64,000 bases of DNA from Pseudomonadota bacterium (GCA_038747355.1 JBCDJX010000005.1:5380-69379), one strand, 5' to 3'. Numbered from the stretch's first letter, positions 1-64,000 are shown. A program made the numbers and translations. Notes: generated from the sequence alone by a model not told the origin.

Positions 1-2
1 AG

Positions 3-1232
3 CTGATGGCCACCCTGGGTGAGGTGTACAACGAACTCGGTGAGTTCGAAGCGGCCGACGCGCTGCTCAGTGACGCGGTCAACGTGCATCGAGGCCTGGC
101 AGACAGCGAACCGCTTGCGCTTGCGCACTCGATCTTCGCGCACAGCAAATACTTCCAGGCGCAAGGCGAGCGACAAACCGCGATCGACATGCAGAACGAA
201 GCCATCGCCCTCATCAGCGTGTTGCCCTCACGCGATGCCGAGGAGTTAAACGCGTCACTGCTGAACGCCCAGGGGATCAATTACAGCACCCTGAACCAGT
301 GGGAGGAATCCGAAGGTAAATACCTCGAGGCGATTCGTGTGCATGAGGTGCTCTACGGCAAGGATCATCTGGAGACATCGGTACCGAGAGCAAACTACGG
401 CCTGATGCTGGCCAAGGTTGCACGATTCGATGAGGCCATCCCGCTGCTGGAGACGACCTACCAGGTCGCGATGGACGAGCTCGGTCCATACCACCCGTGG
501 ATTGCGCCGCGTGCGATCAATCTTGCCAGCGCGTACCGGCGTATCGGGCGCGACGAAGACGCTGAGCGCCTCTATCGCATTGCGCTGGACCAGGATCGAA
601 AGTTGTACGGTGAGAAACACCACAACGTGGCCTCCAGCCTGGTCAGCCTGGCTCGCTTCATTCGCGGCAAAGGCAGGCGCGACGAGAGCATCGAGATGGC
701 TGAGGAGGCCCTTGAGATTGAGAAGGCGAGCCTTGGTGAAGACCATGTCTACACGGCCGAGACCAGCACCGTGCTGGCCAACTGGTATATCACCGCACGC
801 AGACTGGAGGCGGCGGATGCGCTGCTGCAGGTCGCCGAACCGATCCTGGTCGAAAAACTCGGCGACCACCTGTTTACCGGTAACTTGGTCCTGGCCAAGT
901 CCCGGCTCGCGTACCATAGCGGCGATATTCAGGGCCACATCGCGCTGTCGCACCAGGCGATCGGCGTGTACGAACGTGCCTTCGATGGCAAATCCGAACG
1001 GCTGCTGCAGCCGTGGATCTGGATTGGTAACGCGTATAACGAATTGGGCGACACGACCCGGGCCGCGGATGCCTACGGCACCGGTATCGCGTCGGCCAGG
1101 CAGGTCAACCAGGAGGATGCCGGATTGTACGAACGACACGCTGAATTGCTGGAAGCCGACGGACGCCCGGATGAGGCGGCGACGGCGCGTGCGCGCGCCG
1201 CGGAATTACGCGGCGAGTCGTCGCCGGACTGA
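3..1232 (+). CDS. TPR-repeat protein (TPR_12 / kinesin-light-chain-like repeats). The 5' end is cut by the window edge; probably the C-terminal part of a larger, possibly kinase-type, protein
   Basis: The frame is open from base 3 with no upstream stop; TGA at 1230-1232. It contains repeated ~42-aa helical units, e.g. INLASAYRRIGRDEDAERLYRIALDQDRKLYGEKHHNVASSLVSLA and EMAEEALEIEKASLGEDHVYTAETSTVLANWY. Confidence 0.85.
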   Translation: MMATLGEVYNELGEFEAADALLSDAVNVHRGLADSEPLALAHSIFAHSKYFQAQGERQTAIDMQNEAIALISVLPSRDAEELNASLLNAQGINYSTLNQWEESEGKYLEAIRVHEVLYGKDHLETSVPRANYGLMLAKVARFDEAIPLLETTYQVAMDELGPYHPWIAPRAINLASAYRRIGRDEDAERLYRIALDQDRKLYGEKHHNVASSLVSLARFIRGKGRRDESIEMAEEALEIEKASLGEDHVYTAETSTVLANWYITARRLEAADALLQVAEPILVEKLGDHLFTGNLVLAKSRLAYHSGDIQGHIALSHQAIGVYERAFDGKSERLLQPWIWIGNAYNELGDTTRAADAYGTGIASARQVNQEDAGLYERHAELLEADGRPDEAATARARAAELRGESSPD

Positions 1233-1241
1233 GGGCGCTCG

Positions 1242-1796
1242 ATGGCAGGAGAGATCACCCGCCTGCTGGCGGCACACAGGGACGGCGACGGCGCCGCGCT
1301 GGACCAGTTGACCGAGTCGTTGTACCCGGAGCTCAAGCGACTGGCCGCGAGCCGCTCCCGCAACAGCGCTGAAATCGGTGCGACCACGCTGGTGGGCGAG
1401 ACCTTCATACGCCTGCTGTCGGGCGGCGCGCTGACGCCCGAGGATCGCGGCCAGTTTTTTGCACTCGCGGCTACGATCATGCGTCGTATCGTCGTCGATG
1501 AAATTCGCCACGTCCTGGCGAACAAGCGTGCGCATACCGACACGACCTTTACCGACTCTGTGCTTGGCGACGACGCGCACGAAAAGGCCGAGTTCCTGCT
1601 GCAGGTTGACCAGGTGCTGGGCCAGCTTGAGGCGGCCGACGAACGCCTCGCCCGCGTGTTCGAGTGCCGTTACTTTGCCGGGTTAACCACCGAAGAGACC
1701 GCGGAGGCGACCGGTGTCTCCTCGAGAACGGTCGAGCGACTCTGGTCCGAATCGCGCAAACGCGTCGCTTCGATGATCGACGAGAGCCAGTCGTAA
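1242..1796 (+). CDS. ECF-type RNA polymerase sigma factor (Sigma70_ECF / TIGR02999-like, the kinase/TPR-associated type with no adjacent anti-sigma)
   Basis: The ATG lies 10 nt after the TPR gene stop. The N-terminus GEITRLLAAHRDGDGAALDQLTESLYPELKRLAA and the region-4 HTH YFAGLTTEETAEATGVSSRTVERLWSESRKRV are typical of this ECF family. Confidence 0.85.
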   Translation: MAGEITRLLAAHRDGDGAALDQLTESLYPELKRLAASRSRNSAEIGATTLVGETFIRLLSGGALTPEDRGQFFALAATIMRRIVVDEIRHVLANKRAHTDTTFTDSVLGDDAHEKAEFLLQVDQVLGQLEAADERLARVFECRYFAGLTTEETAEATGVSSRTVERLWSESRKRVASMIDESQS

Positions 1797-1875
1797 CTGC
1801 GGGGTAGCGGCGCGCCCGCAATCGACGGAAGGCCCTCGTTGAGCTTTTGCTCGATCGACTCGCGACGTCGCTGGT

Positions 1876-3165
1876 TCAAAACACGTGCTCGATTGACACG
1901 GTGATCCGGTCACGCCCGTCGAACTGGCCAAACACACCCAGGCGAGTGCCGCTGAATCGATTGACGCTGGTTCGGATCGTCGTGCTGTCGCCCAGGCTGT
2001 AGCGCAGCGTCAAGGACGTCATGCGGTCACTGTCCTGCAACGACTGATAGGCCCGCGCTTCGAGCAAAAGCGTGTCGTAGCGGAAGCTCCTGCGCACAGC
2101 GACAGTGGCGAGTCGATCGCGGGCCGGCCGTACGAGGTTGGACGGCGCGTTGCTGATTCGGTCCTCGAGGTACTGCAGGTTGACGAACACCTGGCCGGGC
2201 GCATCGATATCCATACCGACGGCGAGCCTGCGCTGATCCCGTTGCACCGTTTGCAGGCCGCGCGCGTCACGCGTGTTGAAGTGCCGATTCGGTTGCAGGC
2301 TGGCTTCTACCCGCAGGGCGAGCGGTCCCAGCGCGGTTTCAAAGCTGGCGCCTGCAAGCGATCGGCGTTCGTAATAGCGCTCAACAACCGCGTCCGAACC
2401 CAGCTGGCGTAGTCGTCCAAGGGGTTCCGGATCCATGCCGGAATAGGCGAGCAAAGACAGGTCTCCCGCGCCGAGACTGCGTGACAGGCGGATGCCAAAG
2501 CCGGAGTCGGACAGGCCGTGTCCCGGCGAGTCGGTGATGATACGAGGCGACGGCTGCTCGGGGTCGGCGCCGAAGCGAAAGCGGGGTGCCCGGAGTTCGA
2601 ACCAGGCACCCGCGTCGGGGATCACATGGCCGCTGCCGTCGAGGTTGAGCAGCCATTCGCTTCGCCAGCGTCCAACCGTCAGGTCTGCATAGGCGCCCCA
2701 CAGTGCAATGCGTGACTGGTCGAAATCATCGAGGATGAACTCCCGGAACGACTGGGGATGGGTCACGTCGAGGACCTTGATGCCGTCGAGGCGACCCCAG
2801 TTCACCCGCTGTTTGCCAAGCCGCAACAGCAGCGTGTCGCTGCGGTAGGTCAGTGTGAGTTGGCTGAGATCGATGGCTCCCGAGTCGCCCAGCAGCAGGG
2901 GGCGACTGCCCTGCGCAAAGCTGTCCCGATTCATGTCACCGGGTTCCAGCTGGTTGTCCGGATCCAGCCAAAGCCGGGTGTCGACATTCAGCGTCCAGTA
3001 GTCGTTCAGCGGCAGGTCCGCACCCGGTTCCAGCATCAGCACCGTCTGCATGGTGTCGTCGGCATCGGTGCCGTAACCCCAACTGGCGGTCAGCGGTACA
3101 GTCCACGGTGTGGCGCCGGCAGCGCCGCAAGCAAACAACAAACCGATAAACAGCGTTGTGCGCAT
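1876..3165 (-). CDS. Outer-membrane beta-barrel protein of unknown specificity, last gene of the MMPL operon
   Basis: It has the signal peptide MRTTLFIGLLFACGAAGA and an alternating amphipathic strand pattern. The C-terminal ...ITVSIEHVF ends in an aromatic residue, as OM barrels do. Its ATG overlaps the MMPL gene stop by 1 nt (TAATG on the minus strand). Confidence 0.75.
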   Translation of the reverse strand: MRTTLFIGLLFACGAAGATPWTVPLTASWGYGTDADDTMQTVLMLEPGADLPLNDYWTLNVDTRLWLDPDNQLEPGDMNRDSFAQGSRPLLLGDSGAIDLSQLTLTYRSDTLLLRLGKQRVNWGRLDGIKVLDVTHPQSFREFILDDFDQSRIALWGAYADLTVGRWRSEWLLNLDGSGHVIPDAGAWFELRAPRFRFGADPEQPSPRIITDSPGHGLSDSGFGIRLSRSLGAGDLSLLAYSGMDPEPLGRLRQLGSDAVVERYYERRSLAGASFETALGPLALRVEASLQPNRHFNTRDARGLQTVQRDQRRLAVGMDIDAPGQVFVNLQYLEDRISNAPSNLVRPARDRLATVAVRRSFRYDTLLLEARAYQSLQDSDRMTSLTLRYSLGDSTTIRTSVNRFSGTRLGVFGQFDGRDRITVSIEHVF

Positions 3166-6100
3166 TACAATGCCTCCAGTTCGCGCGGTAGTTCGCGAGT
3201 CAGCAGTTTCTGGTCGAAAAGCGACGCCGACAAAGTCGTGCTGAAATCGATATCCCGGTAGCGAAAACGGGTTTCGTGGCCGGTCTGGTGATTGGTCGCA
3301 ATGATGTCGGTGGCGGTGAGGATGCCGTCGATCTCGGCGACGCCAGCCACCGTGATTTGCTTCAGCGGGCGCGACTTGAGGTCCGTAAAACGAATCTCGA
3401 CGGGCATCCAGGTGCCCGCGTCAACCAGGGCTTCGAACGTCGAGTAGCCCAGCTCTTTTGCCAGCGAGGCCTCGATCGGCGTACCGATGATGCGATAGCG
3501 GCCGTTGCACGGTTGCGGGGCTTCCGCGAAGGAAAAGCGGAAATCGTCAACATCAAATTTCAGATCTGACTTGACGTCTTCGTAGCTGAAGTCTGTACCG
3601 AGGAACTGCGCGCCGCGATCGGACGACGGAATGCGGCGCACCTTCTGTGTCGCCGGCAAATACAGCCAGCGCGCATCGCTGCGGGAGCGCTCGGCGTAGT
3701 CGTGGCTCAGGAAGCTCATATTCCTGACCGACTTCGGCGCGAGGTAGGTGATGCGGCTACGGCGCGCCTCCTCGTCTTCCACGCGCAGGACGAGCGCCGT
3801 GCGCTGGCGTTCGCGGCCCCGACGGTTGGTCAGCGTGATGTCGATAACGCGCCGCACGGAGTCGCCGTCGTTTCTGGCCTCTACCTGCCGGGCAACATCC
3901 CGCGCGGTCAGTTCCGCGTGCGACACCGACGGTTCGATGAACACACCGAGCAGCAGAAGCAGGGTTGCCGCAGCGGGTCGAACCGAGCTCTGTTGCAGAC
4001 GATCGCGCAGCGACATCAGGACCGGCACAAAAATGACCGCCGCCGCGTAGCTCGCCAGCGTGGCCACGGCGATCAGCCCGCCAAACCGCTGCAGCGTTGG
4101 CAGGTCGCTGAACAGCAACACCGAGAAACCAACACCGAGCGCTGCCGAGTTGAAGCCGCAGGCGCGGGCGGTGGCGGGCAACGCTCGTCGCGTGGCAACG
4201 AACGTGCTGCTGCCGTGTCGGCGCATCTCGGCCTGCAACTTTTCGACCAGGTGAATTGCGAAGTCGACGCCAACGCCGAGAGCAATGGCTGCAAACATCG
4301 ACGTTGCCGGTTCGAGGTAGATACCCAGTGCACCCATGACCGCGTACAGACACAGCACAGCAAAACTGACCGGCACGACCGAAATGATGCCCAGCCACAG
4401 TGATCGGAAGCACACAGCAGCAGCGACAAGCACAAGCAACAGCGAGAGTCCGACGCCGGCAAAATGAGATGACTTCAGGCTTTCCATCCAGTGATAACCC
4501 ACATTCACGTTGCCGCTCAGTGTCGCGGTGAGCTCGTCACCAAAGGCGCTGTCGACGTAAGCCTGCAGGGCATGCACCGTCTCCCGGCTGTCACTGAAGT
4601 AGGGTGTATCGAGTACGCCGCGAACGAGGGCGTGCTGGTAGTCGTAGTCAATCTCGTCTTCAAGGTCGGACGGATCGCCCGAGGCCTCATACACCAGCAG
4701 ATACTGGGCAATACCGCCGGGCTGTCCCGGCAGGTCGCGGCCGGCCGTTGCGGTGGAAGGATCGATGGCTTCGTGCAGGCGGTCCAGGTAGTCGACGATG
4801 GACACGGTTTTCTGCACGTGCGGCAGTTGGTCGAAGTGCGCCTGCAGCTCAGCGATGCGCTGCATCGCTTCGGGTTCCAACAGTCCCTCGGGATTGCTGG
4901 ATTCGATCATCACGTCGAGGAACGCCGATCCGGCAAATCGCTCGTTGATCAATCCGTCGGCGATGCGGATTGGCTCGTCGGCGGCGAAGTTCTCAACCTG
5001 TGAGCGATCGATGCGCAGTTCGGCGGCGAAATGCGCCGCAAAGCCCACGGCAATGGCCAGTGCAGCAATCACGGTGCCACGGTGCAGGATACCGGTCATG
5101 GCCAGGCGCGTGGTCCAGCCGTACGACAGGTGCTGGTGTCGCGCAAAGGCCGGGCTCGGCGACGGTTTCAGCAAGGCCAGCAGCGCAGGCAGCGTGGTCA
5201 TCGACAGCAGCCAGGCCAGCAAAACCCCGACGGCAGCAAATACGGCGAACCACGTGATTGGCGGCATGATCGACACGGAGGCGATGCCGGTAAATCCGGC
5301 GATCGTCGTGACCGTCGTCAAGGTTATCGGGCGTGCCATGTCGTGCATGGCGACGAGGATGGACTCGTCCACCGCCTTGCCGGCGGCACGGTGTCGATAG
5401 TAGGCGGAAAGAATGTGGATGGAGTCTGCCACGGCGATGGCGACGATGATGACCGGCAACGCGTTGGTGATCGCGTAGTACGGAATCTGCAGCCAGGACA
5501 TCAGGCCCAAAGACCCGGCCGCTGAGCCGGCCACGACCAGCAGGGGACCCGGCACCGAGGAGAGTCGTCGGAATGCCAGGAAAATAAAGCTCAGGACGAC
5601 CAGGAAGACGAGCGGCTGTAATTTTCTTGCGTCGGTGTCGATGTAGCGACTGAGGTAACCGCTAACCGCGGCAGGACCCGCCACATGAATGGCGATGTCG
5701 TCGTCCGAATAGGTGCTGGCGATGTCGCGGATGGCGAGATAGGTATCGTCGGCGCGCTGAATCTGGTCGATCTCCGCGAGGATAATCGCTGCCGACGCAT
5801 CGGCGCTGACCAGCGTGTCGATATGCGGCGGCATCGCCTGCCAGTTCTGTCGCGAGGCGTCAAAGTCGGAAGCGCCCGGCTCGTCGACGTCAAAGTAGGG
5901 TTCGACGTAGACGATGCCGGACGCCCCGAAAATTGCGGATTCGTTCACCAGGCTGGTCACGCCGTCTGTGCGAACGTTCGGCAGGCTGGCGATGCGCTCC
6001 GACAGTTCTGTCATGAGCGTGGCGATGTCGGGGTTGAACACCGACTCACCGTTGCGGCTTTCGATGGCGATGGCCACGGGGTCGTGCAGGTCGAAAATGG

Positions 6101-6287
6101 CCTCGACGCGTTCGTCGGCGACCAGCGCCGGGTGGCCGTTTGGCATGAAGGCCTCGATGGAGGTGTCTTTGACGAGGTGTCCCAGGCCGGCGCCGGCAAT
6201 GGCTATAAGCAGCAGAGAGAAAAACAGGACCTGCCAGGGCCGGGCGATAACGCCACGGAAAAAGCGATCAAGCAGCCGGTCGGTCAT
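3165..6287 (-). CDS. MMPL/RND-superfamily exporter (COG1033-like, 12 TM) fused to a C-terminal LolA-like 'outer membrane lipoprotein-sorting' domain
   Basis: 1040 aa. There are two TM bundles with large periplasmic loops, e.g. ITLTTVTTIAGFTGIAS and GVGVDFAIHLVEK. A hydrophobic segment follows (AAATLLLLLGVFIEPSVSHA). The last ~249 aa (about nt 3168-3914) carry RWLYLPATQKVRRIPSSDRGAQFLGTDFSYEDV, which I recognise as the LolA-like sorting-protein signature. The start overlaps the thioesterase stop (ATGA). Confidence 0.85.
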   Translation of the reverse strand: MTDRLLDRFFRGVIARPWQVLFFSLLLIAIAGAGLGHLVKDTSIEAFMPNGHPALVADERVEAIFDLHDPVAIAIESRNGESVFNPDIATLMTELSERIASLPNVRTDGVTSLVNESAIFGASGIVYVEPYFDVDEPGASDFDASRQNWQAMPPHIDTLVSADASAAIILAEIDQIQRADDTYLAIRDIASTYSDDDIAIHVAGPAAVSGYLSRYIDTDARKLQPLVFLVVLSFIFLAFRRLSSVPGPLLVVAGSAAGSLGLMSWLQIPYYAITNALPVIIVAIAVADSIHILSAYYRHRAAGKAVDESILVAMHDMARPITLTTVTTIAGFTGIASVSIMPPITWFAVFAAVGVLLAWLLSMTTLPALLALLKPSPSPAFARHQHLSYGWTTRLAMTGILHRGTVIAALAIAVGFAAHFAAELRIDRSQVENFAADEPIRIADGLINERFAGSAFLDVMIESSNPEGLLEPEAMQRIAELQAHFDQLPHVQKTVSIVDYLDRLHEAIDPSTATAGRDLPGQPGGIAQYLLVYEASGDPSDLEDEIDYDYQHALVRGVLDTPYFSDSRETVHALQAYVDSAFGDELTATLSGNVNVGYHWMESLKSSHFAGVGLSLLLVLVAAAVCFRSLWLGIISVVPVSFAVLCLYAVMGALGIYLEPATSMFAAIALGVGVDFAIHLVEKLQAEMRRHGSSTFVATRRALPATARACGFNSAALGVGFSVLLFSDLPTLQRFGGLIAVATLASYAAAVIFVPVLMSLRDRLQQSSVRPAAATLLLLLGVFIEPSVSHAELTARDVARQVEARNDGDSVRRVIDITLTNRRGRERQRTALVLRVEDEEARRSRITYLAPKSVRNMSFLSHDYAERSRSDARWLYLPATQKVRRIPSSDRGAQFLGTDFSYEDVKSDLKFDVDDFRFSFAEAPQPCNGRYRIIGTPIEASLAKELGYSTFEALVDAGTWMPVEIRFTDLKSRPLKQITVAGVAEIDGILTATDIIATNHQTGHETRFRYRDIDFSTTLSASLFDQKLLTRELPRELEAL

Positions 6288-6856
6288 AGCGACACCTCGT
6301 TGATCGAGTTAACCGCTGCGCCGGAGCGATGGCCGAAACGGTACATTTCGTTTTCCAGGCGCATCCAGTCATCGACGTAGTCGGGGATGGCCGGGGATGT
6401 CGCTCCGGGAAACGTCGCCTCGGAAACGGTCTTTGTGGACACCCAGATGCCGTCTTTTCGCAGAGCCGCACGGGTGATACCCACGGCGACGCACCGGTCG
6501 CGGTCGTCGATGAAGCTGTGCTCGAGGAAAAACCAGCGCTGGTCCCAGCCGATCAGCCGGGTATTGACCGTGTAACCCTGCAGGATGCGCAGTGAATGCC
6601 GAAAGCGGACGAAGCCACCACCAAGCAGGGGCGCCCAGCGATGTTTGCGGATGGCCATCGCAATGCCGGTTTGCGACATCCATTCGGTACGCGCAACGTC
6701 CATGATCTGCAGGTACCGGCCATTGTTCATATGGCCAAAGGCATCGAGATCGTGCGGCAGGACCCTGAAGCGGCTTTCGACCGAGTCCGAAAAGTGGCGT
6801 CGTTCTGCGAACAGGCTGCCCAGCAGTACGCGGATAAGCCGAAAATAGAGGTTCAT
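6284..6856 (-). CDS. Thioesterase-like (hot-dog fold, 4HBT_2-type) protein
   Basis: The motif RFRVLPHDLDAFGHMNNGRYLQIMDVARTEW is typical of hot-dog acyl-CoA/ACP thioesterases. The stop overlaps the MMPL start, making this the first gene of a three-gene operon. Confidence 0.8.
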   Translation of the reverse strand: MNLYFRLIRVLLGSLFAERRHFSDSVESRFRVLPHDLDAFGHMNNGRYLQIMDVARTEWMSQTGIAMAIRKHRWAPLLGGGFVRFRHSLRILQGYTVNTRLIGWDQRWFFLEHSFIDDRDRCVAVGITRAALRKDGIWVSTKTVSEATFPGATSPAIPDYVDDWMRLENEMYRFGHRSGAAVNSINEVSL

Positions 6857-6982
6857 GCACGGTTCTCCCTGACGTTAATGGCCCTTTTTCAGGGGCCTCA
6901 ACATCAAGATCGGGAGAACGTGCCAAAGTCCGCCAAAAAAAGTGGCGGACCGCGGTTTTTCAGGGGGTCAGCGTCCGCAGGT

Positions 6983-7516
6983 CTACGGAACGACGGTTTG
7001 CAGTGACTTGCGCAGCTCGGCAGACCAGTACGGCGCCAGCTGTTTTGACTTCTCGCTGTGGCTCAAGCCGTCAGGAAAGTTGCGCTTGGCGAGGTCGTAC
7101 AGGTTGAAGCGGATGTGCCGGTCCTGGTCGACGACCAGCACACCGGGGGTGCTCCAGATGTTGTTCAGTTTCGCCACGTTGTCGCCGTTACGCAGCAGCG
7201 TAAAGTCGTAGCCGTTTTTCGCCATGTAGGCCACGGCATCGCCGTTGTCGTCGCGAAAGTGCACGGCCAGCACCCGTACCCGATCACCGTATTCATCCTG
7301 GATTTTCTGCAGCTCTGGCATCAGCGCCTTGCAGTACGGACACCAGGTGGCCCAGAAGAAGACAATCACCGGTTGCTCGGCGGTGGCCTCGTACAGCGAG
7401 AGGACGTCGTTTTCCGTCGTAAATAATTGCCAGTCGGGCGCGGTGCGCGGCTCATCGGCCGCGGCCAGATTAAAGGCCAGCAGGCCAAGCAGCATCAGGG
7501 AAATCAGGCGTTTCAT
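6983..7516 (-). CDS. Periplasmic TlpA/ResA-like thiol:disulfide oxidoreductase (thioredoxin fold)
   Basis: I use the internal ATG at 7516, giving MKRLISLMLLGLLAFNLAAA as a signal peptide. The ORF-track start at 7636 would add 40 non-signal residues and run through the trxA terminator. The active site is WATWCPYCKALMPEL. Confidence 0.85.
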   Translation of the reverse strand: MKRLISLMLLGLLAFNLAAADEPRTAPDWQLFTTENDVLSLYEATAEQPVIVFFWATWCPYCKALMPELQKIQDEYGDRVRVLAVHFRDDNGDAVAYMAKNGYDFTLLRNGDNVAKLNNIWSTPGVLVVDQDRHIRFNLYDLAKRNFPDGLSHSEKSKQLAPYWSAELRKSLQTVVP

Positions 7517-7583
7517 GAAGCTAATGACCTCGTGGCTCGGGGATTTATTACGGACCCCAAAACGGATTTGCGATGCAAGGCTC

Positions 7584-7626
7584 AAAAAGACCGGGCCCGA
7601 CACAGGGAGAGCAAGCGGGCCCGGTC
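7584..7626 (-). terminator. Rho-independent terminator downstream of trxA
   Basis: On the minus strand, GACCGGGCCCG (7626-7616) pairs with CGGGCCCGGTC (7599-7589) around a 16-nt loop and is followed by TTTTT (7588-7584). Confidence 0.7.
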
Positions 7627-7632
7627 CGTGAG

Positions 7633-7968
7633 TCAACCGATATGCCGGTTGATCACGTCCTCGAGTTTCGACTTCGGTTGGGCACCGATCACGGTTTCCT
7701 TGACCTCGGCGTCCTTGACCAGCATCAGCGTGGGCAGGCTGCGGATACCGAAGGCCTGGGCGGCGCGGGGGTTTTCATCGACGTTAACCTTGGCGATTGT
7801 CACCTGGCCGTTCATTTCCCGGGCCAGCTCATCGAGCGTCGGTCCAAGGATGCGGCAGGGGCCGCACCATTCTGCCCAGAAATCCACCAGCACCGGGCGA
7901 TCGGATTCCAGCACAACGCGCTCAATGTCGGCGTCGGAGACGTTGATCGGTTTCAGTTGGGCGCTCAT
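7633..7968 (-). CDS. trxA: Thioredoxin
   Basis: Contains the WCGPC active site (FWAEWCGPCRILGPTLDELA), at about 111 aa from the ATG at 7968, which is preceded by GGAGG. The start overlaps the stop of the upstream AhpD-like gene (ATGA). Confidence 0.92.
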   Translation of the reverse strand: MSAQLKPINVSDADIERVVLESDRPVLVDFWAEWCGPCRILGPTLDELAREMNGQVTIAKVNVDENPRAAQAFGIRSLPTLMLVKDAEVKETVIGAQPKSKLEDVINRHIG

Positions 7969-8540
7969 GCGACCTCCTGACCGGCCGTGTCCGCCGGCGT
8001 CCACGCATTCTTTGAGAACGCCGCATCCACCGGTGTGTCGGCAACGTGGTTGACGTAGTTGCTAATGGTTTTCAGGCTGGCAGCGAGAATCACTTCCAGG
8101 ACGTTCGCCTGTGTGAAGCCTGCTGCGTAGAACTCGGCGACGTCGTCTTCACTGGCCCAGCCACGCTTTTCGGTGATCAGCGTAGCAAAGCGGCGTAGCG
8201 ACTCGAGGCGCTCGTCAGCGATGGGCTGATCGTTACGAATGGCGTCGACGACCTCGCGCGACACCTTCTGCATGTCAGCGATGGTGGTGTGAGCGGCGAG
8301 GCAGTAGTGGCACTCGTTGAATCGACTGACGGCGAGCAGCACAACCTGCTGTTCCGTGGCCGACAGCGATGACGTTTCCAGGATCTTGCCGAGTGTCAGG
8401 TAGCCCTGTAGCGTCGCCGGCGACTCCGCCATCGTGCCGAGCAGGTTTGGCGTGAAACCGTAGGCCTTGTTGACCCCGGCCAGCAGTTCATCAGAGCCAG
8501 CCGGCGCGTTGTCCTTGTTGTAGATAACAAAGTTGTTCAT
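7965..8540 (-). CDS. Carboxymuconolactone decarboxylase (CMD) / AhpD-like alkylhydroperoxidase family protein
   Basis: The motif FNECHYCLAAHTTIA (CxxC-like redox motif of the AhpD/CMD fold) is present. Length and helical character fit the family, and the gene is translationally coupled to trxA. Confidence 0.8.
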   Translation of the reverse strand: MNNFVIYNKDNAPAGSDELLAGVNKAYGFTPNLLGTMAESPATLQGYLTLGKILETSSLSATEQQVVLLAVSRFNECHYCLAAHTTIADMQKVSREVVDAIRNDQPIADERLESLRRFATLITEKRGWASEDDVAEFYAAGFTQANVLEVILAASLKTISNYVNHVADTPVDAAFSKNAWTPADTAGQEVA

Positions 8541-8658
8541 GGAATTCTCCCAAGCGATGTGGATGCGGCGCTGCCGCGAAACGTTGGGAGAATTCTGGGA
8601 CCGATCGACGATACAAACTATGGCCGACCGGTCCCGATTTTAGTATCAATCGTCCAGA

Positions 8659-11121
8659 TCAGTGGCGCTGCGACACCGCGCAATCTGCCTGGCCGGCGCT
8701 TTCGGAAACGCACCAGCGAATCTCCGGATAGGCTTCGTGGTGTGCCATCACGCGGCAGTAACCCTCAATCGTCGCCTTGCCGTGCCAGACTTTGCCGGGC
8801 CGCTCCTCGAGATCGAACAGATTCACATCCTTGATGCCCTTGAAGCCATCGCTGCCGGCGTAGGTCTTGCGGCAGAAATCGTTGAGGTGATTGACCGCGA
8901 GCGTATTGCGAAAATCCGTATCCGCGCGTTCGCGAGAGGAGGATGGCCAGGCCTTACGCTCCAGCGACAGTTCACCAATCCAGATGAACTTCGTGTCCCG
9001 TCGGGGTTTGGCTTGCTCGAGGTTGGCTGAGCCGCCGGCATTATTCGGCAGCGCGACGCCGGAGTCAGTGCCGCTCGCCGCGTCTTGCCGGGTCGTCGTC
9101 GAGCCGACACGCCCGTCGCCGCCGTTGTCGAGGTCACGCATTTGCTCAGCGGTGAGGCCAGCGGTAGTCACGGTGATGTTGATAGCGTTGCCCGCGCCGC
9201 CGCTGCTCGCTGCTGCCGCCGTGGACTCGCCGGACTGGCTCGCCTCGCTGGCGACTTTGCCGGCCGCGGCCACGGTCTGGTCGACGGCCGGTGTCGATAC
9301 AGCGGTCGTCACTGTGGCGCCGGCGGCCAGTGGCTGGCTCGCCGCGATACGCTGCCTTTCGCGCTCGCGCTCCTCAGCCTGGCGTTGTTGGAAGTCGACC
9401 GCTTGCTGCGAGAGCGTCGTGTTGATTGTGCCGTCGTCGTTCCACAACAGGGAGGCGTCGGCGCCGTCGGCGACGGCCTGTGCATTCGCGATCATGCCGC
9501 TGAGGTCAAACGCCTGCACGGCGGGCTGGGTGAAGCTTGCGGTCGCACTGCCCGAGCTCGAGCCACTGCCACTGCCTTTAAAGCCGGCCGCGGCGGCGCT
9601 CAGTCCGGTATAGCCCTGTTCCGCCATGCTGCGGCAGTACGCGCGCGAGTTTGACGTCAGCGAGTTGGTCATCGCCAGGCCGGCGAGGCACTTCGACACT
9701 TCCTCGTTGATGCGCTTCTCGCGGCGTTCGGCGTAGACGTCCATCATGACGTCCCAGGCGCGATCAAAGTCCCGTTCAAGTTTTTGATAACGCGCTTCCT
9801 GGGCCTTCAGGTATTTCTGCTGGCGATCGACTTCCTTGCGCGTGGTTTCAAAGCTGGCAATGCGTTGATCTTCGAAACTCGCCATGCTGAACAGTTCCGG
9901 CAGGCGGGTCTGGGCATGCTCCAGCGCAGCCGCGCGTTTCGGGTAATCGAAGGTCTCCAGGGTATTCAGCACGCAACCGACATGCGCTTCGTACTCGCGG
10001 ACGTTGTATTTTGCGTTGTCCTCGAACCAGCCCGAATGGGATCCCCGTGCCCGCGGGTTCGGCGGGCTGCGCAAGTCGAGCTTGCCGCAGCGTTTACCGA
10101 CAGACGTTCGAAGTGAGCCGGCTTTCAGCTCGGCAACGTAGGCGTTATAGGTGTCGCGCTCTTCCTTGTACATGTCAGCGAGTTGCGCCTTGCGGGCGGC
10201 TTCGGCCTGGCGGGCCTCTTCCGCCAGTCGCTCGGCCTCGAAGTAGTTGGTCGCAGCGGCTACGGCTTCGTCGCCGGCGAAAATCTCGACGCCGGAGTCC
10301 AGCGAGTCGCCCATTGAGTAATCCAGGCTGTTTATCTGCGTGACTGCGACCGGCCATGCGAAGTAGGTGGGTAGCACACCGTTGGCCTCGTAGAACGCTT
10401 TGACATCCAGCGTCGGATACAGTGGCTGTTTTGAGTTTTCCATGAAGCTGCGTACGCAGCTCGCACAGAATTGCCACTCGGAGTAACGCATTTCACCTTC
10501 GGCGACGCCCTGCATGTCGGGTAGTTCGATCCGGAAACTGGTGGTTGCCCGCTTGGCTTTCGGCGCATTGGCGTTGTAGCCGGTGTGCGCGAGCGGTACC
10601 GACAGGTAGCGATCAAAGGTAAAGCCCGCGGTGTGGTCGAAATTCAGAGGTCGCAGTCCGACGCGCATCAGTGCCAGCTCACCCGCCGGTTTGAACTCGT
10701 AAACGATGTCCAGCGCGCGACCCGAGAGTGTTTCTTTCTTGTAGAACTTTTTGGCTCGTTTCTTTCGTTTTTTGTCGGACTTCCAGTAAGTGCTTGCGAG
10801 GTAGGCGTCGTGGTAGAGCTCGTTGTGCACGTCGGCCATCGGTCGAAACAGGGTTGTCCGATCCGGTCTCGAACCGAACGGTTCGTTCAGGTTGATCTGG
10901 TAGAAGCGCTGCACGTAAAAACGCCCGTCGCTCGCGAGCAGTTCCTTTTCGTATTCGAATCGCTCGTCGGGAAACGCTGACGGACGATAGGGCCCGTAGC
11001 CGTACTTCGGGGCCAGCTCGGCCGCGTGGAAGCGGCAGTGGGCGTTTTTGCATTTGGCGTGCGAGTCGGCAGGCCACAGGGTTACCGCGACAAGCGCCGC
11101 AAGCGTCAACAGTCGGAGCAT
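8659..11121 (-). CDS. Large secreted protein of unknown function (about 820 aa) with no recognisable domain
   Basis: The start is placed at the ATG at 11121 (MLRLLTLAALVAVTLWPADSHA, a signal peptide). It has coiled-coil-like stretches, a basic patch KKRKKRAKKFYKK, a long Ala/Ser/Gly/Thr-rich linker and a Cys-containing C-terminal domain. Codon usage matches its neighbours. Confidence 0.75.
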   Translation of the reverse strand: MLRLLTLAALVAVTLWPADSHAKCKNAHCRFHAAELAPKYGYGPYRPSAFPDERFEYEKELLASDGRFYVQRFYQINLNEPFGSRPDRTTLFRPMADVHNELYHDAYLASTYWKSDKKRKKRAKKFYKKETLSGRALDIVYEFKPAGELALMRVGLRPLNFDHTAGFTFDRYLSVPLAHTGYNANAPKAKRATTSFRIELPDMQGVAEGEMRYSEWQFCASCVRSFMENSKQPLYPTLDVKAFYEANGVLPTYFAWPVAVTQINSLDYSMGDSLDSGVEIFAGDEAVAAATNYFEAERLAEEARQAEAARKAQLADMYKEERDTYNAYVAELKAGSLRTSVGKRCGKLDLRSPPNPRARGSHSGWFEDNAKYNVREYEAHVGCVLNTLETFDYPKRAAALEHAQTRLPELFSMASFEDQRIASFETTRKEVDRQQKYLKAQEARYQKLERDFDRAWDVMMDVYAERREKRINEEVSKCLAGLAMTNSLTSNSRAYCRSMAEQGYTGLSAAAAGFKGSGSGSSSGSATASFTQPAVQAFDLSGMIANAQAVADGADASLLWNDDGTINTTLSQQAVDFQQRQAEERERERQRIAASQPLAAGATVTTAVSTPAVDQTVAAAGKVASEASQSGESTAAAASSGGAGNAINITVTTAGLTAEQMRDLDNGGDGRVGSTTTRQDAASGTDSGVALPNNAGGSANLEQAKPRRDTKFIWIGELSLERKAWPSSSRERADTDFRNTLAVNHLNDFCRKTYAGSDGFKGIKDVNLFDLEERPGKVWHGKATIEGYCRVMAHHEAYPEIRWCVSESAGQADCAVSQRH

Positions 11122-11272
11122 TTCTTGTTCTTCCTTGTTTGGTGCCGCGTAGCGACGGTTCCACGCCACGCACCCTAAAGGTCGATCCGGCCAATGTCCG
11201 TGACCAAATGCTCAATTACGCGCGGCGAGGCCCGCCGGCGTTGGCATAGCGGCTACCGAGAAGGTCGAGCTT

Positions 11273-12451
11273 TCAGCTCCTTAGCAGGTCCCTGATCGAC
11301 GCCGCATCGCGGCTGTCCGGGAAGACGTCGGACTCGATGAAACCGCGACTGAGTTGCAGGTGGTCCTCGAGCACCGACTTGAACACACTGCGCAGGTCCG
11401 TTGTCGGGTTGAGGTCGCGGTTTTGGTAAAGCTCGCGATCGGCGAGTCCTGGCCAGTCTGCAATCACGTGTCCGCCGTTGATGGCACCGCCGGCGAGTAT
11501 GGCGGCCGTGCCGGTACCGTGGTCAGTACCGCGTGTACCGTTGACCCGGACCGTGCGTCCGAACTCGGTCACCACAGCAACCGCTGTCTTGTCCCAGGCC
11601 GGCCCGAGTTCGGCTTTCAGCTTGCCGAGACCGGCATCGAGTCCGCCGAGGCGATTGGCGAGCTGGCCTTCCGCGGCCCCCTGGTTGGCGTGAGTGTCCC
11701 AGCCACCGGCTTCGATAACCGCGATACGTGGCCCGTTTTCTGCCGTCAGGAATCGTGCGGCTGATGCCATTGTCGATGCGAATTGCTGGTTCTGACGCAC
11801 GCGCCCGCTCGCCATGTTGCCGGCGATCTCCTGCGAGTCCATAGCCTGCGCGAGCCGCGTGGCAAAAAACGCATCGTCGGCATAGAGGTCCTGCAGGCGG
11901 TCGAGGGTGTTGTCGGAGACATCCGGCAGCCGCGACGGTGCCCAACTGCTCACCGACTGCGAGCCGCGCAGGATCAACGGCATGTTTTGCGACAACGCAA
12001 TCGCGGCCTCTTTGCCGCTTCCGCCCCCCAGCGGGTGGAGTGCCCGGTTGAGCCACCCGTCGCGAACGCCAACAACAGACCGGGTGCCCTTTTCCAGCAG
12101 GTCCTGCCCGTCGAAGTGCGAACGCTCGCGGTAGGGGCTGGCCACAGCGTGGAGGAACGTGGCTTCACCGTTTTCGAACAGGGTGTGGAGGGTGGGCATG
12201 GCCGGGTGCAGGCCGAACAAATCGTCGACCGGGAGCACGCCGCCCGGCCTGCCCGGGCCGGTAAGCGCGAGCTCGCCACGGAGCTTCGCGTAATCGGGGT
12301 CGCCAACCGGCGGCAGTACCGCCAGACCGTCCAGCGCGCCGCGCAGGATGACAACGACGAAGCGCCGGTCGTCGGGTGTCGCAGCAAACACCGGCGCGCA
12401 GCTGATGAGACCGGCGGCGCCGAGTCCTTTCAGGAGTTGTCGTCTGTCCAT
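11273..12451 (-). CDS. DUF1501 family protein (sulfatase/phosphatase-like fold) with Tat signal
   Basis: The start is at the ATG at 12451: MDRRQLLKGLGAAGLISCAPVFA is a twin-arginine-type signal. GTDHG near the C-terminus is characteristic of DUF1501. The gene sits 4 nt after the DUF1800 stop. Confidence 0.85.
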   Translation of the reverse strand: MDRRQLLKGLGAAGLISCAPVFAATPDDRRFVVVILRGALDGLAVLPPVGDPDYAKLRGELALTGPGRPGGVLPVDDLFGLHPAMPTLHTLFENGEATFLHAVASPYRERSHFDGQDLLEKGTRSVVGVRDGWLNRALHPLGGGSGKEAAIALSQNMPLILRGSQSVSSWAPSRLPDVSDNTLDRLQDLYADDAFFATRLAQAMDSQEIAGNMASGRVRQNQQFASTMASAARFLTAENGPRIAVIEAGGWDTHANQGAAEGQLANRLGGLDAGLGKLKAELGPAWDKTAVAVVTEFGRTVRVNGTRGTDHGTGTAAILAGGAINGGHVIADWPGLADRELYQNRDLNPTTDLRSVFKSVLEDHLQLSRGFIESDVFPDSRDAASIRDLLRS

Positions 12452-12455
12452 GGCC

Positions 12456-13829
12456 TTATCTCCGCTGGAATTCCGGGCTGGCGAGCAGCAGTGTTGTGCC
12501 TTGCATGACGCTCTCGGCGCGTTTGATGGACTGTACGGTGCGCGTTGACAGCGAGCTGCCGAGCGCAGCCTGGCCGAGTTCGATCGGGTCGATACGGCTG
12601 CCCGCGTAATTCGCCACCGCGGACGACCATTCGATGCGCTTGTAAAGGGCATCGGGGCCACCCCAGGCGGCGGCGGTGTCGGGCCATCCTTCGGGTGAGC
12701 CCGGTCGGTAGGCCGTCTGGCCCATGGCGTCCAGCGCACCAGCCACGAAGCGCCCATCGCTTGGTACATGATCGAAAGCGCGAAACGCCGAGATGACAAA
12801 GTCGTGTGGCGTCTTGTATTTCGAGGTCTGTTCGCCGAAGGCTTCGTCGGATTCGATCAGCGCGCGATAGACGGGCCGTAGCTCGGTGTCGTTTTCGCGG
12901 TACACGGCCGCCAGTCGTTCGACCAGGCCGGCTGACGGCTCGTCGGCGACAAAATGGCGGACCAGCTTGCGGGCGATGAACGTTGCTGTCGAGGGGTGGC
13001 GCGCGAGGTCATACAGCACAGCCTCGCCCTGCCGAACGCCGCCTTGCGCGTACTTCTTGCCGAGGATGCGCTGGGTTCCCGGCTCGTGGATGTTGTCGCG
13101 AAATTCGAATTTGCCGGGTTCTCCCTCCGCAAATCGGCCTTGCGGGTTGGCGCCACCGATCGACCAGCCGGTGATCACCCGGGCAAACGCCGTGACATCC
13201 TCTTGCGTGTAGCCACCCGCGACGCCGAGCGTGTGCAGCTCCAGGATTTCCCGCGCCAGGTTTTCGTTGAGTCCCAGCGCCTGGTCCGGTCGAAAGCGAC
13301 GCGCGCGTTTACCCAGTTTCGAGTCGGGCCCTATTGAGCGCTGATTGTCGAGGTACAGGATCATGGCCGGGTGCTGCGCGGCGGCCGTTAACAGTTCGGT
13401 GAAGTTGCCGAGGACGTTAGGCCGGATCGCTTCGTTCTCAAACAGGCCGGCAATCGCGGGAATCGGTTGCTTGTCCGCAGAGACCGCGAAGTGGTTGGAC
13501 CAGAAATGCACCAACCGCTCTGTGAACGGCCGCTCCGTCGCCGCCGCATGGCGGTAGCGCGCCGTCACCTGCTCGACGTAATGCCGGCGAATTTTGCGGG
13601 TGTACTGCTGGACGAGATCGTCGTCATCGGCGCGTGCGGCCCGACGCTGCATGCGCAGTTCGTTGACTTCGACGATGACGTCGCTGCTCGCCGGCAGGCC
13701 ACGCGGCGTATCGACATCGGTGAGTTGCTCGACGAGCCAGCCCTCGGCGTCATTACCCATCTGCGCAAGGTCGCCCGGGCGGGCGCCGAGTCCGAATCGG
13801 TTAGCGGCGATGATGGCGTTTTTGGTCAA
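12456..13829 (-). CDS. DUF1800 family protein
   Basis: TTG start at 13829. NRFGLGARPGD, FWSNHFAVS and ELHTLGV are hallmarks of DUF1800 as I recall them, and the family is canonically paired with a downstream DUF1501. Confidence 0.85.
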   Translation of the reverse strand: MTKNAIIAANRFGLGARPGDLAQMGNDAEGWLVEQLTDVDTPRGLPASSDVIVEVNELRMQRRAARADDDDLVQQYTRKIRRHYVEQVTARYRHAAATERPFTERLVHFWSNHFAVSADKQPIPAIAGLFENEAIRPNVLGNFTELLTAAAQHPAMILYLDNQRSIGPDSKLGKRARRFRPDQALGLNENLAREILELHTLGVAGGYTQEDVTAFARVITGWSIGGANPQGRFAEGEPGKFEFRDNIHEPGTQRILGKKYAQGGVRQGEAVLYDLARHPSTATFIARKLVRHFVADEPSAGLVERLAAVYRENDTELRPVYRALIESDEAFGEQTSKYKTPHDFVISAFRAFDHVPSDGRFVAGALDAMGQTAYRPGSPEGWPDTAAAWGGPDALYKRIEWSSAVANYAGSRIDPIELGQAALGSSLSTRTVQSIKRAESVMQGTTLLLASPEFQRR

Positions 13830-13833
13830 GGTT

Positions 13834-13881
13834 CCAATCCCCGTGCGTACTTCCTGAAATAACGCGTCGTTCGGGGATTGG
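13834..13881 (-). promoter_or_regulatory. 10-bp stem hairpin that sequesters the predicted SD of the DUF1800 gene
   Basis: In the minus-strand RNA, CCAATCCCCG (13881-13872), a 28-nt loop and CGGGGATTGG (13843-13834) are followed by AACC and the TTG start. The GGGGA Shine-Dalgarno lies in the 3' arm. Confidence 0.35.
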
Positions 13882-13923
13882 TTGACCGTAGGCCGCGTTT
13901 ATATGACACGCGGCGGTGAGCAA

Positions 13924-14889
13924 TCAGTCGTTGCTTTCGACTCCGGCAAGCGTGGCGTCGAGCATTTCCACCAGCTCATCGCGGGTGTAGCTGTGCGGCC
14001 CCCACTGGTTCAGCTGCACGAGCTCGTTGATTTTCGTGCCGATCGTCCAGCCCTGTTCCTCGGCGTTCGGCACCACCATGTAGCGGCGCAGCGGTTTGTC
14101 GTCGAACAGCGCGTGTACGAAGGCCTCCGACACCTCGTCCGGCTCCTTGTACGAGAGCTCGCGCTCCGCGGTCTGTTGGTAGGCCTGCTGCATTTCGTCG
14201 GTGATCTCGTTGCCCGCCGCGCGTGCCATATCGAACTCGCGGGCCATGCTGCTGCGCCGGATGTTTGACTTGTAGTTGCCGGGCTCAACAACCGCTACCC
14301 AGACACCGTGCGGCTGCATCTCGGCGCCGAGGCTGTCGGTGAACGCCTCGATCCAGTGTTTGCTGCCGGCGTAGGCGCTGAAGCCCGGGAAAGCCGCCAG
14401 TGTGCCGGCGATCGAGCCGGTGGTGATGATGCGGCCCTTGGATTCCATGATCAGCGGGGCAAACGCTCGCGTCACCCGGTACACGCCTTCGACGTTGACG
14501 TCGTATACGAAGGTCTGGTCTTCGATAGCCGTATCCAGGACCTCGCCGCCGCCACCAACGCCGGCGTTGTTGACCAGCCCCCAAAGCCCGGTGCCTTTTT
14601 CGCGCAGCATGTCGACGGCGGCGTCGATTTCGTCCTGTTTGGTGACGTCGAGCTTGACGGCCGTGACGTTTTCGATGGCGTCGAGTGCGTCCAGGTCCTT
14701 TTGTTTACGGGCGCCGGCGTACACGTGGTAGCCGCTGCCGGCCAGCGTCTCGGTCAGGTTGCGACCGATTCCGGTGCTGGCGCCGGTGACCAGGATGGAT
14801 TTTTTCTCACCGTGGTCGTGAGCATGGACCGGGGGCATTGCGAAGATAAGGCAGGCAAGAGCAAGCAGGCAGGTCAGGTAGTGCTTCAT
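13924..14889 (-). CDS. Short-chain dehydrogenase/reductase (SDR) with an N-terminal signal-peptide-like or anchor segment
   Basis: It has the TGASTGIG cofactor-binding motif and YAGSK (YxxxK catalytic motif). The N-terminus is MKHYLTCLLALACLIFAMPPVHA. Confidence 0.88.
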   Translation of the reverse strand: MKHYLTCLLALACLIFAMPPVHAHDHGEKKSILVTGASTGIGRNLTETLAGSGYHVYAGARKQKDLDALDAIENVTAVKLDVTKQDEIDAAVDMLREKGTGLWGLVNNAGVGGGGEVLDTAIEDQTFVYDVNVEGVYRVTRAFAPLIMESKGRIITTGSIAGTLAAFPGFSAYAGSKHWIEAFTDSLGAEMQPHGVWVAVVEPGNYKSNIRRSSMAREFDMARAAGNEITDEMQQAYQQTAERELSYKEPDEVSEAFVHALFDDKPLRRYMVVPNAEEQGWTIGTKINELVQLNQWGPHSYTRDELVEMLDATLAGVESND

Positions 14890-14924
14890 GATTTTCCCCC
14901 GGGTGTGTGTTTGTGCGCCGCTGG

Positions 14925-15308
14925 CTAGTCTTCTTCGATCCCGTCCAGCTGCTTACGTATCTGGCCCAGGCGCATTTGCATATCGTTCTCCAGCGCCTGG
15001 AGTTCCCTGCGAACCGATTTCACGGTGCAGGCCTTTTTCTTCTTGTTGCTCAGCAGGTCTTCCAGCTCAGCGCGAATTTCTTTCAGTACCGGCGATGTGG
15101 CGAGCACCGTGCCGGCGATCTTGTCCGGCTCCTTGGTCTGCTGGATACGCGGAAATTCGAAGCTCTTGCTGGTTGGCAGCAGTGAGCCTTTGTCTCGCTT
15201 ATAGGTGATACGCAGCGTGTCGATGCGATGCATGCTGTTGATGGCATAGGCATCGATCTGGTCGAAATTCTTGATATCCATCTCTGACAGGCGAGGGTAT
15301 TCGCTCAC
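14925..15308 (-). CDS. Conserved hypothetical protein (DUF3461-like; family name tentative)
   Basis: 127-aa ORF with good start context and a C-terminal coiled coil (RRELQALENDMQMRLGQIRKQLDGIEED). Its GC content is visibly lower than that of its neighbours. Confidence 0.7.
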   Translation of the reverse strand: MSEYPRLSEMDIKNFDQIDAYAINSMHRIDTLRITYKRDKGSLLPTSKSFEFPRIQQTKEPDKIAGTVLATSPVLKEIRAELEDLLSNKKKKACTVKSVRRELQALENDMQMRLGQIRKQLDGIEED

Positions 15309-15363
15309 AGCGCTTCTCCGGTTGCTAAGCGTGAAAGACTATACCGCATGCGACTGGGCTTGT

Positions 15364-16440
15364 TTACGGTTGGTTGGCGCCCACCGCTTCGATCACTTCC
15401 ACCGGCTGGCCGGGCGAGAGACGTTCGGCGCCCCGGATGACCACCCGGTCGCCGGCCTCGATTCCGTTGTTCACCCCGACCCAGAGGTCCACCGTGGAAT
15501 TGATGTTGATACTCACCTGTTCAGCCGTGTTGTTGTCCCCCAGCTTGTAGACGAACGAACGACCACTGCGTTGCACCAGGGCGTCCCGCGGAACCGCCAC
15601 TGTGGATATCGGCTGGCTTGCGGGAAGCAGGACCTGCACCGGGGTGCCGACCAGCCAGCCGCTGTCCTCGAGGCCCAGTCGCACCTCAACCATGCGAGAC
15701 ACATCATCACCGACCGGGACGACCGTGCGCACGGCGTGCTCGCGGACTGTGTCGCCGCTGCGCACCGATACCACCAAGCCCGGTGAGATAAACGGCGCCA
15801 GGGCGATCGGTGCCGGCAATGCGACCTCAATACGGTGCGTGTCGACCAGGCGCAGCACGTCTTCGCCGACACTGACGTATTCACCGAGCGACGAAAGACG
15901 CTCGGTGACGTGGCCGGCAAAGGCGGCACGAATGTCGGTGCGCGCGAGGTTGGTTCTCGCTCTTTGTAAGGCCGCCTGCGCGTCATTCAGCGCATGCAGC
16001 GACTGGTCGCGTTGTGCCAGCGCTTCGTCCAGCAGCGTTTGCGAAATACTGTTGTTCTCGGCCAGCTCCTCGCTGCGTTCCAGTTGACGCTGTCGGTACG
16101 CGTAGTCGGATTGCAGTCGTGCAAGGTTTGCCTCAGCGCGCGTCATCTCGATGCGGATCAGTGACGGATCGATACGCGCGATGACATCACCCTGTTCGAC
16201 CGGGTCGCCGACATCCGCCAGCCACGTGAGTGCGCCTTCCACTTCGCTCGCGATGCGCGAGTCATTCAGGCTGACGACCGTGCCGGGCACTTCGACAGTG
16301 GGCGACATCTCTCGTATGACCGCCGTTGCGACTTCGACACGCGCCGGCGGGATGCCGTCCTGCTGTGCAAGACTTTCGGTGCCCGGCATCGCCAGCAGGG
16401 CGACAAGCAGAATCAGCGGTGATCGGGGAATTCTCATCAA
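15364..16440 (-). CDS. Efflux RND transporter periplasmic adaptor subunit (MFP/HlyD_D23 family)
   Basis: It has a signal peptide, a coiled-coil hairpin (ANLARLQSDYAYRQRQLERSEEL...AQAALQRARTNLARTDIRAAFAG) and beta-barrel domains. Its start overlaps the stop of the RND permease (ATGA). Confidence 0.9.
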   Translation of the reverse strand: MMRIPRSPLILLVALLAMPGTESLAQQDGIPPARVEVATAVIREMSPTVEVPGTVVSLNDSRIASEVEGALTWLADVGDPVEQGDVIARIDPSLIRIEMTRAEANLARLQSDYAYRQRQLERSEELAENNSISQTLLDEALAQRDQSLHALNDAQAALQRARTNLARTDIRAAFAGHVTERLSSLGEYVSVGEDVLRLVDTHRIEVALPAPIALAPFISPGLVVSVRSGDTVREHAVRTVVPVGDDVSRMVEVRLGLEDSGWLVGTPVQVLLPASQPISTVAVPRDALVQRSGRSFVYKLGDNNTAEQVSININSTVDLWVGVNNGIEAGDRVVIRGAERLSPGQPVEVIEAVGANQP

Positions 16441-19400
16441 GTGTTCTCTGTGAGCGCCGCGTTCGCTGTGGATACGCTGGCTGGCCGCGATGAAGTGAGC
16501 TGCAACAGGCTGGGCAGCAACAGCAGGGTAAACAGGGTGGAGACGGACATGCCGCCGACAATCGCCGCGGCCATGCCGCGGTAGATTTCGCTGCCGGCAC
16601 CCGGCACCACCAGCAGCGGCAGCATACCGAACAGGCTTGTCAGTGTACTCATGAAAATCGGCCGGAGACGGTATCGCAGCGCCTGCTGCACCGCGGCGCT
16701 GCGATCGAGGCCGCGGGATTCGGCCGTGCGCGTCTGTGCCACGAGCAGGATGGCGTTGTTGACGACCAGGCCGAGCAGGATGATGAAACCGATCATGCCG
16801 AGCAGATCCAGGGGCTGGAAACTGATGGCATTGACCAGCGTGATAGCAAGCACGCCACCCACCGCCGCCAGCGGAATGGAGATGACCACCAGCAGGGCAT
16901 CTTTCAGAGAGCGGAACAGACCAGCCATGATCAGGATCAGCAGGCCAATCGCCATCAGGAAGTTAGCACCCAGCGTGCTGATGGCGCGCTCGAGGTCCTC
17001 AACGCTGCCGGCGTATTCGATGGTGCCGTCGTCGGGCAGCAGGGGGCGGATCTGCGGTTCGAGTTCCGTTTGCAGAGTGGCCAGCAGAGCCTCCAGCGAT
17101 ACGCCCTCCGGCGGATTCACGATGACTGTGTACACGCGCGCTCGGTTGATGCGCTGAATCTGAATCGGTGACGGCTGCACGCTGATGGACGCCAGTTCGC
17201 CCAGCGGCACCAGTCCGCCGAGCGGTGTTGCCACCGGCATCGACGCCATCATTTCCGGCGTTTCGAACCGGGTGGTCTTTAAATAGATGTCGACACGTTC
17301 ACGTCCGGTGAAGTACTCACCCAGCCACGAGCCCTGGCCCATTTGCAGGATCACCTGCATCAGGTCCTCGCGATTCCAGCCCACTTCAGCGAGGCGAGCG
17401 TCGTTCGGTGAGAAGCGCAGTTCGTTGGCTTCCGCAAACGGGTCCGGACGCGGTTGCGCCGACGCGCCGGGCAACAGTTGCGGCACGATCTGCATCGCTT
17501 GGGCCACGGCACCTTTCAAGGCATCGACATCGGTCGATCCAAGGCGCATCTCCACGGCGCTGGAACTCTCGAAGCCGCCGAACAAACTGCGTCGCAGCGT
17601 AAAGCTGAACATGTCGGGAATCCCGGCGACGATGTCGTTCTGGACCGTCGCCTGGAATGCATCAAGGTCCGAGCTGTCGGCCGGGTTGATCGCCAGCCAA
17701 CCGCCGGTGCCGCCGGGGAAGGTCCACAGGAAGTAGTCACGAATTGCCGGTGCCTTGTCGCCGTCGAGATGCGGTTGCAGACGTTCGATCAACACCTGTG
17801 CGATCTCGCTGTCGGCCGTCTCAATATTCGTGCCCGGCGGGAAGAACAGGAACGAGTCGACGGTGTCTCGCTTCACCGGTGGCAGGTAATTGCTCTCTGG
17901 CCACAACGCAATACTGAGCAGGATCGATCCCGCCATCAGGCCACTGATCCAGCCGATACGTTTGGGCTGTGTGTCGGTCAATCCGATGATGCGATCGGCG
18001 AGGTTGTCCCAGCGGCTGTTGTGCGCCACCTCGATGTCCTGCTTGCCCATCCAGTAACGTGATGCCGTCGGCAGGATCGTGATAGCGACGATCAACGACA
18101 CGGTGACACCGATCGCGATGGTCAATGCGAGATCGGCAAACATCTGCCCCTCGACATCACGCAGGAACATGATCGGGATGAAGATGGCCACGGTGGTCAG
18201 GGTTGAGGCCAACAGCGCGCCCCAGACCTGCGAGGTGCCGGTGTCGCTGGCGTCCTCAGCAGACTCACCCCGTTCTCGCAGGCGAACGATGTTCTCGAGC
18301 ACAACAATCGCAGCATCGAGCACCATGCCGGTGGCGAACGCGAGGCCCGCCAGCGAAATCACATTCAGGGAGCGGCCCGCCAGCGACAAGACGACAAAGG
18401 TGGCCAGCAGCGACACCGGAATCGACAAGGCGATGATCATCGTCGCACGCCAGCGGCGCAGAAACAGCCACAGTATCCCGATGGCGAGCAACACGCCGGC
18501 AATCAGGTTGCCGGTCAGCAGGTTGATCGAGCGCGTGATGTAGACCGACGGATCGAAGCTGTATGCCGCCTTCAAACCGCGATCCTTGAAGGTGGTGGCG
18601 TTCAGGTCGTCCATGTGTGCCTTGACGCCCTCGAGTGCTTCGAGCACGTTGGCATCGTTGGATTTCGACATGGCGACCCGCTGCGACGCACGGCCGTTGT
18701 GGTACACGAAACCGGCGCGATCGGGTGGGCCAAAGCGAACGGTGGCAATGTCGCCCAGGCGGATCGGCAGGCCGTTGCGCCATTCGAGGATCAGCCCCTG
18801 CAGGTCGTCCACGTTGTAACGTCCTTCAATCCGCAAGGTGTACGTGCGTCGCCCGACATCCACATTGCCGCTGGAGATGTTTGCCGAGCGACCGATGCGA
18901 TTGGCCGCGCGGGCGATGTCGATGCCGAGGTCAGCCGCGCGATACGGATCGATCACGATCTGCAGCTGGTCATTCGCCGTGCCGCTCGCGTCCCACATCG
19001 CGACCTGAGCCACGCCGTACAGGCCGGCGAGTTCCGGTTCGATGACTTCACGCAGGAATCGCTTGTTGCGGTTCAGGTCCTCGTCGCTGCCCTCGACCTG
19101 CTCGATAAAGTACTCGATCAGCTGGTCGTTGGCGTCGCCCCATTCACCGAGGCTGACGTTCGGACGGGTTGCGTTTCCCGGCAGTGGCCGGAGTTGGTTG
19201 ATGCGGCTGATGATGTCGATCAGCGCGCGCGTCATGTCCGTTTCGAGGGCGAATTCGAGACGAATCCAGGCCAGGTTCGGCATGTTCCACGACGACATCT
19301 CCGTCATGTTCGGCGTGCCCTGCAGGACTTCCTCGATCGGCACCGAGATCTCTGCCTCGATTTCGCGCGGTGATGCGCCCGGCCACGTCGCGCTGACCGT

Positions 19401-19535
19401 GACAACCGGTTTTTCGATCGGCGGCAGTAGCTGCGCCGGGATCCGGAATATGGAAAACAAGCCGAGCGCGACCACCACCGCGGCCACAATAACCACGGCC
19501 GCCGGGTTCGCGAGGCTTGCGCGAGTGAGTTGCAT
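16437..19535 (-). CDS. Efflux RND transporter permease (AcrB/AcrD/AcrF family)
   Basis: 1032 aa with 12 TM segments and two large periplasmic loops. Typical motifs are LAGLAFATGMVLDAAIVVLENI and GFIILLGLVVNNAILLV. Confidence 0.93.
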   Translation of the reverse strand: MQLTRASLANPAAVVIVAAVVVALGLFSIFRIPAQLLPPIEKPVVTVSATWPGASPREIEAEISVPIEEVLQGTPNMTEMSSWNMPNLAWIRLEFALETDMTRALIDIISRINQLRPLPGNATRPNVSLGEWGDANDQLIEYFIEQVEGSDEDLNRNKRFLREVIEPELAGLYGVAQVAMWDASGTANDQLQIVIDPYRAADLGIDIARAANRIGRSANISSGNVDVGRRTYTLRIEGRYNVDDLQGLILEWRNGLPIRLGDIATVRFGPPDRAGFVYHNGRASQRVAMSKSNDANVLEALEGVKAHMDDLNATTFKDRGLKAAYSFDPSVYITRSINLLTGNLIAGVLLAIGILWLFLRRWRATMIIALSIPVSLLATFVVLSLAGRSLNVISLAGLAFATGMVLDAAIVVLENIVRLRERGESAEDASDTGTSQVWGALLASTLTTVAIFIPIMFLRDVEGQMFADLALTIAIGVTVSLIVAITILPTASRYWMGKQDIEVAHNSRWDNLADRIIGLTDTQPKRIGWISGLMAGSILLSIALWPESNYLPPVKRDTVDSFLFFPPGTNIETADSEIAQVLIERLQPHLDGDKAPAIRDYFLWTFPGGTGGWLAINPADSSDLDAFQATVQNDIVAGIPDMFSFTLRRSLFGGFESSSAVEMRLGSTDVDALKGAVAQAMQIVPQLLPGASAQPRPDPFAEANELRFSPNDARLAEVGWNREDLMQVILQMGQGSWLGEYFTGRERVDIYLKTTRFETPEMMASMPVATPLGGLVPLGELASISVQPSPIQIQRINRARVYTVIVNPPEGVSLEALLATLQTELEPQIRPLLPDDGTIEYAGSVEDLERAISTLGANFLMAIGLLILIMAGLFRSLKDALLVVISIPLAAVGGVLAITLVNAISFQPLDLLGMIGFIILLGLVVNNAILLVAQTRTAESRGLDRSAAVQQALRYRLRPIFMSTLTSLFGMLPLLVVPGAGSEIYRGMAAAIVGGMSVSTLFTLLLLPSLLQLTSSRPASVSTANAALTENT

Positions 19536-19704
19536 GGTATCCCCAGGTCGTACAGGGCCCCGCTCCCAATTCAGGGCCTGAAAACTCTACGACCGCTTTT
19601 TGCGGTATAGGTTGCCTATTTTAGTCGGATTTTCGGCGGCTGACTCGCTGCCGTGTATGCAGGGGGCAGGATTCGCCAGCGCCGCGCATCAGCCCGGGGC
19701 TGGT

Positions 19705-20382
19705 TCAGGCGGCTGCACCTGCGAACAGTCGGGTGCCGAGCCCTTCGACCGATTCGAGCACGACATTGGCCGCACCAAAGTACTGGTCCTGGGTAAACAC
19801 GCCCGGTGTCGCGATGGTGTAGATGCCGGCTGCGCGGGCAGCGTCCACGGATGTTTCGCTGTCTTCGATCGCAACGGCGTCGCTGGCTGTGATACCGAGG
19901 CGTGCCAGCGCAGTCAGGTAAACATCGGGCGCGGGCTTTGCGTTGAGGACATCGTCCCGCGTGATGATCGCGGCGAACTGCTCGATCGGAAGCGCGCCCC
20001 GGGCACCGTCGATGATCGCGTCGATGTTCGGGCGGTAGGTCGATGTCACAAAGGCAACCGGGACGTGCCGGGCAAGGGATTCGCCAATGAGCTCGGCGAT
20101 GCCGGGACGCAGCGTCACGCCCTGGCGCATCTCGGCACAGGCCAGTTCGGTCTTGCGGGCGTGGATGGATTCGATCTGCACCTGGCTCAAGCGGCCGCCC
20201 TCAGACGCGCTCAACCATTGCAGGCGCTCTCGACCACCGGCCGCGTGCAGCAGTTTTCGGTAGGTGACGTGATCCCACTGCCATTCAACGCCGGCTTCCG
20301 CCAGAGCCTGGTTGTACGCGCGTCGCTGAATGTCCGACGTCTCTGCGACAACCCCGATAGAGCCAATCAACAGCGCCTTCAT
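19705..20382 (-). CDS. CbbY-like HAD-superfamily protein with a degenerate motif I
   Basis: The start is at the ATG at 20382 (MKALLIGSIGVVAETSDIQRRAYNQALAEAGVEWQWD). HAD motifs II-IV are present (FVTST, AKPAPDVY, AIEDSETSVDAARAAG). The DxDGT nucleophile motif is replaced by GSIGV. Confidence 0.8.
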   Translation of the reverse strand: MKALLIGSIGVVAETSDIQRRAYNQALAEAGVEWQWDHVTYRKLLHAAGGRERLQWLSASEGGRLSQVQIESIHARKTELACAEMRQGVTLRPGIAELIGESLARHVPVAFVTSTYRPNIDAIIDGARGALPIEQFAAIITRDDVLNAKPAPDVYLTALARLGITASDAVAIEDSETSVDAARAAGIYTIATPGVFTQDQYFGAANVVLESVEGLGTRLFAGAAA

Positions 20383-20454
20383 ACTCGTCTTCCTGCCTTT
20401 TGACGATCCCATAATAGGTAGGCGGAGAGCGCGGGGTAATGCCCCGGTACGTCC

Positions 20455-20481
20455 TGTTTCGAATTGATGTATTTCGAAACA
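20455..20481. promoter_or_regulatory. Inverted repeat TGTTTCGAA-N9-TTCGAAACA in the divergent HAD / S9-peptidase promoter region
   Basis: The 9-bp arms are perfect (20455-20463 and 20473-20481), and the repeat lies 50 nt upstream of the S9 peptidase ATG. Confidence 0.3.
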
Positions 20482-20530
20482 CATTGCTTGTCACGTAGAC
20501 TGCCGGCTGCTTATTCGACCGGAGACCTTC

Positions 20531-22558
20531 ATGCGCGTTGTTTTTCTTTGTCTGCTGGCCGCGATGACCGGCATCGCGATCGCCGACGACAGCCACTTCG
20601 CCAATACCGATGTTTTCAACCTCGAGCTCGCTGTCGATCCGCAAATCGCGCCCGATGGCTCGCAGGTGGTCTACGTTCGCCAGTCGATGGACATCATGAG
20701 TGATCGCGCGGTCGCCAATCTCTGGATTGTGGACAGCGACGGCGACAATCATCGACCGCTGCTGTCCGGCCGCGCGAGCTACGGCAGTCCCAGGTGGTCC
20801 CCGGACGGCGATCGACTGGCTTACGTCAGCGGCGACGACAACGGCAAGTCGCAGATCCACCTGCGATGGATGGACACCGGCCAGACGGCGGTACTCAGCA
20901 ACGTGCAGCGCTCGCCGCAGTCGATCAGCTGGTCACCGGATGGCAAACACATTGCGTTCATCATGTTTGTCAAAGACCAGAACACGCCGCTGGCAGCACC
21001 GCCGGCGAAACCCGCGGGCGCGAAGTGGGCGCCCGGCGCAAAAGTCATCGAGACCCTGCCATACCGTTCCGACGGTCGCGGCTACCTCGAAACCGGCTAC
21101 AACCACGTGTTCTTGTTGCCGGCGGACGGTGGTACGCCGAGGCAGCTTACCCGTGGTGACTATAACCACAGCGGCCCCCTGGTGTGGTCGCCGGACAGCG
21201 AGCAACTCGTGTTCTCTGCAAACCGGATCGACGAGGCCGAGTTCGATCCGATCGAATCGGAGCTGTGGGCTCTCGATGTTGCCAGTGGCGAGATGGCGCA
21301 GCTGACTGATCGAGACGGGCCGGACCGCGCACCGGCGATGTCCGCAGACGGCAAGTCGATCGCTTACCTCGGCTTCGACGATATGTCGATGAGCTGGGAG
21401 CAAAACGACGTCTACGTCCTCGACCGCGAAACCGGCGCGACACGCAAACTCACCGGCGATTTTGACCGCAGCATCAGCGCTGTGCGCTGGGCCGGCTCGT
21501 CGTCACGCCTGCTCGTGCAGTACGAGGACCGCGGCCGCACGCACATTGGCACCCTCGGCATGAATGGGCGGATCGAATCCTTGACGGCAGACGTGGGAGG
21601 TCTCTCTATTGGTCGGCCGTACAACAGCGGTATGTTCTCGGTCGCCGACAACGGCAGCTTCGCGTACACGGAAGGTGCAGCAGACCGGCCGGCGGACGTC
21701 ACCGTTGGCAAGCGCAACCGTGAGCTCGTCAGGCTGACCGACCTGAACAGCGATCTGTTCGATCACAAAACACTCGGTCGCGTTGAAGCGATCAGCTGGC
21801 CGTCAGCGAGCGGCGATTACGAGATTCCTGGATGGTTGGTGACGCCACCGGATTTTGATCCTGAGAAGAAGTACCCGCTGATCCTCGAAATCCACGGCGG
21901 ACCGCACACGGCCTACGGCCCGCATTTTTCGGCGGAGGTCCAGTTGTTCGCCGCGGCTGGCTATGTCGTGCTGTACGCAAATCCGCGTGGCTCAACGAGC
22001 TACGGACGGGAATTTGCGCTGGAGATTCATCACAACTACCCGTCCGAGGACTACGACGACCTGATGGCCGGTATCGACGCGGTACTCGAGCTCGGCTACG
22101 TCGACGAGGACGCACTGTATGTGACCGGCGGTTCCGGTGGTGGCGTGTTGACGGCCTGGATTGTCGGCAAGACCGATCGCTTCCGCGCGGCTGTGGTCGC
22201 CAAGCCGGTGGTCAACTGGGCCAGTTTTGCCCTGACAGCGGATGCCGCCCACTTTTTCACACGATACTGGTTCCCCGCCATGCCGTGGGACGACCCGATG
22301 GGATACTGGGATCGCTCGCCGCTGTCGCTGGTGGGAAATGTGACAACGCCGACCGCGTTACTCACCGGGGAAGAGGATTTTCGCACGCCCATGCCGGAGT
22401 CGGAGCAGTACTACCAGGCGCTGAAGCTTCGCAAGGTCGACACCGCGCTGATCCGCATTCCGGAGGCATCACACGGGATCGCCCGCCGGCCGTCACAGCT
22501 GATTGCCAAAGTCGACAATATCCTGGCGTGGTTCGCGCGCTACCCGGCACCCGAATAA
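20531..22558 (+). CDS. S9 family serine peptidase (prolyl oligopeptidase / acylaminoacyl-peptidase type) with N-terminal beta-propeller
   Basis: It has the signal peptide MRVVFLCLLAAMTGIAIA. WD40-like propeller repeats are present (SPRWSPDGDRLAY, SISWSPDGKHIAF, PLVWSPDSEQLVF). The catalytic elbow is VTGGSGGG, and the C-terminus contains EASHGI. Confidence 0.9.
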   Translation: MRVVFLCLLAAMTGIAIADDSHFANTDVFNLELAVDPQIAPDGSQVVYVRQSMDIMSDRAVANLWIVDSDGDNHRPLLSGRASYGSPRWSPDGDRLAYVSGDDNGKSQIHLRWMDTGQTAVLSNVQRSPQSISWSPDGKHIAFIMFVKDQNTPLAAPPAKPAGAKWAPGAKVIETLPYRSDGRGYLETGYNHVFLLPADGGTPRQLTRGDYNHSGPLVWSPDSEQLVFSANRIDEAEFDPIESELWALDVASGEMAQLTDRDGPDRAPAMSADGKSIAYLGFDDMSMSWEQNDVYVLDRETGATRKLTGDFDRSISAVRWAGSSSRLLVQYEDRGRTHIGTLGMNGRIESLTADVGGLSIGRPYNSGMFSVADNGSFAYTEGAADRPADVTVGKRNRELVRLTDLNSDLFDHKTLGRVEAISWPSASGDYEIPGWLVTPPDFDPEKKYPLILEIHGGPHTAYGPHFSAEVQLFAAAGYVVLYANPRGSTSYGREFALEIHHNYPSEDYDDLMAGIDAVLELGYVDEDALYVTGGSGGGVLTAWIVGKTDRFRAAVVAKPVVNWASFALTADAAHFFTRYWFPAMPWDDPMGYWDRSPLSLVGNVTTPTALLTGEEDFRTPMPESEQYYQALKLRKVDTALIRIPEASHGIARRPSQLIAKVDNILAWFARYPAPE

Positions 22559-22564
22559 TGCACC

Positions 22565-24316
22565 CTAGTTAAAGCGAACGAGTCGTCCCGGCCGGGCTGC
22601 GGTCACCGTATCCCGGTCGATGACCGTCTCGCCGCGCACCAGGGTATTCAGGAAGCCTCGCGCGCCCTGCATCAGGCGCTGGCCACCGGCCGGCAGGTCC
22701 TGTGTCATCGACGGCGCTTCGAGCGCCAGCGACGCGTAATCGATGACGTTGATGTCGGCGCGCTGGCCGACCTGGATACGACCGCGGTTGGTGAGGCCGA
22801 GATAGTCGGCCGGGTCGGCCGTGAGCATCTGCACGGCGCGGGCAATATCGATACGACCGCGATCACGGTCGCGCGTCCAATGGGCCAAAAAGTAGGCCGG
22901 AAAACTCGCGTCGCAGATGGTGCCGACATGCGCACCACCGTCGGATAAGCCCAGCATCGCGTTTGGGTGCACGAGCATTTCATGCACGTCGTCATAATTG
23001 AAATTGATGTAGTTGTAGATCGGGAAGTAGATGAGCTGTCGGCCGTCCAGTTCGAGACACACGTCATACAGCTTGTCCATGATCGGCACACCGTCGCGCT
23101 TCGCTTCGGCACCGAGTGACTGCTCCGCGCTCTGCTCGTAGTCCGGTTCGGCGCCGAGACGGAACAGTCTGAACGCGACGTTTTCGATATCGCCGATGAT
23201 TCGGTCAACGATCGGCGGCACGGAAGAGCTGGGGCCCGAGAGCTGCATCGGTGGGTCGGCAAGGCAGCGCGATTTGAAGGCTGGATCGCGCATGATCGCG
23301 ACGCGCTCGTGCAGCGGTTTGTCGCGAATCGCGAGATACGCCGGTTGTGCCAGTACCGGATGAAACGTGCACTGCAGTCCGTTGAACACGCCAATAGCGC
23401 GGGGCGCGACCTGCACACGAAAATCGACGCCGTCGGCGTTCAGGCGCTCGGTTTCCTTTAGGATCTTTCGCCACTGATTCGGTGCGAGGTCACGCTGCAT
23501 CAGCGACATCGAGCAGGGCCGGCCACCGCCGGCACGCGCGAAGGTCTCCATCGCACGAAACTCGTTGTCGAAATGATCGCCCTCACGTTCCAGGTTGAAG
23601 TCGCTGACCGCCTGCAGCACACCGCGTCGTCGACCCTTGAGTGCCGACGCGATGCCCGCGAGTTCATCCAGCGACGCTTCGCTGGACGGGGTCCAGTCGC
23701 CGTCTGAGGTTCGGTGCACATCGGAGCGCCCGGTTGAAAAGCCGGCGGCGCCGGCGTCCATCGCTGCGGCGACCAGGTCGCGCATCTGTTCAATATCGTC
23801 AGGGGTGGCCAGCTCGTCGCAGCCCGCACGCTCTCGCATCACGTACATGCGCAACGGGTCGTGCACAGCCATGACGCCGAAGTCGATGGTGTGCGGCAGA
23901 CGATCGATGGCGTCCATGTATTCCGGGAACGACTCCCAACCCCAGCTGATGCCCTCGTGCAGCGCAGTGCCCGGGATGTCTTCCACGCCTTCCATCAGGC
24001 GGACCAGGGCATCCTCGTCGCCGCGGTGCACCGGGGCAAAGCCGACACCGCAGTTGCCGAGGATCGCGGTTGTGACGCCAAAGTTCACCGATGGGCGAAG
24101 CTCCTCGTCCCAGCTCACCTGGCCGTCATAGTGCGTGTGCAGGTCGATGAATCCGGGCGTCACGGTGGCACCGTAGGCGTCGATGGTCCGCGTGCCGCTG
24201 AGGCCGCTGCCTATCTCGGCGATGAGCCCATCGCGGATGCCGATGTCGCCGCTTTGAGCGTCGCCACCCGAACCGTCAAATATCGTCCCGCCTTTGATGA
24301 CTGTGTCGAAAGCCAT
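22565..24316 (-). CDS. N-acyl-D-amino-acid deacylase (D-aminoacylase) family amidohydrolase
   Basis: The N-terminus FDTVIKGGTIFDGSGGD...GFIDLHTHYD carries the metal-binding HxH of the amidohydrolase fold. Length and the C-terminal beta-domain fit the family. Confidence 0.85.
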   Translation of the reverse strand: MAFDTVIKGGTIFDGSGGDAQSGDIGIRDGLIAEIGSGLSGTRTIDAYGATVTPGFIDLHTHYDGQVSWDEELRPSVNFGVTTAILGNCGVGFAPVHRGDEDALVRLMEGVEDIPGTALHEGISWGWESFPEYMDAIDRLPHTIDFGVMAVHDPLRMYVMRERAGCDELATPDDIEQMRDLVAAAMDAGAAGFSTGRSDVHRTSDGDWTPSSEASLDELAGIASALKGRRRGVLQAVSDFNLEREGDHFDNEFRAMETFARAGGGRPCSMSLMQRDLAPNQWRKILKETERLNADGVDFRVQVAPRAIGVFNGLQCTFHPVLAQPAYLAIRDKPLHERVAIMRDPAFKSRCLADPPMQLSGPSSSVPPIVDRIIGDIENVAFRLFRLGAEPDYEQSAEQSLGAEAKRDGVPIMDKLYDVCLELDGRQLIYFPIYNYINFNYDDVHEMLVHPNAMLGLSDGGAHVGTICDASFPAYFLAHWTRDRDRGRIDIARAVQMLTADPADYLGLTNRGRIQVGQRADINVIDYASLALEAPSMTQDLPAGGQRLMQGARGFLNTLVRGETVIDRDTVTAARPGRLVRFN

Positions 24317-24320
24317 TAAC

Positions 24321-25229
24321 TCACCCCCTGCGATCCAGCGTCCGCAATAGTACGACGATTGAGGCGCCCGCGATCAGGTGCCAGAGCCCCCAGGTCGCGG
24401 CGATTGCGGCTGCTCCGCCAAGTCCCTTCAATTGTCCGATCAGGATAACGATCGCGAGCCCCGAATTCTGGATACCAACTTCAATGGTCAGAGAACGACG
24501 AGTCGGTGGATCGGCTCGCACGGCCAGTGCGGTTGCGAATCCCAGCAGGAAGGCCGACGCGTTGTGCAAGATAGCGATGCCGAACAACAGCGTGATAGCG
24601 GGTAACAGGATCGGGACAAATTGAAACGCGCCGTAAATGATGACGCCGACCAGGACCAGCGTGCCCACCGGCGCCGTCAGGCGCTTCAGCCGTGACGCAA
24701 CATCCGGGGCGCGCGCCGCGAGAACCATGCCGGCGGCCAATGGTAGGCCGAGCAGGATCATCGTTTGCGTCAGAAACGCGACCGGACTGACATCGATCGT
24801 TTGCAGAAGCTCGGCGGTCGGCCCGTAAAGATTGGACCAGAACAGGATCGACACGGGCGTCATGAAGGCGGCGAGTACGCTGGAGGTTGCTGTCAGTGAG
24901 ACCGAATAGGCGACGTTGCCGCGCGCCAGGTAGGCCAGCAGATTGGACGTTGTGCCGCCGGGGCAGCAGGCGACCACGATCATGCCCAGCGCGATCGATG
25001 GTACTGGCGACAACAGGTGTAACAGCCCGAGGGTCAGGAGCGGCAGGCCGAGAATCTGGGCGAACACGCCGCCGAAGTACACCCGCGGTTCGGTCCTGAC
25101 GATGCGGAAATCGCTGGCCCGCAGCCCCAGCGAGATGCTGAACATGATGACCATCAGCGAGATGGCCAGCGCAATCTGGCCGATTGGATCGAGCTGTATC
25201 TGTAGCGCGTCGAGCGCCGCGGTATCCAT
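24321..25229 (-). CDS. Bile acid:sodium symporter (BASS/SBF) family transporter
   Basis: The signature CCPGGTTSNLLAYLARGNVAYSVSLT is present, with about 9-10 TM segments. The gene sits 4 nt upstream of the D-aminoacylase gene in the same operon. Confidence 0.88.
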   Translation of the reverse strand: MDTAALDALQIQLDPIGQIALAISLMVIMFSISLGLRASDFRIVRTEPRVYFGGVFAQILGLPLLTLGLLHLLSPVPSIALGMIVVACCPGGTTSNLLAYLARGNVAYSVSLTATSSVLAAFMTPVSILFWSNLYGPTAELLQTIDVSPVAFLTQTMILLGLPLAAGMVLAARAPDVASRLKRLTAPVGTLVLVGVIIYGAFQFVPILLPAITLLFGIAILHNASAFLLGFATALAVRADPPTRRSLTIEVGIQNSGLAIVILIGQLKGLGGAAAIAATWGLWHLIAGASIVVLLRTLDRRG

Positions 25230-25295
25230 GGTGTGCTGCAGCCATCCTGGCGGGGTCTGCCAACAGCTTAGTCTGCCTGGTACACAGATGACAGC

Positions 25296-25326
25296 AAACG
25301 AAAAAGGCCCCGCGGTACGGGGCCTT
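25296..25326 (-). terminator. Rho-independent terminator after the CHRD gene
   Basis: On the minus strand, AAGGCCCCG, loop TACCG and CGGGGCCTT (25326-25304) are followed by TTTCGTTTG, giving a TTTTTCGTTT run when the last two T's of the 3' stem arm are counted. Confidence 0.7.
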
Positions 25327-25346
25327 GGTCCAGGTCTTGCAATTGC

Positions 25347-25922
25347 TCAGTCGTCGTCGCGATCCAATCGTGCCGGTGTCGTGCGCTGGAGTGGCTCAAC
25401 CTGGCCACGCAATTCGCCCGCCGGAAACGCAAATGTGTGCAGGTTCCAGTAGATCTGACCGTCGTCGATTGCCTGCGCGAGCTCATGCAGGTTACGTATC
25501 GACCGACCGATCGCACCTGCGCAGGCGTCAGCACCGGGGAATTGCGAATTGAACAGCTTGCCCGTGATCGTGTTGGCATCCAGTGTAATCGTCTCGCTGT
25601 TGTCATTGGCGGCACCCACCAGATCAACAGCGCCAATCGCGATCGGGCCGTTGGCGCCGGCCACGTTGCAATGCAGGTGCAGGCGAGAGACATCACCTTC
25701 GAGGTTCGAGAAGGTGACTCGAATCGTCGCGCGGGTGAAACGACGATTGATGCTGATAATGGCGAGCGCTTTGCCGGCGGACACGACCGCTTCAGTCTGA
25801 ACTTCCTGGTCCGCCGTCAGGACCGTTTTGGATTCATAGCGGAAACGTTGCTTGTCGGCTTCAGCCGTCGCGGCAATGGTCAGTGCGAGTACGCTCAGGG
25901 TAGTAACTACCAGGGTTTTCAT
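25347..25922 (-). CDS. Secreted CHRD-domain protein
   Basis: It has the signal peptide MKTLVVTTLSVLALTIAATAEA. The CHRD hallmarks are LHLHCNVAGANGPIAI and YWNLHTFAFPAGELRGQV. Confidence 0.85.
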   Translation of the reverse strand: MKTLVVTTLSVLALTIAATAEADKQRFRYESKTVLTADQEVQTEAVVSAGKALAIISINRRFTRATIRVTFSNLEGDVSRLHLHCNVAGANGPIAIGAVDLVGAANDNSETITLDANTITGKLFNSQFPGADACAGAIGRSIRNLHELAQAIDDGQIYWNLHTFAFPAGELRGQVEPLQRTTPARLDRDDD

Positions 25923-25979
25923 TGTTAGATCTCCAGGGTGATGTGTCAGTGATGCGCGTCAGCGATGCGGTACGCATTG

Positions 25980-26010
25980 CGTTAACACCGCTTATTCGGA
26001 TCAAGGTTCA
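25980..26010 (-). promoter_or_regulatory. Putative ECF-sigma-dependent promoter of the CHRD gene
   Basis: The minus strand reads TGAACC-TTGATCCGAATAAGCGG-TGTTAACG, ending 57 nt upstream of the ATG at 25922. The same -35 element, spacing and -10 element occur at 27830-27860 and 27916-27946. Confidence 0.55.
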
Positions 26011-26041
26011 ACGCCAGCGGACAATTCGCGGAAAAAAGCAC

Positions 26042-26070
26042 AAAAAAACCGGGCCACGGGTGTGGCCCGG
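26042..26070 (-). terminator. Rho-independent terminator after the repeat-lipoprotein gene
   Basis: On the minus strand, CCGGGCCAC, loop ACCC and GTGGCCCGG (26070-26049) are followed by TTTTTTT (26048-26042). Confidence 0.8.
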
Positions 26071-26087
26071 CCTTCCCTTACGCCCGG

Positions 26088-27776
26088 TTAATAGCCGCTG
26101 CCCTGAGACGCTTGCTGCGTTTCCGTCGGGCTGACGGTAAACCAGGTGCCGTAAACGCCGTTGACGTCGTCCGGACTCTGGTCGCCGGAAAAGAAGTACA
26201 GCGGGTCGCCCTGGTAGGTCCACTGGCGAGAGCCATCTTCGCGGTCGATGATGCCGAAGTCGCCGCTCGCCCTGTCCGCGTCGTTCGCGTACAGCGGCGG
26301 CCAGGTCACCGCGCAACCGCCGTTGCAGTCTGAATCGCCAGCACCGTCGCCGTCTGCGTCGTTGCGATCGTCATCAAAGCGATACAGCGTGAAGCCCGTT
26401 TTCAGTGACACGGTATCTGCACGTTCGCCGTTGCCGTCGATATCGGCGATAGACCCGCGCGCTTCGAAGATGTCGCCTTCATTGGCGTCGGCAATCACCT
26501 GGACCGGCGTCCGGCGTGCGAGGTGCCAGACCGTTCCGACCTGGTCGCCGTTCACGTCGCCTGCAGCGATGTCGCTGGCGAAGAAGTACATGGGCTCCCC
26601 GTCGATCGCCCACTGTCGTGCGCCGTCGTCGCGGTCGATGAGTGTGTAACGACCGAATTCCGTGGCGCCGGCATCGGCAAACAGTGGCGGCCAGGTCTGC
26701 GCACAACCGCCGTTGCAGTCCGAATCACCAACGCCGTCACCGTTCGCATCGTTAACGTCATTGTCGAACACGTACAGCGAGAAGCCTTCGAGTTCAGCGC
26801 GCTCGAAAGTCGGCGCGCCGTTTGCGTCCAGACCACGTACCGAAGTGGCGGCAACCACGATCGGGCCGAGCGCTGAGTCACCGATCTCGAACGGCGCAGG
26901 ACGCGCGACGTACCAGACGTTACCGGCGCCTTCGCCGTCGGTATCCCCAGGTGCCTGGTCCGGTGCAAAGAAATACAGCGGCAGACCGTTCAGCGCCCAC
27001 TGCCGCGTGCCATCGTCACGAGTGACGATCGTGAACGGGCCACCCTCGGTCGCGCCTGCGTCTGCAAACAGCGGCGGCCAGGTTTCTGCACAGCCGGCAT
27101 TGCAGTCGGAATCGCCCGCGCCATCGCCGTCGGCGTCGTTGCGATCGTTCTCGAAGGTGTACAGCGTGAAGCCTTCCCGGTCGTCGCGCGTGTCGACGAT
27201 GCCGCCGCTGCCGTCCAGTCCGCGAACCGAACCGCGACCAACAAACACCGTGCCTGTTGCGCTGGCGTCTACGTCGCCGCGCATCCAGGGGTCGGGACGT
27301 GCGACATACCAGACGCCGCCGACGCCCTCGCCGTTGATCTCGCCGGCGTTTGCGTCGCCGGCAAAGGTATACAGTGGCAGGCCCTTGAAAGCCCACTGCC
27401 GCGACGTGCCGTCGTCACGCGCGATAATGGAGAACGCACCGGTCGCTTCGGAGCTGTCGTCAGCCAGCAGCGGTGGCCAGTTGTCGGCGCAGCCGGCGTT
27501 GCAATCCGAATCGCCAGCCCCGTCGCCGTCGGTGTCGTTACGATCGTCTTCAAAGGTGTACAGCGTGAAGCCGTCCGCTTCCTTGGCGAAGACCTCTCCG
27601 ATGTCTGTCACGCTGGTCGCGCCCGGGGCCGCAGCCTGCGCAGCGTTCACCGCCGCGGGTGGCTCAGGGGTTTGCAGGGGTTCCAGCGGCGCGGGGTCGT
27701 CCGCGCTTGAGCTGCAGCCAACCAGTACGGCCAGGGCCGACGCGGCAAGCAGGTTCTTCAGTGTTGTGGTGTTCAT
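26088..27776 (-). CDS. Lipoprotein with four tandem COG4315 / 'Lipoprotein_15'-type repeats, each carrying an acidic Ca-binding-like insert
   Basis: The start is at the ATG at 27776: MNTTTLKNLLAASALAVLVGC contains the lipobox LVGC. The unit F(T/S)LY.F.(D/N)D.ND.(D/N)GDG.GDSDCN.GCA..WPPL....G.(F/Y).(I/L)I.R.DG.RQW...G.P(L/M)Y.F occurs four times. Confidence 0.88.
   Translation of the reverse strand: MNTTTLKNLLAASALAVLVGCSSSADDPAPLEPLQTPEPPAAVNAAQAAAPGATSVTDIGEVFAKEADGFTLYTFEDDRNDTDGDGAGDSDCNAGCADNWPPLLADDSSEATGAFSIIARDDGTSRQWAFKGLPLYTFAGDANAGEINGEGVGGVWYVARPDPWMRGDVDASATGTVFVGRGSVRGLDGSGGIVDTRDDREGFTLYTFENDRNDADGDGAGDSDCNAGCAETWPPLFADAGATEGGPFTIVTRDDGTRQWALNGLPLYFFAPDQAPGDTDGEGAGNVWYVARPAPFEIGDSALGPIVVAATSVRGLDANGAPTFERAELEGFSLYVFDNDVNDANGDGVGDSDCNGGCAQTWPPLFADAGATEFGRYTLIDRDDGARQWAIDGEPMYFFASDIAAGDVNGDQVGTVWHLARRTPVQVIADANEGDIFEARGSIADIDGNGERADTVSLKTGFTLYRFDDDRNDADGDGAGDSDCNGGCAVTWPPLYANDADRASGDFGIIDREDGSRQWTYQGDPLYFFSGDQSPDDVNGVYGTWFTVSPTETQQASQGSGY
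26130..27608 (-). repeat. Four in-frame tandem coding repeats, period about 385-400 nt (about 130 aa)
   Basis: Conserved cores recur on the plus strand near 26296, 26695, 27080 and 27480, e.g. ...ccgccgttgcagtc(t/c)gaatc(g/a)cc... ...tacagcg(t/a)gaagcc. Confidence 0.85.
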
Positions 27777-27829
27777 GTTTAGCGTCCTGTTGGAGTGATC
27801 GGGCGGCACCGCGAGGTGCCAGTTCAGCT

Positions 27830-27860
27830 CGTTAACCCCTGAGAAGCGCGCAAAGGTTCA
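27830..27860 (-). promoter_or_regulatory. Putative ECF-sigma-dependent promoter of the repeat-lipoprotein gene
   Basis: The minus strand reads TGAACC-TTTGCGCGCTTCTCAGG-GGTTAACG, ending 53 nt upstream of the ATG at 27776. It faces away from the sigma-gene promoter, which lies 56 nt away. Confidence 0.55.
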
Positions 27861-27915
27861 ATCAGGCAGCGACAGTTACACTCGGATACGACTGGCGACT
27901 TTTTTCGCAATCGTT

Positions 27916-27946
27916 TGAACCTTTTGCGTCGCTTGTGGTGTGAACG
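27916..27946 (+). promoter_or_regulatory. Putative autoregulated ECF promoter of the sigma / anti-sigma / S8 operon
   Basis: The plus strand reads TGAACC-TTTTGCGTCGCTTGTGG-TGTGAACG. The -10-like element overlaps the GTG at 27940, so the ATG at 27973 (SD GGAAG 5 nt upstream) is the more likely start. Confidence 0.55.
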
Positions 27947-27972
27947 CAGTAACAGGTAACGTGGAAGCAACC

Positions 27973-28563
27973 ATGGCGGCCCGAACGCTTATCCGCTCAG
28001 CCACCAGCTACGGCATGACCAGGACATCGACCGACGATGATGATCGCGCGCTGATCGGCCGCATCGCCTCACAGCGCGATGCGGGCGCCTTCGAGCGCCT
28101 CTACGACAGCTACCGGCGTCGCCTCGGCCCGTTCATGTTTCGCTTTGTGCGCGACACGGCGGCAAACGAGGAAGCCTTCAACGACATCATGCTGACCGTG
28201 TGGCGTAAGGCCTCGAGCTACAACGGCCGCTCCCGGGTGTCGACGTGGATTTTCGGAATTGCCTACCGTCAGTGCCTGAAAACCCTGCGCCAGCTGAATC
28301 GTGAGCCGGGCGGTGACGACAGCGTGGAAGTCGCTGTCGATGAGACGCGGTCGCTCGAACGGCAGGACCTGGTTGAGCGAGCGCTGGAGGGCTTGTCGGT
28401 GGAGCACCGACTGGTTATCGAGCTGTCGTACTTCGCCGGTCACAGTTATCAGGAAATCGCGGCCATCGCAGACTGCCCGGAGAACACGGTCAAGACCCGC
28501 GTGTTCCACGCGCGCAAACGCCTGAAGGCGATAATGAATGAACTGGGTGAGCAACCCTCGTAG
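27973..28563 (+). CDS. ECF-type RNA polymerase sigma factor
   Basis: Region 2 reads AFERLYDSYRRRLGPFMFRFVRDTAANEEAFNDIMLTVWRKASSY. The region-4 HTH is LSYFAGHSYQEIAAIADCPENTVKTRVFHARKRLK. The start is uncertain: GTG 27940, ATG 27973 or ATG 28015. Confidence 0.9.
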   Translation: MAARTLIRSATSYGMTRTSTDDDDRALIGRIASQRDAGAFERLYDSYRRRLGPFMFRFVRDTAANEEAFNDIMLTVWRKASSYNGRSRVSTWIFGIAYRQCLKTLRQLNREPGGDDSVEVAVDETRSLERQDLVERALEGLSVEHRLVIELSYFAGHSYQEIAAIADCPENTVKTRVFHARKRLKAIMNELGEQPS

Positions 28564-28583
28564 CTCACCGGGAGACGTGAACG

Positions 28584-29222
28584 ATGAACAAGGTGACTGA
28601 GCTGGCAACGCGCGAAGAGATCGATGACGATCTGCGCATCGTCGACTACGTGGCAGGCAAATTGTCCGGCGCAGAGCGTGCGGATTTTGAGCACCGCCTT
28701 GATTCGGATGCCATGCTCCGCGCGGCGGTCGACGAGGAGCGCGAACTGCGCGCCTTATTGACGACGCCCAGCGACGGCGACGTGCCTTCCTCTGCCGGGT
28801 TTGAACAACTGCGCGAGGAGGTTGAGATGGATGCGACGCGGAGGTTCTGGCGCAGTCCGGCACTGGCGGCCGGTGTTGCCGCGATGGCTCTGATCGCTTT
28901 GTTCACGCTGCAGCAGCCCGACGATGTTGCGCTTCCAATCACGCCAGAGGAGACGCCGCCGCCGTCGTTTACCGCGTTGTCGGAATCGCCGACGCCGCCG
29001 TCCGACCAGAATCGGGTCACGATTGTATTCGCTCCCGGTGTCACGACAGCGGAGCGGGCGGTCATCGCGTCACAGCTCGGCTTTGAACTGGTCGGCGGAC
29101 CGAACGCAGCCGGTGCCTGGACCGCTGTCACCACGCCGGGTGTTAACCGCGATGATCTGTCTCGCTGGCTTGCCGATCCACGCATCGACCTCGCCGAGCC
29201 GCAACGTTACGAGACTCCCTGA
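28584..29222 (+). CDS. Single-pass anti-sigma factor (zinc-less ASD) with a periplasmic I9-propeptide-like domain
   Basis: It immediately follows the sigma gene and has a GGAGA SD. The N-terminal anti-sigma domain reads LRIVDYVAGKLSGAERADFEHRLDSDAMLRAAVDEERELRALL, and the TM segment is ALAAGVAAMALIALFTL. After a Pro-rich linker comes RVTIVFAPGVTTAERAVIASQLGFELVGGPNAAGAWTAVTTPGVNRDDLSRWLADPRIDLAEPQ. Confidence 0.8.
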   Translation: MNKVTELATREEIDDDLRIVDYVAGKLSGAERADFEHRLDSDAMLRAAVDEERELRALLTTPSDGDVPSSAGFEQLREEVEMDATRRFWRSPALAAGVAAMALIALFTLQQPDDVALPITPEETPPPSFTALSESPTPPSDQNRVTIVFAPGVTTAERAVIASQLGFELVGGPNAAGAWTAVTTPGVNRDDLSRWLADPRIDLAEPQRYETP

Positions 29223-30436
29223 TGCGACTGTTATTGATTCTGTTGCTGGTCGCTGCCGCGATGCCCGAATCGGCCTGTGCCGACGAGTCGGCGGTCGGCG
29301 AATGGGTCATTGTGATGACAGACTCGCGGCCGGAGCGCCGGCGAGGCTGGTCCAGTGGCGTTGGCTACACCGGGACCTACAGTTATGCCGATGATCCTGA
29401 GCTGAAACGGCTGGCAAGACGACTTGCGCGAGATTTTCCGGTCACGGTGACGCGGCAGTGGCCGATCCGCTCGCTGTCGGTTCACTGCGTTGTCGTTCGA
29501 ATCGATCGCGATGCTGAGGCCACGCTTGCGGCGTTGCGCAGCGACAAGCGGGTCGAATGGGTGCAGCCGCTCAATGAGTTCCAGGGCTTGTCTCAGCAAC
29601 AGGACCCGTACCGGCACCTGCAGGCGTCGCTGGACACGCTGAACGTGGCGCCCCTGCACAACGAGTTTTCCGGACAGGGCATTCGAATTGTGATGGTGGA
29701 CTCCGGCGTGGAAGCGGACCATCCGGACATACAGCATGCGCTCGCTGACGTGATCGACTTTGTCGGGCAGCCGGCGGGCGGCGAGCGCCACGGCACCGGC
29801 GTCGCCGGCGTCATGGTGGCTCACGGTGCTAACGGCCAGGGCATCAGCGGTGTTGCTCCCGGTGCCGAGCTCTACGCGTACCGCGGTTGCTGGGAAGCGG
29901 ATGATGGCATCACACGTTGTAACAGTCTCACCTTGTCGCTGGCGCTGGATCACGCCATCGACAAACAGCCGCACGTGGTGAACCTGAGCCTGACCGGTCC
30001 AAGCGACCCCTTACTGGACCGTCTTGTTGCGCGTTTGCTGGAACAAGGCGCCGTTGTTGTGACGGCGCACGACAAACAGCGAGGGGAGCAACGATTCCCG
30101 TCACCGGCGGAAGGTGTTTTGGTCGTTCATGACGGATCCAGGGTGACGACGGATGCGCTGGGCGGTTTCTATGCGCCCGGACAGGCCGTGCTCACGGCCC
30201 AGCCGGGCCACGCCTACGATTTTATGGCGGGTTCGTCGCTGGCTGCCGCACACGTATCGGGTGTTTTGGCCTTGCTGCTGGAAGCACATCCATCGCGCGC
30301 AAGGTCCGATTCCGGCGCGGCGTTGCTCGCCAGTCTTCGTTCATCACCCGGAGGTTGGAGTATCGACGCCTGCCTGGCGTTGCATTTTCTCGACAGTCGC
30401 GTTCACTGCGACGCGGTCAACGCAGTCGGTAACTGA
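29222..30436 (+). CDS. Secreted S8 family (subtilisin-like) serine protease with N-terminal I9-like propeptide
   Basis: Its ATG overlaps the anti-sigma stop (TGATG), and it has the signal peptide MRLLLILLLVAAAMPESACA. The catalytic motifs are VMVDSGV (Asp), HGTGVAGVMVA (His), VVNLSLTG (Asn) and AGSSLAAAHVSGVLALL (Ser). Confidence 0.9.
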   Translation: MRLLLILLLVAAAMPESACADESAVGEWVIVMTDSRPERRRGWSSGVGYTGTYSYADDPELKRLARRLARDFPVTVTRQWPIRSLSVHCVVVRIDRDAEATLAALRSDKRVEWVQPLNEFQGLSQQQDPYRHLQASLDTLNVAPLHNEFSGQGIRIVMVDSGVEADHPDIQHALADVIDFVGQPAGGERHGTGVAGVMVAHGANGQGISGVAPGAELYAYRGCWEADDGITRCNSLTLSLALDHAIDKQPHVVNLSLTGPSDPLLDRLVARLLEQGAVVVTAHDKQRGEQRFPSPAEGVLVVHDGSRVTTDALGGFYAPGQAVLTAQPGHAYDFMAGSSLAAAHVSGVLALLLEAHPSRARSDSGAALLASLRSSPGGWSIDACLALHFLDSRVHCDAVNAVGN

Positions 30437-31112
30437 CGCGCAGCGCTACGGCGTCTTTGTCGACCGCGAAGATGCGCGTTGAGTCGTCGTCCACCGTGTT
30501 CCAGGTCAGCGACAGGTCATAACGACCTACGCTCAATCCGCCGCCCACTTCAAACCAGCCGATCATCTCATCGATCTCGCCGCCCACTCGACCGATCCCG
30601 GCCGAGGCGAGCAGATAGCCGCGGTCACTCACCGGCGGGCGGAAGGTCACGCCCGAATTCACCGCCGAAGCGCGGCCATAGTAGTCGGGTGCATAAGCCA
30701 GCATCAGGCCCAGCGACCGACTGACATGCCAGTCCGCACGAAATTCGTAATAGCTCCAGTCACTGACATCAATAAACTCGGCGCGCGACACGGACAGCTC
30801 CAGCGCCCTGTCCTCGCCGAGGGATCGGAAGTAGCCGAGGTGAGCATTCAGGTTGCGAGTCAACGAAAACCCCGCCGGCTGGCCGTCGGCATAGTAGCCG
30901 CCACCGCCGACGAACCAGCCTGAGGCAAAGTCATAGCCGCCACTCACACCAAACGCGGCATGACCATTGCTGATATTGGCGCCGCGATGTACGACTTCGG
31001 AAAACGCATGCAGCTCCAGCGATTCCCCTGCACGGGCAGTCGCTGCGAGAAACAGCAAGCTCAGCGCGGCGGCTCGCACTAGAAGTAGTCTGGCTCGTTG
31101 CCGGCAATCCAC
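30417..31112 (-). CDS. Outer-membrane beta-barrel protein (TIGR02001-like 'proteobacterial OM protein'; family tentative)
   Basis: It has the signal peptide ...LLLVRAAALSLLFLAATARA and Gly/Tyr-rich strands (GVSGGYDFASGWFVGGGGYYADG). The start is either ATG 31112 or GTG 31079; the latter overlaps the upstream gene stop by 1 nt. The 3' end overlaps the convergent S8 gene by 20 nt. Confidence 0.7.
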   Translation of the reverse strand: MDCRQRARLLLVRAAALSLLFLAATARAGESLELHAFSEVVHRGANISNGHAAFGVSGGYDFASGWFVGGGGYYADGQPAGFSLTRNLNAHLGYFRSLGEDRALELSVSRAEFIDVSDWSYYEFRADWHVSRSLGLMLAYAPDYYGRASAVNSGVTFRPPVSDRGYLLASAGIGRVGGEIDEMIGWFEVGGGLSVGRYDLSLTWNTVDDDSTRIFAVDKDAVALRVSYRLR

Positions 31113-31648
31113 TTGATATTGCAGCCGATGCTCGGCTTCTGATCCGGCGTCGGCGCATGGCCTGCCAACACGGCATCCAGTGCTGCTCGTACATCGCTGC
31201 CGTTCACCGGCAGGCCATTCGACGGGCGACTGTCATCGAGCTGTCCGCGGTAGGCGAGTTTCAATCGGTCGTCGAACACGTAGAAGTCGGGTGTGCACGC
31301 CGCTTTGTACGCCTTCGCAACGGACTGGTCTTCGTCAACGAGGTACGGAAAGGAGTACCCCAGGCGCAGCGCCTCCTCACGCATAAGGTCCGGTGCGTCG
31401 GCCGGGTAGTTAACGATGTCATTGCTGCTGACAGCAAAGATTGCAACGCCCTTCGGGGCGTAGTCTGTTCCGATCCTGGCGAGCTCTTCGCCGACGTGCT
31501 TCACGAACGGGCAGTGGTTACAGATAAACATCACCAGCGTCGCCGGCGCGCCCGCAGCCAGCTGGTAAATGTTGCCGTCCGGGTCGGGCAGCGAGAACGG
31601 GGGCGCGGGCGTACCCAGCGGAAGCATTTCGGATTCTACGGCGGCCAT
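31079..31648 (-). CDS. Thioredoxin-fold protein (peroxiredoxin-like, PRX_like1 type)
   Basis: The motifs LVMFICNHCPFVKH and PFSLPDPDGNIY, and the length, fit the AhpC/TSA-like 'thioredoxin family protein' group. Confidence 0.82.
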   Translation of the reverse strand: MAAVESEMLPLGTPAPPFSLPDPDGNIYQLAAGAPATLVMFICNHCPFVKHVGEELARIGTDYAPKGVAIFAVSSNDIVNYPADAPDLMREEALRLGYSFPYLVDEDQSVAKAYKAACTPDFYVFDDRLKLAYRGQLDDSRPSNGLPVNGSDVRAALDAVLAGHAPTPDQKPSIGCNIKWIAGNEPDYF

Positions 31649-31865
31649 GGCATCTCTTTCCGGTTGAGAGCGGCAAGAATAGCGCAGGTTTGAACGTCAT
31701 TTTTGACGGATCTGGCCCTTGCCAGAAGGCGTTTCGTGCATCGCAGCACATGGCCGCACCCGCGCGCACTCACGAAAACCGCGCGACACGTTGACCGTGG
31801 GTCCTTTGCCCCTGCAAGCCGCGTGGTCTGTCGGATACGGGCTGCCGAAACCATTTGCACCGGTC

Positions 31866-31900
31866 GTTAATTTTTGGTAACTTTTGTTAACACTTGATAA
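31866..31900 (+). promoter_or_regulatory. AT-rich island with four G-N-TAA pentamers phased exactly 10 bp apart; probable promoter/operator of the RHH-pspA operon
   Basis: GTTAA occurs at 31866, GGTAA at 31876, GTTAA at 31886 and GATAA at 31896, each preceded by a T-run. A possible sigma-70 promoter is TTGGTA (31874-79), N16, GATAAG (31896-901). The island is strikingly AT-rich in a GC-rich genome. Confidence 0.45.
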
Positions 31901-31924
31901 GCAAATGACAACAAACGTGATCAA

Positions 31925-32437
31925 ATGCCTAACAGAACCAAGCAGATCGGTGTTCGCCTCACCGACCAGGAAGCGGAATTTCTCGCAACACTGAAGGTGG
32001 AGAATGCCGTGACGCCCAGCGACAAGCTGCGCGCCATCATTGACGAGGCCCGTCAGCGACACCGGGGCACCGAAGACTACGCGGGCTCTTTGAAGCTGGT
32101 GCAGGACCTTGTCGCGCCGTCAGCACGCATCGTGCGACAGAGCGAGAACGAACAGCGCATGCATTCGGAGCTGGTGACGCGGCTCGAGGAGTGGGCGCCG
32201 GAGTGCATGGCGTATCTGCTGGCGTCAAACGGCAGAAATACCGCGCTGGACAAAAAACAGCTGGTCGAGATCGAAGCGGCCATCGTGCAACGGGTCATCG
32301 TCTTGATGACTTCGGTGTTGCAGTTGGCCGTAACTCGCACAGCCCCGTTGTACGACGGGCGTGCGCTCGACAAGTCGATCGAGCCGGTGCTGGAACTGGC
32401 CCGCGTCATCGACACCGTGCGCAAACAGAATAACTAG
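31925..32437 (+). CDS. Hypothetical protein with N-terminal ribbon-helix-helix-like motif, first gene of the pspA operon
   Basis: KQIGVRLTDQEAEFLATLKVENAVTPSDKLRAIIDEARQ fits the RHH strand-helix-helix pattern. A helical domain of about 120 aa with no motif I recognise follows. The stop lies 13 nt before the pspA ATG. Confidence 0.7.
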   Translation: MPNRTKQIGVRLTDQEAEFLATLKVENAVTPSDKLRAIIDEARQRHRGTEDYAGSLKLVQDLVAPSARIVRQSENEQRMHSELVTRLEEWAPECMAYLLASNGRNTALDKKQLVEIEAAIVQRVIVLMTSVLQLAVTRTAPLYDGRALDKSIEPVLELARVIDTVRKQNN

Positions 32438-32450
32438 GAGGAGGAGAACA

Positions 32451-33119
32451 ATGGCAGAAACAATGGCAAGACGAGTTAGTCGGCTGATCAGTGGCGGGTT
32501 CAACGCCGTGGTCGATGCCGTCGAGGGCGCCAGCCCGGAGACCGTTATGGAGGAGGCTATCCGTGAGGTCGATAGCGCTATCGACGAAGTGCGCGCTGAG
32601 CTGGGCGAAGTGATCGCCGGTACGCATCACGCGAGCAAGCGGCTGGCGGACGAAACCAACAAGCACACCGAACTTGGCAAGAAAGTGGAGCTCGCTGTGA
32701 CGGAAGGTCGAGACGACCTGGCGGAATCGGCGATCGCTCACCAGATGGACATCGAGGCAAAGATCCCGGTGCTGGAAGCCGCGATTGAGGACGGCAAGGC
32801 GAATGAGGCCGAGCTGGAAAAATACATCGCCGCGCTGAAGGCCCGCCGTCGTGAGATGGAAGAGGAGCTTGTGACCTTCCGTTCAGCCAAGTCGGAATCT
32901 CCGGCGATGAGTAACGGCGCAACTGGCGGATCGTCGGTTGACGGCAAGGTTGACAAGGCGACCGATGCATTCGACCGTGTTATGAACCGCGCGACCGGTG
33001 TGCCCGGCATGTCGACGCCGGAAGACCGCAAGAGCGCTAAAGACCTGGCGGAGCTGGATGAGCTGGCAAGAAAGTCGGCGATTGCAGAGCGCCTCGCCAA
33101 ACTCAAAGGTGACAGCTAA
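32451..33119 (+). CDS. pspA: PspA/IM30 (ESCRT-III-like) family protein
   Basis: The ATG at 32451 is preceded by AGGAGGAGGAG. The N-terminal amphipathic helix ARRVSRLISGGFNAVVDAVEGASPE is followed by long coiled coils typical of PspA/Vipp1. The upstream part of the ORF-track entry (32361) overlaps the preceding gene. Confidence 0.88.
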   Translation: MAETMARRVSRLISGGFNAVVDAVEGASPETVMEEAIREVDSAIDEVRAELGEVIAGTHHASKRLADETNKHTELGKKVELAVTEGRDDLAESAIAHQMDIEAKIPVLEAAIEDGKANEAELEKYIAALKARRREMEEELVTFRSAKSESPAMSNGATGGSSVDGKVDKATDAFDRVMNRATGVPGMSTPEDRKSAKDLAELDELARKSAIAERLAKLKGDS

Positions 33120-33121
33120 CG

Positions 33122-33781
33122 ATGATTGATCTCCTGACATCAGGCAACAACGCACCGTTCACGGTTGCACTACTCGTCATGTTCGCGATTGCGATTGCCG
33201 AGGGTGCGGCCCTGGTGCTGGGTGCCGGCTTGTCGGAAACGCTGGATGCGATGCTACCGGACATGGATGTCGATTTCGGCATTGAAGGTACCGGAGGCTC
33301 GGTCTTCACCAAGCTGCTTGGGTGGCTGCATGTCGGCAAGGTGCCGATCCTGATGATCCTGATCGTGTTCCTGACGGCATTTGGCCTGATCGGCCTTGTC
33401 ATGCAGTCCATGGTCAAGGGCGTCACCGGCTTTTACCTGCCGGCCTGGTTCGCCTCGGCGCCCGCCCTGTTCCTGTCGCTGCCCGTGGTTCGGGTTGGAG
33501 CAGGGGCGCTGTCGATGATCATGCCAAGCGATGAGACTGAAGCCGTGTCATCGAACACCTTTATCGGTCGTACCGCGGTCATCACGCTGGGAGAGGCGAA
33601 AGCCGGGTCTCCGGCCGAGGCCAAGGTCGTCGATGAGCACGGTTACTCACACTACATCATGGTTGAGCCTGATTCGGCAGATGTGAGTTTTTCGCAGGGC
33701 AGCAGCGTGCTGTTAACAGAAAACCTGGGCGCCGTTTTCCGCGGCATTGTCAGCGACAGCCCGGGACTGAGGGAGGAATAA
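33122..33781 (+). CDS. yqiJ: YqiJ-family inner-membrane protein (NfeD-like C-terminal OB domain)
   Basis: Its architecture and motifs parallel E. coli YqiJ as I recall it. The N-terminal TM is FTVALLVMFAIAIAEGAALVLG, and the middle TMs are GKVPILMILIVFLTAFGLIGLV. The C-terminal soluble domain is FIGRTAVITLGEAKAGSPAEAKVVDEHGYSHYIMVEP. It lies directly upstream of a flotillin gene. Confidence 0.8.
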   Translation: MIDLLTSGNNAPFTVALLVMFAIAIAEGAALVLGAGLSETLDAMLPDMDVDFGIEGTGGSVFTKLLGWLHVGKVPILMILIVFLTAFGLIGLVMQSMVKGVTGFYLPAWFASAPALFLSLPVVRVGAGALSMIMPSDETEAVSSNTFIGRTAVITLGEAKAGSPAEAKVVDEHGYSHYIMVEPDSADVSFSQGSSVLLTENLGAVFRGIVSDSPGLREE

Positions 33782-35524
33782 ATGAACAGAGATAGTCTTT
33801 TGGGAGGAGCAGGCATGGACATAATGCAAATCGGTGTCATCACCATTGTTGTCCTGGTTGCGATGATCGCGCTCGGGCTGATTTTGTCACGCCTGTACCA
33901 CCGCGCCTCGAAGGAAGTGTCGTTCGTCAGGACGGGTTTCCGCGGGCAGACGGTCATTATCAATGGCGGCGCCATGGTGCTGCCGGTGCTGCACGAGATC
34001 ATTCCGGTCAACATGAACACCCTGCGGCTGGAGGTGAAGCGTTCCAACGAACAGGCCCTGATTACCCGCGACCGCATGCGTGTCGACGTAACGGCCGAGT
34101 TCTACGTGCGTGCCAAGCCGACCGAGGAGGCGATCGCCGCCGCTGCGCAGACGCTGGGTCTGAAGACCATGCATCCGGAGCAGCTGAAGCAACTGGTCGA
34201 GGGTAAGTTCGTTGACGCCCTGCGTGCGGTTGCCGCCGAGATGGCGATGGAAGAGCTGCACGAGAAGCGTGTCGACTTCGTACAGAAAGTGCAGCAAGTG
34301 GTGTCTGAAGACCTGCTCAAGAACGGTCTCGAGCTTGAGTCCGTGTCATTGACCGGTCTTGACCAGACGGGCTTTGAGCACTTCAATCCGCAAAACGCGT
34401 TCGACGCCGAGGGTCTGACGAAGCTGACCGAAGCCATCGAGTCACGTCGCAAGAAGCGCAACGATATCGAGCAGGATACCGCGGTCCAGATCCAGACCAA
34501 GAACCTGGAAGCGGAGCGGGAAAAACTCGAGATCGGCCGGGAAGAAGAGTACGCAAGGCTCGCCCAGCAGCGCGAAATCGAGATTCGCAGGGCGTCGCAG
34601 GCCGCGGCCATTGCCGCCGAGCAGGCAGAGAAGCTGCGCGAGTCCGAGGAAGCCAAGATCACCTCGCAGCGCGAGGTGGACATGGCCAGCATTCTTGCTG
34701 AGCGTTCCGTTGAGGAAGAGCGCATCGAAAAAGAGCGCTTGCTGAAGGAGCGTGAGGTCGAAAAGGCCAAGTCGGTTGAACTCGCCGAGCAGGAACGTGC
34801 GATTGCGGTTGCCGAGAAATCCAAGGAAGAGTCAATCGCCCAGGCTGAAGCTGACAAGGCACGTGCGCTTGCCGTTAAGGAAGAGGAGCTGGTTCGCACG
34901 GTACGCCAGGTTGAAACGGCAGAACGTGAGAAGCAGGTAGAGCTGGTACAGGCTCGCCAGGCGGCTGAGAAGGATGCGATCTCGATTACGGTCGCAGCCG
35001 ATGCCGAGAAGCAGGCTGCCGAGGACAAGGCCGTCGCCGTGCAGACGCTGGCGGAAGCCGAGGCCTCGAAAGATCGTATCGAAGCCAAGGGTGCATCGGA
35101 TGCCGAAATGCTGCGTGCGGCCGCTGCGGCGAAGACCTACGAGGTCAACGCAGAGGGCGAGCGCGCGCTCAACGAGGCGGCCAACCTGCTGTCGGAGGAG
35201 ATCATCAATATGAAGATCCGCCTCGAGATGCTCGAGAAACTGCCGGCAATCATCGCTGAGAGTGCGAAGCCGATGCAGCAGATCGACGACATCAAGATCA
35301 TCCAGGTCGATGGTCTGAACGGCGCACCGGTCGGATCCAACGGCGAAGCCGTCGCCCATCAGGGCAGCATGGCAGACCAGCTGGTTTCGAGCGCGCTGAA
35401 GTACCGGGCACAGGCACCGCTGGTTGATTCAATACTCGACGAGATCGGTATGGACGGCAGCGACCTCAACGGCCTGACGGCCGGGCTGACCGGAAACGGC
35501 GCTGCCAAGCCCAAGTCCGAGTAA
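33782..35524 (+). CDS. yqiK: Flotillin-like SPFH/Band-7 protein (YqiK type)
   Basis: The junction reads TAAATG with a GGGAGGA SD. An N-terminal TM segment is followed by the SPFH core (FVRTGFRGQTVIINGGAMVLPVLHEIIPVNMNTLRLEV). A very long Glu/Ala/Lys-rich coiled coil and a flotillin C-terminal region complete the protein. Confidence 0.9.
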   Translation: MNRDSLLGGAGMDIMQIGVITIVVLVAMIALGLILSRLYHRASKEVSFVRTGFRGQTVIINGGAMVLPVLHEIIPVNMNTLRLEVKRSNEQALITRDRMRVDVTAEFYVRAKPTEEAIAAAAQTLGLKTMHPEQLKQLVEGKFVDALRAVAAEMAMEELHEKRVDFVQKVQQVVSEDLLKNGLELESVSLTGLDQTGFEHFNPQNAFDAEGLTKLTEAIESRRKKRNDIEQDTAVQIQTKNLEAEREKLEIGREEEYARLAQQREIEIRRASQAAAIAAEQAEKLRESEEAKITSQREVDMASILAERSVEEERIEKERLLKEREVEKAKSVELAEQERAIAVAEKSKEESIAQAEADKARALAVKEEELVRTVRQVETAEREKQVELVQARQAAEKDAISITVAADAEKQAAEDKAVAVQTLAEAEASKDRIEAKGASDAEMLRAAAAAKTYEVNAEGERALNEAANLLSEEIINMKIRLEMLEKLPAIIAESAKPMQQIDDIKIIQVDGLNGAPVGSNGEAVAHQGSMADQLVSSALKYRAQAPLVDSILDEIGMDGSDLNGLTAGLTGNGAAKPKSE

Positions 35525-35546
35525 ACGCAGACAGGTCTGCTCGACA

Positions 35547-35579
35547 AACCCTTCCCGGGCAACCGGGAAGGGTTTTTTA
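35547..35579 (+). terminator. Rho-independent terminator of the pspA-yqiJK operon
   Basis: AACCCTTCCCGG, loop GCAA and CCGGGAAGGGTT are followed by TTTTT. Confidence 0.85.
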
Positions 35580-35643
35580 ATTCCCGTTGTAATGTTCGGT
35601 GCAGCCAGCCTGTCTGTTGTGGGGAGATTCGGGAGACTGCACG

Positions 35644-36027
35644 ATGAAAACCACATTACTGGCACTGTTACTTGCGACGTCCGCGCTCGCCGACACACCC
35701 GCTGACGGCAGCCGCGATGGAGAGATCCATCGCCATGCCGATGGCTTCCTGGCCTGGGATGCCGTTGGAGAGCGTTGGTTGTCGCCGCGCGAATTCTGGG
35801 TTGCGTTTGCTGCCCGAGAACGAGGCAGAAACTGGGGTGAGGGCGATCGCTTCCCACCGTTTCGCGACGTCAATGAGCACGACACTTTCCTCGTCAAGAC
35901 GGCCGAGGGCGAGTGTCTGATGTACTTCTTTCATCGCCGCTGGCGACGTGCCAACGACGTGTGGCGCTGGCACCCGGCGTTCAATGAATTCGACGGCTGC
36001 CCAAGCGTCTTCGAGCAGCTCAGATAA
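35644..36027 (+). CDS. Small secreted Trp/Arg-rich hypothetical protein
   Basis: The ATG at 35644 gives MKTTLLALLLATSALA (a signal peptide). The mature part of about 110 aa has no recognisable domain. Confidence 0.6.
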   Translation: MKTTLLALLLATSALADTPADGSRDGEIHRHADGFLAWDAVGERWLSPREFWVAFAARERGRNWGEGDRFPPFRDVNEHDTFLVKTAEGECLMYFFHRRWRRANDVWRWHPAFNEFDGCPSVFEQLR

Positions 36028-36032
36028 ATGCG

Positions 36033-37034
36033 CTAGGCGGCCAGCCGAGTTCCGTCGTCGGCGACAAGACTGACCAGCACCCGGCGAGATCCTTCGAACG
36101 GACGCCTGCCGTGCATCACCAGGAAGTTGTCGACCAGCGCGACGTCGCCCGGTTGCCAGGCCAGGTCAAAAATGTACTCGTCACCCAATTCGATCGCGCG
36201 CTGCATGCCCGCGACGTCGATAGCTGAGCCATCGCCGTAACTGATCACGCTGCTCGGATCTTTTTCGGCATCCTTCCAGCCGCGAAATGCGGCGATCAGT
36301 TGGTTGAAAAACACTTTGCGTCCATCGGTGAGTTCACGAACGGCAGGCAACGCTGGCGTCGTCGCGCGAAGTGAGCCGTCCTCCAGCCACGTGTAGCTGT
36401 AGCCAAGGCTGTCCAATCGCGCTTCGGCCGCCTCGCGGGAATCCACGCTGAGCGTGCTTTTCCAGCTTCGGCCCTGGCCGGATTCCGGGTCGTCATCGGC
36501 CGGCATCGTATTCGAGTATTTCACGCCCAGTCGCTCAAGGTCGTCAACGAAGGTCGGCGCGTCACGGCGCAGGTGCTCGAGGACAACGTCGGATCGACAC
36601 AGCGGCGTCTGGCCGTCTTTTTCCGCCGCGATTTCACAGCAAAAAAACAGTCGTGAAGGAAACAGCGGCGTTTGCGCCATTTCATGATGCAGGAAAATGG
36701 ACACTTCCGGCGGCGCTTCGTTGGCGGTAAAAACGAGATCGGTCTTGTTGATACGCACCGCGTTCGAGAGCGACTCCTCGTAGGTAAAGCTGTCGAGGCC
36801 GAACGCCCGGATGAAAGTATCGAAATCTTCGGCCCCATCAATCGGGAATCCGCGGAATAAAATCGCCCCGTGTTTGCTGAGCTCGTCGACCAGCTGCGCC
36901 GAGTTTTCACGTGCCCAGGCCGACGCATCGTCCAGGGAAGCGCCTTGCGTGTCGAGCGCATAAACGTAGGGAAAGACTTCCTCGTAGTGTTGCTGGCCTT
37001 CAACGGCCGGGTTTTTTGTCACAAGCGCCGACAT
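36033..37034 (-). CDS. TauD/TfdA-family Fe(II)/2-oxoglutarate-dependent dioxygenase
   Basis: The start is at the ATG at 37034 (MSALVTKNP...). GAILFRGFPIDGAEDFDTFIRAFG and the FLHHEMAQ metal-binding region resemble the TauD/SyrP-like group. Confidence 0.8.
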   Translation of the reverse strand: MSALVTKNPAVEGQQHYEEVFPYVYALDTQGASLDDASAWARENSAQLVDELSKHGAILFRGFPIDGAEDFDTFIRAFGLDSFTYEESLSNAVRINKTDLVFTANEAPPEVSIFLHHEMAQTPLFPSRLFFCCEIAAEKDGQTPLCRSDVVLEHLRRDAPTFVDDLERLGVKYSNTMPADDDPESGQGRSWKSTLSVDSREAAEARLDSLGYSYTWLEDGSLRATTPALPAVRELTDGRKVFFNQLIAAFRGWKDAEKDPSSVISYGDGSAIDVAGMQRAIELGDEYIFDLAWQPGDVALVDNFLVMHGRRPFEGSRRVLVSLVADDGTRLAA

Positions 37035-37053
37035 GTCGGTGCCTCCTGCCTGT

Positions 37054-38028
37054 TTAGTCGTAAATGGGATAAAAGGTGCCGAACGCCTGTTCAGCGAAAA
37101 CGCCCGGGTCATTAAAACGACGGTTCTGGTTCAGGCCCGATATCGCCGTCATTTCGTCATCGCTCAAAACGAAGTCAAAGATGTCGAGATTTTCCGCGAG
37201 CCGTTCTTTCCTGGTGGTCTTCGGGATGATCGACGTGCCGCGCTGCACACCCCAACGGAGTACAACCTGCGCAGGCGTTTTGCCGGTGCGTTCGGCGGCG
37301 GCTTTGACACAATCGGCGGTTAGCACGGTGTCCTGATTGCTCGCCATGTCGAGCTCGACGTAGGACAGCGCGCCCAGCGGAGAAAACGCGGTCACCGCGA
37401 TGTTGTAATAGCCGGCCAGGCGAATCAGTTTTTGCTGGGTCAGGAAGGGGTGACTTTCGACCTGCAGCATTGCAGGTTTGACGGTCGCATACGCCATCAG
37501 ATCGTTCAGCAGGCCGGAGTTGTAGTTGCAGACACCAATCTCACGTACGAGCTCGGCGTTCACCAGCTGTTCCATGGCACCCCAGGTTTGCGACAGTGGC
37601 ACTTTGTCCAGATGCATGTGCGGCTGGTCTTCGTTCGGGTCAAACAACCATTCGGGCGGGTAGCGTTCCTCAATCGGGACGTACTTGAGCGCGATCGGAA
37701 AATGGATCAGATAGAGGTCCAGGTAGTCCAGACCAAGGTCTTTCAGGCTCTTTTCGCAGGCCTCCTTGACGTGCTCGGGACGGTGGAAGGTGTTCCAGAG
37801 CTTGGACGTGATCCAGAGTTCGCCGCGAGTACAGAGGCCGTCCGCAATTGCCTTGGCGATACCTTCGCCTGCTTCGACTTCGTTGCCGTAATCACACGCC
37901 GAATCAATATGCCGATAGCCGACTTCGATAGCCTCGTAGACCGAGCGCGCTGTGTCCTCGGGTGCAATCTTCCAGATCCCGAGACCGACGGCCGGCATCG
38001 TGCCGTCGCCCACCTTGATTGTTGTCAT
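37054..38028 (-). CDS. Aldo/keto reductase (xylose-reductase-like AKR)
   Basis: The motifs are MPAVGLGIWK, IDSACDYGNE (Asp and Tyr), ITSKLWN (Lys) and LYLIHFP (His). Confidence 0.92.
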   Translation of the reverse strand: MTTIKVGDGTMPAVGLGIWKIAPEDTARSVYEAIEVGYRHIDSACDYGNEVEAGEGIAKAIADGLCTRGELWITSKLWNTFHRPEHVKEACEKSLKDLGLDYLDLYLIHFPIALKYVPIEERYPPEWLFDPNEDQPHMHLDKVPLSQTWGAMEQLVNAELVREIGVCNYNSGLLNDLMAYATVKPAMLQVESHPFLTQQKLIRLAGYYNIAVTAFSPLGALSYVELDMASNQDTVLTADCVKAAAERTGKTPAQVVLRWGVQRGTSIIPKTTRKERLAENLDIFDFVLSDDEMTAISGLNQNRRFNDPGVFAEQAFGTFYPIYD

Positions 38029-38045
38029 TGCCTGAATTCTCCGGG

Positions 38046-39269
38046 TTACTTGTTGAGCAGGCCGTCAAGGCCATGCTCGGATACCAATGTCTCGATGTCG
38101 GTTGGCACACCGCTGGCGGCAGAGTTCTGTGCGGCGGCAGCGATCACGATGGACCACAGTCCTTCGAGCGGCGTTGCGGCGTCGGCAGCTCGCCCGGCCA
38201 GCTGGTCAGCGAATGCCACATGTTCGAACCAGGTCGCGCCATGGTGGCCGCTCTGGTCAACGGCGCGCGTGTAGCCCAGTTCGGTGCGTCGACTGGCGCC
38301 CATTTCGCCGAGTTCCACAGCCACTTCGCTGCGAGCGACATCGTCGCGCTGGAAGTCGAAACTCTCGGTCGCGGTGAGTCGGCCGAGTTCACCGCAGACG
38401 GTCAGCTCTTCGCGAAACTGAGGGCAGAACATGTTCAGCGTGAAGCTGGCACGCACGTTGTTGTCGTAGTCGATAATTACAAAGGCGTGGTCATGAATGT
38501 CCGATTCCACGTCCTGGTATTCGAAATCCGTGAAGTTCACTGCTTGTCCGGACGAGGCATACACACGCGTCGGTCGCCCCTGTGCCAGCAAGGTCAGCAG
38601 GTCAAAGTAGTGACAGCATTTTTCCACCAGTGTGCCACCACTCTTGGCGTTGAACTTGTTCCATTGGCCAACCTTGTCGAGAAACGGCGGTCGGTATTCG
38701 GCCATCGACAGCATATGCACTCGGCCAAGGCTGTTGCGCTCCAGCGCTTCGTGACGCGCCTCGACGTACGGCGCCTTGTACCGGTATTGCAGCCCGACCT
38801 GGATGAAGCTCGGATACGTCGCGGCGATCTCGCAGATGCGTTTCGCGTCCGCCAGCGTGGTGGCCATCGGCTTTTCGAGGAAGATGGGTTTGCCGCTCTT
38901 GGCAGCGACCTCAAGTACGTCGATGTGCGTGTAGTTCGGCGTGCAGATCATCAGCGCATCGACCGCGTCGTCATTGCACGCGGCGTCAAGGCTGTCGTAG
39001 TGCTGCAGCGTGTCCGCCGAGTGTCGCGCAAATTCTTCGCTGGCGACCGCCATACTTTCACGCTGCGTGTCGAAAATGCCGTTAACAGCGACACGACCGA
39101 GCATGGCGGCGACACGCATGTGCTCGATGCCGATCGTGCCCGTGCCGATCACGTTGACCCGGTGCGTGGGCGCTCGTTTGGAATACAGGTAATGGTCGCC
39201 TGGCTGGATGTGCCGTTGGCCTGATGATTCCTCGAAAAAGCGAAGACGCGGTTTTGCTATGTCAGTCAT
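38046..39269 (-). CDS. Gfo/Idh/MocA family NAD(P)-dependent oxidoreductase
   Basis: It has the Rossmann motif RVNVIGTGTIGIEHM and the conserved EKP motif (IFLEKPMATT). The 401-aa ORF on the opposite strand has no motifs and is rejected. Confidence 0.9.
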   Translation of the reverse strand: MTDIAKPRLRFFEESSGQRHIQPGDHYLYSKRAPTHRVNVIGTGTIGIEHMRVAAMLGRVAVNGIFDTQRESMAVASEEFARHSADTLQHYDSLDAACNDDAVDALMICTPNYTHIDVLEVAAKSGKPIFLEKPMATTLADAKRICEIAATYPSFIQVGLQYRYKAPYVEARHEALERNSLGRVHMLSMAEYRPPFLDKVGQWNKFNAKSGGTLVEKCCHYFDLLTLLAQGRPTRVYASSGQAVNFTDFEYQDVESDIHDHAFVIIDYDNNVRASFTLNMFCPQFREELTVCGELGRLTATESFDFQRDDVARSEVAVELGEMGASRRTELGYTRAVDQSGHHGATWFEHVAFADQLAGRAADAATPLEGLWSIVIAAAAQNSAASGVPTDIETLVSEHGLDGLLNK

Positions 39270-39315
39270 GGGTTTGCGTCCCTAGTTCGGTCGAGTCTAG
39301 CCGCCGTTCCGGAAA

Positions 39316-39333
39316 AATACAAACGTTTGTATT
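39316..39333. promoter_or_regulatory. Perfect 18-bp palindrome AATACAAACGTTTGTATT, a candidate LacI-family operator
   Basis: It has a central CG and perfect 9-bp arms. It lies 46 nt upstream of the GFO gene start and 60 nt upstream of the lacI-type gene ATG. A second copy with one mismatch is at 42864-42881. Confidence 0.75.
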
Positions 39334-39393
39334 CTTGCCGGTGGCGGGAGCTGCTAAGCTGTTGTGTGCACGATGAGCCCGGGAAACCCGCCG

Positions 39394-40452
39394 ATGAAAA
39401 AGTCCGGCAGTAAAGCGCGCCGTACGACAATCAAGGACATCGCCAAAGCGGCTGGCGTCGATCCGTCGACGGTCACGCGGGCGCTGCAGGGCAGCGAGCG
39501 TGTGAAACCGGCGACGCGCGAAAAAATCGCGGGGCTCGCTGCCGATATGGGTTATGTCCCGAACATGGCCGCACGGACGCTGGTCAAATCTCGCAGTGAC
39601 CTGATCGGCGTGGTTATCCCGGACATGACTAATCCGTTTTTTCGGGATTTGGGCCAGGGCATTGAGGATGAAGCCGCGAAACACGATCTTCGCGTGATTT
39701 TCAACGATACCCGTGGCGTCGAGTCTGCGGAGCGGGATGCCGTCAATCTGCTGCTCGAGCTCAAGATCGATGGTCTGATTGTTCCCATGGCGAGGAGCCC
39801 GCAGGATTACTACGACTCGCTGGCGCGGTCGCTTGGCGATGCCGTACCTATCGTGCACGTCAACCGCGAAGAAGCGCCGCACCAGGTGTCCTGCGACCGG
39901 GTTGGCGGTTCCATACAGGTCATGCAGCACCTGATCGGACTGGGTCATCGCCGAATCGGATTCGTGCGCGGTCCGACCGGTCCCGGAGCGGACCCGAAAA
40001 TGGTCGCCTACCGACGAGCGCTTGACCAGGCTGGTATTGACTACGATCCCGAACTGATTTTCAGCTTCGACGGCACGCTTGCAAGCTCGGGAGCGATCGT
40101 CGAACAGCTGCTCGCCCTGGAGCAATTGCCAACCGCGGTGTTTGCACACAACGACGTCAATGCGATAGCGATGATTCATGAAATGCGCGACCGGGATATC
40201 ACAGTGCCTGGCGATATTTCGATCGCTGGTCACGATGACATTCGCCTGGCTGCCTATGTTGATCCGCCGCTGACGACGGTCGGCTGGCCGATGTACGAAC
40301 TCGGGCAGCAAAGTGTCCGTTATCTGTATAGCCTGGGACATGGCGCAACCCCCGAGGAGCCGAAGATGTCGGCGCCGGAACTGGTGGTCAGGGAGTCGAC
40401 GGGCAGCCCGAAGGCTGCCCGCCTGGCACAGACTAGTAGTAGTTCAGCCTGA
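39394..40452 (+). CDS. LacI family transcriptional regulator
   Basis: The HTH reads TIKDIAKAAGVDPSTVTRALQG and is followed by a periplasmic-binding-protein-like sugar-binding core. The start is ATG 39394 or, less likely, GTG 39364. Confidence 0.92.
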   Translation: MKKSGSKARRTTIKDIAKAAGVDPSTVTRALQGSERVKPATREKIAGLAADMGYVPNMAARTLVKSRSDLIGVVIPDMTNPFFRDLGQGIEDEAAKHDLRVIFNDTRGVESAERDAVNLLLELKIDGLIVPMARSPQDYYDSLARSLGDAVPIVHVNREEAPHQVSCDRVGGSIQVMQHLIGLGHRRIGFVRGPTGPGADPKMVAYRRALDQAGIDYDPELIFSFDGTLASSGAIVEQLLALEQLPTAVFAHNDVNAIAMIHEMRDRDITVPGDISIAGHDDIRLAAYVDPPLTTVGWPMYELGQQSVRYLYSLGHGATPEEPKMSAPELVVRESTGSPKAARLAQTSSSSA

Positions 40453-42736
40453 AGTTGACGCCGAAGTAACGCTCGGCATCGCGGGGGATCTGGTAACGGA
40501 AACCGTCACCGGAGAAGGTCGTCGCAAACGACTCGTCCGTCAGGTTCTTGCCGATCAGCGTGACACCCAGCTTGTCATCCTCGCTCCACCAGCCGATGGA
40601 CGCATTCAGGATGCTGTAGTCCGGCAGGAGGAACGGTACTTCGTCTTCCTGGCCGATGTTGCCGGAGAGCTTCTCGTCGGTGAACACGTAGCTGCCGTTG
40701 ATCTGGATGCGGCTGCCATTGTCCAGCGGGATGTTGTAGTCCGCCGCCGTGGAAATCTTCGTGTCCGGTGAGAACGGCAGATCAGCACCCGTTACTGACT
40801 TCGCATCCGAGAACGCAAAACCACCCGTCAGGCTGAGGTTGTCATTGACCTGCCAGAGGTAGTCAAACTCGAAGCCTTCCGTGTCGACATCGCCACCGTT
40901 GGTGAAGCCGGTGATGGTCGTGCCGTCAGAGTCGTCGAAGTCGTTCGCCTGGAAGTCTTCGATTTCCGCCGAGTAGACCGCGAAGTTGAACAGGCCGAAA
41001 TCGGTCGTGATTTTCACACCCAGCTCGATCGAGTCGGAGGTCTCGGCGTTAATCGGGTTCGTGTCGGCGTCACTCATGTTGTAGAACACGTTGAAGGCCG
41101 GACCCTTGTAACCCATCGCGTACGTCAGGTAGGTGTTGATCGAATCGGTCGCTGCCCACTGCAGGCCAATTTTGCCGGAAACGTCCGTGTCGTCGGTGCT
41201 GCCGGAAAAGTTGGTGTCGAGGGTGCGCGGGCGGACGCCGACGCCACGACGACCGAACTCATCGAGGTTTACACGATTGTGGCTGTAGGACACATCGTCC
41301 GAGGTGTAGCGCAAGCCGCCGAGCAGGGTCAGCGTGTCAGACACCGCGTAGGAACCCTGGCCGAACACCGCGAAGTTCTTGAACTCGGTGTCCATGAAGC
41401 CGGTTGCCGCAACGATGTCGTTGGCGTTACAGGTAATGCCGTTCGCCGCTATGAACGCATCGATGCCGGCCTGGTCCGGAGCGGGCTGGCCCAGCGTGTT
41501 CTCGATGTGATCCGCGATGGCTTCGTTCAGCTGGCCGTTGTTGTTCTGGCAGCTCGCGTCACGCGTGAAGTTTCGCTGCGACTCGATGTTCCAGTAGAAG
41601 AAACCGGCCTGCCATTCGAAAGCCTCACCCGTGTTCGAAGCGATGCGCAACTCCTGCGACAGCTGGCGCCACTCCTGCGGGCCAACGTCGTGCAGCTGGA
41701 ACGGAACACCAAACACCGGCAGCGTCGAATCGCCGGCGATCGACGTGAAGTCACCTTCGCGGAACTCGGTGTTGTCCCAGGTCCGCTGTGCGGTAATCGA
41801 TGTCAGGGTGTAGTCGCCCAGATCCGCTTCGATCTGGATGGACATGGCGGTCGTCGCGTCCAGCGTCCGGGTTTCGAAGTCGTGGTCGATCAGACGCTGG
41901 TCAAGATCAAGGCCGGTGCCATTGGGCACCGCTTCCGAGGCCGGGTTGCGACCGCTCGGACGCGCTTCCAGGTCCGCGCAGCAGTCATTACTGGCATCGT
42001 AGTCTTCGAAAATCAGCAGGGCGGATATCGAATCCGAGACGTCGTAGTCGAACATCGCGCGGATGCCCTGTTTGTCGTAGCCGTTGACCGTTTCGTTGTT
42101 GAAGACGTTGCGAATATAGCCGTCAAACTCCGAATTCAGCACGGTGACGCTGGCACGCAGGTCGTCGGTCAGTGGTCCGGAAATGCGGGCACGCAGCTGA
42201 TACTCCGCATCCTCATAAAACGTACCGCTGAGATAGCCTTCCAGTTCGTCGGACGGCCGCCGTGTGGTGATGTTGACGACACCGGCAGACGCGTTCTTGC
42301 CGAACAGTGTGCCCTGAGGTCCGCGCAGAACTTCAACGCGTTCCAGGTCGTAGAGGTCACCGAAGGCCTGTCCCGAGCGACCGAGCACAACGCCGTCGAC
42401 GACCGTCGACACGGACGGCTCCGCAGCAACCGAGAACGATACCGTGCCGATACCGCGCACGGTCAGGGCACTGTTTCTCGTCGTGTTACCCGTGCGGAAG
42501 TTCACCGCCGGTATCAGCGCCTGAAGTTCTTCCAAGTTGCTGGTGAATGACGACTCAATGGTGTCGCTGGTCAAAACGGAGACCGCCAGGGGAACCTCAC
42601 TCAGGTTCTCCTCACGCTTCTGCGCCGTGACGACGACTTCCTCGATGATGGATTGGCCGAACGCCGATCCGGGTAAAGCGATTGTTGCAACGCAGATGGC
42701 AAGGCCTGCCAGCGTTGCTGCCTTCAAGTCACGCAT
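40433..42736 (-). CDS. TonB-dependent outer-membrane receptor
   Basis: The ATG at 42736 gives MRDLKAATLAGLAICVATIALPGSAFG (a signal peptide). The plug domain reads EEVVVTAQKREENLSEVPLAVSVLT...ALTVRGIG...VEVLRGPQGTLFGKNA. The large barrel ends in FRLNYY. Confidence 0.93.
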   Translation of the reverse strand: MRDLKAATLAGLAICVATIALPGSAFGQSIIEEVVVTAQKREENLSEVPLAVSVLTSDTIESSFTSNLEELQALIPAVNFRTGNTTRNSALTVRGIGTVSFSVAAEPSVSTVVDGVVLGRSGQAFGDLYDLERVEVLRGPQGTLFGKNASAGVVNITTRRPSDELEGYLSGTFYEDAEYQLRARISGPLTDDLRASVTVLNSEFDGYIRNVFNNETVNGYDKQGIRAMFDYDVSDSISALLIFEDYDASNDCCADLEARPSGRNPASEAVPNGTGLDLDQRLIDHDFETRTLDATTAMSIQIEADLGDYTLTSITAQRTWDNTEFREGDFTSIAGDSTLPVFGVPFQLHDVGPQEWRQLSQELRIASNTGEAFEWQAGFFYWNIESQRNFTRDASCQNNNGQLNEAIADHIENTLGQPAPDQAGIDAFIAANGITCNANDIVAATGFMDTEFKNFAVFGQGSYAVSDTLTLLGGLRYTSDDVSYSHNRVNLDEFGRRGVGVRPRTLDTNFSGSTDDTDVSGKIGLQWAATDSINTYLTYAMGYKGPAFNVFYNMSDADTNPINAETSDSIELGVKITTDFGLFNFAVYSAEIEDFQANDFDDSDGTTITGFTNGGDVDTEGFEFDYLWQVNDNLSLTGGFAFSDAKSVTGADLPFSPDTKISTAADYNIPLDNGSRIQINGSYVFTDEKLSGNIGQEDEVPFLLPDYSILNASIGWWSEDDKLGVTLIGKNLTDESFATTFSGDGFRYQIPRDAERYFGVNFRLNYY

Positions 42737-42863
42737 CTTATCCCCCCTTGTCAAAAATGCTTGTGACGGGGCGGCCGTACTTGTGGCTCGTCAATGACAG
42801 AGTCGACCAAAACCGCCCCCTAGCTACTTTGGTCCGCTCCCGTTTTACGCTTCAGGCGTGAAA

Positions 42864-42881
42864 AATGCAAACGTTTGTATT
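42864..42881. promoter_or_regulatory. Second copy of the LacI-type operator (AATGCAAACGTTTGTATT)
   Basis: It matches the 39316-39333 palindrome at 17 of 18 positions. It lies 127 nt upstream of the TonB-receptor ATG and 50 nt downstream of the symporter stop. Confidence 0.7.
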
Positions 42882-42931
42882 TTCGAATTGGCTATATGGC
42901 TTTTGGACCGACGAAGGCCCGCATTCGGGCC

Positions 42932-44635
42932 TCAGGCCGCGGCAGGCTTCGTTTTCAGGCGCAGCGCCCAGAAGCCGGCGTTGGCCGCAGCGAGTACCAG
43001 CACCAGGATCCAGAAGAGCTGCGACAGGCCACCAACGAGACCGACCGGCGAAAACAGCAGGTACAGGAAGATCACGCAGGACAGCAGCGTGAATGCGACC
43101 GGGTAGGCGAAGCGCCAGGGCGTCAGGTCGACGAGTTTCTGGTCGACGTATTCCCACGGTGTTTCCCTCGGCTGCAGCACACCCGCGGCCAGCATGATGC
43201 CGACCTCGATCACGAACAGGACCGCGTACAGGTGCAGGAAGTGCATCGTGATGACGTCGTCAAACACGAATTTTGCGAGCCCGTAGGCAATGACGTGGAA
43301 GATGATGACGATCTTCGCACCCAGCGCCGGCACGCGAGTGGTGAACAGGCCGACCAGCACGATGACGACCACCGGAATGTTGTAGAAACCCGTGAAGATT
43401 CGAATGACCTGCCACAGCCCTTCGGGTGCAAACTGCAACAGCGGGGCAACCATGAACGAAAACAGCGCGATCGCGATACTCGCGTACTTGGCGACCGTGA
43501 CCAGTTCACCATCGCCCATTACCCGTTTACGCATGGGCTGATAGACGTCCAGGCAGAACATCGTTGCCGCTGAGTTCAGCAGTGAGTTGAACGATGAGAA
43601 CACGGCGCCGAGCAAAACAGCGAGGAAGAAACCGCTCAGGTACGCCGGGAGGTAGTCACTGATCAGGCGCGGGTAGGCCTGGTCAATCGATGCCAGCCCG
43701 GGGCCGTACAGGTGGAACGCGATGATGCCCGGAATCATCATCATGAACGGCACCATGATCTTGAAAAAGCCGGAATACAGAACACCCTTCTGACCTTCCG
43801 CGAGGTTCTGCGCAGCGAGTGTGCGCTGGATGACGTACTGATTGGTGCACCAGTAGAACAGGTTGGCAAACACCATACCGGTGAAAATCGTGCCGAACGG
43901 CGTCGGGTCCTGTGGGCCGCCGATCGCGTTCAGTTTTTCGGTGTGGGTCGACAGAATGGTATCGAGACCCGCGCCGACCGAGCCATCGCCAAGCGCCGCT
44001 AATCCCAGAACCGGAACCAGGACGCCGATGATCAGCAAACCGACGCCGTTCAGCGTGTCGGAGACGGCAACGGCTTTTAGCCCGCCAAAGATGGCATAGA
44101 CTGCACCGACGCTGCCGATCGCGACGATCGTGATCACGAGGCCCATTTCGTAGCTGACGTTCAATAGCGACGGGACGTCGAACAGCAACAGCACGGCGAT
44201 CGAGCCGGAGTAGAGCACCGAGGGAATGGTGACCAGGCCGTAGCCCACCATGAACAGGATGACCGACATCCGCCGCACGTTGTCGTCGAAGCGATTGTTC
44301 AGGAACTCGGGCAGCGTGGTGAAGGCACCGGCCAGGTATTTCGGAAGAAAGATCAGCGCCATGCAGATGGTCGCGAAGGCCGCCGTGACCTCCCAGGCCA
44401 TCGAGCTCAAATTGAAGCCGTAGGCTGAGCCGTTGAGTCCGATCAGTTGCTCGGCGGAGAGATTGGTCAGCAGCATCGAGCCGGCGATGAAGATGCCGGT
44501 GAGACCACGCCCGGCCAGAAAGTAGCCGTCCTTCGTAGAGACTTCGCCCTTGGTCTTCTGGTACGACACAAACGCCACGATCCCCATGAAAAACACGCAG
44601 GACGCAAGCGTCATGAACAGGTTTTCGGCACCCAT
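42932..44635 (-). CDS. Sodium:solute symporter (SSS/SLC5, SGLT-like)
   Basis: It has about 14 TM segments and the N-terminal signature DGYFLAGRGLTGIFIAGSMLLTNLSAEQLIGLNG. Confidence 0.9.
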   Translation of the reverse strand: MGAENLFMTLASCVFFMGIVAFVSYQKTKGEVSTKDGYFLAGRGLTGIFIAGSMLLTNLSAEQLIGLNGSAYGFNLSSMAWEVTAAFATICMALIFLPKYLAGAFTTLPEFLNNRFDDNVRRMSVILFMVGYGLVTIPSVLYSGSIAVLLLFDVPSLLNVSYEMGLVITIVAIGSVGAVYAIFGGLKAVAVSDTLNGVGLLIIGVLVPVLGLAALGDGSVGAGLDTILSTHTEKLNAIGGPQDPTPFGTIFTGMVFANLFYWCTNQYVIQRTLAAQNLAEGQKGVLYSGFFKIMVPFMMMIPGIIAFHLYGPGLASIDQAYPRLISDYLPAYLSGFFLAVLLGAVFSSFNSLLNSAATMFCLDVYQPMRKRVMGDGELVTVAKYASIAIALFSFMVAPLLQFAPEGLWQVIRIFTGFYNIPVVVIVLVGLFTTRVPALGAKIVIIFHVIAYGLAKFVFDDVITMHFLHLYAVLFVIEVGIMLAAGVLQPRETPWEYVDQKLVDLTPWRFAYPVAFTLLSCVIFLYLLFSPVGLVGGLSQLFWILVLVLAAANAGFWALRLKTKPAAA

Positions 44636-44748
44636 ACTCCCCCCAGAGGATAGCCGGGCGGGTTGCTTGTTTTAGGTCGTGCCCGGCGTGGTCTTATTTA
44701 CGCTACGCGATGCCGGTGACGTTTGGCAATGCTCGGATTCGCGCCAAT

Positions 44749-45423
44749 TCAGACCGACGGGAGCTCGAAGGAACCCACGCGTGATTCGGCTTTCCGGTAG
44801 GCGTCTCGGCCGCGAATCCGTACCAGGAAGTCAGCGATTTTCGGGAACTTACCGTCAACATCGGCGCGTTTCGCCGCAGCTTCAAGACAGTAGCTCATCT
44901 GGATGTCGGCCGCTGAAAAGCGGTCGCCGGCAAACCAGGGCCGCGAATCCAGCGTCTGATTAATAAAGTCGAGATGCCGCTGGATGTTGTCGTCGAGGAA
45001 GTTGCCACGCACCTTTTGCGCGATGCCCTTGGCAACCGGTCGGATGAAGAACGGCAACGGTGCCGTCTCGATGCGATGCATGACCAGCGCCATCAGCATC
45101 AGAGGCATCACCGAGCCTTCCGCGTAATGCAGCCAGAAGGTGAACTCGCGAGCCTCCGATGTCCCGGCGTCCGGTCGCAGCGAATGACCAGTGAACTTGT
45201 CGAGCAGGTATTCGATGATGGCGCCCGACTCGGCGACCGTCACATCTCCGTCGCTAACAATCGGCGACTTGCCCAGTGGATGCACCGCCTTTAACTCGGG
45301 CGGCGCAAGGATCGTGACCGGGTCTCGCTGGTAGACCTTGACCTCGTAGTCGGCGCCCAGCTCTTCAAGCAGCCAGGCGATGCGTTGCGAACGTGAGTTC
45401 TCAAGATGATGGAGAGTAATCAT
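44749..45423 (-). CDS. Glutathione S-transferase family protein
   Basis: The N-terminal thioredoxin-like domain reads MITLHHLENSRSQRIAWLLEELGADYEV and includes PLGKSPIV. A helical C-terminal domain follows. Confidence 0.88.
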   Translation of the reverse strand: MITLHHLENSRSQRIAWLLEELGADYEVKVYQRDPVTILAPPELKAVHPLGKSPIVSDGDVTVAESGAIIEYLLDKFTGHSLRPDAGTSEAREFTFWLHYAEGSVMPLMLMALVMHRIETAPLPFFIRPVAKGIAQKVRGNFLDDNIQRHLDFINQTLDSRPWFAGDRFSAADIQMSYCLEAAAKRADVDGKFPKIADFLVRIRGRDAYRKAESRVGSFELPSV

Positions 45424-45476
45424 GCGCGCAGCATAGCACTCGCGCTGGCCGGCCTCGCAATGGCCAGCAAGGATGG

Positions 45477-45941
45477 CTAGTTCGGGACGATAAACATGGT
45501 TGGCACTTCGGCGTAGAGCGTTGCACCTTGCGCGCGGACGGCCACTCGAATGATCGACTCCGGGTTTTCCGGCATCGGGAACCGCGTAGACCAGCGAGTT
45601 CCTGATGCGTTCATGTTCGCCATTGGCGTCGGGGCGATCTGAATGCTGCCTTCAACCAGCGCCATGGCGGCACCCTGCAGTTCGACGGAGGAAGACAAAG
45701 TCATCTCAACAAACCCGGTGTCGGAAACCTCTGGCAACAGGGCCACCTCGACGTCTGCGTTTTCAAGGTCACAGCGGCCGCTGTCGTATCGGCAGTTGCT
45801 GCGCGCCAGTAAGGTGTAGCTACCACCGGCCTCAACGGCCTGGGGTTTTTCCGCAACAATCTGGTCGACACCAAACCAGGCGATGACTGCAAGGACGGGT
45901 GCCACGAGCAGGGCGACGATGACGTGTTTGTCTTTGAACAT
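45477..45941 (-). CDS. Membrane-anchored hypothetical protein
   Basis: The ATG at 45941 gives MFKDKHVIVALLVAPVLAVIAWFGV (an N-terminal TM anchor). The remaining ~125 aa look beta-rich and have no recognisable domain. Confidence 0.6.
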   Translation of the reverse strand: MFKDKHVIVALLVAPVLAVIAWFGVDQIVAEKPQAVEAGGSYTLLARSNCRYDSGRCDLENADVEVALLPEVSDTGFVEMTLSSSVELQGAAMALVEGSIQIAPTPMANMNASGTRWSTRFPMPENPESIIRVAVRAQGATLYAEVPTMFIVPN

Positions 45942-45956
45942 GTGCGTGATTATGAC

Positions 45957-45985
45957 CCAAAAGAAGAGGGGGCGTTGCCGCCCCC
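45957..45985 (-). terminator. Rho-independent terminator after the symporter operon
   Basis: On the minus strand, AGGGGGCG, loop GCAA and CGCCCCCT are followed by CTTCTTTTGGG. Confidence 0.65.
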
Positions 45986-46014
45986 TGCAGTGCTGGTGTC
46001 GCTGGCTTGTAAGC

Positions 46015-47745
46015 CTAGTGGCCTGTAGCCCCTCCGGCACCAACCGGCACTCGAATGTGGTCAACGAGATCGAGAATCTCCTGTGGCGGTGCAGCCGTCA
46101 GGCGTGCGACGACCAAGGCCACCCCGAAATTCACCATAGCGCCAACCGCGCCAAAGGCATTCGGTTCAATGCCCAGGAACCAGTTCTCCGGCATGCCGCC
46201 GAGGAAGGACGTACCCGGGATGAACATGATGCCTTTGTGCTGGAACACGTAGAACAGCGTGACACCGATACCGGCGATCATGCCGGCGATTGCGCCTTCC
46301 TTGTTCATGCGCTTGTAGAAGATGCCCATCATGAGCGCCGGGAAGATCGACGACGCAGCCAGGCCAAAGGCGAGCGCCACGGTTCCGGCGGCGAAATCCG
46401 GCGGGTTGAACCCCAGGTAGCCGGCGAGGGCGATCGCACCCGCCATCGCGACACGACTCGCCAACAGCTCCTGTTTTTCCGTGATGTCCGGGCGAAAAAC
46501 ACCCTTTAACAGGTCGTGCGATATGGCCGACGAGATGGCGAGCAACAAACCGGCCGCTGTCGACAGCGCCGCAGCGAGGCCGCCGGCGGCGACGAGTGCA
46601 ATCACCCAGTTCGGCAGCTGCGCGATCTCCGGGTTTGCCAGCACCATGATGTCACGGTCGACCTTGGTCATCTCATTGGTCGCGGCATCCGAGGTGTACT
46701 GGATACGTCCGTCGCCGTTCTTGTCTTCGAAGGCGAGCAGGCCGGTGGCTTCCCAGTTGCGGATCCAGTCCGGACGTTCGTCGTAGAGCATGTACTCACC
46801 CGGCGTCGGTTCGATCGTCTCGATCAGGTTCAGGCGCGCCATGGCCGCGACCGACGGAGCTGTTGTGTACAGGATAGCGATGAACACCAGCGCCCAGCCT
46901 GCAGAGCTGCGAGCATCCTTAACCTTCGGCACCGTAAAGAAGCGAATGATGACGTGCGGCAGCCCCGCCGTGCCGATCATCAGCGACAACGTGTACATGA
47001 ACATGTTGGTGAGACTGAGCCTCACATTGGTCGTGTATTCGAGGAAGCCCAGGTCTCTCAATACCTGGTCGAGCCGGTCGAGCAGAAACACATCCGTGCC
47101 GACCATGGTCGAGCCAAGGCCGATCTGCGGCAGCGGATTGCCGGTCAGGCTCAGCGAGATGAAAACGGCGGGGATGGTGTAGGCAAGAATCAAAACACAG
47201 TACTGCGCGATCTGCGTGTAGGTGATGCCCTTCATGCCGCCCATGACGGCGTAAAAGAACACGATACCCATGCCGATCGACAGGCCGATGTCGTAGTCCA
47301 CCTCGAGGAAGCGGGAAAACGCGACGCCGATGCCTTTCATCTGGCCGATGACGTAGGTGACCGACGCGATGATCAGGCAGACAACGGCAACGATGCGCGC
47401 TGCCTTTGAGTAGTAACGATCCCCAATGAATTCAGGCACCGTAAACTTGCCGAATTTACGCAGGTAAGGCGCCAGTAGCATTGCCAGCAGGACATAACCG
47501 CCGGTCCAGCCCATCAGGAAAACCGAACCGCCGTAGCCCATGAAGGCGATGAGACCGGCCATCGAGATAAACGACGCGGCCGACATCCAGTCGGCTGCCG
47601 TGGCCATACCGTTGGCGACCGGGTGAACCCCGCCGCCGGCCACGTAGAATTCCTTTGTGGATCCCGCGCGCGCCCAGATCGCGATGCCGATATAGATCGC
47701 AAAGGTGAAGCCGACGACAAGATAAGTCAGTGTTTGCAGAGTCAT
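46015..47745 (-). CDS. Sodium:solute symporter large subunit (ActP-related, VC_2705-type, paired with DUF4212)
   Basis: FYVAGGGVHPVANGMATAADWMSAASFISMAG is the acetate-permease-like SSS signature. It has about 13-14 TM segments and sits directly downstream of a DUF4212 gene. Confidence 0.9.
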   Translation of the reverse strand: MTLQTLTYLVVGFTFAIYIGIAIWARAGSTKEFYVAGGGVHPVANGMATAADWMSAASFISMAGLIAFMGYGGSVFLMGWTGGYVLLAMLLAPYLRKFGKFTVPEFIGDRYYSKAARIVAVVCLIIASVTYVIGQMKGIGVAFSRFLEVDYDIGLSIGMGIVFFYAVMGGMKGITYTQIAQYCVLILAYTIPAVFISLSLTGNPLPQIGLGSTMVGTDVFLLDRLDQVLRDLGFLEYTTNVRLSLTNMFMYTLSLMIGTAGLPHVIIRFFTVPKVKDARSSAGWALVFIAILYTTAPSVAAMARLNLIETIEPTPGEYMLYDERPDWIRNWEATGLLAFEDKNGDGRIQYTSDAATNEMTKVDRDIMVLANPEIAQLPNWVIALVAAGGLAAALSTAAGLLLAISSAISHDLLKGVFRPDITEKQELLASRVAMAGAIALAGYLGFNPPDFAAGTVALAFGLAASSIFPALMMGIFYKRMNKEGAIAGMIAGIGVTLFYVFQHKGIMFIPGTSFLGGMPENWFLGIEPNAFGAVGAMVNFGVALVVARLTAAPPQEILDLVDHIRVPVGAGGATGH

Positions 47746-47754
47746 GGTCGGCTC

Positions 47755-48009
47755 CTACTCGTCTTCTTCCACGCCGTGATCGCGATCGAGTTTCCCCATG
47801 CGGTTGGCGTAGAAGAAGATCAGGGCAACGAAGACGTAGATCGATCCCTGCTGCGCGAACCAGAATCCCAGCTTGTAGCCGCCGAGCTGGATGTTGTTCA
47901 ACGGCTCTACGAGCACGATGCCGAACAGGTAGGAAACGACAAACCAGATCGCGAGGCACAACGCCACGAGTCTCAGGTTGGATTTCCAGTAGCTGTTGTT
48001 ATCAGACAT
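47755..48009 (-). CDS. DUF4212 protein (small subunit of the sodium/substrate symporter)
   Basis: 84 aa with two TM segments. NLRLVALCLAIWFVVSYLFG...GYKLGFWFAQQGSIYVFVALIFFYA is the typical DUF4212 pattern. Confidence 0.88.
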   Translation of the reverse strand: MSDNNSYWKSNLRLVALCLAIWFVVSYLFGIVLVEPLNNIQLGGYKLGFWFAQQGSIYVFVALIFFYANRMGKLDRDHGVEEDE

Positions 48010-48136
48010 GACTCCCCCCCTTTTTTCGGGTGCTTTGCTGATTAAGCAGGATCGAATCTAGCATTGGTGGACGGTGGCGGGCATTCGACATTAGTCGGTA
48101 GTAGACTGACCACAGCCGATACGGGGGGATGGACCG

Positions 48137-51100
48137 TTGATCGACTGGTGGGTACTGCTGAGTCTGTCACTCGGCTACCTGATGCTGCTGTTCGCGATTG
48201 CCTACTGGGGCGACAAACTCGTGGACGGGCGTATTTCGAGTTTCAGCCGCTCGCTGATCTACAGCCTGTCGCTGGCCGTCTATTGCACGTCATGGACGTT
48301 TTTCGGCGCTGTTGGCAGTGCTGCGCAAAGTGGCTGGGGTTACCTACCCATCTACCTCGGCCCGATCCTGGTGTTCCTGTTCGGTTGGCCGCTGATTCGT
48401 CGCATGGTCGCGATCAGCAAACGCCAGAACCTGACATCCATCGCTGACTTCATCGGCGCACGCTACGGAAAGTCACAGGGCCTCGCCGCCATGGTGACGG
48501 TTATGGCGACGCTGGGTTCGGTGCCGTACATCGCGCTTCAGCTCAAGGCGATCGTGGACAGTTTCGATGTGATCTCGAACTACACGGTCAGCGGTGCGGC
48601 CGGCAACGACACAGCCCTGATTGTGGCCGTTGTGCTTGCCCTGTTCGCGATTCTATTCGGGACCCGAAAGATCGATGTCACCGAGCATCACCAGGGCATG
48701 ATGATCGCCATTGCCTTCGAGTCCCTGGTCAAGCTGCTGGCGTTTGTCGCGATCGGCTTATTCGCGTGGTTCCTGCTGGGTCGGGCCGGTGGGCCGGCGC
48801 CGGGCACGGCGTCGCCGTTCAGTTTGTCGTCGCTGCCCAACACCTTCATGACGCAGCTGGTACTCGCCAGTGCGGCGATTATCTGCCTGCCTCGGCAGTT
48901 TCACGTCGCGATCGTTGAGGCTCACCGTGATGCGCGTATCGACGCCACGCGCTGGGCGTTTCCACTCTATCTGCTGGTATTCAGCGTGCTGGTCATTCCG
49001 ATTACGCTGGCCGGTCTGACCCTGCTGCCCGAGGGCGCATTCCGCGGTGACACTTTCGTGCTCGCCTTACCCATGCAGCAGGGTACCGACTGGCTGACCG
49101 TGCTTGCATTCATCGGCGGGTTCTCAGCTGCGACCGGCATGGTCATCGTAGCCTGTGTCGCTCTGGCGACGATGGTCAGCAACGAACTGGTCATGCCCGC
49201 CGTGTTGCGGCTGCGTCACCAGCTCGATGCCGAGCGGACCGATTACTCACGCTTGCTGCTGAACACGCGTCGCCTGTCTATCGCCGGCATTGCGCTGCTG
49301 GCCTACCTTTACTACCGGGTTAGCGATGAATCGGCTGCGCTGGCGAGTATCGGCCTGCTGTCCTTCGCCGCGGCAGCGCAGTTCATGCCGCTGATTGCAT
49401 TGGGAATGTACTCCGAACGGGTGACGCGCACCGGCGCCGTCAGCGGTCTCGCGGTGGGTTTCCTGCTGTGGGCGTACACCCTGTTTTTGCCGACGCTGGC
49501 CCGGTCGGGTGCGGTGAGTGACAGCTTTATTGAGCATGGCCTGTTCGGCCTGCCGTGGCTGCGACCGGAGGCCCTGTTGTTCGCCGACGGTCTCGACCCG
49601 CTGACACACGGCGTCGTGTGGTCACTAAGCCTGAACACGCTGGTGTTCCTGCTGGTCTCCGCACGTTCGAAACCGTCGATGATCGAGACCGTGCAGGCCC
49701 GCGTCTTTACGGGGCCGCTGGTGAACGCGAACAATCAGGGCGTCGGCAGCAACGATTCGCAGCTCAGCAACCGTGACCTGCGCGAACTGGCGGACCAGTT
49801 TCTCGGTAATGCGCACGCCGGCCGTTCGTTTGATGAGTTCGCCGAGCGAGAGGGGCTGGATTTGTCACCGTCGCTCGCGGCGGACCGACGCCTGCTGCAG
49901 TTCACCGAGCGCCTGCTTGCCGGCGCCATTGGTGCCGCGTCGGCGCGAATCGTCATTACGACCGCACTGCGAAAAACAGGCGTCGAGGTCGCTGACGTCG
50001 TTGTCTTGCTCGACGAAACGTCGCAGGCCGTGCGTTTCAATCGCCAGCTTACTGAGGCAACCCTCGAGAACATCACCCAGGGCGTCGCCGTCGTCGACTC
50101 AGCCCAGCGACTCATTGGCTGGAACAGTCGCTACATCGAGCTCATGGGCTATCCCGGCGATATGGTCTCGGTCGGCACACCGGTCGCAAACCTGATTCGT
50201 TTCAACGCCGAGCGCGGCCGCTTCGGCGATGCGGATGTCGACAAGGTCATCGCCAAGCGACTTCGCTATATGCGCGAGGGGTCGGCTTACAAGGTGCAAA
50301 GCAACCGTTTCGATAACAAGGTCGTCGAGATACGGGGCCAAGCTATGCCGGACGGTGGCTACGTCACGACCTACACAGATATCACCGAATTCAAGGCGGC
50401 CGAGGATGCGCTGGTCGACGCAAAATCCACGTTGGAACAACGCGTGGCCGATCGCACGATGGATCTTGAGCGCGCAATGGCGGCACTGGAAGTTGCCAAG
50501 GGTGAAGCCGAGGACGCCAACCTGTCGAAAACGCGATTCCTCGCCGCTGCCGCACACGATCTGCTGCAGCCACTGAACGCTGCAAAACTGTTCGCTGCGT
50601 TGCTTAGCGAACACCGGGGCGAGATGTCCAGTGAACAGTCCGAACTCGTCGAGCGTGTTGAGAACGGGCTGGTCGGTGTCGAAGACCTGCTGAGCGCCCT
50701 GCTGGATATCTCAAGGCTGGATACTGCGGCCCCCGAGCCGAAGCTGGAAGTGTTTCGGCTCGACAGCCTGTTTCGTGCACTTGAGGCGCAGTTCGCGCCG
50801 GCGTTTCACACGCAGGGGCTGACATTGCGATTTGCCAAGACCCGGCTTGCCGTCTACTCCGACCAGGCACTACTGCGTCGTATTCTGCAAAACTTCATCA
50901 GTAATGCCCGCCGTTACACCACCGAGGGCGGCGTGCTGGTTGGCTGTCGGCGCCGCGGTGGCGCCGTCGTTGTCCAGGTTTACGACACCGGCGTCGGTAT
51001 CGCAGCCAGCGATCAGCGCGCGGTGTTTGAGGAGTTTCATCGTCTTTCCGAGGGTGCTCGTCAAACCAAGCGCGGTCTCGGCCTCGGTCTGGCTATCGTC

Positions 51101-51649
51101 GAACGCATCGCCCGGCTACTCGATCACAAGATCGGGCTGAAGTCCGAGGTCGGTGAGGGCAGCCGTTTTGAAATTACCGTACCCCGCGCGCGAGGCGTCC
51201 CCTCGAGCGTCACCAATCCGGAACCAGTGCGACTGGGTAATACGGTATCCATCGATGGCCAGCTCGTGCTGTGCATCGACAATGAGCCGGATATTCTCGA
51301 CGGCATGCAGGGACTGATTGAAAAGTGGGGCGGACGTTCGCTCGGCGTGTCTTCCACCGACGAAGCGCTGGCGGTTATGCGGGCACAGCAGTCAGAGCAC
51401 GGCGAACTGCCTGCGCTGCTGCTGGTTGACTACCACTTGAACGACGGGGATACCGGGCTTGTGGCCATCGCCGCGCTGCGAGAGGAGGCCGGCTCGGACC
51501 TGCCGGCGGCAATCCTGACAGCCGATCGCACCGATCAGGTCGCTGATCGGGTCCGCGAAGCCGGCGTCGACCTGCTTCACAAACCGGTGAAGCCCGCCGC
51601 CTTGCGTGCGCTAATTAACCGCACGCTCAGTCGCCGAAGCGCTGCCTGA
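48137..51649 (+). CDS. crbS: Hybrid sensor histidine kinase with N-terminal SLC5/SSS transporter-like domain (CrbS type)
   Basis: TTG start. A transporter-like multi-TM domain of about 480 aa is followed by a PAS domain (LENITQGVAVVDSAQRLIGWNSRYIELMGYP). Next come the H-box SKTRFLAAAAHDLLQPLN, the HATPase domain (GLGLGLAIVERIARLL) and a C-terminal receiver (LLLVDYHLNDGDTG). A LuxR-type response regulator gene lies next to it. Confidence 0.85.
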   Translation: MIDWWVLLSLSLGYLMLLFAIAYWGDKLVDGRISSFSRSLIYSLSLAVYCTSWTFFGAVGSAAQSGWGYLPIYLGPILVFLFGWPLIRRMVAISKRQNLTSIADFIGARYGKSQGLAAMVTVMATLGSVPYIALQLKAIVDSFDVISNYTVSGAAGNDTALIVAVVLALFAILFGTRKIDVTEHHQGMMIAIAFESLVKLLAFVAIGLFAWFLLGRAGGPAPGTASPFSLSSLPNTFMTQLVLASAAIICLPRQFHVAIVEAHRDARIDATRWAFPLYLLVFSVLVIPITLAGLTLLPEGAFRGDTFVLALPMQQGTDWLTVLAFIGGFSAATGMVIVACVALATMVSNELVMPAVLRLRHQLDAERTDYSRLLLNTRRLSIAGIALLAYLYYRVSDESAALASIGLLSFAAAAQFMPLIALGMYSERVTRTGAVSGLAVGFLLWAYTLFLPTLARSGAVSDSFIEHGLFGLPWLRPEALLFADGLDPLTHGVVWSLSLNTLVFLLVSARSKPSMIETVQARVFTGPLVNANNQGVGSNDSQLSNRDLRELADQFLGNAHAGRSFDEFAEREGLDLSPSLAADRRLLQFTERLLAGAIGAASARIVITTALRKTGVEVADVVVLLDETSQAVRFNRQLTEATLENITQGVAVVDSAQRLIGWNSRYIELMGYPGDMVSVGTPVANLIRFNAERGRFGDADVDKVIAKRLRYMREGSAYKVQSNRFDNKVVEIRGQAMPDGGYVTTYTDITEFKAAEDALVDAKSTLEQRVADRTMDLERAMAALEVAKGEAEDANLSKTRFLAAAAHDLLQPLNAAKLFAALLSEHRGEMSSEQSELVERVENGLVGVEDLLSALLDISRLDTAAPEPKLEVFRLDSLFRALEAQFAPAFHTQGLTLRFAKTRLAVYSDQALLRRILQNFISNARRYTTEGGVLVGCRRRGGAVVVQVYDTGVGIAASDQRAVFEEFHRLSEGARQTKRGLGLGLAIVERIARLLDHKIGLKSEVGEGSRFEITVPRARGVPSSVTNPEPVRLGNTVSIDGQLVLCIDNEPDILDGMQGLIEKWGGRSLGVSSTDEALAVMRAQQSEHGELPALLLVDYHLNDGDTGLVAIAALREEAGSDLPAAILTADRTDQVADRVREAGVDLLHKPVKPAALRALINRTLSRRSAA

Positions 51650-52342
51650 TTCGTCACCGGACAAGCCGGGTTCCGACAGCTGTAACTGCTGAACTGCGAG
51701 TATTGCCTGCGTTCTGTTGTTGACATTCATTTTGCGGAAGATGGCCGTAAGGTGCGCCTTGATGGTGGCTTCCGATACACCGAGTTCATAGGCAATTTGT
51801 TTGTTGAGCAGGCCGTCACCGAGCATCATCAACACGCGGAATTGATGCGGGGTCAGCGTACTGAGTGCCGCCGCCGCATGTTCCTCGGCGCTGTCCATGC
51901 TGTCGTCGGACAGGTCGATTTCGCTCGGCACCCAGACCTCGCCGTCCATCACCGCGCGAATGCCTTCTTCGATGACACCGATACCCGAGGATTTCGGAAT
52001 GAAGCCGCTCGCGCCATGTCGAATCGCTCGACGGATAACGCCAGGGTCGTCGAGTGCCGATACAACCACCGTGGGCAGCGAGGCGTGATTGTTGCGCAGC
52101 CAGGCGAGGGCGGAAAAGCCGCTAACGCCGGGCATATTCAGGTCGAGCAGCAGCAAGTCGGCGTCTGCGTTTTCGGCCACGGCGCCTTGCAGCGTACTGA
52201 GGCTCTCCGCTTCGACAATCGACACGTTTTCCACGCAATTGCGAATGGCGGCCGTTAGTGCCTCGCGAAACAGCGGGTGGTCATCGGCAACAATCAGTGT
52301 GGCTGTATCGGTCAAACTGTGTATCCCCGCAAACCTCGTCAC
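51611..52342 (-). CDS. crbR: LuxR/FixJ-family response regulator (CrbR type)
   Basis: The receiver domain reads LIVADDHPLFREAL...LLLLDLNMPGVSG, and the C-terminal LuxR HTH is LTPHQFRVLMMLGDGLLNKQIAYELGVSEATIKAHLTAIFRKMNV. The start is GTG 52342 or TTG 52315. The 3' end overlaps crbS by 39 nt (convergent). Confidence 0.88.
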   Translation of the reverse strand: MTRFAGIHSLTDTATLIVADDHPLFREALTAAIRNCVENVSIVEAESLSTLQGAVAENADADLLLLDLNMPGVSGFSALAWLRNNHASLPTVVVSALDDPGVIRRAIRHGASGFIPKSSGIGVIEEGIRAVMDGEVWVPSEIDLSDDSMDSAEEHAAAALSTLTPHQFRVLMMLGDGLLNKQIAYELGVSEATIKAHLTAIFRKMNVNNRTQAILAVQQLQLSEPGLSGDESGSASATERAVN

Positions 52343-52587
52343 GACAGCCTATGCCTCGCGAATGCAGCGATCCTCGCTTGGCGCCAGTTGGGATTTAAGT
52401 GTGACATATACGTAGTTGACCTGAGTCGTAGCGTTGATTCAGGCCCATTGTGTAAGCCGCCGCGGTCGAGGGCATTAGACTTTGGTCTAGAAACCTCCCG
52501 TATTCGACTAACGGCTAATGGTCCAGCTGATAGCCATCATGAACCATGACCTCAACGTTCCACAGATTGACTCGAACGGGGGAAACG

Positions 52588-53871
52588 ATGAGGGTTTCGA
52601 CGAAACGACTGGCACTCGCCGCCGCGATAGCGGCATCACTCGCGGGAGGTGCCGCGCATGCCCAGGATGCTGACGTGGCGGCACTTGAGGCGCGCGTCGC
52701 GCAACTGGAAAAGATGCTGCAGGAAGTCTTGACGGCCAGCAGCACGACCGTGGAGGCGACCGCGCCGCCCGCCGCCGAGAAGCCAAAAGGCCAGCCCACC
52801 AGCACCTACAAGTTTGGTGGCTATCTGAAATTCGACGGTATGTTCAGTGACTACAGTGGCGGTGATCTCGCACCCAGCAGCGCCGGTACGCAATTCTATA
52901 TACCCGGCACGATTCCGGTTGGCGGCTCACCCAGCGAAGGTCCCGACGCCGATTTTCAGGCGCAGGAGTCACGCATCTACTTCAAGAGTGATCACGACCT
53001 TGGCAATGGCGACAAGGTCAGTACGCATCTCGAATTTGACTTCTTCCTGAGCCCGGGCGGCAACGAGCGCATCAGCAACAGTTGGGCGCCGCGCACACGG
53101 CATGCCTTTGTGAAGTACAACAACTGGCTGTTCGGGCAGACCTGGACGACCTTCCAGGATGTCGGCGCGCTGCCGGAGAACCTCGATTTCGTCGGGCCCG
53201 CCGAGTCCACGGTTTTCGGTCGCCAGGCGATGGTGCGCTATACCACCGGCAACTGGGAATTCGCGGTTGAAAACCCCGAGACCACGGTCACGCCGTTTGG
53301 TGGTGGTGGCCGAATCGTCACTGACGACGGCACCATGCCCGATCTCGTTGCACGCTATACCCACACGTTTGATAACGGCTATATCAAGGCGGCAACGCTG
53401 GTTCGACAGCTGAACTACAAAACCGCCGGGGTCGACACCGACGAGATGAGTTATGGACTGAGCCTGTCCGGCAAGATCATGTTCGGCGTTGACGACTTTC
53501 GCTGGATGGCAACCACCGGCAGCGGCCTCGGTCGCTACCTTGGCCTGAACACGGCGAATGGCGGTGTGCTCGACGCAAACAACGCGCTTCAGGCCATCGA
53601 CAGCTGGGCGGCTTTCGCGTCCTATCGTCACTTCTGGACCGACGACTGGCGATCGAGTTTCACGGTTGGCTACCTCAGCGTTGACAACGACACGAGCCTG
53701 ACCGGCACGGGCGTGACTGAGGAGGTGAACAGCTTCCACATCAACCTGTTGTATTCACCGCTTCCAAAAATGACTGTGGGTGGTGAGTTGCTGTTTGCGG
53801 ATCGCACGATCGAATCCGGTGCGTCAGGGGACATGACGCGACTGATTCTTTCCGCGAAATACGTTTTCTGA
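52588..53871 (+). CDS. DcaP-like outer-membrane porin (N-terminal coiled coil plus beta-barrel)
   Basis: The ATG at 52588 follows GGGGGAAA, and the signal peptide is MRVSTKRLALAAAIAASLAGGAAHA. The coiled coil VAALEARVAQLEKMLQEV is followed by a barrel ending in LSAKYVF. Confidence 0.8.
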   Translation: MRVSTKRLALAAAIAASLAGGAAHAQDADVAALEARVAQLEKMLQEVLTASSTTVEATAPPAAEKPKGQPTSTYKFGGYLKFDGMFSDYSGGDLAPSSAGTQFYIPGTIPVGGSPSEGPDADFQAQESRIYFKSDHDLGNGDKVSTHLEFDFFLSPGGNERISNSWAPRTRHAFVKYNNWLFGQTWTTFQDVGALPENLDFVGPAESTVFGRQAMVRYTTGNWEFAVENPETTVTPFGGGGRIVTDDGTMPDLVARYTHTFDNGYIKAATLVRQLNYKTAGVDTDEMSYGLSLSGKIMFGVDDFRWMATTGSGLGRYLGLNTANGGVLDANNALQAIDSWAAFASYRHFWTDDWRSSFTVGYLSVDNDTSLTGTGVTEEVNSFHINLLYSPLPKMTVGGELLFADRTIESGASGDMTRLILSAKYVF

Positions 53872-53897
53872 GCGAGTCCCCCCGCACTCGCCGCATC

Positions 53898-53935
53898 ACC
53901 GGCGGTGCCGACGAGGTGCCGCCGGTTTTTATGTT
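53898..53935 (+). terminator. Rho-independent terminator after the porin gene
   Basis: ACCGGCGG (53898-53905) pairs with CCGCCGGT (53919-53926) and is followed by TTTTATGTTTT. Confidence 0.65.
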
Positions 53936-53961
53936 TTCACGGTCAGTGCCAGAATGACGCC

Positions 53962-55800
53962 ATGAAAGAGCTGCCGGAGATCACGGAGTACCTTGCGGGC
54001 CTGCCGGGCTTCGACCAGCTTGCACCCAATGAGCTCGCCGCCTGCGCTCGTGGCATCGAAATCGCCTACTACCGAAAAGGGCAGGACGTGCTGACCGTCG
54101 GTAGCGACAATCAACACCTGCACATCATCCGCAGTGGCGCCATCGAACTCCGTGACGAAGAGGAGCGAATGATGACGCAGTTGGCCGAGGGTGATTGCTT
54201 CGGCTTTTCATCGCTGATGAACCGGGCACCCGCTCGCAATCATTCCGTCGCCATGGAAGACACCCTCGTCTATCACCTGAAGGCCGAAGCATTCGCGCGG
54301 TCGCGCCGCGCGAGCGCTGCATTCGATGACTGGTTTATTCGCGCACTGACAGATCGACTGACACTGCGCGCGCCGGTCGAGACATTCCGTGGCGTCTCGG
54401 GTGAGACCGTACGTTCGCTGGTCAAACGCGAGCCTGTCTGCATGGTTTCGACAGCCAGCATCCGCGAAACCGCGCAACGCATGGTCGATGAGCGAGTATC
54501 GGCGATGCTGATCAAGGCTGGCGAAGAGCTGATGGGTATCGTCACTGATCGCGACATACGCAAGCGTGTCGTGGCGGCCGGGCTGTCCAGCGAGCGACCG
54601 GTAACCGAGATCATGTCGGCATCGCCCATCACGCTCGACGCTGATGCGCACGCGTATGAGGCCGCCATGGTCATGATGCAGAACAACATCCATCACCTGC
54701 CTGTCGTCGACGAATCCGGTCTGCTCGGCATGGTGTCTCGCAGCGACTTTATGCGACTCGAAACCGAGCACCCGCTCTATCTCGTCAGCGATATCGGCAA
54801 ACAGACGACCGCCGCAGGTGTGGTCTCCGCCTGCAGTCGCCTGCCGGCGCTGGTCATCGGACAGATCGAATCGGACGCTGACGGAGAGCACCTCGGCAAG
54901 TTCATCACGATGATCACCGATGCTGTGACACGCCAGCTACTGATGATCGCTGAGAGCGAACTGGGGCCGGCTCCATGCACATACGCATGGGTGGCGCTGG
55001 GTTCCCAGGGGCGATTCGAGCAGTCAGCGAAGAGCGATCAGGACAACGCGCTGTTGCTTTCCGATGACGCCACCGCGGAGGACGACGACTATTTCAAAGC
55101 GATGGCGAAAATCGTCAACGACGGCCTGGATGCCTGCGGCTACGTGTATTGCCCCGGCGACGTGATGGCGTCCAATCCGTCGTGGCGCAAATCCCTCAAC
55201 CACTGGAAGCAGGTCTTCCATCGCTGGATCACGGTACCCGAAGAGAAGGCCCTGATGCACGCCAACATCTTTTTCGATCTGCGCTGTGTACACGGTGACG
55301 CATCGCTCGTGGATGAGCTCAAAACCAGTGTGCGCGACGACGCGAAAAGCAATGAAATTTTCCTCGCGCTCATGGCCAAGAACGCGATGAACTTTCAGCC
55401 GCCGCTGGGCTTCTTTCGCCAGTTCGTCCTGGAGCGATCCGGCGACCACAAAAACACGCTGGACCTGAAGCTTCACGGGATCATGCCCATTGTGGAGATC
55501 GCTCGTATACGCTCACTGGCGGCGGGTGAGTTGCGCATCAACACACGCAATCGCCTGCGCGCCGCGGCGAAGGCCGGCGAACTCACTGACGCTGATGCCG
55601 CCAATCTCATCGATGCGCTGAATTTCATCGAAAAACTGCGTATTGAGCACCAGTGCCGACAACTGCAGTCCGGGCAGAGCCCCGACAATCACCTGGCGCC
55701 GGACGAGTTGTCGCCGTTGGTGCGACAAAACCTGAAATCTGCGTTCGCGCAGGTTCGCGTTAGCCAGTCGGCGCTGTTGAATCGCTTCCACCTGGCGTGA
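53962..55800 (+). CDS. cNMP-binding / tandem-CBS / DUF294 putative nucleotidyltransferase
   Basis: The ATG is at 53962 (MKELPEI...). The cyclic-nucleotide-binding fold reads ELRDEEERMMTQLAEGDCFGFSSLM. Two CBS motifs are present (LMGIVTDRDIRKRV and LLGMVSRSDFMRLE). The NTase core is WVALGSQGRFEQSAKSDQDNALLL, followed by a DUF294_C-like helical end. Confidence 0.88.
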   Translation: MKELPEITEYLAGLPGFDQLAPNELAACARGIEIAYYRKGQDVLTVGSDNQHLHIIRSGAIELRDEEERMMTQLAEGDCFGFSSLMNRAPARNHSVAMEDTLVYHLKAEAFARSRRASAAFDDWFIRALTDRLTLRAPVETFRGVSGETVRSLVKREPVCMVSTASIRETAQRMVDERVSAMLIKAGEELMGIVTDRDIRKRVVAAGLSSERPVTEIMSASPITLDADAHAYEAAMVMMQNNIHHLPVVDESGLLGMVSRSDFMRLETEHPLYLVSDIGKQTTAAGVVSACSRLPALVIGQIESDADGEHLGKFITMITDAVTRQLLMIAESELGPAPCTYAWVALGSQGRFEQSAKSDQDNALLLSDDATAEDDDYFKAMAKIVNDGLDACGYVYCPGDVMASNPSWRKSLNHWKQVFHRWITVPEEKALMHANIFFDLRCVHGDASLVDELKTSVRDDAKSNEIFLALMAKNAMNFQPPLGFFRQFVLERSGDHKNTLDLKLHGIMPIVEIARIRSLAAGELRINTRNRLRAAAKAGELTDADAANLIDALNFIEKLRIEHQCRQLQSGQSPDNHLAPDELSPLVRQNLKSAFAQVRVSQSALLNRFHLA

Positions 55801-56456
55801 TCGGCCTCAGGCTCAAACGCTGGAGGTACCGGCGGCGGGGAGCCCCCTCACCGATGGACGCGTTACTTAACGCGGACGTTCCGGGTCGCGCGGCGACAAT
55901 CGATGGCGTCGAGTTCGTCGTGCTCGACATCGAAACAACAGGGCTGGAGGCTGCAACAGCGGATGTGTTGAGCGTTGGCTGGGTCATCGTGCGCCACGGG
56001 CGCGTCGATCTCGACAGTGCGGAGAGCCACTTTGTAAAACCCGACGGTGAGGTTGGTGTCAGCGCGACAGTGCACGGGCTGACCGACACGGTTGTTGCCA
56101 CCGGCATGCCGATAGCGACGGTGATAGACAAGATCATCGTGGCGCTCACATCGCGCGTGCTGGTGGTCCACCACGCTGGTCTCGACAAGGCGCTGCTGGA
56201 CCGTTTGTGCAGCGACAAGTTTGGCTGTCCGCTGCCTGTTCCCGTTGTGGATACGCTGGCCCTGGAAAGCCGTCGTCGAGCGCGGCAGCATCATCTCGAG
56301 GAAACGTCACAGCTGACCCTGTCGGCGCTGCGTGAGCACTACGGACTGCCGCGGTACGCGGCGCATGACAGCCTCGTCGATGCCATAGCGACGGCCGAGC
56401 TGCTGCTGGCCATGCGGACACGTCATTCGCTTCGATCGTTGGCGGAGCTGATGTAG
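55797..56456 (+). CDS. DEDD-family 3'-5' exonuclease (DNA polymerase III epsilon-like)
   Basis: ExoI is FVVLDIETTGL, ExoII is VVHHAGLDKALL and ExoIII is HDSLVDAIATAELL. The start is either GTG 55797, overlapping the DUF294 stop (GTGA), or ATG 55854. Confidence 0.85.
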   Translation: MIGLRLKRWRYRRRGAPSPMDALLNADVPGRAATIDGVEFVVLDIETTGLEAATADVLSVGWVIVRHGRVDLDSAESHFVKPDGEVGVSATVHGLTDTVVATGMPIATVIDKIIVALTSRVLVVHHAGLDKALLDRLCSDKFGCPLPVPVVDTLALESRRRARQHHLEETSQLTLSALREHYGLPRYAAHDSLVDAIATAELLLAMRTRHSLRSLAELM

Positions 56457-56459
56457 ATA

Positions 56460-56963
56460 TCAGTCCGGCTCTTTTTCCTTCTCCTTTTCTTTCTTTTTGC
56501 GTTCCTTTTCCTTCTTCTTCGCCCGCTTTTTCTCGCGCTTCTCCTTGCGCTTCTCCGCCTCGGCGGCCCGTCGCACCTGGTCCTCTTCGCTTGCGATGCC
56601 CATGGCTTCCTGTGGGCTCATGACCTGCTGAATGGAGGCGACACGACAGGACGGCATATCGATGTTTCTGTAGTAGTACGCCACCTTGGGCCGACTGTTG
56701 GAGCAGACGCGCATCGATCGGGTATCGAAGCTGATGTTGTAACCGTCGCTGATATTCGAGCAGCGACCGTCGAACGACACGAGGTACTGGTCATTGGCGG
56801 AACGCACGTACATCGAGTAGTCCGTGATCGCCTGGAAGTACATCCGGCTGTAGTTCTTGATCGCTATGCAGTCGTTGCGTTTGCGGTTGTCTTCCTCCAG
56901 GTCATCCTGGCTCGCGGATGTACCACCGACCAGAAGGAGTGCTGCCAGGATCAGGTAACGCAT
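56460..56963 (-). CDS. Secreted hypothetical protein (DUF6491-like core, tentative) with an extremely Lys/Glu-rich C-terminal tail
   Basis: It has the signal peptide MRYLILAALLLVGGTSA and a Cys-containing core (CIAIKNY...FDGRCSNI...MRVCSN...MPSCRV). The tail is EKRKEKREKKRAKKKEKERKKKEKEKEKEPD. GC content is lower than in its neighbours. Confidence 0.7.
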   Translation of the reverse strand: MRYLILAALLLVGGTSASQDDLEEDNRKRNDCIAIKNYSRMYFQAITDYSMYVRSANDQYLVSFDGRCSNISDGYNISFDTRSMRVCSNSRPKVAYYYRNIDMPSCRVASIQQVMSPQEAMGIASEEDQVRRAAEAEKRKEKREKKRAKKKEKERKKKEKEKEKEPD

Positions 56964-56985
56964 TCAGTTCTCCCTTCGACTCAAT

Positions 56986-58662
56986 TTACTCGATGCGCTC
57001 GGCGCGCTGCACAATGGCGCCCTGGTGGAGCGTCAGCGCGCTGACCCTTCCGCTATCGTCGCGTTCAAAGTGCAACTCAGCGTCGACGACCTTATAGAAG
57101 AACACGTCGTCGCCCTTGTAGTAGATCGGAAACGCCTGTTGCCCTGTCAGTTGCGCTGTCAGCCCGTCGCCACCCTCGCGGATGCTGAATTTCACCGCGA
57201 CATTCATCGCGAAATCGCCGACGTAGTCAGACAATGTGTCCTTTGCGATGTCCACTTCCGCTCGTTCATTGCTGGTCGCTTCATCGGCGACCCGAGCACC
57301 TGGATTGACCACGCCAGCCTGCACCAGTTCCACGCCGCTGACGACACCGTCCTCACGCAGGAAGTGCAAACTGGCGTCGGCGATGTTCAGGCTATACCAG
57401 TCGTTTCCGCCGTCGTACAGGCGCGCGGCGGCCTGTCCGGACACCTGTCCCACCAGGTAGCCACTGCGCTCGAACACACCAATGCCAACACCGGGTGCGA
57501 TTTCATACTGGCCCATTACACTCTCGTCGATCTCCGGGGCAGGTCGACCTTGCTTGGTGCTGCCGAGCATGGTCAGTCCTTTCTCGGTGGGGCCATCACC
57601 GCCGGCAACCAGGATGGCTACCGCCTGATTGGTGTCGGGGCGAAAACCGAAAAAGGTCAGGTAGCCGCCGGTGCCGCCGTTGTGCCAATAGATCGGCTGA
57701 TCATCAGCCCACGTCATGTGCCAGACGCGAGTCACGTCGAAGTCAGGGCCCGCCTGGGCAATGGAGTCGCGGACCGCCTCGATGTCATGCTTCAACGGCG
57801 ACTCCGCCTGCCCGAGCATCACCTGCGCGAGGCGGACGAAATCTGAGGTTGATCCCCAGAGCGCGCCGGCGGCTGCGATGGGTTCCGGGAGCAGCCAGGC
57901 CGGTACGACGCTGCCACTGCGATAGCCATCGGCGAGGTTGTCGCTGCGCTCAAAGCCCGTCTCCTCAAGACCAAGTGGTGCCACGACCTGCGCGATAACT
58001 TCCTCCGTGTAGCTGCTGCCTTCGAGCTGCCCCAGACGATAGCCCAGCAGGCCCATGCCGAGATTGGAGTAGCCGTATTCCGCAACCAGGACCTGTTTGT
58101 TTCTCGCCTGCGCGATCTCGGCGTTCAGCTGCTCGGCGGTGTAGTCCTTGTAAGGGTCCTGCGGGTCCGTCGGGGCAAAGTTGGACGGCATGCGTGCGAG
58201 TCCGCTGGTGTGGGTCGCGAGCTGCTCCATCGTGACCTTGCCCAGATCGGCATTGGCGAAGGTGAAATCCTCGCCCATCAGATCGCCGAGCGCGGTGTCG
58301 TAGCCCAACTTTCCGTCAGCGACCATTTCGGCCAGCAGCATATTGGTGAACACCTTGGTGATCGAGCCGATCTGGTACTGGGTGTTTTCATTCGGCGCGG
58401 CGCCGTCCGGCGATATCGCGCCGCCGCTGTAGTAGCTGACGCTGTCGCCATCGAGCAGCATGGCGCTGATCGCGAGGCTGTCGCCGTCATTCACGGCCTT
58501 ATCGATCCAGTCCTGCAGCTCGCTGTCGGCGGCCGACGACCCGGGCTGAGCGTCGGACATCGGCGCCGAGGAGTCGCCGGCCGGCTGGCAACCAGCCAGC
58601 AGAAGGACCAGTCCCGCCAGCAATAGCAGGGCGTAAAACGTGGCACGTACTGATTTATTCAT
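56986..58662 (-). CDS. Serine hydrolase of the beta-lactamase (class C / esterase) family, lipoprotein, with extra C-terminal domain
   Basis: The lipobox is LLLAGC. It carries SxxK (GSITKVFT) and YSN (YGYSNLGMG) motifs. A C-terminal beta-rich domain of about 150 aa follows. Confidence 0.88.
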   Translation of the reverse strand: MNKSVRATFYALLLLAGLVLLLAGCQPAGDSSAPMSDAQPGSSAADSELQDWIDKAVNDGDSLAISAMLLDGDSVSYYSGGAISPDGAAPNENTQYQIGSITKVFTNMLLAEMVADGKLGYDTALGDLMGEDFTFANADLGKVTMEQLATHTSGLARMPSNFAPTDPQDPYKDYTAEQLNAEIAQARNKQVLVAEYGYSNLGMGLLGYRLGQLEGSSYTEEVIAQVVAPLGLEETGFERSDNLADGYRSGSVVPAWLLPEPIAAAGALWGSTSDFVRLAQVMLGQAESPLKHDIEAVRDSIAQAGPDFDVTRVWHMTWADDQPIYWHNGGTGGYLTFFGFRPDTNQAVAILVAGGDGPTEKGLTMLGSTKQGRPAPEIDESVMGQYEIAPGVGIGVFERSGYLVGQVSGQAAARLYDGGNDWYSLNIADASLHFLREDGVVSGVELVQAGVVNPGARVADEATSNERAEVDIAKDTLSDYVGDFAMNVAVKFSIREGGDGLTAQLTGQQAFPIYYKGDDVFFYKVVDAELHFERDDSGRVSALTLHQGAIVQRAERIE

Positions 58663-58724
58663 CGTGGTATCCCCATCCGGACATCGGTGTCCGCCTACCC
58701 CTATCTACGTATTAGCGTGTTGTT

Positions 58725-59699
58725 TTATTCCTCGTTGCGCGGTGACGACTCACGAAGAAAGTCCTGTAGCGCAAGCACGGTTTCAGCGGGTGCTTCCTCG
58801 TGCGGCACGTGGCCCAGGTGGCCCCACGCCACCAGCGTCGCGTTGTCGATATCCGTAACGAAATGAGCGGCACTTGAAAACGGGATCAATCGGTCCTTTT
58901 TACCCCACAGCACGAGTGTGGGTTGCCCGATCTCCGGGATGCGCTCGGAGAGTGCCGTCGAGTTGAATTGTTGCATTCGCTTGCCCAGTGCCTGCCGATT
59001 GCCGGCGCGAGTCGACAGATCGTAGTAGCGATCGATCAGTTCGTCCGTGACCAGCGATGGATCGCCAAACACATTCTCCACACTGCTGCGCACGATGAAA
59101 CGCGGTAACACGTTGTTCATCAGATCGCGCAGGACGGGCGTCCCGGCGATTCGGAAGCCAATCGGCACCGACGTCGACTGTAGCGGATAGCCGCTGGAAT
59201 CGACGAGAACCAGGCGCTCCACGCGTTCCGGGTGCATAACGGCGGTTGCCCAGGCGATGTGGCCACCCAGCGAATTTCCGACAAGCACAACCCGTTCGGC
59301 CATCACTGCATCGAGGCTGGCGATAACGAAGTCGACATACGCTTCGATCGAATAGTCGTCGTCCGGGTGTGGGCCTGTCAGGCCGAACCCCGGCAGGTCA
59401 AAACGAACCACTCGGTAGTCCTGGCGCAGAGCCTCCGCCCAGCCATCCCAGGTATGAAGTGAACTCGCGGTCCCGTGCAGAAGCGCGACGGTGACGCCGG
59501 CATCGACAGGGCCCTCATCGCGCAGGTGAACATCCATTCCCTCCACTCGAAGGAAACGGGAGGGCGCTTCGGCCCATTTGTCGGTGAGATCGCCGACCGC
59601 CCTGTCGGGTTGCCAGTGAATCGCGGCGAAAACGCCCAGGCCGACAACGGCGATCAAGGCGGCTGCCGCGACCGATTTAATCATGCGTGCTAGAAACAC
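58725..59699 (-). CDS. Alpha/beta-fold hydrolase with N-terminal membrane anchor
   Basis: It has HGTASS (an HG oxyanion motif), the nucleophile elbow LVGNSLGGHIA and a C-terminal GHVPHEE. The start is uncertain: 59699 or 59684. Confidence 0.88.
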   Translation of the reverse strand: MFLARMIKSVAAAALIAVVGLGVFAAIHWQPDRAVGDLTDKWAEAPSRFLRVEGMDVHLRDEGPVDAGVTVALLHGTASSLHTWDGWAEALRQDYRVVRFDLPGFGLTGPHPDDDYSIEAYVDFVIASLDAVMAERVVLVGNSLGGHIAWATAVMHPERVERLVLVDSSGYPLQSTSVPIGFRIAGTPVLRDLMNNVLPRFIVRSSVENVFGDPSLVTDELIDRYYDLSTRAGNRQALGKRMQQFNSTALSERIPEIGQPTLVLWGKKDRLIPFSSAAHFVTDIDNATLVAWGHLGHVPHEEAPAETVLALQDFLRESSPRNEE

Positions 59700-59903
59700 A
59701 GGCTTTCGGTTCTTATTGGATTATTCGCATCGACCGCGTCAAAAATAACACACGCGGATCGGCGACGGGTCGCGCTACGGCGTCTGCAAACCGATGTTTA
59801 TCCCGGCAAACGCGGATTGCTCTTGGGTAGACGGATGAAATGACCCCGACGGCGCGACCTGATGGTCTCGCCAGGATTTCGTGTGGAATCGCGGGAGCGC
59901 GAA

Positions 59904-59979
59904 TGGTGGCCAGGGGCGGAATCGAACCACCGACACGCGGATTTTCAATCCGCTGCTCTACCAACTGAGCTACCTGGCC
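59904..59979 (-). tRNA. tRNA-Phe (anticodon GAA)
   Basis: The reverse complement is GGCCAGGTAGCTCAGTTGGTAGAGCAGCGGATTGAAAATCCGCGTGTCGGTGGTTCGATTCCGCCCCTGGCCACCA. The 7-bp acceptor stem is GGCCAGG/CCTGGCC and the D arm is GCTC/GAGC. The anticodon stem GCGGA/TCCGC carries the loop TTGAAAA. The T arm ends in TTCGATT, and CCA is encoded. Confidence 0.95.
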
Positions 59980-60056
59980 ATCGCGAAGAGCGGCGTATTA
60001 CACAGCCGAGGCGAACCTGAGTCAAGCCCGACCGTTGGATCGAGAAGTCGGGCGCT

Positions 60057-60401
60057 TCATTTGTCCCGATTCGTGCGCGATGTCGGTTGGTCGGCATCGT
60101 CCATGTGATAGGCGTCCCAGACGTAAGCCGGGCCTTTCATGATGTAGACGACGACACAGCCGATTGCGACGGTCAGTACGGCGGTCAGGAAGGTGAGTTC
60201 GGCTGCGATCGCGAAAATGTCGACAGTTCTGATGTGCTTCGCCGCATCGACACCCGGTTGAACAGGAAGAATCCGGACGAGGATGACGAGCGCCAGCGGC
60301 AGGAGTGAGCCCAGCAGTGTGATCACGGGCAAGCGCCTCAATAGCCGGGTCTCAAGGCCCGGTGGCGAGCGACGCTCGTGGAGTTTTCTGAAAGGGGACA
60401 T
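60057..60401 (-). CDS. Small membrane protein of unknown function (2 TM)
   Basis: The ATG at 60401 gives MSPFRKLHERRSPPG. Two hydrophobic helices follow (LPVITLLGSLLPLALVILV and IFAIAAELTFLTAVLTVAIGCVVVYI). Confidence 0.55.
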   Translation of the reverse strand: MSPFRKLHERRSPPGLETRLLRRLPVITLLGSLLPLALVILVRILPVQPGVDAAKHIRTVDIFAIAAELTFLTAVLTVAIGCVVVYIMKGPAYVWDAYHMDDADQPTSRTNRDK

Positions 60402-60537
60402 ACCGCGCTCGAGGGTGCGACTACAGTCAGTCCAGTATGCACTCGACACCGATGCCGCAGGTCCGTTCTGCAGCGAGTGTGACAAAAACATACATTTACT
60501 GGCTCAGGGCAGCTGGCACGACGATGCGGTTCGTCTT

Positions 60538-61281
60538 TCAGGTCTCGTCGAGCACGGCCATGGCGGCACCGATGATGCCTGCGTTGTTCAGAAATCTTGC
60601 GATATGAATCGGCGTCTGAACGGTCAGCTGCTGCTCATAGCGGTCGAACTTCTTGCTGGCACCGCCACCGAGTATGTAGTGGTCAGGCGTCATGACACGT
60701 GTGGTCTTGCGCAGAAAGTAATCCAGCCGCGTTCCCCATTCGTCCCATGACAGCTCCTCGGCTTTTCGTGCTCGGTCACTGGCGTAGTTTTCTATGGACT
60801 CGCCGTCTTTGCCCGGCATATGGCCGATTTCCAGGTTCGGGACGAGGCGACCGTCATGAAACAGGCCGCTGCCGATGCCCGTGCCGATCGTGACGGTGAT
60901 CACCAGGCCCTGCAGATCAACGCCGGCGCCAAGTCGCATCTCCGCCACCGCCGCTGCGTCGGCGTCGTTTAACACCGTGAAGGGGAGCCCGGTTGCATCA
61001 CTGAAGGTCTTGTCGACCCGCTCGCCGAGCCAGGCGTCATCGATGTTGGCCGCGGTGCGGCTGCGGCCATCAACGATCGCCGCCGGGAAGCAGCAGCCGA
61101 CCGGTCCGTCGTAATTGAACTCGCCAAGCAGTTCGTTAACGGCGGATGCCATATTGGCCGGCGTGGACTCTGCGGGTGTTGGAATTCGCTGGCGATCACC
61201 GACCAGTTCGCCGCTGCCGGTATCCACCAGAGCCGCCTTGATGCCCGAGCCGCCAATGTCGATGCCAAGAACCTGAGTCAT
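60538..61281 (-). CDS. ppgK: ROK-family polyphosphate/ATP glucokinase
   Basis: The ATG at 61281 gives MTQVLGIDIGGSGIKAALVD (the N-terminal phosphate-1 motif typical of PpgK). Also present are VTIGTGIGSGLF and a C-terminal YILGGGASKKF. Confidence 0.82.
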   Translation of the reverse strand: MTQVLGIDIGGSGIKAALVDTGSGELVGDRQRIPTPAESTPANMASAVNELLGEFNYDGPVGCCFPAAIVDGRSRTAANIDDAWLGERVDKTFSDATGLPFTVLNDADAAAVAEMRLGAGVDLQGLVITVTIGTGIGSGLFHDGRLVPNLEIGHMPGKDGESIENYASDRARKAEELSWDEWGTRLDYFLRKTTRVMTPDHYILGGGASKKFDRYEQQLTVQTPIHIARFLNNAGIIGAAMAVLDET

Positions 61282-61502
61282 GCCTGCCCCCCGCGAGCGC
61301 TTCAGATGCGCCGCATAGTAACGCATCCATGCCTGGGACTGGACCGGCGTGCCACGCCGTTTTCTCGTGGCCCTTGGTATCCCGGTTGTTATTGAGTGTC
61401 GTTGCCGGCGGTCGGAAATTTGTTACGCATTTTTCGGCGTTTCCTGTTCGCTTGTCATTCCTGCGTCGCTACACTGTCGCCTCAGCGATCCGCAGGTACC
61501 CC

Positions 61503-62324
61503 ATGGAACTGGTTGTTTTCGATCTCGATGGCACGTTGCTCAATCGCGACGCGCAAATCTCGGGCAGTACACGCGACACACTTGCGGCGTTGGCTGATCG
61601 AGGCATTGCCTACACCGTGGCAACCGGCCGCTCGCTGCATGCGTCTCGACGGCTGCTCGAGGGTCACGGCTTTTCACTGCCCCACGTGTTCAAGAACGGG
61701 GTGATTATCTGGGATCCACTCACCGGTAGCACGACCAACGAGAATTTCCTGACAACGGCTGAAATCGAACACGTGCTCACGGCGATTCTGGCGCAAAACA
61801 TCACGCCCTTTGTGGCCACTGTCGAACCCGGTCAACGACACGCGATTTACCACTCACCGACCACGAAAGAGGTGGAGTTGAATCTGATCAACGCCTTCGT
61901 GCTCAGCGAAGCAGACGCGGTCGCGCCGCTGGCGGAATTGCCGGCGGATGCCGACATCAGCAACATCAGCGCGATCGGCCCTCACGACGTAGTCCGACGC
62001 ATTGCCCTGCTTATTGAATCCGAGCCGCATCTCGTCGCGTATTCCGGCGATGCCTGGGAAGGCAACAACTGGGCGTGGATCGACATCCACCATACCGAGG
62101 CCAGCAAGGGCGGCGCGATTCGCTCGCTGAAGAGCCAGCTCGGCGTTAGTCGTGTTGTGTGTTTCGGTGACGGTGCAAACGATCTGAGCATGTTTGCCGA
62201 GGCCGACGAAGCGTATGCGCCGGCAAATGCGGAAGCGGATGTGCGAGCCGCGGCGACCGCGGTTATCGGCCATCACGACGAAGACGGTGTCGCACGCTTT
62301 CTTCGCGAGCGTTTCTCGCTTTAG
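61503..62324 (+). CDS. Cof-type HAD-IIB family hydrolase
   Basis: The ATG is at 61503. Motif I is VVFDLDGTLLN, followed by VATGRS and motif IV FGDGANDLSMF. Confidence 0.88.
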   Translation: MELVVFDLDGTLLNRDAQISGSTRDTLAALADRGIAYTVATGRSLHASRRLLEGHGFSLPHVFKNGVIIWDPLTGSTTNENFLTTAEIEHVLTAILAQNITPFVATVEPGQRHAIYHSPTTKEVELNLINAFVLSEADAVAPLAELPADADISNISAIGPHDVVRRIALLIESEPHLVAYSGDAWEGNNWAWIDIHHTEASKGGAIRSLKSQLGVSRVVCFGDGANDLSMFAEADEAYAPANAEADVRAAATAVIGHHDEDGVARFLRERFSL

Positions 62325-62356
62325 TCAGTCGCCGCGTCCCGGCGTCGTGCCACAGA

Positions 62357-63076
62357 CTAGCGCGGCTTCGTACCGCGGAAGCCCATGTGGATCGCCTGCA
62401 GCATGTCCGCCCAGACGGTCCAGCGGATGCGCCGAATAACCGACCGACGTATTTGTCGTTTTGCGTTGGCGTGTGCCCAGGTATCCAGCTTCTTCAGTTC
62501 GACCGCTTTGGCCGTGGCCTGTGTCACCAGGTCCTCGGGTTCAACCAGTTCGTCGAAGAAGCCCGCCTTCAGTGCAGCCTCGGTGTCAAACGACTCGCCC
62601 AGCGTCACTGCGCGCTGATACGCCGCCGGCAGGAGTCGGTGCTTCAGCATGGTCGCCGCCGTTCTTGGCATGGGCAAGCCGATCGCCACTTCATTTGCAG
62701 CCACCTGGTAGTCGCCGCGAGTTCCGATCACGTGATCGGCCGCCAGCATCAAGAAGACACCCATCGCCATGCAGTGGCCGTTGCAGGCGACGATGACCGG
62801 TCGGGGATGCGCCAGCACGCGGCCGGTCATGGCGTAGCCGGTTTTCAGCATGCGCAATGCCGCCGGGCCGCCGCGCTTCATAACCTTGAGATCGAAGCCC
62901 GCGGAAAACACATCGTCACGCCCGGTCAGGACCACGACAGCCTTGTCTGCTTCTGCGCGATCCAGGGCGTCGTTGATGCCTTTGAGAACGTCGGGCGACA
63001 AGGCATTGCGCTTTCCGTCGTCAATGCGGATTCGGGCAATGCCGTCGGCGAAGGAATAATGAACCGCATCAGTCAT
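62357..63076 (-). CDS. Enoyl-CoA hydratase/isomerase (crotonase) family protein
   Basis: VVVLTGRDDVFSAGFDLKVM is the oxyanion-hole motif, ACNGHCMAMGVFLMLAADH is present, and the length is about 239 aa. Confidence 0.88.
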   Translation of the reverse strand: MTDAVHYSFADGIARIRIDDGKRNALSPDVLKGINDALDRAEADKAVVVLTGRDDVFSAGFDLKVMKRGGPAALRMLKTGYAMTGRVLAHPRPVIVACNGHCMAMGVFLMLAADHVIGTRGDYQVAANEVAIGLPMPRTAATMLKHRLLPAAYQRAVTLGESFDTEAALKAGFFDELVEPEDLVTQATAKAVELKKLDTWAHANAKRQIRRSVIRRIRWTVWADMLQAIHMGFRGTKPR

Positions 63077-63119
63077 GCCGCGATTCTAGCGGGCAGTTGC
63101 CGGGTCGGCGACACTCGCG

Positions 63120-63755
63120 TCAGACGATACCTCGATCGAGCATCGAGGCGTAGGTCATTCCTGACGGGGTCATGCGGTACTCGACCGGCGTACCCCTCGC
63201 CGTGGAGCTGACGTCGAGCAGGCGATGCTCGCGCAGGTTTTCCAGCGCCCGCTGGATGCGGTCCGGCTTCATGTTGTGCACGTCTGCGAGTGATCGCGGT
63301 GTCAGGACGGCGTCTGTACCGAGCGCATAGGCCGAGGTCAGTACCGACAGCTCCACCTTGTTGAATTCCACAGAGCCCGTCTCCAGCGCTTTGCCGCCGC
63401 GTTTCGGCAGCCAGCGCCGCAGCCACAGCGTAACCGAGGTCCGCAGTCCGGCCACGCCCTGCGACGCTCGGTGTTCGAGACCGAACAGGTGACCCTCGAT
63501 GTCACGAGCGATGTTGCGTGCCAGGCGGCCGATCAGGGACAGCACGACGAGAACCAGGAACCAGCTAATCAGCGACAGCACGAAGACCATGGTGACGGGT
63601 TCCTCGCCATAGCGCAGGCCCAGCCAGTCGGCGTTGTCGGGGAAATACTCGAGCAGCAGGAACACGACGAGTCGGCCAGGTGCCGAAAATGCGTCATACA
63701 GTGTTACGAAAAAGCCGCCCACGTTAGCCACACCGTGATTTACCATCCACCTCAA
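63120..63755 (-). CDS. Membrane protein with C-terminal winged-helix (MarR-like) domain
   Basis: There are two or three N-terminal TM helices (GGFFVTLYDAF..LVVFLLLEYF and MVFVLSLISWFLVLVVLSLIG). A wHTH-like region follows: LSVLTSAYALGTDAVLTPRSLADVHNMKPDRIQRALENLREHRLLDV. Confidence 0.65.
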   Translation of the reverse strand: MRWMVNHGVANVGGFFVTLYDAFSAPGRLVVFLLLEYFPDNADWLGLRYGEEPVTMVFVLSLISWFLVLVVLSLIGRLARNIARDIEGHLFGLEHRASQGVAGLRTSVTLWLRRWLPKRGGKALETGSVEFNKVELSVLTSAYALGTDAVLTPRSLADVHNMKPDRIQRALENLREHRLLDVSSTARGTPVEYRMTPSGMTYASMLDRGIV

Positions 63756-63880
63756 ATCCTAGGGCGAATCGTGCCCCGACAGAAACCGCGCAGTTCACAG
63801 TTCTGCGTCCGGGGACGATCCACCAGGCGCGGTTTCTTACCTCGAATCAACGCCATGCTTATCAACGACGGAGCACACGC

Positions 63881-64000
63881 ATGAAAGCTGTTTGGAATGG
63901 ACATACCATTGCCGAATCGGACGACACGGTTGTCGTCGAGAACAACCACTACTTCCCGGTCGAGTCCGTCGACCCGGCGGTGTTGAAGGCCAGCGACACC
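63881..64000 (+). CDS. DUF427 family protein, 3' end beyond the window
   Basis: ATG at 63881. MKAVWNGHTIAESDDTVVVENNHYFPVESV matches the N-terminus typical of DUF427 proteins as I recall it. The frame is open to the window end. Confidence 0.7.
   Translation, partial: MKAVWNGHTIAESDDTVVVENNHYFPVESVDPAVLKASDT

Follow-up and report, generated by a model that had tools for sequence, protein, structure and literature searches.

The window analysed here is a stretch of 64,000 nucleotides from a Pseudomonadota bacterium of the Woeseiaceae (GCA_038747355.1, JBCDJX010000005.1:5380-69379), whose plus strand carries four tightly packed open reading frames between positions 31925 and 35524 (Table 1). 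The original prediction had taken these for a four-gene unit with a PspA, a YqiJ-type protein and a flotillin, and both the reading frames and the Pfam assignments above the respective cut-offs bear this out. The PspA passes the PspA_IM30 model (PF04012) with 66.8 bits against a cut-off of 33.9 over residues 8-220 and fails the canonical PspA equivalog TIGR02977 (48 bits against a cut-off of 243); as to its start, 79 of 79 homologs align from residue 1. The third gene product matches YqiJ_N (PF21001) with 130 bits and YqiJ_OB (PF07290) with 93.6 bits, while the fourth shows the characteristics of bacterial flotillins, namely a Band_7 domain (PF01145, 55 bits), a Flot domain (PF15975, 126 bits) and an adjoining gene of the NfeD type, and scores below the FloT equivalog (52 against 700 bits).

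Table 1. Features of the PspA-flotillin cassette, in positions counted from the first nucleotide of the window.
Feature	Position	Strand	Description
Putative sigma-70 promoter	31855..31883	+	-35 TTGCAC (31855-31860), 17-nt spacer, -10 TAACTT (31878-31883); read from the sequence
Operator-like array	31865..31925		Five or six imperfect 8-bp palindromes with 10-12 bp phasing; repeats upstream of orf170
orf170	31925..32437	+	First gene, 170 aa, candidate regulator; RHH N-domain and four-helix C-domain; AF2 pLDDT 85
RHH-like DNA-binding domain	31925..32068	+	Residues 1-48; strand 6-13, helix A 14-22, TPS N-cap, helix B 31-48
C-terminal four-helix domain	32072..32434	+	Residues 50-170; AF2 helices 52-76, 82-101, 110-137, 147-169
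pspA	32451..33119	+	Divergent PspA/IM30 paralog, 222 aa; PF04012, 66.8 bits
yqiJ	33122..33781	+	YqiJ-type membrane protein with NfeD-like OB-fold, 219 aa; PF21001, PF07290
Flotillin gene	33782..35524	+	SPFH/Band-7 and Flot domains, 580 aa; PF01145, PF15975; alternative start 33815
Intrinsic terminator	35546..35582	+	13-bp stem at 35546-35575 with 8 GC pairs, 4-nt loop, then T-run TTTTTTAATT

The intergenic gaps amount to 13 nt between orf170 and pspA, 2 nt between pspA and yqiJ and, if the flotillin starts at 33782, 0 nt between yqiJ and the flotillin gene, as had been proposed. The last of these values may have to be revised to 33 nt, because the alignments of flotillin homologs begin at query residue 11-13 in most of 73 loci and the second ATG at 33815 is preceded by a GGAGGAG motif of its own, so the true start may lie there. 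A strong Shine-Dalgarno sequence had previously been ascribed to each of the three gaps; Shine-Dalgarno-like motifs lie before pspA (GGAGGAGGAG) and the flotillin gene (GAGGGAGG), yqiJ is preceded by a weaker AAGGTG, and ahead of the start of orf170 none was found. The single terminator reported for the operon was recovered just 3' of the flotillin gene as a 13-bp stem with a T-run, and no compositional anomaly was seen around the cassette.

The host genome also contains a complete pspF/sigma-54/pspA-B-C-C locus on another contig (C6), which shows all attributes of a canonical phage-shock system: a PspA of the equivalog, adjacent pspF, pspB and pspC genes, and a sigma-54 promoter. Its pspF (TIGR02974, 474 bits against a cut-off of 444) lies divergently beside its own pspA, with the promoter TGGCAC-N5-CTGCA. 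The earlier statement that PspF, PspB and PspC are absent from the window holds, none of their genes adjoining the operon or lying upstream of it there, but the genome as a whole is not devoid of them. The operon had also been described as devoid of a sigma-54 promoter, and no consensus match with up to two mismatches is indeed present upstream of it. Since the canonical locus is placed on another contig and possesses its own PspA, the window PspA represents a divergent paralog with separate control, and the cassette an extra paralogous system rather than a replacement; the canonical PspF/sigma-54/PspABC circuit is separate from it.

A survey of the four-gene arrangement, which had been suggested as a check, shows orf170 adjoining pspA, yqiJ and the flotillin gene in this order in 78 of 80 loci, with differing flanks and over about nine phyla (Pseudomonadota, Thermodesulfobacteriota, Bacteroidota, Ignavibacteriota, Verrucomicrobiota, Planctomycetota, Fibrobacterota and Bdellovibrionota, plus Myxococcota). 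The two exceptions are a locus with an IS1 insertion in pspA (L040) and an orphan copy (L032). The subfamily of the window PspA was encountered in seven genomes of a 400-genome sample, and orf170 was not detected in two of these seven. The proposal of a self-contained module is supported, its distribution being patchy, and the region from 31925 to 35524 is best explained as one transcription unit that constitutes an accessory, horizontally spread membrane-maintenance cassette. That PspA, YqiJ and Band-7/flotillin proteins are associated is already known from comparative genomics (Ravi et al., 2024, PMC11237479; Popp et al., 2022, PMC9239133). The operons of these studies agree with the window operon in the identity and order of the three structural genes and in having a small uncharacterised gene before pspA; neither a regulator nor an operator has been reported for them, and they are often followed by an AAA+ beta-propeller gene, whereas the window operon is not.

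The family of orf170 comprises about 436 clusters at 50% identity, every one of 140-205 aa, and yields no significant match in Pfam, NCBIfam or the PDB; a PADLOC scan of orf170 likewise gave none. The first 40 or so residues had been proposed to form a ribbon-helix-helix (RHH) motif, and their layout corresponds to it: positions 6, 8, 10 and 12 are hydrophobic in 88-100% of 80 sequences and positions 5, 7, 9, 11 and 13 in 0-11%, and this alternating strand is followed by helices 14-22 and 31-48 with an invariant TPS cap. In a set of 36 N-terminal sequences, no variation is seen at R11, T30, P31, S32, D33, K34, L35 and R36. Comparing the N-domain profile with eight Pfam-validated RHH_1 domains in hhalign gives a probability of 68% and a score of 25 over 52 columns in the correct register, and addition of five canonical RHH proteins raises these values to 92% and 33, with strand, helix A, turn and helix B in register, while 20 column-shuffled control profiles score 6-15 (maximum, 14.8). 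RHH_1 domains served as the comparison profile, relatives of RelB being too few (one RelB in 41 genomes). Matches to single RHH sequences are weak, the best being RelB with a score of 21 in the correct register, the Pfam RHH models remain below threshold on orf170 (the best is NikA-like at E=0.03, next to DUF6290 and MatP_C), and the gene is also missed when this genome is searched in six frames with RHH_1. The isolated N-domain retrieves the RHH-like N-domain of SeqA (1xrx) as top Foldseek match in the PDB (target TM 0.67, rmsd 2.6 Å) at a non-significant E-value of 3.6, and nothing significant in BFVD. The AF2 monomer of orf170 is all helical, which is uninformative on the strand, since absence of the strand is expected for an obligate dimer. 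Judged from the profile-profile match, the strand pattern and the co-varying operators described below, the assignment of the N-terminus to the RHH (MetJ/Arc) superfamily and the motif originally proposed are supported.

The remainder of the protein, which had been regarded as a helical domain without assignment, is modelled by AF2 as four helices and is conserved to the same degree as the RHH domain. Conserved residues are D51, Y52, H80, S81, E82, W90, P92, E117, R123 and Y143, with H80, S81, W90, E117 and Y143 being invariant. A Foldseek search of the PDB with the full model gave nothing below E=3, and HMM searches of PDB sequences with profiles of the family gave no match. The C-domain thus represents a four-helix domain of a new kind, for which these searches show no relative.

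The promoter of the operon is putative, because it scores under the threshold of the consensus scanner; it is kept in a relative of 96% identity (L026). It overlaps an array of palindromic units, which in the window read CGTTAATT (31865), TGGTAACT (31875), TGTTAACA (31885), TGATAAGC (31895), TGACAACA (31906) and TGATCAAA (31918). These sites are degenerate, just two of them exceeding 8 bits, and the array ranks second-best in an operator scan of the whole genome, which revealed no convincing regulon besides the cassette operon. A similar array of TGTATACA units at exact 10-bp spacing precedes nearly all of the 80 homologous loci. When one mismatch at most is allowed, the density of TGTATACA is 6.6 per kb within 130 nt upstream, compared with 0.14 per kb over the other 780 kb of these loci. 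At least two sites are recognized in 77 of 81 loci by a position weight matrix trained on the same upstream regions that it was then used to score, and neighbouring sites are spaced by exactly 10 bp in 90 of about 190 cases. A promoter-like match was obtained for 65 loci, and in 60 of them at least one site overlaps the region from -35 to +1 (mean, 2.4 sites); these promoters were called by agreement with the consensus, in DNA whose richness in AT makes it similar to a -10 element.

The sequence of the repeats varies together with that of the protein. Proteins with Q7 and G9 are accompanied by TGTTAACA or TGAAAACA operators and those with S9 by TGTATACA, an association with Fisher p-values of 4e-6 for G9 and 4e-7 for Q7. 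The joint switch of strand residues 7 and 9 and of the operator has three origins on the maximum-likelihood tree, at least two of which are forced by well-supported branches. Residues 7 and 9 thus appear to set the operator specificity.

On these grounds, orf170 is probably an RHH autorepressor of the PspA-YqiJ-flotillin cassette that binds the array at its promoter. From the palindrome arrays and the protein-operator co-variation we infer binding to DNA by a protein that would be an obligate dimer on palindromic or tandem repeats. Such dimers would insert their two-stranded sheet into the major groove with residues 7, 9 and 11 facing the DNA, and several of them would sit side by side on the 8-bp palindromes, one helical turn apart, recognizing TGTTAACA-like units in the window and TGTATACA in most relatives. 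Because the array spans the region from -35 to +1, orf170 most probably occludes the promoter and thereby represses its own operon. The C-domain would mediate cooperative oligomerisation and/or sense PspA or the state of the membrane, so that membrane damage would lead to derepression of the cassette.

A repressive sign of regulation is suggested by the position of the sites, and a role of orf170 as an activator or dual regulator appears unlikely. Activation would be in accordance with those loci in which the array passes upstream of the -35 element, with site centres as far as -70, and with ClgR, which was first described as activating its own operon; however, most centres fall between -45 and +10, the sites within -35 to +1 average 2.4 per locus, and in many loci the -35 hexamer itself lies inside the first repeat (TGTTGACA). 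Still less probable is that orf170 does not bind DNA at all and acts as a CesT/Tir-like chaperone or adaptor for PspA, leaving the repeats to another factor. Such a function would fit the failure of standard libraries to detect an RHH domain in orf170 and the CesT/Tir-like gene reported at exactly its position in the Dokdonia operon (ANH61662.1; Ravi et al., 2024). Nevertheless, assignment to a CesT/Tir-like chaperone-PspA dyad was rejected, as the AF2 model is all helical without a beta-sheet and no family member matches CesT (PF05932) or DUF2170 (PF09938) even at E=10; moreover, the repeats change along with two residues of orf170 and accompany its gene over nine phyla, where a common host factor is not expected. 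Going by its published description, the Dokdonia protein may differ from the all-helical RHH protein of the window, and the Dokdonia operon is absent from the best 120 matches of the PspA homolog search. Control by the canonical PspF and sigma-54, with an incidental first gene, is highly improbable. The original prediction had named a canonical pspF elsewhere in the genome as a potential objection, and a bona fide one does exist on contig C6, but its control over the window pspA is not backed: it lies divergently beside its own pspA and the promoter there, sigma-54 control was discarded for want of a consensus match upstream of the window operon, and the cassette occurs in many phyla with an operator of its own.

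An extension of the autorepressor reading concerns the signal. Coupling of orf170 to PspA through the four-helix domain is plausible, and it might take the form of a partner switch in which the C-domain binds the PspA of the cassette or YqiJ/flotillin, free PspA serves as co-repressor, and recruitment of PspA to damaged membrane causes induction, following the feedback logic of PspA-PspF and PspA-ClgR. We consider this extension tentative; of the PspA-responsive regulator or adaptor originally suggested, the computational evidence supports the part of a DNA-binding regulator. It is favoured by the adjacency and co-inheritance of regulator and PspA in 78 of 80 loci, by a C-domain as conserved as the RHH domain and unlike any known ligand-binding fold in the Foldseek and HMM searches of the PDB, and by an order of regulator, PspA and membrane proteins which parallels clgR-pspA-pspM-pspN (PMC11237479). 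However, natural fusions are lacking among the 436 clusters, all of 140-205 aa, and tandem operators are equally explained by plain oligomerisation of the C-domain. It is likewise possible, if somewhat doubtful, that the C-domain is a dedicated receptor for the PspA paralog or the flotillin/YqiJ scaffold, that occupancy of damaged membrane by PspA relieves repression, and that the module, moving between phyla together with its operator, represents the third independently evolved PspA-feedback switch after PspF and ClgR.

The clgR-pspA-pspM-pspN operon of Mycobacterium tuberculosis (PMC11237479) resembles the cassette in its four genes, where a small dedicated transcription factor leads, PspA comes next and the membrane partners follow, in its autoregulation, which is proposed for the window cassette, and in its independence from PspF and sigma-54. 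The two share this operon logic alone: ClgR is a Cro-like HTH protein, whereas the window regulator combines an RHH and a four-helix domain, PspM and PspN are replaced by YqiJ and flotillin, and the Pfam and NCBIfam models reveal no HTH, PspM or DUF3046 in the window operon. Moreover, the clgR system is confined to Actinobacteria, while the cassette is scattered over about nine phyla. In the PspF-PspA-PspBC system of Escherichia coli, the paradigm for PspA as effector and for negative feedback via PspA, an AAA+ activator, a sigma-54 promoter, PspB and PspC are found, all of which are missing from the window operon, whose PspA also fails the equivalog.

Among RHH regulators, MetJ, Arc, CopG and omega share with orf170 the N-terminal strand-helix-helix with alternating DNA-facing strand residues, a target made up of short boxes, either palindromic or repeated, that succeed one another in tandem at intervals of roughly one helical turn, and autorepression by promoter occlusion, as proposed here. 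Their targets include the met boxes, heptads for omega and, for Arc, sites with 11 bp between dimers, in contrast to the 8-bp boxes with a 10-bp period of this family. The similarity of orf170 to these proteins is visible only by profile-profile comparison, and its 120-residue C-domain has no counterpart in them. PutA, an RHH repressor that leaves the DNA for the membrane, links an RHH domain with a membrane-related function and offers a precedent for a repressor switched by membrane association, but it is a large flavoenzyme, whereas orf170 shows no sign of catalysis.

PspA/IM30 proteins and flotillins correspond in bacteria to the ESCRT-III and raft scaffolds of eukaryotes. For a cassette that joins the two, the analysis identifies a candidate regulator of its own, from a family absent from Pfam, its operator, and two residues that apparently set the specificity. 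Regulator and operator together make the PspA-flotillin cassette a testable circuit, in which a physical connection of membrane damage to transcription would most obviously be sought in the C-domain, and the co-variation of protein and operator provides a compact natural case of a change in the RHH recognition code.

As judged from the sequences, the four close-packed ORFs on the plus strand at 31925-35524 appear to form a mobile cassette of a PspA paralog, YqiJ and a flotillin, which carries its own RHH-type (ribbon-helix-helix) regulator and a recognisable operator. The original prediction of tightly packed genes for these three proteins is borne out by the ORFs and by Pfam matches above the cut-offs, and the terminator expected behind them is present. 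The intergenic gaps of 13, 2 and 0 nt stand as first read, but the last one is uncertain: the yqiJ TAA stop abuts the in-frame ATG at 33782 (window 33779-33815), and 33 nt downstream comes another in-frame ATG that has its own GGAGGAG. Because the alignment with flotillins from 73 homologous loci mostly opens at residue 11-13 of the window protein, this second ATG at 33815 may be the start. No Shine-Dalgarno sequence precedes the first gene, orf170, in its own genome. The start of an AhpC/TSA-Redoxin family gene lies about 275 nt from that of orf170, a neighbourhood which is not conserved in other loci.

The absence of PspF and PspBC, as originally predicted, is correct for the window but not for the genome, since one of the three PspA-family genes in the assembly (3.68 Mb, 214 contigs) belongs to a complete canonical phage-shock locus on contig C6. 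The window PspA reaches only 48 bits on the canonical PspA equivalog model, and no sigma-54-like site with up to two mismatches occurs upstream of the operon, in agreement with the predicted lack of such a promoter. The cassette is therefore an extra PspA module, wired separately from the canonical psp locus. The third paralog, a PspA/Snf7-like protein of 238 aa (PF04012 53 bits, Snf7 29 bits) on contig C117, is encoded by a gene overlapping by 4 nt that of a 466-aa protein without a family match, next to a divergent gene for a 247-aa Cro/C1-type HTH protein, and may represent another self-contained PspA module.

Features of the cassette and of related loci (window coordinates unless a contig or locus is named)
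Feature	Location	Description
AhpC/TSA-Redoxin family gene	31079-31648, minus strand	
Plausible promoter	31855-31883	TTGCAC-17-TAACTT; conserved in the 96%-identical relative L026; overlapped by array units 1-3
Operator array	31865-31925	Units in order: CGTTAATT, TGGTAACT, TGTTAACA, TGATAAGC, TGACAACA, TGATCAAA
ORF 1 (orf170)	31925-32437	170 aa; no match in Pfam or NCBIfam
ORF 2 (pspA paralog)	32451-33119	222 aa; PspA_IM30, 66.8 bits
ORF 3 (yqiJ)	33122-33781	219 aa; YqiJ_N and YqiJ_OB, 130 and 93.6 bits
ORF 4 (flotillin)	33782-35524	580 aa; Band_7 and Flot, 55 and 126 bits
Terminator	35546-35582	13-bp stem and T-run, downstream of flotillin
Canonical phage-shock locus	C6:27499-30270 (L001 288-3085)	
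pspF	C6, minus strand	Divergent from the pspA promoter; TIGR02974, 474 bits, above cut-off
Sigma-54 promoter	C6, ahead of pspA	TGGCAC-N5-CTGCA
Canonical pspA	C6	TIGR02977 equivalog, 294 bits against a cut-off of 243
pspB and two PspC-domain genes	C6	Consecutive PspC-domain genes, 97 and 131 aa, after pspB
Third PspA paralog locus	C117:7389-9499 (L003 1432-3542)	
Top-scoring array of the genome	C49, near 13974	TGGATACT / TGTATCCA / TGTCTACA
IS1 insertion	L040, 5506-6111	InsA zinc-ribbon and HTH domains

The cassette is patchily distributed. Close relatives of the window locus are labelled Woeseiaceae. Within the genus, 2 of 37 genomes have orf170, as have 5 of the 400 Gammaproteobacteria sampled; the GC content shows no anomaly around the cassette, which is flanked by unrelated genes (AhpC/TSA, an unknown small protein, TauD). 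A word-indexed search with orf170 returned 43 clusters with uninformative names throughout, the few annotated ones being called "hypothetical protein", and an exhaustive profile search yielded 436 clusters at 50% identity; all matches listed were of 140-205 aa, aligned from end to end and included no fusions. A scan of GTDB species genomes gave 80 loci in Alpha-, Beta- and Gammaproteobacteria, Thermodesulfobacteriota, Bacteroidota, Ignavibacteriota, Verrucomicrobiota, Planctomycetota, Fibrobacterota and Bdellovibrionota, and more divergent members were reached from the PspA side in Microbulbifer and Myxococcota. Carriers available in culture include Roseibium aggregatum, whose homolog is of the TGTATACA type, Rheinheimera, Dyella and Desulfosarcina variabilis. 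Two loci from MAGs of the same study, Reichenbachiella (Bacteroidota) and Fibrobacterales, share PspA proteins of 92% identity and near-identical regulators, which reflects either transfer in the very recent past or a mistake in binning.

The predicted four-gene arrangement proved to be widely kept: among the loci with enough downstream sequence, tblastn found pspA, yqiJ and flotillin directly after orf170, in this order, in all but two, which makes orf170 a conserved member of the cassette. Both exceptions belong to one clade, L032 being an orphan orf170 copy and L040 a gammaproteobacterial MAG locus in which an IS1 interrupts pspA after about 40 codons while the orf170 homolog and operator are retained. 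Viewed from the PspA side, orf170 adjoins this PspA subfamily in five of the seven genomes holding it in the 400-genome sample. In the other two genomes (L107 in G346 and L109 in G084, both Gammaproteobacteria) no gene for the regulator could be detected; L107 further has a gap of 300 nt at the place of yqiJ and another SPFH gene upstream, and L109 encodes a basic protein of 90 aa ahead of pspA.

The guess that the first 40 or so residues of orf170 form an RHH motif is supported by strand alternation and by profile-profile comparison. The N-terminal 48 residues have an RHH layout: in 80 sequences, positions 6, 8, 10 and 12 are hydrophobic in 88-100% and positions 5, 7, 9, 11 and 13 in 0-11%, with R11 invariant. 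The stretch from the turn into the first part of helix B (T30, P31, S32, D33, K34, L35, R36) does not vary among 36 diverse N-termini. The AlphaFold2 model (36-sequence alignment, pLDDT 85) leaves the first 13 residues unstructured and continues with helices at 14-22 and 31-48. Standard HMMs reported RHH families only below threshold (NikA-like, DUF6290, MatP_C), but hhalign against an RHH_1 profile of eight domains from related genomes passing the Pfam cut-off gave 68% probability (score 25, 52 columns), all four elements (strand, helix A, turn, helix B) being in register, and 92% (score 33) after addition of five canonical RHH proteins; scores were 6-15 for 20 column-shuffled controls and 7.7 for the reversed alignment. 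Fold searches with the isolated N-domain gave no significant match, the top one in the PDB being the RHH-like N-domain of SeqA (E=3.6); such an outcome is to be expected when 45 residues make up one half of an obligate dimer.

Upstream of orf170, the 130 nt examined before all 81 starts share a striking feature: 8-bp palindromes of TGTATACA type stand in rows, with two or three A/T between them. TGTATACA with at most one mismatch occurs 6.6 times per kb there, compared to 0.14 times per kb in the rest of these loci (780 kb), and an iterated PWM (WWTGTATACAWW) finds at least two sites in 77 of the 81 loci and at least three in 61; over about 190 pairs of neighbours, the spacing is exactly 10 bp in 90 and 20-21 bp in 24. 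Comparison across phyla thus marks the phased repeats of the window as a conserved element. In a genome-wide scan the window array ranked second, and no convincing targets beyond the operon were detected. The top-scoring 10-bp-phased TGTATACA-like array of the genome, on contig C49, may be the operator of another regulator.

Strand residues and operators vary together. Operators of the TGTATACA type accompany S9 (66 proteins), and the 14 proteins with Q7 and G9 have those of TGTTAACA, TGAAAACA or TGTTTGCA type, with TATAC almost absent (Fisher p = 4e-6 by residue 9, 4e-7 by residue 7). On a maximum-likelihood tree the Q/G state requires three changes, at least two of them forced by well-supported branches, and its lineages are a Woeseiaceae subclade, Thiodiazotropha and a Desulfobulbales group; the sister of the Woeseiaceae subclade, L025, keeps S9 and TGTATACA. 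Direct readout by the RHH sheet would predict such a repeated joint change. If the repeats were bound by another factor instead of orf170, the repeated change of two orf170 residues along with the central operator bases would be hard to explain. With orf170 as the putative ligand of the array, the site geometry points to autorepression: of the 65 loci with a sigma-70-like promoter match (at least 8 of 12; consensus matches only, in AT-rich DNA), 60 have one or more sites between -35 and +1 (mean 2.4 sites), the centres of the sites concentrate between -45 and +10, and in many loci the first repeat takes in the -35 hexamer (TGTTGACA). The protein would sit on the array over the promoter, repressing its own operon by occlusion.

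The remainder of orf170, first read as a helical domain and left unassigned, is unlike anything known. It is modelled as four long helices (52-76, 82-101, 110-137, 147-169); Foldseek with the complete protein model returned no PDB structure below E=3, and the family profile found nothing among PDB sequences. This domain is conserved as highly as the RHH part (H80, S81, W90, A96, E117, Y143 and L156 invariant). The data are compatible with roles in bridging adjacent dimers on the array, in binding PspA, YqiJ or flotillin of the cassette, or in sensing a ligand or the membrane. A partner switch through PspA would be attractive, because PspA feedback is the logic of the PspF and ClgR systems; the order of regulator, PspA and membrane partners also resembles clgR-pspA-pspM-pspN.

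Operons joining yjfJ-type PspA with YqiJ/YuaF and a Band-7-flotillin protein have been described, with a CesT/Tir-like protein ahead and often an AAA+ beta-propeller ATPase behind (Ravi et al., PMC11237479), and in Acidobacteriota PspA occurs with Band 7/FloT, NfeD and HTH regulators (Popp et al., PMC9239133). Neither paper describes the orf170 RHH family or its operator, nor did a full-text literature search reveal a description. By fold model and profile search, orf170 does not belong to the CesT/Tir type, because its model is all-helical and the family never matches CesT or DUF2170. Overall, the finding holds up as real, with a core interpretation firmer than expected. DNA binding by orf170, repression and the link to PspA are proposals drawn from sequence rather than established facts, and the association of the structural genes was already known; what is new is the regulator family, its putative operator and the co-variation of their specificities.
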